In this document: positions 1 through 64,000 of the stretch, in pieces | How positions within the stretch are numbered: the stretch's first letter is position 1 | Layout: the number at the start of each line of letters is the position of its first letter | Assembly (NCBI GenBank): GCA_034226945.1 | Contig: CP120466.1 | Location: 1 to 64,000 of the forward strand | DNA: 64,000 nt | Reading direction: 5' to 3' | Source: Picochlorum sp. SENEW3 | Lineage: Eukaryota | The notes under the pieces: generated by a model | The model's input: the letters and a program-made list of their open reading frames with translations, nothing else | What the model was told of the DNA's origin: nothing | Database searches by the model: none | Made by a program: the position numbers and the translations under genes

Positions 1-285
1 ATTGTCACAGTCGCTTGATCTGTAATTTGTTTTGCTTTTGCTTGAGCTTCTTCAAATTGTTTTGGCTTCTTTTAAACGATTTTCAGCTTCAAGAGCACGT
101 TTATCTGCTTCTTGAAAATTATTTAAAATTGTTTGTTTTCTATTAGCAAGAAGACTTTTTAAAGCATCACCGATATAAATAATAACAACAGTTAACACTA
201 CTGCTAAATTTAATACATTTGTTTCAAGAAGATTAGTATTAAAACCAAATTGTTCAGCAAATACTAATGAATTGGTGAAAAACAT
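1..285 (-). CDS. atpF: ATP synthase CF0 subunit I (b), 5' part; runs off the window start; apparent frameshift at T-run 60-63
   Basis: FGFNTNLLETNVLNLAVV motif; reading continues in another frame as QFEEAQAKAKQITDQA; follows atpH. Confidence 0.95.
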
Positions 286-341
286 GAAAAATCCCTTAAT
301 CTAGTTATATGTTTATTTGCATCTAAATATAAATACTATGT

Positions 342-380
342 ATTTAGACTTTTGACTTTAAATGAGTCAAAAGTCTAAAT
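342..380. terminator. 16-bp stem-loop between atpH and atpF
   Basis: ATTTAGACTTTTGACT / AGTCAAAAGTCTAAAT inverted repeat. Confidence 0.7.
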
Positions 381-396
381 TTTGAGGTTAAAATTA

Positions 397-684
<288 letters not shown>

Positions 685-884
685 CTAGATTTGAATATAA
701 AACCTAATTTTTATATTTTCTTTTTAGACTAGATTTATAGAAATATACCATATTTTTTTGATAAAAAATAGACTTTGATACACTCGATTTATCTAGTATA
801 TTTATTTTACTTTATAAGTAAAAAAAATGAAATTTCTATGTCTATAGAAACTTATATATAGAGTAAGAAAAGATTTTTTTTTAT

Positions 885-1604
885 TTAATGATGATCTTCA
901 ACTGCTTCACCAATATAAGCACCAGCTAGAGTTGCAAAAACTAACGCTTGAATTGCACTTGTAAATAAACCTAATAACATAATTGGAATTGGAATTACAA
1001 GCGGTACTAAAGTAATTAATACACCTACTACTAATTCATCGGCTAAGATATTACCAAAAAGTCGGAAACTTAACGATAATGGTTTTGTAAAATCTTCTAA
1101 TACATTAATTGGTAATAAAAAAGCAGCAGGTGATACATATCGTTTAAAATACCCTAAACCTTTTTTACTAATACCAGCATAAAAATATGCAATTGACGTT
1201 AGTAATGATAACGCTACTGTTGTATTAATATCATTTGTTGGTGCGGCTAATTCCCCATTTGGAAGTTCAAGAACACGCCATGGTAATAAAGCACCTGACC
1301 AATTTGAAACAAAAATGAATAAGAAGATTGTTCCTAAGAACGGTACCCATTTGATATAATCTTCTTCACCAATTTGTGTTTTTGCTAAATCACGAATATA
1401 TTCTGTGACATATTCAGTTAAATTTTGTAAACCTTCTGGAATTGATTTTAAATTTTGGTTTCCTAATAAAGAAATTAAAGCTATTACACCAAATACAAAC
1501 CAACTTGTTAATAATACTTGGCCGTGAATTTGATAGTTCCCAACTTGCCAATACCAGTGTTGACCTACAGAAACTTCGGCAATATCAAACCAGAAATTTG
1601 TCAT
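885..1604 (-). CDS. atpI: ATP synthase CF0 subunit IV (a)
   Basis: [25 protein letters not shown] motifs. Confidence 0.99.
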
Positions 1605-1678
1605 AATTATTCTTCCTTAAAATTTTTCAAGTTTTTTTTTTAGAAAACTTTAGTTATTAAATAAATCAAACGTTGAAT

Positions 1679-2409
1679 TTAATTTGTTTTACGTTTTGAT
1701 TCTTTTAATAGTTGCGTATCATTATACTTTTGCTGACCTATTTGGATTGCTGTCTCAAATGAACTTAAAATTAAACGTAATCCTGATACTGAGTCATCAT
1801 TCATTGGAACAAACCAGTCTGCCATTGTTGGATCACAATTACTATCTAATAAAGTAATTGTTGGAATTTTTAACTGACGACATTCACGTACTGCATGAAT
1901 TTCTTCAGGTTGACCAATAATAATAACCACATCTGGTCGATTTGGCATATTTTCTAAGCCACCTAAATATTTTTCTAAACGTTGTTTTTCACGTCGTTTT
2001 TTAGCAACTTCTTGTTTTTTTAATAAATTCCAGTCACCTGTTTCTTCAGCTAATCGATAGTTTTTTAACTTACGAATAGATTTTTGAATTGTTTGCCAAT
2101 TCGTTAACATTCCACCTAACCAACGTTGGTTTACGTAATAACTATTACATGCTAATGCAGACTCAGCAACTAAAGGAGCTGCTTGTTTTTTGTACCAACA
2201 AATAAAAATGTTTTCCCTTGGCTCGCACTTTTTTCAATGAAGTTTAACACTTCAGTTAATAAATAATGAGTTTGAACTAAGTCAATAATATGGCGTCCAT
2301 TACGCTCACCATAAATATATGGTGTCATTCTTGGGTTCCATTCACGTGTGAAATGTCCAAAATGCATTCCACTTTGAATCATTTCTTCTAATTTAATTTT
2401 TTGTGCCAT
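1679..2409 (-). CDS. rps2: Ribosomal protein S2; apparent frameshift at T-run 2186-2191
   Basis: GMHFGH..WNPRM N-terminus and WLGGMLTNW C-terminal part in two frames, joined by adding one A. Confidence 0.97.
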
Positions 2410-2523
2410 TATTGATATGAATAATGATTTCTTAGTAATTAGTAATTATCAATCATAAACTATTTTATAATTATCATTATAATAGGATTGAAACGGTTTT
2501 CAAGACTGTTTTATATAAAGTTT

Positions 2524-2596
2524 AGCCTGCTATCGGAGTTGAACCGATAACCTTTGGTTTACAAGACCAATACTCTGCCAATTGAGTTAAGCAGGC
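2524..2596 (-). tRNA. trnT: tRNA-Thr(UGU)
   Basis: cloverleaf; anticodon arm TTGGT-CTTGTAA-ACCAA. Confidence 0.95.
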
Positions 2597-2720
2597 TTAT
2601 TCATTTAAATGTAGTATACATTATATATTTTAATTTGTAAAATTCTCCTTTTATATAGGAAATATAGTACAGTATATCTATATATATATGATATACTATA
2701 TAGTATATAGTAGCCTATAA

Positions 2721-2858
<138 letters not shown>

Positions 2859-2934
2859 ATTGTAAATTCTATAAATTTATGTGTTTTTGGATAAAACTCG
2901 ATCCAAAAACACAATTAATAAAATTATTATCCTT

Positions 2935-3438
2935 ATGCCTAGATCTCAAAGAAATGATAATTTCATTGATAAAACGTTTACAGTTATTGCTGATATTTTA
3001 TTAAAAGTTTTACCAACCTCGAATCGTGAAAAACAAGCATTTAGTTACTATCGTGATGGGATGTCTGCTCAATCAGAAGGTGAGTATGCAGAAGCACTTC
3101 AAAATTATTATGAAGCATTACGGTTAGAAACGGATGCTTATGATCGTAGTTATATTTTATATAATATTGGATTAATCCATACTAGTAATGGTGATCATGC
3201 CCGCGCTTTAAATTATTATTTTCAAGCATTAGAACGTAATCCTTCTTTACCACAAGCTTTGAATAATATTGCAGTAATATACCATTACCGCGGTGAACAA
3301 GCATTAGATAATAATCAGCTTGAAGTATCCAAATTATTATTTGATAAAGCTGCTGATTATTGGCGTGAAGCAATTAGATTAGCTCCTACAAATTATATTG
3401 AAGCCCAAAATTGGCTTCAAATGACAGGTCGTGTTTAA
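2935..3438 (+). CDS. ycf3: PSI assembly TPR protein Ycf3, intron-free
   Basis: [15 protein letters not shown]... TPR motifs. Confidence 0.99.
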
Positions 3439-3481
3439 GTTGTATAGTTTCAAGACTATACAACGGAAAAAAATAGTTGTT

Positions 3482-3568
3482 CGGAAAGAGAGGGATTCGA
3501 ACCCTCGGTAGTCGTGTGACTACGCCGCATTAGCAATGCGGTACCATCGGCCTCTCGGTCATCTTTCC
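3482..3568 (-). tRNA. trnS: tRNA-Ser(GCU)
   Basis: cloverleaf with long variable arm; loop TTGCTAA. Confidence 0.95.
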
Positions 3569-3664
3569 TTTTGTTTAATATTGTATACAATATTAGTCTA
3601 TTTCACAACTTTTTTGATAAAGTTTCTTTTGAAAGAAACTTTATCATATTAAAAACTCACGTGT

Positions 3665-6110
<2,446 letters not shown>

Positions 6111-6254
6111 TTATAAAAATAAGTTATATAAATAAATTATATAGTTTATTTAACTTTTTTAATCCAATTAAAAATTAATTTGTTTGTTTATGCATATTTT
6201 ATTATGCATATTTTCTGATATAGAAATCAACTTACCAGTTTTTTGTTATTTAAT

Positions 6255-6285
6255 AGTACTAAGGATACATTCTATCCTTAGTACT
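6255..6285. terminator. 13-bp stem-loop downstream of petG
   Basis: AGTACTAAGGATA / TATCCTTAGTACT. Confidence 0.65.
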
Positions 6286-6307
6286 CAATAAAAATTTTTG
6301 AGTCAAC

Positions 6308-6421
6308 TTAAATATTAAGTTGATCACCACGACGATACTGTAAATATGCAGTAACGAATAAACCTGTAATTGTTACTGGAACTAATCCTAGTACGATACC
6401 TGATAATAAAGGTTCTACCAT
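6308..6421 (-). CDS. petG: Cytochrome b6f subunit V
   Basis: manual translation [37 protein letters not shown]. Confidence 0.98.
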
Positions 6422-6429
6422 AGTACTAA

Positions 6430-6525
6430 TTAAATTAATTTAATTTTTAATAGGCCAATATAAAGAGCAAGAGTTGTAACTAATGCAGCAACTAAAAAGC
6501 CTAGATAACTTGCTACTGTAATCAT
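6430..6525 (-). CDS. petL: Cytochrome b6f subunit VI
   Basis: manual translation [31 protein letters not shown]; petA-petL-petG order. Confidence 0.95.
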
Positions 6526-6557
6526 AAATAAATACTGTTTTTTTAACTCAAAACTCA

Positions 6558-7508
6558 TTAAAAGTTCATTTCTGCTAATTGAACTTTTTCAAATTGTTTT
6601 TTCTTAAGAACAAGGAATACTTGTGCTAATAAAATTGTTACAAAGAAAATTAATAAACCTTGAATACGGGCTGGATTTTGTAACACAACTTCTGTTTCAG
6701 CTTGACCAAAACCACCTACATTTGGGTTATTTGTTAAAGCTTGGTCAGCTTTGACACTATCGCCAACTTTTACTAATAATTCTGGCCCTGCTGGAATTGT
6801 TACTATTGACTCTTCATCAGTAGATGTTTTAATTTTTACATTAAAACCACCTTTACCTTCAATTGGATCAATTGATGAAATTGTACCAGCAGCAGAAGCT
6901 GTATAAACAGTATTATTACTTTTTGACCCATCTGGATATAATTGTCCACGACCACGATTACCACCTAAATATATTGGGTATTTTAAATAAGATACTGATT
7001 TATCTTTGCTTGGATCCGGTGATAAAATTGGAAATGTCATTTCACTATATTTTTTTCCAGGGACTGGTCCAACAACTAAAATATTTTTTTGTTCAGGACT
7101 GTATGGTGAAAAATATAATTTTCCAACTTTTGCTTTCATTTCATCTGATAAACGTTCAGGTGGAGCTAATTGGAACCCTTCAGGTAAAATTAATACTGCA
7201 CCAACATTTAAACCCGCTTTTTTACCATTTGAGCCAATTTGTTTGATTTGTTGATCATATGGGATTTTTACAACAGCTTCAAACACTGTATCAGGTAATA
7301 CAGATTGTGGAACTTCAATTTCAACTGGTTTTTGTGCTAAATGACAATTTGCACAAACAATTCGACCTGTCGCTTCACGTGGTTGATTATAATTTTGTTG
7401 TGCAAAAATTGGGTATGCATTTGCTGAATTTGAAATTGAAATACTAATAAAAGTAACAACTAAAAAGTTGAATACTTTTAGTACTTTGTCTTTAGTTAAA
7501 AAGTTCAT
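6558..7508 (-). CDS. petA: Apocytochrome f
   Basis: YPIFAQQ, CANCH heme motif. Confidence 0.99.
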
Positions 7509-7696
7509 ACAAATTATCTAATTTAATATCGACTTATTTTTCACCGATATATGTAAATTTTTTTCTCGAATACATATTATATATTATTATACCTTAATAA
7601 TAATTATTATTAAATGACTACAAGATTGATAAAAAAAATTTTTTATATTATACTGTATATAATAGAGAAAATTATCAATTTTTTAATGTAGTATTT

Positions 7697-8764
7697 ATGA
7701 ATACACAAGCACCAAATATTCTAGAAGAAGCTCGTCCAGTATTTCCTTTTACCGCTATTGTTGGTCAAGAAGAAATGAAATTAGCACTAATTTTAAATGT
7801 TATTGACCCTAAAATTGGTGGTGTTATGATTATGGGCGATCGTGGGACGGGTAAATCAACAACTGTTCGTGCACTTGTCGATTTATTACCTGAAATTGAA
7901 GTTGTTGCAGATGATCCATTTAATTCAGATCCAAATGATCCAGAATTAATGAGTCAAGATGTTCGTGATCGAATTAATAATAATGAAACATTGCCAACTG
8001 CAACAAAAAAAATTACAATGGTTGATCTTCCATTAGGAGCAACAGAAGATCGAGTTTGTGGAACAATTGATATTGAAAAAGCATTAACAGATGGTGTAAA
8101 ATCTTTTGAACCTGGTTTGCTAGCAAAAGCGAATCGTGGAATTTTATATGTTGATGAAGTTAACTTATTAGATGATCATTTAGTTGATGTGCTTTTAGAT
8201 TCTGCTGCATCAGGTTGGAATACTGTAGAACGTGAAGGTATTTCAATTAGCCATCCCGCAAGATTTATTTTAGTTGGATCAGGTAACCCGGAAGAAGGTG
8301 AACTTAGACCACAATTATTAGATCGATTTGGCATGCATGCTCAAATTGGCACAGTAAAAGAACCAGATTTACGTGTTCAAATTGTAGAACAACGTGCTAT
8401 TTTTGATTCATCTCCACTTGAATTTAGAAATTCATACCAAGATTCGCAACTTCAATTAGCAAATAAAATTATTGAAGCACGTAAATTATTACCAGAAATT
8501 GAATTAAATTATGACTATCGTGTAAAAATTTCTGAAATTTGTTCTGAATTAGATGTAGATGGTTTACGTGGTGATTTAGTAACGAATCGTGCTAGTAAAG
8601 CATTAGCAGCATTTGAAGGTCATACAACAGTTACACCAGAAGATATCTATCGTGTAATTCCACTTTGTTTACGTCATCGATTACGTAAAGATCCATTAGA
8701 ATCAATTGATTCTGGTGACAAAGTACGTGATATTTTTAAACGTGTTTTTGGATATGATGATTAA
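7697..8764 (+). CDS. chlI: Magnesium chelatase subunit I
   Basis: [23 protein letters not shown] Walker A. Confidence 0.99.
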
Positions 8765-8773
8765 TTAAATTTT

Positions 8774-8803
8774 CTAAATTTAACGAGAAATCGTTAAATT
8801 TAG
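8774..8803 (+). terminator. 13-bp stem with GAAA tetraloop after chlI
   Basis: CTAAATTTAACGA-GAAA-TCGTTAAATTTAG. Confidence 0.7.
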
Positions 8804-8805
8804 TT

Positions 8806-8877
8806 GGGCCTATCGTCTAATGGATAGGACAGGAACCTTCTAAGTTTCTAATGTAGGTTCAAATCCTACTAGGCTCA
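8806..8877 (+). tRNA. trnR: tRNA-Arg(UCU)
   Basis: cloverleaf; loop CTTCTAA. Confidence 0.95.
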
Positions 8878-8885
8878 ATTTATTA

Positions 8886-8916
8886 TGTACTTTGATTTGA
8901 ATCAAATCAAAGTACA
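8886..8916. terminator. 14-bp stem-loop between convergent trnR and rpl12
   Basis: TGTACTTTGATTTG / CAAATCAAAGTACA. Confidence 0.7.
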
Positions 8917-8928
8917 AAGAATATATTT

Positions 8929-9330
8929 TTATGCAATTGATACTTTTGAACCTGTTTCTTCTAATTGTTGTTTTGCAGCTTCAGCATCTTCTTTTGAGAC
9001 ACCTTTAATAATACTATTTGGTAAAGTTGTAATTGCTTCTTTTGCTTCTTTTAAATCTAATGATGTTAAATTACGAATAATTTTTAATACGGGAACACGT
9101 TTATCACTTGGAACATCTTCTAAAACAACATCAAAAGTTGATTTTTCTTCAACTGCTGTATCACCACCAGTTGCTGCACCAGGATCACCTGCCATAGCAA
9201 CAAAACCACCACCAACTGGTGCCGATGCATCAACACCAAATGTTTCTTCAATTTGTGATACTAATTCTGCAGCTTCTAATAAAGTAATTGATTTTAATTT
9301 TTCTAAGATTTCGTTTGTTGTAGTTGACAT
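8929..9330 (-). CDS. rpl12: Ribosomal protein L12
   Basis: [35 protein letters not shown]. Confidence 0.98.
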
Positions 9331-9387
9331 AATCAAATTTTAATTTTTTTTTAGTTAAGAAGTTTATTGAAAAATAAATAAAAAATA

Positions 9388-9798
9388 TTATCGTTTTGAA
9401 AATTGCGGTGCTTTACGAGCTTTTTTTAGACCATATTTACGACGTTCTTTCATTCGAGCATCACGTGTTAAAAACTTACGCTCTTTAAAATATGGTCGTA
9501 AATTTGGAAATAAAGTACTAAAAGCTTTACATAAAGCTAAACGAATAGCTTGAGCTTGAGCACTTAATCCACCACCTTCAACAGTAATAATGGCATCATA
9601 TTTTTTTTCAGTTACCATTTCATAAATAGTATAAATACATTGTAAATATACAGCATTTTGTTGAAAATATGTATCTGCTGATTTTCCATTAATAAGAATT
9701 GAATTACCAGAACCGGGGATTAGTTGTACTTGAGCCTGCGCATTTTTTCGACCGCCTGCTTTAATTACATTACCTGTTATATCAATTGATTGGTTCAT
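9388..9798 (-). CDS. rps9: Ribosomal protein S9
   Basis: C-terminal ERRKYGLKKARKAPQFSKR. Confidence 0.98.
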   Translation of the reverse strand: MNQSIDITGNVIKAGGRKNAQAQVQLIPGSGNSILINGKSADTYFQQNAVYLQCIYTIYEMVTEKKYDAIITVEGGGLSAQAQAIRLALCKAFSTLFPNLRPYFKERKFLTRDARMKERRKYGLKKARKAPQFSKR

Positions 9799-9823
9799 TA
9801 TATATCTATAAGATTGTCTGTTG

Positions 9824-10579
9824 TTAGTTTATTTTTGCTACATTATCAGTTACAAATGGTGTTTGAAGTTCATCCGATAAATTAGCAAATTGAAAAAATT
9901 TAGTAGTTAATCTTTTTAAGATGTACGTTAGAGTTGTATGAGGATCGATACTTCCATCTGTCCAAATTTCTAATGAAATATACTCTTGATCCGGGAAATT
10001 AGATAATTTTTGGATCGTATAATTAACTTGTTTAACTGGTTTTGGTACTGAATGAATTAGTAATTCCTTTGTTACTGCATTTAAATTTGACGATTCGAGG
10101 CGACTAGGATCTAAAAATTCAATTGTCAATTTCGCAGTAAACGTTCCTGTATTACTACATGTCGCAATGTAATGTGTGTTATTTACGGGTACGACATTTT
10201 CAGGAAAATGTATATCATTGGCAGTAATAATACCTGGTCCTGAATAATTAATATATCCTGTATATTTATGCGTTGGATAATTTGGATCAACTAATTTTGA
10301 ATTGATTGATTTTAATTTTAAATTTTTAAAATTTAATAAAACATCAAGAACATTTTCTTGAATTGCTTCAATTGAATCAAATTCATGATAAACATCTTCA
10401 ATTTCCACCTTTGTAATAAGAAGCGCTGGTATTTCAGATAAGAGAGTTCTACGTAGTGTATTTGCAAAAGTTAGACTTTGACCTCTACTAAAACTCCCAA
10501 TATGAAACCTACCATATAATTCATTATTAGATTGAACTCGAGATTCAATATATGAAATAAATTTATTATTAACAACCAT
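9824..10579 (-). CDS. rpoA: RNA polymerase alpha subunit (251 aa, no alpha-CTD)
   Basis: GQSLTFANTLRRTLLS, LEIWTDGSIDP; position after rps11. Confidence 0.95.
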   Translation of the reverse strand: MVVNNKFISYIESRVQSNNELYGRFHIGSFSRGQSLTFANTLRRTLLSEIPALLITKVEIEDVYHEFDSIEAIQENVLDVLLNFKNLKLKSINSKLVDPNYPTHKYTGYINYSGPGIITANDIHFPENVVPVNNTHYIATCSNTGTFTAKLTIEFLDPSRLESSNLNAVTKELLIHSVPKPVKQVNYTIQKLSNFPDQEYISLEIWTDGSIDPHTTLTYILKRLTTKFFQFANLSDELQTPFVTDNVAKIN

Positions 10580-10584
10580 AAAAA

Positions 10585-10977
10585 TTAAATGCGTCGTTTT
10601 TTCGGTGGACGACAGCCATTATGTGGGATGGGAGTAATATCACGAATTCGAGTAATTGATAGTCCAGCATCTAATAAACCGCGTAAAGCAGCTTCACGAC
10701 CAGCACCTGCTCCTTTTACTTGGACTACAATTTCTTTCATCCCTTGACTAACACAAGTTTGTGCAACATTTTCTGCAGCTTGCTTAGCTGCAAACGGTGT
10801 TTTTTTACGTGCACCTTTAAAGCCACAAGCACCTGCTGATGACCAAGCTAAAACATTTCCATTAACATTTGTAATTGTTACAATTGTGTTATTAAAAGTA
10901 GATTGAATATGTGCTACACCACGCCCTACTTTTTCACGAAATTTCTTTTTCGCAGTTCGTTCGATTCTTTTTGCCAT
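10585..10977 (-). CDS. rps11: Ribosomal protein S11
   Basis: [27 protein letters not shown]. Confidence 0.99.
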
Positions 10978-11009
10978 ATATATAATTATATATTTTTATA
11001 AATAAAACA

Positions 11010-11123
11010 TTAACCTTGACGTTGTTTATGTTTTGGATTCGTACAAATAATACGAATTGTACCTTTACGTTTAATTAAACGACATTTATCGCACATTCTT
11101 TTAACTGATGGACGTACTTTCAT
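11010..11123 (-). CDS. rpl36: Ribosomal protein L36
   Basis: manual translation [37 protein letters not shown]. Confidence 0.98.
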
Positions 11124-11130
11124 AGTAGTT

Positions 11131-11388
11131 TTAAGTTTCTTCTGTAATTATTTGTTCTTTGCCAGGACGCAATCTAAAAGTAATTCGACCTCGTGTTAAA
11201 TCATAAGGGCTTAATTCAACAAGAACACGGTCACCAAGTAAAATTCGAATATAATTCCGACGAATTTTACCTGATACATGTGCTAATACTAAAAAACCAT
11301 TTTCAAGTTTTACACGAAACATACCATTGGATAAACATTGCGTTACTGTTCCTTCGATTTCAATTAAATCAACATTTTTTTGATTCAA
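11131..11388 (-). CDS. infA: Translation initiation factor 1 (TTG start)
   Basis: [40 protein letters not shown] just upstream of TTG. Confidence 0.97.
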
Positions 11389-11425
11389 AGGCCTCCTTAT
11401 ATAAATTTAAAAAAAATTATTTTTT

Positions 11426-11836
11426 TTACCAAACGGAACAAAGAATTTCACCGCCTAATTTTGCTTTACGGGCATCGCGATCAGTCATTAAACCTTGAGA
11501 TGTTGAGATAATAACAATGCCCATTCCGCCAAAACTTTGTGGTATATCTTTAGAATTTGTATAGATTCTAAGACCAGGTGTACTAATTCGTTTTAAATTT
11601 GTAATACATGGTTTTTTAATATTACTATTTTCGCCCGTTGAAATATACTTTAAATTTAAAATAAAATCATTTGATTCAGAAGCTTTCATTTCAATACTAT
11701 CAATAAAACCTTCTTGTTCTAATATTTTTGCAATATTAATATGAATATTTGTCTTTGGAATTGTTACACATTGTTTCGATGCTAAATTTGCATTACGAAT
11801 ACGTGTTAACATATCACTAATTGTGTCATTTACCAT
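11426..11836 (-). CDS. rps8: Ribosomal protein S8
   Basis: [22 protein letters not shown]. Confidence 0.99.
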
Positions 11837-11848
11837 ATTGACTTGTAT

Positions 11849-12394
11849 TTATTTTTTTCTAAATGGCATACCAAATGCTGATAATAAAGCTAAACCTTCT
11901 TCATCATTTTTTGCACTAGTAATAATAGAAATGTCCATACCACGAATTTGATCAATTTTATCATAATCAATTTCTGGGAACATTAATTGTTCATCTAATC
12001 CTAAACTATAATTTCCATTTCCATCAAAACTTTTTGGATTCATTCCTTGAAAATCGCGAATACGTGGTAGTGCTAAATTAATTAAGCGATCTAAAAACGC
12101 ATACATTCGATCTTTTCGTAGTGTTACTACTAATCCAACTGGCATTTTTTGTCTTAATTTAAAACCAGCAATAGCTTTTTTTGATCGCGTTGTAATACCT
12201 TGTTGGCCAGTAATAATACTTAATTCATTTGAACACGATTCTAATAATTTAGAATTTTGTGATGCATCCCCTAAACCACGATTAATTACAATTTTTTCTA
12301 GTTTTGGAACTCGATGAGTATTGGTATACTCAAATTGTTTTTTTAATTGTGGTGTTACGGTTGTTTGATAGAACTTGTCTAATCGTTGTACCAT
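11849..12394 (-). CDS. rpl5: Ribosomal protein L5
   Basis: [23 protein letters not shown]. Confidence 0.99.
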
Positions 12395-12406
12395 ATTAAT
12401 TTTTTT

Positions 12407-12775
12407 TTATATAACTTCTGGAGCTAATGAAATAATTTTTGTAAAATTGCCGTCACGTAACTCACGTGCTACCGGGCCAAAAACTCGTGTTCCACGAGGA
12501 TTATTTTCTTTATTAATAATGACAGCTGCATTTTCGTCGAATCGAATACTTGTACCATTTGCTCGTCGTACATTTTTTCTTGTACGAACAATTACGGCAC
12601 GAACAATATCTGATTTTTTGATTGGCATATTAGGATTTGCTTCTTTAACAACAGCAACAATAATATCGCCAACCGTTGCTGCTCTCGCTTTTCCACTTCC
12701 TAATACTCGAATGCACATTACTTCTCTTGCTCCTGAATTATCAGCAACATTGAGATAAGATTGTGGTTGAATCAT
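12407..12775 (-). CDS. rpl14: Ribosomal protein L14
   Basis: [21 protein letters not shown]. Confidence 0.99.
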
Positions 12776-12806
12776 ATTGGTTTCTTTTCTAATTTAAACG
12801 ATTTGA

Positions 12807-13217
12807 TTAAATAGTACGAATAAGAATTCGCGTTTTCACTGGTAATTTAGCACCAGCTAATTTTAATGCAACACGTGCAACTGTTTCTGGTACACCTTTA
12901 ATTTCGTATAAAATTTTACCAGGTTTTACAACAGCAACCCAATATTCTGGTGTCCCTTTTCCGGAACCCATTCGAGTTTCTGCCGCTCGCATTGTTACTG
13001 GTTTATCTGGAAATAAACGTATCCAAATTTTACCGCCACGTCGAATATGTCTTGTCATTGCACGTCTAGCAGCTTCAATTTGACGTGAAGTAATCCATGA
13101 TCTTTCTAAAGTTTGTAATCCATAATCACCAAACGCTAATGTAGTACCACGTGTAGCTTTGCCACGCATACGACCACGATGATGACGTCTAAATTTTGTT
13201 CGTTTTGGGCTTAACAT
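12807..13217 (-). CDS. rpl16: Ribosomal protein L16
   Basis: [23 protein letters not shown]. Confidence 0.99.
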
Positions 13218-13254
13218 AATTAAATTTAATAATTAAATATTTTGATAATTGCAA

Positions 13255-13959
13255 TTATAGTTCAGTTGCTACGTTATCTAACTTTGATAATTGTTCACCA
13301 TTAAAAACCCAAATTTTAATGCCTAATAAGCCATAAATTGTTTTTGCAGATTTCGAACAATAGTCAATATTTGCACGTAAAGTTTGTAATGGTACAGCAC
13401 CATCGCGAACATCTTCAGCACGAGCAATATCAGCTCCGTTCAATCTTCCAGAAACTTGAACTTTAATTCCTTTTACACCTGCTTTTCGAGCACGTTGAAC
13501 AAGTTGTTTCATTGAACGACGATATGGTTTACGTTGTTCTAAATCTTCAACTAATCGGTCAGCTAAAACATGTGCATAAATATCAGGGTTTGCTAATGGT
13601 TTTACATATAAACTAATTTGTAATTTAGTTGGTTGTTCTAAATTTCGTTTTCGATAAAAACGTTCTAATTCAGTTGTTAATGAATCACGTAATTGATCTA
13701 AATTTTGTGTTTCACGATTTCCAAATAAATTTGGTCGTGCAGCAAAAATTTCAATAGTTAATGATGATGAACCAAAACGACGACGTCGAATTTCAATACG
13801 TGTAATTCCAGCCTTTGAATAATTTTTTGTAATGAAATTGCGTAAAAAATTAGCATCTTGAATCCAAACCGATGATAATTCACGGTTCGTACACCAATAA
13901 CTTTGATGCTTTTGTGTTATTCCAAGGCGAAAGCCTAAAGGATGTACTTTTTGTCCCAT
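13255..13959 (-). CDS. rps3: Ribosomal protein S3
   Basis: [25 protein letters not shown]. Confidence 0.99.
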
Positions 13960-13965
13960 AATTTT

Positions 13966-14232
13966 CTATCGTTTTCTTTTTAATATGACCTTTAAATGTA
14001 CGAGTTGGTGAAAATTCACCTAATTTATGCCCTACCATTTGATCAGTAATAAATACTGGAATATGTGTACGTCCATTATGTACCGCAATTGTATGTCCAA
14101 TCATAACTGGAACAATTGTTGAGGAACGTGACCATGTTGTAATTACTTTTTTATCACCTTGAACATTTGCGCGTTCAATTTTTTAAGTAAATGATCAGCC
14201 ACAAATGGTGCCTTTTTTAATGATCTTCCCAT
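13966..14232 (-). CDS. rps19: Ribosomal protein S19; apparent frameshifts near 14180 and near the stop
   Basis: [16 protein letters not shown] then, in another frame, [22 protein letters not shown]...[11 protein letters not shown]; exact 3' end uncertain. Confidence 0.93.
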
Positions 14233-14267
14233 AATAATAAATTTTTAGTAGTTATATCGAACTATAT

Positions 14268-15094
14268 TTATTTACGTTTTTGTACAATATATTTTGTACT
14301 CCATTTTTTGGTTTACGAGTCTTTGCTCCTAATGCTGGTTTACCCCATGGACTTACTGGACGTGAACGACCAATTGGAGCACGACCTTCACCACCACCAT
14401 GTGGGTGATCAACTGGGTTCATTGCTGATCCACGTACATGTGGTCTATATCCTAACCAACGACGGCGGCCAGCTTTACCTAATGTTAAATTAGAAAAATC
14501 GATATTTCCGACACGCCCAATTGTTGCCCAGCAATTTTCGGAAATTAACCTAACTTCACCAGATGGTAAACGTAAAGTAACCCAACTATTTTCTTTTGCA
14601 ACAACTTGTGCAACTGTTCCTGCTGCACGTACTAATTGTCCTCCCCCACCAGGTTGTAATTCAATATTATGAACATCTGTTCCTAATGGAATATTTTTTA
14701 ATGGTAAACAATTACCAATTGTAATAGTAGCATCTGGTGATGCAGTAATTGTATCGCCAATATTTAATCCAATTGGATGTAAAATATAACGTTTTTCTCC
14801 ATCTGGATAATGTAATAATGCAATACGAGCATTACGGTTTGGATCGTATTCAATACTAACGACTTTTGCATTCACACCTACTTTAGTTCTTGCAAAATCG
14901 ATTTTTCGATATAGCCTTTTATGGCCACCACCACGGTGTCGAGTTGTAATAATACCTCTATTATTTCGTCCTTTTGAACGAGACCACCAAGATGTTAATT
15001 TTTTCTCTGGTCGTTTTTTTGATATTTGAGAAAAATCACTGACAGAACCATGTCGTGTTCCTGGTGTTGCAGCTTTTAAAAATCTAATTGCCAT
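14268..15094 (-). CDS. rpl2: Ribosomal protein L2; apparent frameshift at T-run near 14304-14309
   Basis: [17 protein letters not shown]; adding one A restores the C-terminus [15 protein letters not shown]. Confidence 0.97.
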
Positions 15095-15109
15095 AATATA
15101 TAATAAAAA

Positions 15110-15370
15110 TTATTTTAATAAGCTATCATTTGCATCAACAGTTATAATTACACGTTTATAATTTGATTTAGCCCCCATTCGTTTAAATTTACGTGGAGGT
15201 CGATGTGTATTAACTGCCAGTACTTTAACATCAAAAAAATCTTCAATTAATTTTTTAATTTGTGGTTTTGTAAGACGCATATCTACATCAAAGCTAAATT
15301 GGTTATTTTCAATTAAACGTGTAGATTTTTCAGTGCGAATTACTGGATATTTCACCAAGTCTAGCATCAT
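15110..15370 (-). CDS. rpl23: Ribosomal protein L23
   Basis: [31 protein letters not shown]. Confidence 0.96.
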
Positions 15371-15544
15371 AAAATATAAATGTATTTGAATATTTAATTT
15401 ATTTATTTAAATTTAATAAATAAATTTATTTAGAATCATCATTATAAATATAAACATAAGTTGTATAAATTTAATAGTTCGTAATTATAATTTAAAGTTT
15501 AAAATGATTTCCCAAATTCGAACAAAACTGTATTTTTGTTCGAA

Positions 15545-16375
15545 TTATTCAATCATATTATGATAGGTTGCAACTGTCGATGGTGATATTTTATTTAATG
15601 ATCTAAAAATCCAATATTTAAAAATAGTGTCTAAAAATACTGGAAATGTTGCAACAAATAATGACATAAATTCTTCATTTTCTGGAACACCAAAATGATA
15701 AAAAACCCATTTTAAGAAAACTTCCCATCCTCGTGGTGAATGAAACCCAACTAATAAATCTGTACTTAAAATTAATAAAAATGATTTAGTTGTATCACTT
15801 AAACTATATAATGATTCAGCTAAAAATGATTTAAGAATAATTAATTGAGTTTTTATTAGTACAAAAACAATTGCTAAACTACTTAAACTTAAAAAATCTG
15901 AAAATAAATTACTAATTGCTTGAATACTTTCTTCATTATAAGTTAATGCAATTTCAATTGTTTTTTTATGAATTGAGTTTTGTAAATCTAAATTTGTTAA
16001 TTGAGATATATTTTCCCCAAAATTTTGATTGCTTAATAAACTTTCAAAATACAGTATTTCTTCAAATTCTTTTAATTCATTTAATGCTAATTGTTGTTGT
16101 TGAATATTTAAGAATATATCTACATTATTTTTATTCCAAATATATTTTACAAATGGAGTAATAATGAAATGTTTTGAAATAAAATTTATAAAAATGGGAA
16201 TAAAAATTAAGAAAAATAAAGCTTGAAGAGAAACAATAACTTGATATCGTGATATTCGAAACTCTTGAATGACTAACATCTCAACACCAGGAAAAAGTTG
16301 TTTTTTAAATCTTTCAAAAGTTCGAATAATCGATCTTGGGATTAAACCAGTTTGTTCAATTGCTCGTTTTGCCAT
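15545..16375 (-). CDS. cemA: Envelope membrane protein CemA
   Basis: LSDTTKSFLLILSTDLLVGFHSPRGWE, SPSTVATYHNM. Confidence 0.98.
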   Translation of the reverse strand: MAKRAIEQTGLIPRSIIRTFERFKKQLFPGVEMLVIQEFRISRYQVIVSLQALFFLIFIPIFINFISKHFIITPFVKYIWNKNNVDIFLNIQQQQLALNELKEFEEILYFESLLSNQNFGENISQLTNLDLQNSIHKKTIEIALTYNEESIQAISNLFSDFLSLSSLAIVFVLIKTQLIILKSFLAESLYSLSDTTKSFLLILSTDLLVGFHSPRGWEVFLKWVFYHFGVPENEEFMSLFVATFPVFLDTIFKYWIFRSLNKISPSTVATYHNMIE

Positions 16376-16394
16376 AAATTGATTTTTAAAAATA

Positions 16395-16937
16395 TTAAAT
16401 TCCTTCTAATGACACTTGTAATACACGAGCCAATTCTGCTGCTTGGTTTTCAAGTTCTTGAATACTAATTGGTTGGCCTGCTCTTGTTAATGGGATTTCA
16501 CGATTACCACGTAATTTTAAATAAATCACTCGTCTAGGGTTAATTCCTTCTTTAATCTCAACTCGAATACTTTGTACCTCACTAATTAGGTATTTTAGAT
16601 TAATACGTCTATTTTTACCTGGAAAGCCCCATCGAAAAATTTGTATTTCACCGGTTTCAAGATTAAATTCATTATACCCTTGGCCTAAATCCCATAAAAT
16701 AATTAACCAAATATAAATACTTAGAGATAAACCAAGAATTCCATAAAAGGACATTACTAATCCTTGAGGAAAAAATTGAATTGTTTGTATATTAATAAAA
16801 GGTAAAATTGCATAATTTAAATAACACGATAAACCCGTTAATAAAAAACCAAGACCACCAATTGTTAAAATAGTACCCCAAATATAATTACTTAATCGTC
16901 TTGCACCTGGTACTGTATAATAAAGTGATTTTTTCAT
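16395..16937 (-). CDS. ycf4: PSI assembly protein Ycf4
   Basis: GARRLSNY, FFPQGLVMSFYG, FRWGFPGKNRRI. Confidence 0.99.
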   Translation of the reverse strand: MKKSLYYTVPGARRLSNYIWGTILTIGGLGFLLTGLSCYLNYAILPFINIQTIQFFPQGLVMSFYGILGLSLSIYIWLIILWDLGQGYNEFNLETGEIQIFRWGFPGKNRRINLKYLISEVQSIRVEIKEGINPRRVIYLKLRGNREIPLTRAGQPISIQELENQAAELARVLQVSLEGI

Positions 16938-16949
16938 AAAAAAATTTGA

Positions 16950-17336
16950 TTAATTGTCAGTTTTCCAAGGTTTTGGTAAAGTTTCAAACTTTTGTTTTAA
17001 ACGTGTTGCTTTTCCAGTTCTATTACGTAAATAATATAGTTTAGCACGGGCAACTTCAGCACGACGCAATACTTCAATACTTTTTAAACATGGCGCATGT
17101 AATGGAAATACACGTTCAACGCCAATACCCTGCAATGTTTTTCGAATTGTAATACTACTTTCTGAACCAGCTAAATGACGGGATATTACAGTGCCTTCAA
17201 AAGGTTGAATACGTTCTTTATTTCCTTCTTGAATTGCTACCCCAACGCGTACTAAATCTCCAATTTTGATTTCTGGAATATCTGATCGAATTGTTCCAGA
17301 TTTAATATTTTCAACAACTTCGTGAAGCTTTGTCAT
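16950..17336 (-). CDS. rpl19: Ribosomal protein L19
   Basis: EGNKERIQPFEG, GIGVERVF, RAKLYYLR. Confidence 0.98.
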   Translation of the reverse strand: MTKLHEVVENIKSGTIRSDIPEIKIGDLVRVGVAIQEGNKERIQPFEGTVISRHLAGSESSITIRKTLQGIGVERVFPLHAPCLKSIEVLRRAEVARAKLYYLRNRTGKATRLKQKFETLPKPWKTDN

Positions 17337-17376
17337 AATAATTTTTTTTTCAAATTAAAATATTAATTAATATATA

Positions 17377-17416
17377 TTCTATAATTTTATCGATAAGAAT
17401 CGATAAAATTATAGAA
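17377..17416 (-). terminator. 18-bp stem-loop after tufA
   Basis: TTCTATAATTTTATCGAT / ATCGATAAAATTATAGAA. Confidence 0.75.
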
Positions 17417-17429
17417 AGAACGGACTGGA

Positions 17430-18659
17430 TTATTTTGTAATAGTACTTACAACACCAGCACCTACGGTACGCCCACCTTCACGGATTGCAAAGCGCATAC
17501 CTTTTTCAATGGCAATTGGTTGAATTAAAGATACATTCATTTTAATACGATCACCTGGCATTACCATTTGTGTTTCACTATCATCATCTGCACGGAATGA
17601 TTCAATTTTTCCAGTAACATCAGTAGTTCGTACATAAAATTGTGGACGGTAACCCGGGAAGAATGGAGTATGACGACCACCTTCTTCTTTTGTTAGTACA
17701 TATACTTGTGCTTCAAATTCGGTATGTGGTGTGATACTACCTGGTTGTGCAAGTACCATTCCACGTTCAATGTCTTCTTTTTGAACACCACGTAGTAATA
17801 CTCCAACATTATCACCTGCAACACTTTCTTCTAATGTTTTTTGGAACATTTCTAAACCAGTTACTGTTGTTGAACGTGTATCACGTAAACCAACAATTTC
17901 CACTGTATCACCGATTTTTACTAAACCACGTTCTACACGACCAGTTGCTACTGTACCACGACCAGTAATTGAGAATACATCTTCAACCGCCATTAAGAAT
18001 GGTTTGTCTGTTGCACGTTCTGGTGTTGGAATATATGAGTCTACTTCATCCATTAATGCATAAATTTTATCAACCCACTCATTTTGACCACGATCAATTG
18101 TTTCCGCTTCTGTTAATGCTTCTAATGCTAATAAAGCAGAACCTGAAACAATTGGAATATCATCCCCAGGGAATTCATATTTATCTAATGTTTCACGAAT
18201 TTCTAGTTCAACTAATTCTAATAATTCAGGATCATCTACTTGATCTTCTTTATTTAAGAAAACAACAATATTTGGTACACCTACTTGCTTAGCTAATAAT
18301 AAGTGTTCTTTCGTTTGTGGCATTGGACCATCAGCACCTGATACAACTAAAATTGCGCCATCCATTTGTGCTGCTCCAGTAATCATATTTTTTACATAAT
18401 CAGCATGACCTGGACAATCTACGTGGGCATAATGACGATTTTCTGTTTCATATTCAACATGTGCAGTATTAATAGTAATACCACGGGCTTTTTCTTCTGG
18501 TGCTGAATCAATATCGTCATATTTTTGACCTTTACCACCACCACGTAATGCTAGTGCCATTGTAATAGCAGCTGTTAATGTTGTTTTTCCATGATCAACG
18601 TGGCCGATTGTTCCAATGTTAATATGTGGTTTACTACGTTCAAATTTTTCACGTGCCAT
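17430..18659 (-). CDS. tufA: Elongation factor Tu
   Basis: [19 protein letters not shown]-domain motifs. Confidence 0.99.
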
Positions 18660-18727
18660 TTTAATTTCCTTGTGTATATTTTTTTCAAAAATTTAAATAA
18701 ATTTGATCTTGATTCAATATCAATTAT

Positions 18728-19192
18728 TTAAAATCGATATTTAGCAAATGCTTTATTAGCTTCTGCCATTTTATGTACTTCATCACGTTTTCGAATTGCA
18801 CTTCCAGAATTTTTTGAAGCTTCAATTAATTCAGACGTTAACTTTATTGTCATTGGACGACCTGATTTAACACGACACGATGCTAAAATCCAACGGATTG
18901 CAAGAGCTGTTCCTCGTTCTGGTAATACTTCTAAAGGAACTTGATACGTTGATCCTCCAACACGACGTGCTTTAACTTCAACTAATGGCGTTGCATTACG
19001 AATTGCTTGTTCAATAACTACTAATGGGTCTTGTTGCGTAGTTTCAGCAATTTGTGTCATAGTTTCATACATAATTTTATACGCTAAAGATTTTTTCCCT
19101 TTACGCATAATTTGACGAACGATTAATTCTATTAGACGGCTATCATATACCGGATCGGGCATTACACTACGTTTTTTACGTCGACGAGACAT
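18728..19192 (-). CDS. rps7: Ribosomal protein S7
   Basis: [19 protein letters not shown]. Confidence 0.99.
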
Positions 19193-19221
19193 AAATTTCT
19201 AATTAATATATAATTTTAATT

Positions 19222-19587
19222 CTATTTTTTTACACCATATTTAGAACGGCCTTGTGAACGTTCTTTAACACCAGCAGTATCTAATGTTCCACGAACAATA
19301 TGATAACGTACCCCAGGTAAATCTTTAACTCGACCACCGCGTACTAAAACAACTGAATGTTCTTGTAAATTATGGCCAATTCCAGGAATATAAGCTGTAA
19401 CTTCAAATCCTGATGATAAACGAACACGAGCGACTTTTCTTAAAGCCGAATTTGGTTTCTTTGGTGTTGTTGTATAAACACGTGTACATACGCCGCGACG
19501 TTGTGGGCATTGCTTTAATGCTGCTGATTTGGTTGGTTTTGATATTTTTGTTCGAGCAGAACGAACTAATTGTTGAATAGTTGGCAT
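19222..19587 (-). CDS. rps12: Ribosomal protein S12
   Basis: [20 protein letters not shown]. Confidence 0.99.
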
Positions 19588-19684
19588 ATTATTAAATATA
19601 ATAATAGATTTATTAAATAGTATTTAATTTTTTAAAGTAAAATTACTAGTAAAATATTCTCAATAAGTATTGATACAGTTATTC

Positions 19685-19728
19685 AAAATTCTATATTAAT
19701 TTTATGAGTAAAATTAATATAGAATTTT
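19685..19728 (-). terminator. 20-bp stem-loop after psaJ
   Basis: AAAATTCTATATTAATTTTA-TGAG-TAAAATTAATATAGAATTTT. Confidence 0.75.
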
Positions 19729-19736
19729 TATTCTAA

Positions 19737-19862
19737 TTAAAACGCAAGAATTAATGCATCTGGGAAATAGCGATTAATTTCAATTAATAAACCTGCTACA
19801 GCTGTTAAGCTTACAAGAGCAAGAACTGGTGCTGTAGATAAGTATGTTGTAAAATCCTTCAT
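19737..19862 (-). CDS. psaJ: Photosystem I subunit IX
   Basis: manual translation [14 protein letters not shown]...[17 protein letters not shown]. Confidence 0.98.
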
Positions 19863-19974
19863 ATTTGCTTTCTCCAAATTAATTATGAAATTCATCAATT
19901 TCACAAAGAAATAGAAACCCCTTGCAAAAGTTTAGCGCCTTAGGTACTATAAACAAATAACTGTAACACAGTAT

Positions 19975-20048
19975 CGGGATGTAGCGCAGTTTGGTAGCGC
20001 TCCTGTTTTGGGAACAGGAGGTCGCAGGTTCGAATCCTGTCATCCCGA
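19975..20048 (+). tRNA. trnP: tRNA-Pro(UGG)
   Basis: CGGGATG acceptor; loop TTTGGGA. Confidence 0.96.
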
Positions 20049-20050
20049 AA

Positions 20051-20123
20051 ACGCCTTTAGTTCAGTTGGTAGAACGCAGGTTTCCAAAACCTGATGTCGT
20101 GGGTTCAAGTCCTACAAGGCGTG
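20051..20123 (+). tRNA. trnW: tRNA-Trp(CCA)
   Basis: loop TTCCAAA; 2 nt after trnP. Confidence 0.96.
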
Positions 20124-20209
20124 ATGAATTTTTTTAACTGTATTTATTGTATTGTCTCAAAAAAAATACTTAAGTGGTAGTATTTTTGATTGTTTTATTG
20201 AGAAAATTT

Positions 20210-20506
20210 TTATTTGTTAATTTCTAAATTAACAAAAGGTAATAAACCACTCATACGTGCACGTTTAATAGCTGTAGCCATTGCACGTTGTTGTTTTGCG
20301 GTTAAACCTGTTGCACGTCGTGGCAAAATTTTTCCTTGCGGACTAATGAACTTAATTAATAATTTTGTATTTTTATAATCAATTGTTGAACGTGGTGCAG
20401 GTTGGTTAGTATTCCACAATTTACGATCCCCAGGCTTTGCAATTACAACAGGCACCGGTTTGCGTTTTGGTTTAAATCCACGCTTACCTAATTTAGGTTG
20501 ATTCAT
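20210..20506 (-). CDS. rps18: Ribosomal protein S18
   Basis: [25 protein letters not shown]. Confidence 0.97.
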
Positions 20507-20562
20507 ATTTAGAAGTTACCTCCAAAGTATTTTATTTGAATCAAATATTCATATGAAGCAAA

Positions 20563-20910
20563 TTAATCTTGAATTTGTGCAATTAATTGATTAAATGCTT
20601 CTTGATCACGAATTGCGACTTGACTTAATACTTTTCGATTCAAAATAATATTTGATTTTTTTAATTGATGGCGTAATGAATTGTAATTCATTCCATGTTG
20701 TCTAGCTGCTGCATTTAAGCGTGAAATCCATAAACTTGTATATTCACGTTTTCTTTGTTTACGATCTCGATAAGCATATCGTAATGCTTTCATAGTTTGT
20801 TGTTGAGCAGTACGAAACAGACGTGATGACGAACCTCTAAATCCACTTGCTAAATTTAGTACTTCTTTACGTCGTTTTCGAGCAACATTACCACGTTTAA
20901 CACGAGTCAT
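20563..20910 (-). CDS. rpl20: Ribosomal protein L20
   Basis: [24 protein letters not shown]. Confidence 0.99.
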
Positions 20911-21098
20911 TTATGCTCTCCTATAATTAATTTCGTTTAAATTATAATAATTTTTCCCATAAAAAATGTATTTAATAGCACTTTTTAAGAGATTTTCATA
21001 GAAAAAAGAGAAAACTTTTTACTATGCTTTATTTGATCATTGTAGTAGTTTATTTCAATCTTGTCTACTGGCAATAGTAGATAAGATAAAGTTGGGTT

Positions 21099-21171
21099 TA
21101 CCCCCAGGGGAATTCGAATCCCCGTTTCCTCCGTGAAAGGGAGATGTCCTAGGCCTCTAGACGATGGGGGC
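21099..21171 (-). tRNA. trnE: tRNA-Glu(UUC)
   Basis: GCCCCCA acceptor; loop CTTTCAC. Confidence 0.96.
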
Positions 21172-21182
21172 TTTTTATATAC

Positions 21183-21211
21183 ATAATATACTTTTTTTTG
21201 TATATTGTCAA
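21183..21211 (-). promoter_or_regulatory. sigma70-type (PEP) promoter for trnE
   Basis: minus-strand TTGACA-17 nt-TATTAT. Confidence 0.65.
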
Positions 21212-21228
21212 TAGTTTAGTTTTAACCT

Positions 21229-21302
21229 GAGCGGAGGTAGGATTCGAACCTACGACCTTAAGGTTATGAGCCTTACGAGCTACCAGACTGCTCTACTCCG
21301 CT
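21229..21302 (-). tRNA. trnfM: initiator tRNA-fMet(CAU)
   Basis: AGCGGAGTAGAGCAG..GGTAGCTCGTAAGGCTCATAACCTTA, plastid fMet-type sequence. Confidence 0.9.
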
Positions 21303-21417
21303 AAACTTAGTTATAAGGTTATTATATACTTTAATAAATGTCAATAATTATACATTTATTTATAAATTAGTTGCAAATTAAAACAATTTATGGTACAAAT
21401 ATAAATGTACTTTTAAC

Positions 21418-21490
21418 GCGGGTATAGCTCAGTTGGTAGAGCGGCACCTTGCCAAGGTGCATGTCGCGCGTTCGAGTCGCGTTACCCGCT
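21418..21490 (+). tRNA. trnG: tRNA-Gly(GCC)
   Basis: loop TTGCCAA. Confidence 0.96.
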
Positions 21491-21505
21491 TAGTACATGA
21501 ACAAT

Positions 21506-21592
21506 GGAGAGGTGGCAGAGTGGTTGATTGCACCGGTTTTGAAAACCGGCGTAGTTGCGAGACTACCGGGGGTTCGAATCCCCCCTTCTCCG
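21506..21592 (+). tRNA. trnS: tRNA-Ser(UGA)
   Basis: loop TTTGAAA; long variable arm. Confidence 0.96.
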
Positions 21593-21726
21593 GTATGAAC
21601 TATATTGAATAAATATATTTATTAAAAACTTTTTATTTTTCAGAATTTTCTAGTACAATAAATAAATTAATAATCAAGTAAACACTTGTTCAACTTGATT
21701 TTTATGTATATTTGGAGTTAACCTTC

Positions 21727-21834
21727 ATGGAAGTAAATATTTTAGGCTTAATTGCAACAGCGCTATTTATTATTATCCCAACATCATTCTTACTAATTTT
21801 ATACGTTAAAACAGCAAGTAATGAAGAACAATAA
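21727..21834 (+). CDS. psbM: Photosystem II protein M
   Basis: manual translation [35 protein letters not shown]. Confidence 0.98.
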
Positions 21835-21877
21835 AAATTTTTCGGAAATTAATTTATCCATAAGAAATAGTATAGTT

Positions 21878-21959
21878 TGGGCCGAGCTGGATTTGAACCA
21901 GCGTAGGCAAAGCCAACGGATTTACAATCCGCCTCCATTAACCACTCGGACATCGACCC
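21878..21959 (-). tRNA. trnY: tRNA-Tyr(GUA)
   Basis: loop TTGTAAA; variable arm. Confidence 0.96.
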
Positions 21960-22079
21960 TGATACTTTCAATATCTAAATATATTTTACATTGTAATAAG
22001 AAAAATTACAAATAATATATTTATTATTAATATATTTACATATACATAATTCTTATGTTACAATCATAATATACATTAA

Positions 22080-22327
22080 GGGGATATGGCGGAATTGGTA
22101 GACGCAACGGACTTAAAGGGTCAAGGTATAATATTGAGCCTTAATAGAGGAATTTATTAAGTGAATGCTCTCAAATTCAAGGAAACTTTTTTTAAAGCAA
22201 TCTTGAGCCAATTTAATTTAAAAGGTGCAGAGACTCGACAGGAGCTATCCAAAAAGATTTGGATAGTTTTCAAACTGAAAATCCGTTGATTCATTGAATC
22301 GTGAGAGTTCAAGTCTCTCTATCCCCA
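22080..22327 (+). tRNA. trnL: tRNA-Leu(UAA); exons 22080-22114 and 22278-22327
   Basis: joining exons gives ACGGA-CTTAAAA-TCCGT anticodon arm and GGGGATA/TATCCCC acceptor. Confidence 0.95.
22115..22277 (+). other. Group I intron in the trnL(UAA) anticodon, 163 nt, degenerate
   Basis: inserted after U34, ends in G; P (AAATTCAAGGAAAC), Q (GCAATCTTGAGCC), R (GCAGAGACTCGA) present; S element not found. Confidence 0.92.
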
Positions 22328-22341
22328 ATTTAGTAATAATC

Positions 22342-22372
22342 GGAGATTACTCTTGATTAAAGAGTAATCTCT
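22342..22372. terminator. stem-loop between convergent trnL and psbH
   Basis: GGAGATTACTCTT / AAGAGTAATCTCT. Confidence 0.65.
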
Positions 22373-22391
22373 ATAATTTGTTTAATGAACT

Positions 22392-22639
22392 TTATTTTGC
22401 AAGAGCTGTCCAACTCATTGTAACATCGTCTAAAATTACTGAACTATTATAAATCTCTAAAATAATTACTAAGAAAATAGCAAATAAAGCCATAAAACAC
22501 CCATAACAACTGTTGTACCCCAACCTGGAGCAACTTTACCATATTCAGAATTTAATGGTTTTAGTAATGTACCTAATGGTGTTACTAGACCTGATTCTTG
22601 ATTTGCTGATTTTACTTTTGATGTAGTTCCAGTAGCCAT
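22392..22639 (-). CDS. psbH: Photosystem II phosphoprotein H; apparent frameshift at A-run 22494-22497
   Basis: MATGTTSK...[18 protein letters not shown] then, in another frame, [23 protein letters not shown]. Confidence 0.96.
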
Positions 22640-22822
22640 ATTAATTTTTAATTAATTTTTTTTACTTTCTATAATTCGAATTTTGTGGTTGATATCAATA
22701 TACATATATTATATAGCACATTTGTAAGAATATAAAACTTTTTAGTTTTATTTAAAAATTTAATTTTTAGTATGGTATACTATAACTAGTAGCAATTATA
22801 AATATTATTAAATAAATAATTT

Positions 22823-22957
22823 ATGGACAGTCCAGCTTTTTTCTTTGCAATTTTTTTATGGTGTCTTTTACTAAGTGCAACTGGATATTCAATCTATGTT
22901 GGATTTGGGCCACCTTCAAATAAATTACGCGATCCATTTGAGGAACATGAAGATTAA
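22823..22957 (+). CDS. psbN: PsbN (photosystem biogenesis factor)
   Basis: manual translation MDSPAFFF...[17 protein letters not shown]; antisense between psbT and psbH. Confidence 0.98.
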
Positions 22958-22962
22958 TATAC

Positions 22963-22994
22963 TGAAATCGGGAGTTCAATGAATCCCGATTTCA
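22963..22994. terminator. stem-loop between convergent psbN and psbT
   Basis: TGAAATCGGGA / TCCCGATTTCA. Confidence 0.7.
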
Positions 22995-23018
22995 AAAATA
23001 TAAAATACCTAATACGTA

Positions 23019-23117
23019 TTATTTAGTATTAATACGTGGTGGTTCTCTAAAGAAAATAGAGAAAAAGATAATACCTAATGTACCAATTAATAAAAATGTA
23101 TAAACTAATGCTTCCAT
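23019..23117 (-). CDS. psbT: Photosystem II protein T
   Basis: manual translation [32 protein letters not shown]. Confidence 0.98.
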
Positions 23118-23190
23118 AATAATTCCTTATTTCAAGTCTTTATTTAGCATAATACAACTTAGATTTCACTAAGTTTTATATTAAACCAAT

Positions 23191-24717
23191 TTAGATTGAT
23201 TGACGACGAGTAGTTGTGTCACCTAATTTAATGAAGGCACCGAATTCTACTTGTTCTTCTAAATCAGCATCAATACCGGCAAATACATCACGGAAAATTG
23301 TACGTGCACCATGCCAAATATGACCAAAGAAAAATAATAGCGCAAAACATAAATGAGCATAAGTGAACCAACCACGAGGGCTTGAACGGAATACACCATC
23401 AGATTGTAATGTTGCACGATCAAACTCAAAAATTTCACCAAGTTGAGCACGACGAGCATATTTTTTCACTGTTGCTGGATCAGTAAATGTTACTCCATCT
23501 AATTCACCACCATAGAATGTTACTGATAATCCAACCTGCTCAACACTATATTTTGATTCTGCACGACGGAATGGCACATCAGCACGAACAATACCATCTT
23601 TATCTAATAAAATAACTGGGAATGTTTCAAAGAATGATGGCATACGACGAACAAATAGTTCATTACCATTTTTATCTTTAAAAACTGCATGTCCAAGCCA
23701 ACCTACAGCGATACCATCACCACTATTCATAGCACCAGTACGGAATAAACCACCTTTGGCTGGGTTATTACCAATATAGTCATAAAAAGCTAATTTTTCT
23801 GGAATTTCAGCCCATGCTTGTGATGCTGATTTACCTTCAGCTAAACTTGTTTGTACACGTGTTTCAATTTCTTCTTGGAAGAAACCTAAATCCCACTGAT
23901 AACGAGTTGGACCAAATAATTCAATTGGTGTTGCAGCTGACCCATACCACATTGTACCTGCTACAACGAATGCAGCCCAGAATACAGCAGCAATACTACT
24001 TGAAAGTACAGTTTCAATATTACCCATTCGTAAACCGTTATATAAACGTTGTGGTGGGCGAACACATAAGTGGAATAAACCTGCAATAACACCTAAAATC
24101 CCAGCAGCAATATGATGTGCTGCAATACCACCTGGGTTATAAGGATCAAACCCAGTAGAATCCCAAGATGGTGCTACTCCTTGAACACTACCCGTAATAC
24201 CATACGGATCAGATACCCAAATACCTGGTCCAAATAAACCTGTTACATGAAATGCTCCAAAACCAAAACATAATAGCCCACTTAAAAATAAGTGAATACC
24301 GAAAATTTTTGGTAAATCTAATGCTGGATTGCCTGTACGTGGATCACGGAATAATTCTAAATCCCAATAAACCCAATGCCAAATTGACGCAGCAAAAAGT
24401 AAACCAGCTAAAATGATGTGTGTTGCAGCAACACCTTCATAACTCCATAAACCAGGATTTGAAGCTGTTTCACCACTAATTGTCCAACCACCCCATGATT
24501 CTGTAATACCTAAACGTGTCATAAATGGTAATACAAACATACCTTGACGCCACATTGGATTTAATACAGGATCAGAAGGATCAAAAACAGCTAATTCATA
24601 AAATGCCATTGAACCAGCCCAACCAGAAACTAGTCCTGTATGCATTAAGTGAACAGAAATTAAACGACCTGGATCATTTAATACAACTGTGTGAACACGA
24701 TACCAAGGAAGACCCAT
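23191..24717 (-). CDS. psbB: Photosystem II CP47
   Basis: [19 protein letters not shown]. Confidence 0.99.
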
Positions 24718-24898
24718 AACAATTGTTAATGTTAATAATTTTTTACTTTCTTTCTTTTAATCTACTATTAAGATTAGTATAGCATATATTAAATATTAAA
24801 ATTTAATATTTTTAATATTTAGTGAATATTACTTTTGCTATCTATAGTAATATAGTATATACTATATATATATAGATAATGAATAGAGAACTAAATTT

Positions 24899-25506
24899 AT
24901 GCCAATTGGAGTCCCTAAAGTCCCTTTTCGTTTACCTGGAGAGCCATCAGCTCAGTGGGTTGATTTATATAATAGGCTTTATCGTGAACGTGTTTTATTT
25001 TTATGTCAAGAATTAGATGATGAGTTAGCAAACCAACTTATTGGTATCATGCTATATTTAAACTCTGAAGATAAGAATAAAGGTTTATATTTATATATAA
25101 ACTCGCCCGGCGGATCTGTGACATGTGGAATTGCAGTCTACGATGCAATGAACTATGTTCAATCACCAGTTACAACTATTTGTGTCGGAACAGCAGCATC
25201 AATGGCTTCATTTATTTTAGCTGGTGGTGATACTGGTAAACGTATCGCATTACCTTATTCACGTATTATGATCCATCAACCCGAAGGTGGTAGTCAGGGT
25301 CAAGCTTCAGAAGTTTTAGCAGAATCAGAAGAAGTAATGCGTATTCGAAGACAAGTCGGTCAAATTTATGCTCAACGAACTGGTCAACCTCTAAGCCGTA
25401 TTTCACGAGATATGGATCGTGATCAATTTTATCAGCCGAAGAAGCAAAAGTCTATGGTTTAGTAGATCAAGTTGCTGTCGATACAAAATGGTCAGAAAAC
25501 AAATAA
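24899..25506 (+). CDS. clpP: Clp protease proteolytic subunit; apparent frameshift at T-run 25427-25430
   Basis: [22 protein letters not shown]; adding one T restores [18 protein letters not shown]. Confidence 0.97.
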
Positions 25507-25571
25507 TATATATATTTAATTCTAGCGATAAATAAATAAATATATTCAGCCTAATTGTGGTTTAAAAGTAA

Positions 25572-26258
<687 letters not shown>

Positions 26259-26304
26259 ATTGAATTTAATTTCAATTTTAATTAATTAAAAAAAAGATTA
26301 AATT

Positions 26305-26787
26305 ATGGCAGTTACAAAAAAACCTGATCTTTCAGATCCAGTATTACGCGCAAAATTGGCTAAAGGTATGGGTCACAATTACTATGGTGAACCCGCTTGG
26401 CCAAATGACTTATTATATATTTTCCCTGTTGTAATTTTTGGGACTTTTGCTTGTGTTATTGGTTTAGCAGTGTTAGAACCAGCTGCAATTGGTGAACCTG
26501 CAAATCCATTTGCCACTCCACTAGAAATTTTACCAGAATGGTATTTCTTTCCAGTATTCCAATTATTACGTACAGTACCTAATAAATTATTAGGAGTACT
26601 TTTAATGGCAGCAGTTCCTGCAGGTTTAATTACAGTGCCTTTCATTGAAAGTATTAATAAATTTCAAAATCCATTCCGTCGTCCAGTTGCAATGACTGTA
26701 TTCTTAGTTGGAACAGTTGCTGCAATTTGGTTAGGAATTGGAGCAGCATTACCTATTGATATTTCTTTAACATTAGGTTTATTTTAA
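26305..26787 (+). CDS. petD: Cytochrome b6f subunit IV
   Basis: [14 protein letters not shown]. Confidence 0.99.
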
Positions 26788-26855
26788 TAATAAGTTCACC
26801 TGAACTTATATACTATATGTATCTCTCTTTCAATAAAGAGATACATAAATAGATA

Positions 26856-26884
26856 TCGACAATAACTTATCATCATGATAGGAT
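26856..26884 (+). promoter_or_regulatory. Putative sigma70-type promoter of ffs
   Basis: TCGACA-17 nt-TAGGAT with extended -10 TG; predicted start at the base of the SRP hairpin. Confidence 0.55.
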
Positions 26885-26887
26885 GAT

Positions 26888-26990
26888 AAATGAGGTTCAT
26901 ATTCTATGTCATTTGATTCAGAATCATGTGAGGACTGAAAAGTAGCAACATTATGGGTTGAATATAACATGAGAATTATGAATCTCATTT
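26888..26990 (+). ncRNA. ffs: Plastid signal recognition particle RNA (4.5S-like)
   Basis: about 103-nt long hairpin with apical domain IV UGU-GAGG-ACU-GAAA-AGU-AGCA-ACA (E. coli GGU-CAGG-UCC-GGAA-GGA-AGCA-GCC); adjacent to trnC-rpoB. Confidence 0.85.
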
Positions 26991-27025
26991 TTGTTAATAA
27001 AATACTTTAATTTCATTTATTTAAT

Positions 27026-27097
27026 AGGCGGCACCCAGATTCGAACTGGGGAATAGAGGATTTGCAATCCACGGCCTTACCACTTGGCTATACCGCC
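27026..27097 (-). tRNA. trnC: tRNA-Cys(GCA)
   Basis: loop TTGCAAA; upstream of rpoB on the opposite strand. Confidence 0.95.
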
Positions 27098-27182
27098 GCT
27101 GAAATATATATATATCGAACCTCTTTTACTAAAATTGTATAGGTTAACGATATTTAATCATTAGTATAACAAATTTTTCAGG

Positions 27183-30100
27183 ATGGTCCATACATTTGAA
27201 TCTACTATGTCTAATAATAAAATTATTAAAAAAAAATTACCAAAGCCAATTATACCAGATTTAGTTTCATTACAATATGGGAGTTTCCAAAAATTTTTAA
27301 TTCAAGGAATCCAAATTGGTTTAAATGAAAATACGCCTGTAAATTGTTCTTATGGAATTCATTCACTAAAAATTAAATTTTTGCCCGAAAAATTACAATT
27401 TCGTACGCCAGATAATAAAGAACAAAATTCGCTTTTTTCAGGTAAAACTTATGGCTGTTCAGTTTATATTCCAGCTGTTATTTCAAGTACTCAATGGAAA
27501 AAATCTAAAGTTGAGTGGTTATTATTAGGGTTCTTACCATTAATGACTCCAAGTGGGCATTTTATTATTAATGGAATTCCACGAATTGTATTATATCAAA
27601 TGGTACGAAATCCAGGAATATATATTCTTCCGAATGATTCACGTACCCGTGTTCCAACTATTCGTATAGTTCCGGAACAAGGTAGTTGGTTAAATATAAC
27701 TATTGATAAAAAAAATCGATTATGGATTACAACTCGACTATTACGTCGTAAAATTTCATTAATAATTTTTTTACAAGCGCTTGGTATTTCAATTTCCGAA
27801 TTATGTGCAAGAATTGAACATTCACAAATGCTTCAATTTAGTTTTATTCGTGATCAAAAAACGCAAGAAAAAACGCGTCATGGTCGAATTTTAGAACGAG
27901 CAAAATTGAATTCTCACCCACAAACTCGCATTGAAGCAATTCGTTATATATATGCGCATATTCAAGAATATACAACGTTAGGTCGCGATCAAGTTGTAAC
28001 TTCAGAAACTGCACAAGAATTTTTAATTCAATTTTGTGGAATCCAAAAAACCGTGACTTAGGTTATATTGGCCGTCAACAATTTAAATATAAATTTAATA
28101 GTACTATTTCTTCTAATTCAACATTATTATGTGGTGATGATTTAGTTTATGCAACAAATGCTTTATTGAAATTAATTTCTGGTGAAATTGAAGGTGATGA
28201 TATTGATAGTTTATCGAATAAACGTATTCGTGGTTGTGGTGAATTATTACAAGATCAATTAGTTCGTGGAATACGTGAATTTGAAATTGTTATGAGTCGC
28301 AAATTAAATTTATCCATCCAAAATGATTCTGAAATTGTATGGAAATTACAAAAATCAAATTTATCAAAGTGTGTAAGTAAATCTTGGAAAAGCTTTTTTA
28401 CAAGTGGAACTTTAGCACAATTCCTAGATGAAACAAACCCTTTAGCAGAAATTACTCATAAACGTCGTATTACGGTATTAGGACCAGGGGGAGTAAGTAG
28501 TAAACAAACAACGATTCAAATTCGTGGTATTCACCCGACGTATTATGGGCGTTTATGTCCAATTGAAACGCCAGAAGGCCAAAATGCAGGTTTAGTTAAT
28601 TCGTTAACAGTGTTTGCTCGCCCAAATAAATTGGGGTCAATTGAAACACCATTTTTTCAAGTATACAAAGGACAAGTTCAACAGTTTTTAAACCCTATTT
28701 ATAATATTCCATTTAATGAAGTAAATTATTCAATTGCACCAGCAGATATTACATGTTCGGGTACGGGTATGTTACCAAGACTCCAACTTCCGACTCGAAA
28801 AAATCGAAAATTTGATTATTCAGATTATAAAGATATTACTAACCAATCGGTTGATACATTACAGATGATATCAATTGCAACAAGTTTGATTCCATTTTTA
28901 GAACATGATGATGCAAACCGTGCATTAATGGGATCTAATATGCAACGCCAAGCAGTTCCATTAATTCGACCAGAAACTGCTTATGTTCAAACTGGGTTAG
29001 AAAGTCGTGTAATTTCTGATATTCAGCATTCGTTAAATAGTAATTTATCAGGATATATTACAAATGTTAGTGGCAAATCAATTGATATTTTTATTCCAAA
29101 TTCATTACCATTAAATTCAAATCCATCAATTTTTAAATCAACTACTATTCATAAATATTTACCTACGTTTCATTCTAATAACGTAAATAAGAAATCTTTA
29201 CAAAAAAATCTAAAATTCAAATTCTCAGCTATTACAGAATTACGAAAGTCGCTCTCTACTTCAGTATCAAATGTAAATTCAAATTCGATTCAATCAAATT
29301 TAACGAAAAGGATTTTGTTAGAACAATATAAACGAACAAATCAAAGTACAGTCAAGTATCAACGCCCAATTGTCAAAAGTGGAAATTGGATTCAAAAAGC
29401 AGATATTTTAGCTGATGGCGCAGCAAGTGCAGAAGGTAAAATTGCATTAGGAAAAAATATTTTAGTCGCTTATTTACCATGGGAAGGTTATAATTTTGAG
29501 GATGCTATTTTAATTAGTGAGCGTTTAGTAAATGAAGATATATTTACATCATTACATTTAGATTATTATGAAATTGAAGTAAAAAATACACAATATGGAT
29601 TAGAAAAAATTACAAATCAAATTCCAATTGAGTTTACAGAATCAGAAGAAGAAATATTACGTATTCAAAGACTTCAACCAAATGGTTTTATTCCAATTGG
29701 AACGTGGGTAAAAGAAGGTGATTATTTAGTTGGTAAAATTACACCAACTAGTCAAAAAATTCAGTCTGTCCAACAACAATATGAAAAATTATATAACGTA
29801 CTAATGGAACGTGATAATCAATTAAGTTCAGAACAAAAAAATGTGCGTGATACAAGTTTACGTGTTCCAAAAGGTGTCGAAGGATTTGTTTTTGATATAA
29901 ATATTTTACCACCGAAAGAAGCAGAAGTTCTTGCAATTGCGCCTAAAGATGCAATTTTACGCGTTCGTGTAGCATTATTACATAAACGTCGTATTCAGGT
30001 TGGCGATAAAATGGCTGGACGACATGGTAATAAAGGGATTGTTTCAAATATAATTCCAGCATATGATATGCCATATTTACCAGATGGCCGACCAGTTGAT

Positions 30101-30774
30101 ATTGTATTAAATCCTTTAGGTGTACCTTCTCGAATGAATGTAGGTCAGATTTTAGAATGTTTATTAGGTTTAGCTGGAACATACTTAAATGAATCTTATC
30201 TAATTAATTTATTTGATGAAAAATATGGTTCTGAATCGTCACGTAGTTTTGTTTATTCAAAATTATTTGAAGCATCATTAAAGAGCGGCCAGAACTGGTT
30301 ATTTGAACCACATCATCCTGGTAAAATTAAATTATTTGATGGGCGAACAGGAACAACTTTTGACCAACCTATTACGGTTGGATGTACTTACATGTTAAAA
30401 CTTGTCCATTTAGTTGATGATAAACTACATGCACGTTCAACTGGACCGTATTCTGCTATTACTCAACAACCAGTTCGTCGCGTAATGGTGGTCAAAGATT
30501 AGGGGAAATGGAAGTTTGGGCATTACAAGCATATGGAGCAGCTACAATTTTACAAGAATTTTTAACAATTAAATCAGATGATGTTCGAGGTCGTGTAGAA
30601 GCAGCTTTTCAAATTCATACAAATCAACCAATTGAATTTGGAACACCTGAAAGCTTCAGAGTTTTAATTCGTGAACTCCAAGCGCTTTGTTTTGACTTAA
30701 AATTATTTGGAATCCAGAAAAATACAGGATTACTACAAACAATAGATTTTAATCAAATTGAAAGTTTAGGGTAG
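27183..30774 (+). CDS. rpoB: RNA polymerase beta subunit; apparent frameshifts near 28020-28024 and 30478
   Basis: [31 protein letters not shown] across three ORF pieces; start codon uncertain (27183 or 27207). Confidence 0.97.
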
Positions 30775-30808
30775 TTTCTAATTTTTAGAAAACAAAAAAC
30801 GAAAAACA

Positions 30809-33035
30809 ATGTATCAAACAAATGGTCGTAAATTTCAACATTTAGAAATAGGTTTAGCTTCGCCTAAAGAAATCAAATCTTGGGCGGAGCGTTTTTTACC
30901 AACCGGTGAAATAGTTGGTCAAGTAACAAGTTGGGAAACAGTTAATTATAAAACATTAAAACCCGAACCAAATGGTTTATTTTGCCAAAAAATTTTTGGC
31001 CCAATTTCTGATTATACTTGTGCTTGTGGCAAAAAAACAACAAAAGTAAATGGAGGTGTTTGTCCACGCTGTGGAGTAGAAAGAACAAAATCATTAACTA
31101 GAAGATATCGAATGGGTTATATTGCTTTAAATCAACCAATGGCTCATACGTTATATTCTATTCAAAAACCATCACCCCTTGGTTTATGTTTAAGTTGGCC
31201 TAATAAAAAATCCAAGGTGTATTATATGGAACAGAATTTATTCATCTACCAAATACATTGAAGTATTTTTCATCGGAGATGAATATTAAAGTGGACTTTA
31301 AAAAAAGTCATTTGGATAACTTAAAACTTCAAGTTAAGGATAAACCACGCTTATTTACACATAAAAGTAAGAATCAACAATTTTCTAATTTACAGCAATA
31401 TAATAAATATTTTGAAATTCGTATTTATGGATTATGTTATGATGCTACTTGGCGACAAGTAGAAGATTTACAAGATTTTTTAGTGTATATGTGGGATCAA
31501 CCACAAGTCGACGACATTGTTAATCCATATTATTCTTTTAATAATAAAACTCAAAATTTTGCATTAAAAAGTGTTCCAAAACATAGTAATTATTATCCCA
31601 TTCAAACCGGTGGAGTTGTATTCCAAAAATCTTATCATATTATGATTTAATTGGTTTACAACAACAATTAGCATTAGATATTAATGAAGTAAAACAATCA
31701 ATCAATTTTTTAAAAGAACGTATCGAAATGACTTGGTTACCCAAGTTGGAAAAAACTAAAGTTCAACTTGAAATAACACGATTTAAAGAATTAGAAAAAA
31801 AATTATTACGTCGCATTACTTATTTTCGTGATTTTTATAAATCAAATACACAATTAGCATGGATGATTTTAAGTTATCTACCAGTTCTTCCACCGGGTTT
31901 ACGCCCAATTACTTCAATTCGAGGAGAACTAGTTATTTCTGACTTAAATAGTCTTTATCGTAAAGTTTTAACAAGAAACCGTCGATTAATAAACAGAACT
32001 CAATTTAGTATTTTTGATACTGCTTTAAGTGGTAGTTGGGCTTCTTGGTGTTATAACTTACGCCAAGTACAAGAATCAGTCGATGCATTATTAAAAACGG
32101 GAAAAGTTGATTCAGGGAAAGTAACAAAATCTTTATTAGATGCATTAAAAGGTAAACGTGGTCGATTTCGTCAACATTTATTAGGAAAACGAGTTGATTA
32201 TTCAGGTAGGTCTGTAATTGTTGTTGGTCCAGAATTAAAAATCCATGAATGTGGATTACCTAAACAAATGGCTATTGAATTATTTCAACCATTTCTAATT
32301 CAGCGATTACGTAATAAAGGAATGGCTTTTACAACAATTGGTGCAAAAGCTATCATTATGGAACGAAAACCAATTATTTGGGTTTTATTACGTGAAATTA
32401 TGCAAAGTCATCCCATTTTACTAAATCGAGCTCCTACTTTACATCGTTTAGGTATTCAAGCTTTTATTCCAAAACTTGTTGAAGGTAAAGCAATTCTATT
32501 ACACCCACTTGTTTGTCCAGCTTTTAATGCTGATTTTGATGGAGATCAAATGGCAGTTCATATTCCATTATCAACAAGTGCTCGTGCTGAAACTTTTAAT
32601 TTACTTTTATCATGTAATCATTTATTATCACCAGCTTCTGGGCAACCATTACTTTTACCGACCCAAGATATGGTTCTTGGTTGTTATTATTTAACATTAT
32701 TAAAATACAACAAATTTCAAAAAGAACAATCTTTAAAATTCAATATTTGGTATTCTACCATTTCAGAAATTCTTGCCGATTACCAAAGTAATAAAATCCA
32801 TACACATACTCCAATTTGGATAAAATTAAATTTTCCAGTTCAAACATTAATTGGCGAAAAACAATCAAAAGAAGTAAATAAACCCTTAGAGATTCGATTA
32901 ATGAAAAATGGAAATAAATATACGTATTTTCACGAAACCTATATAGTGCATGAATCCAAAAGTTCATTAACACCAAGTTATTTTTATAGAACAACTGCTG
33001 GTCGTGTACTAATGAATAATTTAATTTATAGCTAA
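30809..33035 (+). CDS. rpoC1: RNA polymerase beta' subunit; apparent frameshifts near 31205-31210 and 31625-31629
   Basis: Zn finger CACGK..CPRC, GKRVDYSGR, NADFDGD; one added A at each site joins three ORFs. Confidence 0.97.
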
Positions 33036-33066
33036 AATCTTTTTAAAAGATTATTTTTTATCCATT

Positions 33067-36000
33067 ATGAATTTACTTGATTTCAATACAAATCACAATA
33101 AAGTGATTTTTTTTAATGCCTGTTTTGATAAAAACCAAGTCAAAAATTTAGTTTCTTGGTTTTTAACAAATTATGGTGAACGAAAAACAATAAAATTTTT
33201 AGAACAATTAAAATTAAATGGTTTTCATCAAGCAACTGTTGCTGGTATTTCATTAGGAATTGAAGATCTTCAAATTCCACCTGAAAAACCAACTTTAATT
33301 ACACAAAGTCAACTGGAAAATAAACAAATTGAGCAATTAAATAATCAAGGTTTATTAACAAGTGTTGAAAAATCACAATCTTTAATTGAAATTTGGAATC
33401 AAACAAGTGATAAACTTCGCCAAACAGCAATTCAAAATTTTAAATTAAAAAACCCAATAAATCCTGTTTATATGATGGCCTTTTCAGGCGCTCGTGGTAA
33501 TGTGTCCCAAGTTCGACAATTAATTGCAATGCGGGGTTTAATGGCTGATCCACAAGGTGCAATTTTAGAATTTCCAATTCAAAGTAATTTTCGTGAAGGC
33601 TTAACTATTACTGAATACCTTATTTCTTGTTATGGTGCCCGAAAAGGTTTAGTTGATACAGCATTACGTACTGCTACATCTGGTTATTTAACGCGTCGAT
33701 TAGTTGATTCAGCCCAACATGCAGTTGTATCTATTACAAATTGCCAAACAGATCAATATCGTATATTAACTGGCGCTAATTTAAAATCTCGCTTAATTGG
33801 TAGGGTATTAGCGAAAAAATTGATTATTCAAGATAAGATTTTTGAAAAAAATCATATAATTTCTGCTCAAGATGCACATACTATATGTAAAGAATATTCA
33901 GAAATTCCAGTTCGTTCACCATTAACATGTAGTGCACGTACATCAATTTGTCAATGTTGTTATGGATGGAGTTTAGCATCCGGAAAAGTTGTTCAAATTG
34001 GTGAAGCTGTTGGAGTTATTGCGGCTCAATCCATTGGTGAACCTGGTACACAATTAACAATGCGTACATTCCATACTGGAGGAGTTGGTGTTTTTTCTGA
34101 TCAAGCATTAAAACCTTTATTTGCACCATATGGAGGAAAAATAAATTTTTTAGAAATTTTACCAGGACATTATGTACGTACCCCGAATGGTAAAATTGCT
34201 TTTATGTTGAAATATATTCCAAGTAATGAAAATAAAATTTTATTGGAAATAACATCTTCAACAAATAAAACTTTTTCTTTAACTGAATCACAATTACCAC
34301 CTGGAAGCATTCTATTTGTAAAACAAGGGGAAGTTATTTCAAGCAAAGGGCTTATTGGTCAAGCTTCTTATATTAAAGTTACAAAACAGCAATTGCCTGA
34401 ATCAAGTCATCCCGTTTATGCTACACAAACTGGTCAAATTTTTTATGAATCAATGAATCTTATTATTGAAAAACAAAAAATTGCTAGTACAGACTTGCAA
34501 GTTCCAAAATCATTTGCACAAATTTATCAAAATAGTTCAGATTCATTAGGTTTATCCGAGACGCGTCGTATGTCTCAAATCGGCAGTTTTTGGATTTTAA
34601 AAAATTCTCCAAAACAAGAAATTCAAACTAATTTGTCAATGGTTAGACCAGGTGATTTGATATCAAATCATACAACTATTGGAATATATGAATTCTTATC
34701 ACCCTTTACTCAATGCCTTCAATTAATTAATGATTCCATAACTTTTGGTTTATATATTTGTGAATTACCAATTTCATCTATTATTCAAAAGCAAAATTAT
34801 TTAATTTTTACATCAAGTATTAAACAATTAGGTTTAATTGTCCAAGCACGTAATTCGAATAATACTAGTGATTTAATTTGGTATTTTAATCATTTTAAAT
34901 TTTCACATAAATTCAAAGAATTTACATACACAAATTCAATTCTAAATAAAGTTTGGTCGGCAATTTTTGGAAAAAATTATATACCACAGGGTCATTATTA
35001 TAAACTTGCACGACGAACAAATAAATTTCGAACGTCTCAAAATAAAAAGATTTTTATTAATAAAAAAACTTTTTTGCAGTATACAACTGGCTCTAATAAA
35101 TCTATTATATGTTCGAAAGAACAAAATATAGTTAGAAATAGTAAAAATACTATTTTTGATAACAAAAATGAATCTTGGCCCATTCTAATAAACCAAAATC
35201 TATTAAAAAAAACTCAATTAATTCCAAATAATTTAGAATTCACGAACTTTTTAATTCCAAAATATTATTCAGCACTTCTGCCATTTTCATCTTGTATTTT
35301 CGATGATTATCCAATTTTAAATATTAAAACTTGGTATCAAAAAAAGCACTTATTATTGGATTCACAATTTAGACTTTCTTATTCAAAACAAACGCCAAAT
35401 TTTTATAAAGTTTCAACTAGACTCAAAACTAATTTAGTTTGGTATAAAGCAAATTTACCATTAGCAAAATCGAATAAAAATGTACAAACTAATTTAACGG
35501 TCAAATCACTCAAAAAATGTCACGAGATTTCATCAATCACTTTAAGTGAATATAAAAATTTATTATCCACGTTTATTTTTAGTCACAAATTCCATGTGAA
35601 TTCAAAACAAATTAAAACTGGCCTTAAAAGATTTGTTTATCCACAATTCAATTCAGTAATTTTAAATAAAAATAAAGTTGGTTATTATTCAAATTCAGAA
35701 TTAATGGTTGCTCGATTACAATTTTGTTGTAATAAAAATAATTTATATCCTAAGTTACTTTGTAACTTTAAATATTTAAAAAATTCATTTTCCCGTGGTT
35801 TACATATGTATAATTATTATGATTCGGGATTACACCAAGCAAAAAATTTAAAATTTACAACATTTAATAACAATATTATTCGAGCTAACACTCTATTTAG
35901 TTATGGATATATTGTATCTAAATATAGTGGAGAATTAAATTTGGTGAACTCAAATAATTTAATTAGTGTCTTACAAAATTCTGATTTAATTAAAATTCCA

Positions 36001-36849
36001 ATTCAATCACCTAATATTCAGAAAAAACTTGGCCAAATGATTCGTTGGGGTGAACCATTAGAAGAAGCTAAAGCTTCAATTTTTACTGGACAATTTATTA
36101 CAAAAAATCGTGATAATATTATTTTACGATTAGGAACTCCAATTTTAATCTCAGCACGTGGCATTGTTCATGTTGAACATAATGATTTAATTCAGAAAAA
36201 TCAGTTAATTGTCACATTAAAATCTCGTCGACTACAAACTGAAGATATTGTTCAAGGTATCCCGAAAATTGAACAATTATTTGAAGCACGTGAAAGTCAA
36301 AGTGGTGAAGTATTATCAGATACCGTTCATTTACGTTTAAAATCTGCTTTTGTACGGGAACTGGAATTATTAACCACAGAACATTGGTCAACAGCAGTGG
36401 ATAAAAGTTTTTTAGAAGCCCAAAATTTTTTAGTAGAAAATATTGATAATGCTTATTCCAATCAAGGCGTAAAAATTTCTGAAAAACATATTGAAGTTAT
36501 TGTTCGTCAAATGACTAGTCGAGTTCGTATTTTAGAACCTGGTGAAACAGGTTTATTGCCTGGCGAATTAGTTTTACATACTTGGATTAAAAAATTTAAT
36601 AGAAAAATATCACAAATTGGGCTCCGTGAAGCAACATATGAGCCAATTATATTAGGTATTAGTAAAAGTGTATTACAATCAGATAGTTTTTTATTAGCAG
36701 CCAGTTTCCAAGAAGTTAGTCGTGTATTAATCAAAAGTGCATTAAGTAAAAAATGTGACTTTCTACAAGGCTTACATGAAAATGTCATTGTTGGTCAAGC
36801 TATACCAGCTGGAACAGGTTTAATTTCTAATAAGTTATTATTTTTTTAA
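33067..36849 (+). CDS. rpoC2: RNA polymerase beta'' subunit
   Basis: SGARG, GARKGLVDTA, GEPGTQLTMRTFH, AASFQE. Confidence 0.98.
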   Translation: MNLLDFNTNHNKVIFFNACFDKNQVKNLVSWFLTNYGERKTIKFLEQLKLNGFHQATVAGISLGIEDLQIPPEKPTLITQSQLENKQIEQLNNQGLLTSVEKSQSLIEIWNQTSDKLRQTAIQNFKLKNPINPVYMMAFSGARGNVSQVRQLIAMRGLMADPQGAILEFPIQSNFREGLTITEYLISCYGARKGLVDTALRTATSGYLTRRLVDSAQHAVVSITNCQTDQYRILTGANLKSRLIGRVLAKKLIIQDKIFEKNHIISAQDAHTICKEYSEIPVRSPLTCSARTSICQCCYGWSLASGKVVQIGEAVGVIAAQSIGEPGTQLTMRTFHTGGVGVFSDQALKPLFAPYGGKINFLEILPGHYVRTPNGKIAFMLKYIPSNENKILLEITSSTNKTFSLTESQLPPGSILFVKQGEVISSKGLIGQASYIKVTKQQLPESSHPVYATQTGQIFYESMNLIIEKQKIASTDLQVPKSFAQIYQNSSDSLGLSETRRMSQIGSFWILKNSPKQEIQTNLSMVRPGDLISNHTTIGIYEFLSPFTQCLQLINDSITFGLYICELPISSIIQKQNYLIFTSSIKQLGLIVQARNSNNTSDLIWYFNHFKFSHKFKEFTYTNSILNKVWSAIFGKNYIPQGHYYKLARRTNKFRTSQNKKIFINKKTFLQYTTGSNKSIICSKEQNIVRNSKNTIFDNKNESWPILINQNLLKKTQLIPNNLEFTNFLIPKYYSALLPFSSCIFDDYPILNIKTWYQKKHLLLDSQFRLSYSKQTPNFYKVSTRLKTNLVWYKANLPLAKSNKNVQTNLTVKSLKKCHEISSITLSEYKNLLSTFIFSHKFHVNSKQIKTGLKRFVYPQFNSVILNKNKVGYYSNSELMVARLQFCCNKNNLYPKLLCNFKYLKNSFSRGLHMYNYYDSGLHQAKNLKFTTFNNNIIRANTLFSYGYIVSKYSGELNLVNSNNLISVLQNSDLIKIPIQSPNIQKKLGQMIRWGEPLEEAKASIFTGQFITKNRDNIILRLGTPILISARGIVHVEHNDLIQKNQLIVTLKSRRLQTEDIVQGIPKIEQLFEARESQSGEVLSDTVHLRLKSAFVRELELLTTEHWSTAVDKSFLEAQNFLVENIDNAYSNQGVKISEKHIEVIVRQMTSRVRILEPGETGLLPGELVLHTWIKKFNRKISQIGLREATYEPIILGISKSVLQSDSFLLAASFQEVSRVLIKSALSKKCDFLQGLHENVIVGQAIPAGTGLISNKLLFF

Positions 36850-36883
36850 AATTATATATTAAGTTAATATAGATCTTTAAAAC

Positions 36884-36912
36884 TTGCAAAGTATAAAGAT
36901 CTATATTATACT
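36884..36912 (+). promoter_or_regulatory. sigma70-type promoter for trnV
   Basis: TTGCAA-17 nt-TATACT. Confidence 0.65.
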
Positions 36913-36923
36913 TATATTTACAA

Positions 36924-36996
36924 AGGCCTTTAGCTCAGTTGGTAGAGCAGCTGCCTTACAAGCAGCGGGTCATCGGTTCGAATCCGGTAGGGCCTA
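36924..36996 (+). tRNA. trnV: tRNA-Val(UAC)
   Basis: loop CTTACAA. Confidence 0.95.
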
Positions 36997-37082
36997 AAAA
37001 ACACGAAAACACTTTTTATTTCATATAATTCTATATATAATATATATAGAATTATATATCTATATATCTTTTTTTTTTTTTT

Positions 37083-37193
37083 ATGAGTGCACAATTATTA
37101 CCAAGTATTTTAGTTCCTTTAACAGGACTTGTTTTTCCAGCAGTTGCAATGGCATCATTATTTATTTATATTGAACAAGATTCAATCAATTAA
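37083..37193 (+). CDS. psaI: Photosystem I subunit VIII
   Basis: manual translation [36 protein letters not shown]. Confidence 0.98.
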
Positions 37194-37279
37194 AAGTAAT
37201 TTACTCTATTCTATGAATCGGGTTCAAAAAAAAATCCGATTCGCTTCTAATAAAAAAATATATTAATCGGAGATATAAT

Positions 37280-38431
37280 ATGTCGATATTATCATGGATT
37301 GAAGAACAAAGAAAATTAAAATTATTAAATGCACCGAAGTATAAAAAAACTGATTCAAATACAACTCAAGGGTTATGGACTCGTTGTGATCATTGTGGTG
37401 TTATTTTATACATTAAACATTTAAAAGAAAATCAACGAGTTTGTTTTGGTTGTGGTTTTCATTTACAAATGACAAGTTCAGAACGTATTGAACATTTGAT
37501 TGATACTAATACTTGGCATCCTATTAATGAAACTTTATCACCAGGAGACCCATTAGAATTCAAAGATCAAAAAGCATATACTGAACGATTAAAAGAAGCT
37601 CAAGAACGCACTGGATTACAAGATAGTATTCAAACAGGAACTGGTCTATTAGATGGAATACCAGTTGCATTAGGTGTTATGGATTTTAATTTTATGGGGG
37701 GTAGTATGGGGTCCGTTGTTGGCGAAAAAATTACTCGCTTAATTGAATATGCAACACATCAAGGTTTGCCTTTAATTTTAGTTTGTGCATCTGGTGGAGC
37801 TCGTATGCAAGAAGGAATTTTTAGTTTAATGCAAATGGCAAAAATTTCAGCCGCTTTACATGTACATCAAAATTGTGCGAAATTACTTTATATTGCTGTA
37901 TTAACTTCGCCTACAACAGGTGGCGTAACAGCTAGTTTTGCTATGTTAGGGGATTTAATTTTTGCTGAACCAAAAGCGTTAATTGGATTTGCTGGTCGTC
38001 GTGTTATTGAACAAACATTACAAGAACAATTACCAGATGACTTCCAAACGTCTGAATATTTGTTACATCATGGTTTGTTAGATTTAATTATTCCACGTTC
38101 ATTTTTAAAACAAGCTTTATCAGAAACAATTACATTGTATAAAGAAGCACCACTTAAAACTCATGGAAAAATTTTATATGGTCAACGTAGCTCATTAACA
38201 AAAGTGCAAGAAGAACGCTTTAGACGTTTAATTTCAAAACCTAATAGCGATGCATATAATACATTTATTCAAGAGTTTGAATCATTATTAAATGTATTCA
38301 ATATTTCAAACATAGATTTGACAAAAACAACATCACTTGAGCATACGCTAGAATTAGCGACTAAGAAAACAACACAAATTAATTGGTTAAATCAAAATCA
38401 ATTTAAATTACGTTCATCATTTAACAAATAA
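37280..38431 (+). CDS. accD: Acetyl-CoA carboxylase beta carboxyltransferase
   Basis: [12 protein letters not shown] Zn finger, [20 protein letters not shown]. Confidence 0.99.
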
Positions 38432-38578
38432 ATTTTTGATTAGTTAGTTTTAATCAACTAGCTAGTCATTTTGTATTTAAAACTATTCAATTATCATGTA
38501 TAATGTATATATAAATAAAATAAATTTAATATAACTATTTTATATAGTCGTCAACAGAAATTAATTACTTAAAATTCT

Positions 38579-64000: not shown

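What the first reader, a model, noticed from the sequence alone, without database searches (positions are those of the whole stretch)
22115..22277. Miniature trnL(UAA) group I intron lacking the S (J8/7-P7') element
Seen: the intron is only 163 nt. P1/IGS (TGAG), P2, P3, P4-P6, R (GCAGAGACTCGA) and P8 (TATCCAAA/TTTGGATA) are recognisable, but only 12 nt (GTTTTCAAACTG) follow P8. There is no AAGATAGAGTCC-like S element and no room for a normal P9. Known: P7, formed by R and S, is the guanosine-binding site of group I ribozymes. TTA is a very common Leu codon here, and the other trnL in the window (UAG) cannot read it, so the intron presumably must be removed. Inference: either splicing is non-canonical (protein-assisted or trans-complemented) or the assembly dropped a segment.
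Basis: partly seen in the sequence, partly recalled or inferred. Interest (0 to 1): 0.7.

Follow-up and report, generated by a model that had tools for sequence, protein, structure and literature searches.

The report
Assembly error in algal tRNA intron
The chloroplast leucine-tRNA intron of this small green alga seems to lack half of its catalytic core, but close relatives have the missing piece at exactly that spot and this chloroplast sequence is full of dropped bases, so it is almost certainly an ordinary compact intron that was mis-assembled.

Summary
As assembled, the 163-nt trnL(UAA) intron (22115-22277) has P1-P6, R, P8 and a terminal G but no S/P7' strand. This is most likely an assembly artefact.

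Two of the four public runs laid bridge the site (X14, X15; two studies). Both carry AAAGAGAGAGTCC behind 22264, plus 8 nt in P6 and 3 nt in P8, giving a 187-nt intron with normal P7.

The plastid contig itself drops bases. All 18 frame breaks examined in 11 genes (psaB, rpoB, rbcL, psbH and others) are in the loss direction. One is a 7-nt loss in a fixed-length RpoB motif, and a hairpin beside psbM lacks 4 nt. GAGTC is present in 103 of 104 complete bacterial trnL introns.

Real but modest: P9 is a 13-nt stub and L1 is lengthened, as in metagenomic intron L089. The source's own reads were not seen, so a true strain-specific loss is not excluded (about 8-10%). The scan had not noted this elsewhere.

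The parts
22080..22114 (+). tRNA-Leu(UAA) 5' exon, ending at U34
   Evidence: ARAGORN
22115..22277 (+). group I (trnL-type) intron as assembled, 163 nt; 187 nt in the two relatives that bridge it
22115..22134 (+). lengthened L1 (20 nt against 7-10 in 104 bacterial introns); 22116-22124 can pair with the IGS and start of P2 (22134-22142); holds GGGTC (22118-22122), the only 5-mer in the intron fully complementary to R
22135..22138 (+). IGS; P1 pairs C22112-G22138, U22113-A22137 and the U22114-G22136 wobble at the 5' splice site
   Evidence: sequence, RF00028 alignment
22140..22161 (+). P2 hairpin with GNRA loop (GGAA; GAAA in X14 and X15)
22167..22207 (+). P3 5' strand, P4 (P and Q elements) and a very short P5
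22208..22228 (+). P6 region; 8 nt that form the P6a loop in X14 and X15 are missing here (behind 22210-22214)
   Evidence: the window's P6a does not fold (z 0.18)
22230..22236 (+). R element, 5' strand of P7 (G of the guanosine-binding G-C pair at 22232)
22246..22265 (+). P8 hairpin; its A run is 5 here and 8 in X14 and X15
22264..22265 (+). site of the missing 13-nt J8/7-P7' (S) element, present in X14 and X15
   Evidence: table 4
22265..22277 (+). P9.0/P9 stub (AGT...ACT) and omega-G 22277
   Evidence: same stub in L089
22278..22327 (+). tRNA-Leu(UAA) 3' exon
21840..21867 (+). control: hairpin after psbM whose left arm lacks 4 nt that X5 and X14 (and a loose end of X15) have; with them the arms are a perfect 11-bp inverted repeat
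22395..22651 (-). control: psbH, frameshifted by one base missing from an A run behind 22493; X14 and X15 have the base
30470..30485 (+). control: 7-nt loss in rpoB within a motif whose length is the same in 120 of 120 homologues

Best explanation
The S-less intron is a sequencing or assembly error. The organism, a small chlorellalean green alga, most likely carries the ordinary plastid trnL(UAA) group I intron in a compact form of about 187 nt. In that form R (22230-22236) pairs with the S strand to make P7 with its G-C guanosine site. Exogenous G attacks the U-G wobble at the end of P1, and omega-G 22277 then marks the 3' splice site for exon ligation. Splicing is probably protein-assisted in vivo, given the stub P9 and short P5 and P6. 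SHOWN: close relatives have S here, and this contig drops bases. ESTABLISHED KNOWLEDGE: the two-step chemistry and the G site in P7 (PMC3679873, passages). INFERRED: that the source strain equals its relatives at this site, that the errors come from an unpolished long-read consensus, and that proteins assist splicing.
For: (1): X14 record 5 (DNA, study P7; 22088-22329, 3 other letters, 24 gap letters) and X15 record 15 (RNA library, study P8; 5 other letters, 24 gap letters) both insert the 13-nt S element behind 22264, plus 8 nt in P6 and 3 nt in P8. The 13-mer is identical to the S element of 25 of the 103 bacterial introns that have GAGTC. (2) All 6 indels shown by two or more runs in that 1-kb stretch are bases missing from the window (table 4; 12 rows shown, 2 not shown). 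(3) psaB has 5 single-base deletions, all in A/T runs, and no insertion, against two homologues. 18 of 18 frame breaks in 11 genes are in the -1 direction (pieces); these include genes a photosynthetic alga needs. (4) Multi-base losses occur outside the intron: 7 nt in rpoB and 4 nt in the psbM hairpin arm. (5) 103 of 104 complete bacterial trnL introns, chosen on R and P3 and not on S, have GAGTC; the other has GAGCC. L089 has S too. (6) No other UUA-reading tRNA gene was found in the plastid contig and no second copy in G000, so a dead intron should not be tolerated. (7) Indicative only: the best-holding runs share 0.88 of sampled words. The expected share is 0.875 if they carry all six shared insertions and 0.94 if only the flanking ones (overlapping words treated as independent, substitutions ignored).
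Against: The source's own reads were not seen. The bridging contigs are from relatives, not the same strain: X14's neighbouring main contig has 4 differences in 145 nt, and X15's record has depth 3.3 and may belong to a more distant organism (19 differences in 386 nt next door). The 13- and 8-nt losses are larger than the other multi-base losses found (7 and 4 nt), most errors are single bases, and three losses within 55 nt is a clustering I cannot explain. The visible part of the 16S rRNA 5' half shows no clear multi-base loss in conserved helices (alignment cut short). One paper finds nanopore deletion rates at inverted repeats barely raised (0.99-1.19-fold; PMC10519405, passages), so hairpins alone do not explain the losses. 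The platform is unknown.
Confidence: 0.9

Rival explanations
1. The loss is real and strain-specific, and the intron is removed without P7: by host proteins (for example an endonuclease and ligase acting on the precursor) or with an S strand supplied in trans.
For: Three losses cluster in the intron, and A22240 departs from the G of X14, X15 and L089, as expected under relaxed constraint. Host-dependent group I introns with a truncated core exist (myxomycete L1949 lacking P8; PMC3679873, passages). A 152-nt 'putative group I' trnL intron is listed for Tydemania (PMC4487195, Table 4 passage; its structure was not seen).
Against: Relatives at about 97-100% identity in the flanks keep S. No S-like AGAGAGTC or ATAGAGTC lies elsewhere in the plastid contig. 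P1-P4 and R are intact, which a protein-only route would not need. The contig's proven deletion bias explains the loss more simply.
Confidence: 0.05
2. Permuted core: the loss is real, and GGGUC at the intron's 5' end (22118-22122) pairs with R to rebuild P7, keeping the G-C guanosine site.
For: GGGTC is the only 5-mer inside the intron that pairs fully with R (4 Watson-Crick pairs, 1 G-U). It sits 3 nt from the 5' splice site in an unusually long L1.
Against: One such match is expected by chance 0.45 times in this intron. X14 and X15 have the same GGGTC together with a normal S, so it is not a compensating gain. L089 has a long L1 without it. The segment has a better partner in the IGS and start of P2 (z -2.7), and L089 can make the equivalent pairing (z -1.3). 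J8/7 would still be missing.
Confidence: 0.02
3. The loss is real but the copy is dead: a defective minority of plastid genomes taken up by the assembly, or a pseudogene complemented by an imported or diverged tRNA-Leu(UAA).
For: Clustered losses and one non-consensus base. A DNA search would miss a diverged nuclear or mitochondrial tRNA gene.
Against: Both exons give a perfect tRNA. TTA is the main Leu codon (902 uses). The same contig shows the same kind of loss in many indispensable genes, which cannot all be pseudogenes.
Confidence: 0.03

Closest known systems
Cyanobacterial and plastid tRNA-Leu(UAA) group I intron (subgroup IC3; Leptosira, Chlorella, Bryopsis and Scenedesmus copies listed in PMC1931444 Table 3; also Helicosporidium, PMC1463013; passages read)
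   Same: Same insertion site after U34, same P1/IGS, P, Q and R elements, P8 and omega-G. Relatives X14 and X15 have an S element identical to that of 25 of 103 bacterial copies.
   Different: Shorter: 187 nt in the relatives (163 as assembled) against 216-441 nt in 104 bacterial copies. The tail after GAGTC is about 14 nt (15 in L089) against 43-88. L1 is 20 nt against 7-10. The assembled copy lacks S, most likely by error.
Short green-algal trnL(UAA) introns of Bryopsis plumosa (205 nt) and Tydemania expeditiones (152 nt) (PMC4487195, Table 4 and Introns passages)
   Same: Miniature trnL introns at the same site in compact green-algal plastid genomes, so small size is already in print.
   Different: Different lineage (Bryopsidales). 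I could not see their sequences or whether S is kept; the supplement search timed out.
Host-factor-dependent obligatory group I introns: land-plant trnL (PMC9275481, passages) and myxomycete L1949/L2449, some lacking P8 (PMC3679873, passages)
   Same: Vertically inherited introns in essential RNAs, with reduced structure and splicing that depends on host proteins; the likely working mode here (inferred).
   Different: None of the passages read describes loss of P7; here the apparent loss is best explained as an assembly error.

Membership tests
trnL(UAA) group I intron (IC3) | Inserted in the anticodon of tRNA-Leu(UAA), after U34 | tested here: met
   ARAGORN
trnL(UAA) group I intron (IC3) | P1 with a U-G wobble at the 5' splice site; terminal omega-G | tested here: met
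   U22114-G22136; G22277
trnL(UAA) group I intron (IC3) | P3, P4-P6 (P and Q), R element, P8 | tested here: met
   RF00028 57.6 bits, E 5e-14; alignment to L089
trnL(UAA) group I intron (IC3) | S element and P7 with the G-C guanosine site, in the window as assembled | tested here: not met
   The assembled 163-nt string is therefore not filed as a working member; it is treated as a corrupted record of one.
trnL(UAA) group I intron (IC3) | S element and P7 in the orthologous intron of close relatives | tested here: met
   2 of 2 bridging contigs (X14, X15); L089
trnL(UAA) group I intron (IC3) | Full P9 domain as in cyanobacterial copies (peripheral, not catalytic) | tested here: not met
   stub only, in the window, X14, X15 and L089, against 43-88 nt in 103 bacterial copies
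trnL(UAA) group I intron (IC3) | Spliced tRNA made in vivo | tested here: inconclusive
   No exon-exon joint; all four runs are contigs, which cannot show absence
trnL(UAA) group I intron (IC3) | Guanosine-dependent two-step splicing, alone or protein-assisted | not testable with these tools
   needs an in vitro assay
Permuted or rearranged group I core (considered) | A displaced P7' strand that is gained or covaries with R where S is lost | tested here: not met
   GGGTC coexists with S in X14 and X15, is absent in L089, and is at chance level

The most novel reading that the evidence does not exclude
The source strain has truly lost J8/7-P7', yet still makes its only UUA-reading plastid tRNA. 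It would rebuild P7 from the GGGUC already present in the lineage's lengthened L1, next to the 5' splice site, or hand catalysis to host proteins. That would be a natural group I intron with a rewired or abandoned catalytic core, arisen between strains that are otherwise 97-100% alike, and so directly testable side by side.
Probability: 0.06. Interest if true: 0.85.

Novelty: not a real feature. Interest (0 to 1): 0.1.

Why it matters
As an artefact it matters only as a warning: this plastid contig is deletion-prone, so any 'missing element', split gene or pseudogene called in it needs read support. If the loss were real it would matter a great deal, because P7 holds the guanosine site of group I ribozymes and this tRNA appears indispensable. 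The real residue is a modest lead. The relatives' 187-nt intron has P9 cut to a stub and an L1 extension able to sequester the IGS, which makes it a small natural test case for how far a group I intron can shrink. I found no paper on this intron in Picochlorum-like algae in the library (subscription journals are mostly missing, and Simon et al. 2003 was not held).

Tried and rejected
1) Displaced P7' at the intron's 5' end (my first idea): rejected. It is at chance level (0.45 expected), present alongside S in X14 and X15, and absent in L089.

2) A second or intronless trnL(UAA): none in the 74,137-bp plastid contig (27 tRNAs); one match only in G000. Diverged nuclear or mitochondrial tRNAs were not searched.

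3) An S strand elsewhere in the plastid for trans-complementation: no AGAGAGTC or ATAGAGTC; 7 isolated GAGTCC hexamers, none near trnL, not followed up.

A viral scan gave 48 matches, none a trnL gene.

5) Same-strain confirmation: X1 and X5 gave no piece across the intron; a hole proves nothing. No spliced joint was seen, which is uninformative for contigs. One X5 contig with a joint 22116-22223 was set aside as probably another organism (likeness threshold 80, short side).

6) PsaA control: the two proteins tried (P0096, P0099) aligned like PsaB paralogues and stopped before the break. The psaA break rests on the frames and the truncated profile match.

7) 16S rRNA control: no clear multi-base loss in the part shown.

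8) A literature search for group I introns lacking P7 was swamped by p73/p75 papers; the one candidate among the 15 of 28 listed concerned GOLLD RNA (PMC12990946, passages).

9) Earlier notes of the scan: nothing on this genome or this feature.

Full report
Setting. The window is bases 1-64,000 of contig C14 (74,137 bp) of a 13.85-Mb, 14-contig assembly. It is a green-algal plastid genome. The best named RpoB hit is Marvania geminata at 78%. The contig has no trnL(caa), trnL(gag), trnT(ggt), trnR(ccg) or trnS(gga), which matches the losses reported for Picochlorum (PMC11434904, passages); the assembly size is near the 13.3 Mb quoted for Picochlorum sp. (PMC5577192, passage). A Picochlorum-like alga of the Nannochloris clade is therefore my inference.

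The observation. ARAGORN finds tRNA-Leu(UAA) at 22080-22327 with a 163-nt intron (22115-22277), and the joined exons fold normally. P1 with its U-G wobble, P2, P3, P4-P6, R, P8 and omega-G are there; 12 nt follow P8; no GAGTC lies nearby. RF00028 scores 57.6 bits but gaps the S positions and overruns the 3' exon. The gene looks indispensable: TTA is 902 of 10,623 codons in 22 ORFs, the only other plastid tRNA-Leu is UAG, and G000 gave no second copy. S is nearly invariant in this intron family. Of 120 bacterial loci picked by R and P3 (mostly cyanobacteria by the 80 titles shown), 104 had both ends recognised by my script; 103 of these have GAGTC and one has GAGCC. Of the 16 set aside, 14 also show GAGTC. 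The anomaly in the record is real and not chance.

Close relatives have the missing piece. I laid 4 of the 24 runs listed. Two bridge the intron: X14 (DNA, study P7) and X15 (RNA library, study P8). Each has 24 letters that the window lacks: AAAGAGAGAGTCC behind 22264, three A in the P8 run, and 8 nt forming the P6a loop. Both also read A at 22150 and G at 22240. Their intron is thus 187 nt with a standard P7. The 13-mer is the same as the S element in 25 of the 103 bacterial copies. Several flanking contigs in these runs have no difference from the window over 91-178 nt, others 4 in 145 or 19 in 386, so these are close relatives, not proven to be the same strain. X1 and X5, which hold more of the sampled words (0.88, 0.86), gave no piece across the intron. 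No run among the 24 holds more than 0.88. That fits holders that carry all six shared insertions (expected 0.875) better than holders that match the window's intron (0.94), but it is indicative only.

The contig drops bases. All 6 indels shown by two or more runs in the 1-kb stretch are letters missing from the window; one of them frameshifts psbH. psaB needs 5 single-base additions, all in A or T runs, to match two homologues, and no removal. Across 11 genes, 18 of 18 frame breaks are in the -1 direction, including rbcL, atpA, rpoB and psaA. Deletions are confirmed against homologues or relatives for psaB, rpoB and psbH; the others are read from frames and profile positions. Two losses outside the intron are multi-base: 7 nt in an RpoB motif of fixed length in 120 of 120 homologues, and 4 nt in one arm of the hairpin after psbM, where X5 and X14 have a perfect inverted repeat and the window keeps the other arm intact. 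Deletions in homopolymers and short repeats are the main residual error of nanopore-only assemblies, and A and G signals are hard to tell apart (PMC7092973 and PMC8486125, passages); the lost S is mostly an A/G run. The platform is not known.

Results against this reading. The source reads were not available. The 13- and 8-nt losses exceed the other multi-base losses found, and three of them lie within 55 nt. The part of the 16S rRNA shown has no clear multi-base loss. PMC10519405 (passages) reports little excess of nanopore deletions at inverted repeats, so hairpins alone are not an adequate cause. Truncated, host-dependent group I introns exist (PMC3679873, passages), and a 152-nt trnL intron is listed for Tydemania (PMC4487195, passages; its supplement could not be searched, and may show whether S is kept). 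I put a real loss of any kind at about 10%.

The permuted-core idea. GGGTC at 22118-22122 could pair with R and keep the G-C pair. It is the only such 5-mer in the intron, but 0.45 are expected by chance. It coexists with S in X14 and X15, and it is absent from L089, a 211-nt metagenomic trnL intron with the same long L1, a normal S and the same P9 stub. The segment pairs better with the IGS and the start of P2. Rejected at about 2%.

How it most likely works. In the living alga the precursor folds as a compact IC3 intron. Exogenous guanosine bound in P7 attacks the U22114-G22136 wobble site, the freed 5' exon attacks after G22277, and the exons join to give tRNA-Leu(UAA) (chemistry and G site: PMC3679873 and PMC9275481, passages). 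Protein help is likely, since P9 is a stub and P5 and P6 are short, and the land-plant copy does not self-splice (PMC9275481). This step is inferred; I recall that Simon et al. 2003 tested algal copies, but the paper was not held and I saw it only as a citation.

Comparison and novelty. It works like, and in the relatives is a member of, the cyanobacterial and plastid trnL(UAA) intron family, which is known from Chlorella, Leptosira and Helicosporidium (PMC1931444, PMC4023601, PMC1463013, PMC2765969; passages). The assembled string fails the P7 test and is filed as a corrupted record, not as a new kind. The long L1 and the stub P9 are real lineage features; I found no description of them in the searches named, but the library lacks most subscription papers, so they may well be in print. 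The scan's earlier notes hold nothing on this feature. All papers cited were seen as search listings and extracted passages only.

Verdict. Observation confirmed in the record; the S-less intron is not a real feature (confidence 0.9); interest 0.1. Most novel reading not excluded: a true loss with a rewired or protein-replaced core, probability 0.06, interest 0.85.

Noticed in passing
window 1682-2445, 13883-14259, 22395-22651, 27165-30771, 30782-33032, 47821-52404, 52592-54504; L002:5896-7342, 8216-9753: 18 frame breaks in 11 plastid genes (rps2, rps19, psbH, rpoB x2, rpoC1 x2, psaA, psaB x5, atpB, atpE, rbcL x2, atpA), all in the loss direction, mostly in homopolymer runs: the contig looks like an unpolished long-read consensus.
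   Followed up: yes
window 22116-22142; L089:224-270 (-): The lengthened L1 can pair with the IGS and the first strand of P2, in competition with P1 and P2 (window z -2.7; L089 z -1.3). X15's three differences here fall in the loop. It may be a folding switch or a way to shut off the excised intron; only two independent sequence types were seen.
   Followed up: partly
window 22265-22277; L089: P9 is cut to an AGT...ACT hairpin closing just before omega-G in the window, X14, X15 and L089, whereas 103 bacterial copies have 43-88 nt after GAGTC.
   Followed up: partly
window 21840-21867: Terminator-like inverted repeat between psbM and trnY whose left arm lacks 4 nt in the window but is perfect in X5 and X14.
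   Followed up: yes
window 21418-21490 and contig C14 71954-72026 (L002): Two trnG(GCC) genes in a plastid contig with a single rRNA operon. A duplicated trnG(gcc) is reported for Marvania geminata (PMC4524492, passage).
   Followed up: no
window 4450-4636 (+) and 22493-22553 (+): Rfam matches IsrR (antisense to psbC, probably through psbC-isiA homology) and Plastid-psbN (opposite psbH).
   Followed up: no
L002:1809-3896 and 3893-4213 (+): A long unidentified ORF (ycf1-like by position and size, from recall) followed by an overlapping frame; no NCBIfam hit. Possibly another frame break; not counted.
   Followed up: no
L289; L199: One bacterial trnL intron has GAGCC in place of GAGTC (L289). 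A record titled as a non-cyanobacterial genus (L199) carries a complete cyanobacterial-type trnL intron, perhaps through bin contamination.
   Followed up: no

What the first reader, a model, noticed from the sequence alone, without database searches (positions are those of the whole stretch)
26888..26990. Plastid-encoded SRP RNA (ffs) hidden in the petD-trnC spacer
Seen: about 103 nt fold into one long hairpin (AAATGAGGTTCATATTCT pairs with AGAATTATGAATCTCATTT). The apex UGU-GAGG-ACU-GAAA-AGU-AGCA-ACA matches the bacterial 4.5S RNA domain IV layout, with the symmetric loop bound by the Ffh/SRP54 M-domain and a GNRA tetraloop. The loop reads GAGG rather than canonical CAGG. Known: seed-plant cpSRP works without RNA, while ffs survives in some algal and early land-plant plastomes, often next to trnC, and is frequently missed by annotators. 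Inference: this very reduced plastome still keeps an RNA-containing SRP, and the intact GAAA tetraloop suggests it may still stimulate cpSRP54-cpFtsY assembly.
Basis: partly seen in the sequence, partly recalled or inferred. Interest (0 to 1): 0.75.

Follow-up and report, generated by a model that had tools for sequence, protein, structure and literature searches.

The report
Algal chloroplast protein-targeting RNA gene
This small green alga's chloroplast genome very likely still carries the gene for the short RNA that helps deliver new membrane proteins to the photosynthetic membranes, a gene already known from related algae but easy to miss.

Summary
Real, and a known kind. 26888-26990 (+) folds into one long hairpin (z -4.35) capped by the SRP domain IV layout, unique in the window (0 of 200 shuffles). 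Rfam RF00169 matches end to end at 35.8 bits (E 6.7e-4 window-wide), under its cut-off of 40. All 8 of 80 related plastid loci that reach trnC carry the same element facing trnC; one scores 42.9. Stems show compensatory changes, and a sigma70-type promoter sits at a fixed distance in 9 of 10 copies. The nucleus encodes cpSRP54 with both RNA-binding motifs intact and cpFtsY with Lys399. So this is very likely the plastid ffs gene of a Picochlorum-like trebouxiophyte; plastid SRP RNAs with GNRA loops are published for this class, and this scan found the gene before in Auxenochlorella (e1-2939818). Transcription and binding are not shown. New detail: C46G always goes with G64A, is real in three independent runs, is absent from 401 cyanobacterial genomes, and changed twice on the tree; some relatives carry an extra side hairpin.

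The parts
26305..26787 (+). petD, upstream neighbour
   Evidence: ORF and translation
26816..26847 (+). Short inverted repeat after petD (11-bp stem), likely the 3' stem-loop of the petB-petD transcript; separates petD from the RNA gene (inferred)
   Evidence: Fold -12.1 kcal/mol; similar hairpin at this place in L031 and L032
26856..26884 (+). Predicted sigma70-type (PEP) promoter: -35 TCGACA, 17-nt spacer, extended -10 TAGGAT; predicted start about 26890-26892
   Evidence: 9 of 12 matches; one of 8 sites in 551 nt against 4.6 expected, so not significant alone; same spacing in homologues
26888..26990 (+). Plastid SRP RNA gene (ffs, 4.5S type), about 100 nt, one long hairpin; ends inferred, not mapped
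   Evidence: (RF00169 26894-26987, 35.8 bits, model 1-97)
26921..26925 (+). 5' side of the asymmetric internal loop (5 nt against 2 nt at 26952-26953; E. coli 4 against 1)
   Evidence: Folds
26930..26933 (+). 5' strand of the symmetric loop, GAGG (E. coli 46-49 CAGG); G46 is the unusual base
26937..26940 (+). GNRA tetraloop GAAA, closed by a 3-bp stem (26934-26936 with 26941-26943)
   Evidence: pair probabilities 0.92-0.95
26944..26948 (+). 3' strand of the symmetric loop, AGCA (E. coli 60-63), followed by A64 (G in E. coli)
26988..26992 (+). U-run behind the stem (7 T in three public runs, 5 in this assembly); possible 3' end
27026..27097 (-). trnC(GCA), convergent downstream neighbour

Best explanation
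The hairpin is the plastid-encoded SRP RNA (ffs). Proposed working: (1) the plastid polymerase transcribes it from its own promoter at 26856-26884 as an RNA of about 100 nt ending at the U-run (inferred); (2) the nuclear-encoded cpSRP54 binds its symmetric and asymmetric loops through the M domain (motifs shown intact, binding inferred); (3) on plastid ribosomes making thylakoid membrane proteins, the GAAA tetraloop tethers cpFtsY through Lys399 and speeds cpSRP54-cpFtsY assembly as in E. coli (both partners' features shown, the step inferred); (4) the ribosome is handed to the thylakoid insertion machinery (established knowledge). It most likely serves the co-translational route only, since cpSRP54 ends in IRR, not the A(R/K)R motif needed to bind cpSRP43. 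G46 with A64 is a tolerated re-tuning at the edge of the protein-binding loop, not decay.
For: RF00169 full-length match, 35.8 bits, E 2.6e-6 in 251 nt and 6.7e-4 in 64 kb, the best non-curated-threshold family at this place. Descriptor unique, 0 of 200 shuffles. Of 80 petD loci, 8 hold trnC and all 8 hold the element facing trnC (7 by descriptor; L035); L056 is a ninth whose contig ends first. L058 passes the cut-off at 42.9 bits. Identity to L034/L035/L039/L056 is 89-94% in domain IV, 74-76% in the core, 46-50% upstream. In 7 aligned copies 90.9% of cells pair (shuffled 83.4, 0 of 500; slid partners 37-49%), 14 cells change on both sides (0 of 500). Promoter rule met in 9 of 10 copies with the -10 box ending 44-47 nt before position 46 in all 10; background 6.8% of 4000 AT-rich windows. 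cpSRP54 (G000:C4) keeps the equivalents of E. coli Ffh S382, M383, E387, R388, S397, R398, R401, G405, G407; these motifs track ffs presence in plastids (PMC6367104, PMC8321541, passages). cpFtsY (G000:C12) keeps K399, as reported for trebouxiophytes (PMC4091067).
Against: Score is below Rfam's gathering cut-off (35.8 against 40; one search reports nothing), as for 6 of the 7 homologues that Rfam reported; L048 and L061 were not reported at all. The genome-wide RF00169 search missed this locus (52 of 904 candidates scored). Position 46 is C in 26 of 26 bacterial SRP RNAs read, and the G46/A64 pattern is in 0 of 401 cyanobacterial-class genomes against 309 of 401 for C46/G64, so binding may be weaker. 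The number of pairs with a two-sided change (6) is not above the shuffle control (66 of 500), the apical helices hardly vary, and the sequences are related. No transcript end, strand or level could be shown. A GNRA loop does not prove the E. coli mechanism in plastids (PMC4091067 cautions so).
Confidence: 0.9

Rival explanations
1. It is ffs and binds cpSRP54, but is only a scaffold on the way out: it no longer speeds the GTPase cycle, as reported for the moss RNA.
For: G46 departs from a base that is C in all 26 bacterial copies read. Plastid RNAs bind more weakly than the E. coli RNA: moss cpSRP54 binds its own RNA at about 1.3 uM and the Ostreococcus RNA at 0.185 uM (PMC5115805, passages). 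The lower stem is not conserved in sequence and four relatives carry an inserted hairpin there.
Against: GNRA loop and cpFtsY K399 are both kept; domain IV is 89-100% identical among six relatives while flanks drift.
Confidence: 0.3
2. It is merely a 3' stem-loop or two-way terminator between the convergent petD and trnC transcripts, and the SRP likeness is accidental or a dead relic.
For: Plastid spacers are rich in inverted repeats (271 pairs in the window); both strands fold; U-run behind the stem; sub-threshold Rfam score.
Against: petD already has its own short hairpin at 26816-26847. The most conserved part is the unpaired loop, which a terminator does not need. The element follows trnC, not petD: in L048, L061 and L058 clpP lies upstream instead. 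A promoter sits at a fixed distance upstream. cpSRP54 keeps its RNA-binding motifs.
Confidence: 0.05
3. The GAGG reading or the whole motif is an assembly artefact of an error-prone contig.
For: The contig has many frame breaks (rpoB, rpoC1, clpP and others) and two T are missing at the end of this very hairpin.
Against: Three runs of three studies show no substitution across the apex; L031, L032, L039, L056 read GAGG too.
Confidence: 0.01

Closest known systems
Plastid SRP RNA (ffs, cpSRP RNA) of Trebouxiophyceae and prasinophytes (Traeger et al. 2012, not held, known second-hand; Rosenblad et al. 2013, PMC4091067, whole text read)
   Same: Plastid-encoded, one long hairpin with asymmetric loop, symmetric loop and GNRA tetraloop; partner cpFtsY with Lys399; cpSRP43 present in the same alga.
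   Different: Nothing of kind. This copy has G46 with A64; whether published trebouxiophyte copies show this could not be checked (alignments of Traeger et al. not seen).
Bacterial small SRP RNA, 4.5S (E. coli ffs; Rfam RF00169, clan CL00003)
   Same: Identical domain IV geometry (3 bp, 4x4 loop, 3 bp, GNRA); A47, G48, G49, A60, G61, C62, A63 kept; full-length model match.
   Different: About 100 against 114 nt, 32% G+C, weaker stem (-30.9 against -57.0 kcal/mol); C46G and G64A; below the curated score.
Moss (Physcomitrella) cpSRP RNA (PMC5115805)
   Same: Plastid ffs coexisting with cpSRP43.
   Different: Moss has a 10-nt apical loop and an A(R/K)R tail on cpSRP54; here the tetraloop is canonical and the tail reads IRR, the chlorophyte pattern.
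RNA-less cpSRP of seed plants
   Same: Same protein set (cpSRP54, cpFtsY, cpSRP43).
   Different: Seed plants lack the RNA and have altered binding motifs; here both are kept.

Membership tests
Bacterial-type small SRP RNA (RF00169) | Score at or above Rfam's gathering cut-off (40 bits) | tested here: not met
   35.8 bits; homologues 27.4-42.9, only L058 passes. A curation threshold for bacterial sequences, not a structural feature.
Bacterial-type small SRP RNA (RF00169) | Significant full-length covariance-model match | tested here: met
   Model 1-97 of 97, E 6.7e-4 over the 64 kb window and all 4227 families
Plastid SRP RNA (ffs) | Elongated hairpin with asymmetric loop, symmetric loop and apical loop | tested here: met
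   predicted, not probed
Plastid SRP RNA (ffs) | Symmetric loop bases A47, G48, G49/A, A60, G61, C62, A63 | tested here: met
   Aligned to E. coli ffs (L028)
Bacterial-type small SRP RNA (RF00169) | C46 of the consensus CAGG | tested here: not met
   G46 here and in 4 of 9 homologues; C in the other 5; C in 26 of 26 bacteria
Plastid SRP RNA (ffs) | GNRA tetraloop (typical of basal green algae, not required in plastids) | tested here: met
   GAAA at 26937-26940; PMC4091067 Table 1
Plastid SRP RNA (ffs) | Structure kept in relatives by compensatory change | tested here: met
   Three of five measures beat all 500 shuffles, two do not; 7 related sequences
Plastid SRP RNA (ffs) | Partner cpSRP54 with the two RNA-binding motifs intact | tested here: met
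   the names SM and GXG are recalled, the papers seen speak of two motifs
Plastid SRP RNA (ffs) | Expressed as a discrete RNA of about 100 nt | tested here: inconclusive
   Only assembled contigs were on offer
Plastid SRP RNA (ffs) | Binds cpSRP54 and stimulates cpSRP54-cpFtsY assembly | not testable with these tools
   Needs biochemistry; K399 of cpFtsY is kept

The most novel reading that the evidence does not exclude
In this group of small trebouxiophytes the protein-binding loop of the SRP RNA has a coupled two-base switch, C46/G64 to G46/A64, that changed twice (two gains, or one gain and one full reversal) and is not found in the cyanobacteria searched: a natural compensatory pair across neighbouring rungs (46-63 and 45-64) that marks a structural rule of SRP domain IV. 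With an inserted side hairpin in the distal stem of sister lineages and a full E. coli-like set of partners (GNRA, K399, both M-domain motifs), this fast-growing, transformable alga group would be a good place to test whether a plastid SRP RNA still catalyses receptor assembly.
Probability: 0.35. Interest if true: 0.45.

Novelty: new member of a known kind. Interest (0 to 1): 0.25.

Why it matters
Mostly annotation: a real, single-copy plastid gene that standard Rfam thresholds miss and that a comparison of plastomes of this clade does not mention (no 'ffs' or 'SRP' in the main text of PMC11434904). It matters to anyone using the petD-trnC spacer as a neutral insertion site or minimising this plastome, since the spacer holds a promoter and an RNA gene. 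For SRP evolution it adds a bacterial-like end point (GNRA, K399, intact M domain, no cpSRP43-binding tail) and a small natural covariation at positions 46 and 64.

Tried and rejected
Rfam at curated thresholds: nothing at this place. Other families at the spacer (microRNA and snoRNA models, E 1-9): chance. Genome-wide RF00169 search of G000 missed the locus and returned only the nuclear 7SL gene. Expression: the metatranscriptome X16 has no contig over 26803-27003 although it covers petD and rpoB, and the oligo-dT run X15 covers the hairpin only at the depth of rpoB (4-6.5), which DNA carry-over would also give; neither is evidence either way, since a 100-nt structured RNA is lost from such libraries (4 of 24 listed runs laid). 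A trnC pattern meant to collect plastid contigs returned 8 viral and 123 prokaryote stretches (80 fetched), by their titles and G+C mostly bacterial tRNAs; not useful. Ten petD loci from viral contigs showed no RNA family. The exact apex was not found in viral contigs. Whole-record searches of metagenome plastid contigs were not possible, so for 71 of 80 petD loci absence within the fetched stretch says nothing of the genome. Loose descriptor hits in those loci (about 1.65 expected per 64 kb), including L044, were dropped: not supported by Rfam (L044) or by my own model. My model R1, built from 7 copies, recovered its training set and L058 (32.1 bits, E 0.09) but missed L048 and L061. No canonical terminator. 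Traeger et al. 2012 is not held; its alignments and supplements may already show G46 or the side hairpin. No paper was found to back the recalled geometry of the 46-63 pair. No fold or complex prediction was run: the tools do not take RNA partners.

Full report
Setting. The window is bases 1-64000 of contig C14 (74,137 nt) of a 13.85-Mb, 14-contig genome. It is a green-algal plastome: 32.2% G+C over the first 74,000 nt, no large inverted repeat, and ARAGORN lists no trnT(ggt), trnL(caa), trnS(gga) or trnR(ccg). These traits are the ones PMC11434904 gives for Picochlorum (12 of 17 passages seen), so I call it a Picochlorum-like trebouxiophyte; this is an inference, not a tested placement. Gene order at the site is psbB(-), clpP, petB, petD, spacer, trnC(-), rpoB.

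Observation. Because both strands of AT-rich inverted repeats fold and the window holds 271 such pairs, stability alone means little; the loop layout is what counts. A strict descriptor (3 bp, NAGG, 3 bp, GNRA, AGCA) hits once in the window, hits E. coli ffs, and hits 0 of 200 shuffled windows. Rfam gives nothing at curated thresholds but RF00169 matches over its whole length at 35.8 bits, E 2.6e-6 in the spacer and 6.7e-4 in the whole window. The locus is single-copy in G000. A genome-wide RF00169 search, which scored only 52 of 904 candidates, missed it and found the nuclear 7SL gene instead.

Is the odd base real? The contig is error-prone (see below), so I laid 4 of 24 listed runs on 26200-28200 (all are assembled contigs). 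X3 spans the whole stretch with no substitution; X11 spans 26223-27082 with three substitutions, all upstream of 26814; X15 spans 26919-27083 with none. All three add TT after 26987. So G46 is real and the tail is U7. Contigs cannot show transcription: X15 covers the hairpin only at background depth, X16 not at all; I treat both as uninformative.

Relatives. A PetD search of metagenome contigs kept the best 80 of 534 confirmed loci. Eight hold trnC in the fetched stretch, and all eight hold a domain IV hairpin facing the 3' end of trnC: L031, L032, L034, L039, L048, L058, L061 by descriptor and L035 by inspection and Rfam. L056 is a ninth, cut before trnC. In L048, L061 and L058 clpP, not petD, lies upstream, so the constant neighbour is trnC-rpoB. 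RF00169 scores: L058 42.9 (over the cut-off), L031 39.4, L032 39.3, L034 38.8, L035 33.2, L039 28.3, L056 27.4; L048 and L061, with 3-nt apical loops, were not reported. The other 71 loci show no credible copy in the stretch held, which says nothing about their genomes. Against L034, L035, L039 and L056, identity is 89-94% in domain IV, 74-76% over the 76-nt core, 46-50% upstream and 43-58% downstream (three loci). On an alignment of 7 copies, 25 core pairs: 90.9% of 175 cells pair (shuffles 83.4, 0 of 500; slid partners 37-49%), 14 cells change on both sides (0 of 500), covariation score 0.333 (0 of 500); the count of pairs with a two-sided change (6; 66 of 500) and of pair types (82 of 500) are not above control, the structure came from the window's own fold, and the rows are related. 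The three distant copies were left out of this count because they did not align; each folds into the same shape on its own.

Its own promoter. A sigma70-type site, TCGACA-17-TAGGAT with a TG extension, lies at 26856-26884. Alone it is not significant (8 sites in 551 nt, 4.6 expected). But the best site in a 17-nt search window has its -10 box ending 44-47 nt before position 46 in all 10 copies, scores 9 of 12 in all 10, and meets the tool's full rule in 9 of 10 (L048 has a perfect -35 and only 3 of 6 in the -10); 6.8% of 4000 random AT-rich windows meet the rule. The copies are not independent, but the spacer between the boxes has drifted while the boxes have not. A short hairpin at 26816-26847 lies between petD and this promoter. 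I infer a separate transcript from about 26891 to the U-run.

Protein partners. G000 encodes cpSRP54 on C4 (570-aa frame with an N-terminal extension; 48% identical to E. coli Ffh), cytosolic SRP54 on C2, cpFtsY on C12, SR-alpha on C5 and a chromodomain-ankyrin protein with the cpSRP43 layout on C9. cpSRP54 keeps the equivalents of Ffh S382, M383, E387, R388, S397, R398, R401, G405 and G407. Two papers state that loss of plastid ffs goes with changes in two such motifs (PMC6367104, one passage; PMC8321541, seven passages). The 265-aa exon of cpFtsY aligns K to E. coli FtsY K399, the residue that contacts the tetraloop; PMC4091067 (whole text) reports it in trebouxiophytes but not prasinophytes. 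The cpSRP54 tail reads IRR where streptophytes have A(R/K)R; PMC5115805 (part 1 of 6 and eight passages) says that a valine there blocks cpSRP43 binding in chlorophytes. The cpSRP43 candidate has a proline near the start of its second chromodomain, which fits that paper's description, but I did not align it to the Chlamydomonas protein. PMC6244792 (eight passages) was used only for the ARRKR motif.

Mechanism. Shown: the anatomy of the RNA, its conservation, the promoter-like boxes, the partner residues. Inferred: transcription, binding, and the tetraloop-K399 tether that speeds receptor assembly during co-translational delivery of plastid-encoded membrane proteins. I put identity as ffs at about 0.95, a working RNA-containing SRP at 0.9, and E. 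coli-like catalysis at about 0.6.

The unusual base. Five copies (window, L031, L032, L039, L056) have G46 and A64; five (L034, L035, L048, L058, L061) have C46 and G64; no mixed form occurs. In bacteria, 26 of 26 RF00169 matches from 30 genomes have C46 and G64, and in 401 genomes of the cyanobacterial class the G46/A64 pattern occurs in 0 and the C46/G64 pattern in 309 (mixed forms were not searched). In a five-gene tree of 10 loci (L031 standing in for the window; rooted by eye on L048, L058, L061), L034 (C46) is sister to L039/L056 (G46) at 92.5/97, and a single G46 clade is rejected (AU p 0.002); a two-gene tree of 20 rows agrees. So both bases changed together twice. Two events are few, and the backbone is poorly resolved. 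My reading, from recalled base-pair geometry that I could not source, is that a sheared G-A replaces a sheared C-A and the closing U-G becomes U-A; the predicted ensemble keeps the loop open with G46. Separately, L034, L035, L039 and L056 carry an inserted side hairpin in the 3' strand of the lower stem, where the window's RNA has a one-base bulge.

What is known. Plastid SRP RNAs occur in all chlorophyte branches; 5 of 7 trebouxiophyte copies have a GNRA loop (PMC4091067). ffs is added on re-annotation of other plastomes too (PMC12548569, three passages). Traeger et al. 2012 could not be read and Rosenblad and Samuelsson 2004 is recalled only; no supplements were opened, and those of Traeger et al. 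may already show G46. Nine literature searches listed no paper on ffs in this genus or on the 46/64 change; (25 of 58 listed) no paper held both the genus name and 'ffs'. This scan reported the same gene between petD and trnC in Auxenochlorella (e1-2939818; an unchecked note, not evidence); look-ups by place and by sequence gave nothing.

Verdict. A real, very probably functional plastid ffs gene: a new member of a known kind. Interest 0.25, for the missed annotation, the promoter and the coupled change.

Noticed in passing
window 27183-30774, 30809-33035, 24899-25462: rpoB, rpoC1 and the end of clpP are broken into pieces. The rpoB break near 28019 is an assembly error (three public runs differ by one base there; L031 has one 1207-aa frame); small indels against L031 also fall in clpP, the end of rpoB and rpoC1. 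rbcL and atpA beyond the window are split too. Split genes in this contig should not be read as biology.
   Followed up: partly
window 21414-21490 and G000:C14:71954-72030: Two identical copies of trnG(GCC), 77 nt, in opposite orientation.
   Followed up: no
window 22105-22374: Group I intron match (57.6 bits), inside what looks like trnL(UAA); reported in the E-value scan but missed by the fast curated scan and by ARAGORN as run.
   Followed up: no
L034:6771-6895, L035:6606-6735, L039:3148-3268, L056:3563-3684: The ffs homologues carry an extra side hairpin of about 15-25 nt in the 3' strand of the lower stem, making a three-way junction not present in the window's RNA.
   Followed up: partly
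L048:7237-7259, L061:7370-7392: More distant plastid ffs candidates with 3-nt apical loops, order petD-clpP-ffs-trnC-rpoB, missed by RF00169; their clpP frames read AGG at many places where the window's ClpP has Met, which may be a genetic code variant (seen, not tested).
   Followed up: no
L234:1327-1624 (G000:C1): Nuclear 7SL SRP RNA gene, 97.3 bits, with canonical CAGG.
   Followed up: partly
L004:1270-2055 and L005:1255-1908 (G000:C11): Two nearby copies of a protein with a lone SRP54 M-like domain (PF02978, 33.9 bits), no GTPase domain, a possible organellar presequence and a cysteine-rich C-terminus; it lacks the RNA-binding motifs.
   Followed up: no
window 4450-4636: Rfam IsrR match (178.9 bits) lies antisense within the psbC-region ORF; most likely a cross-match to coding sequence.
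   Followed up: no
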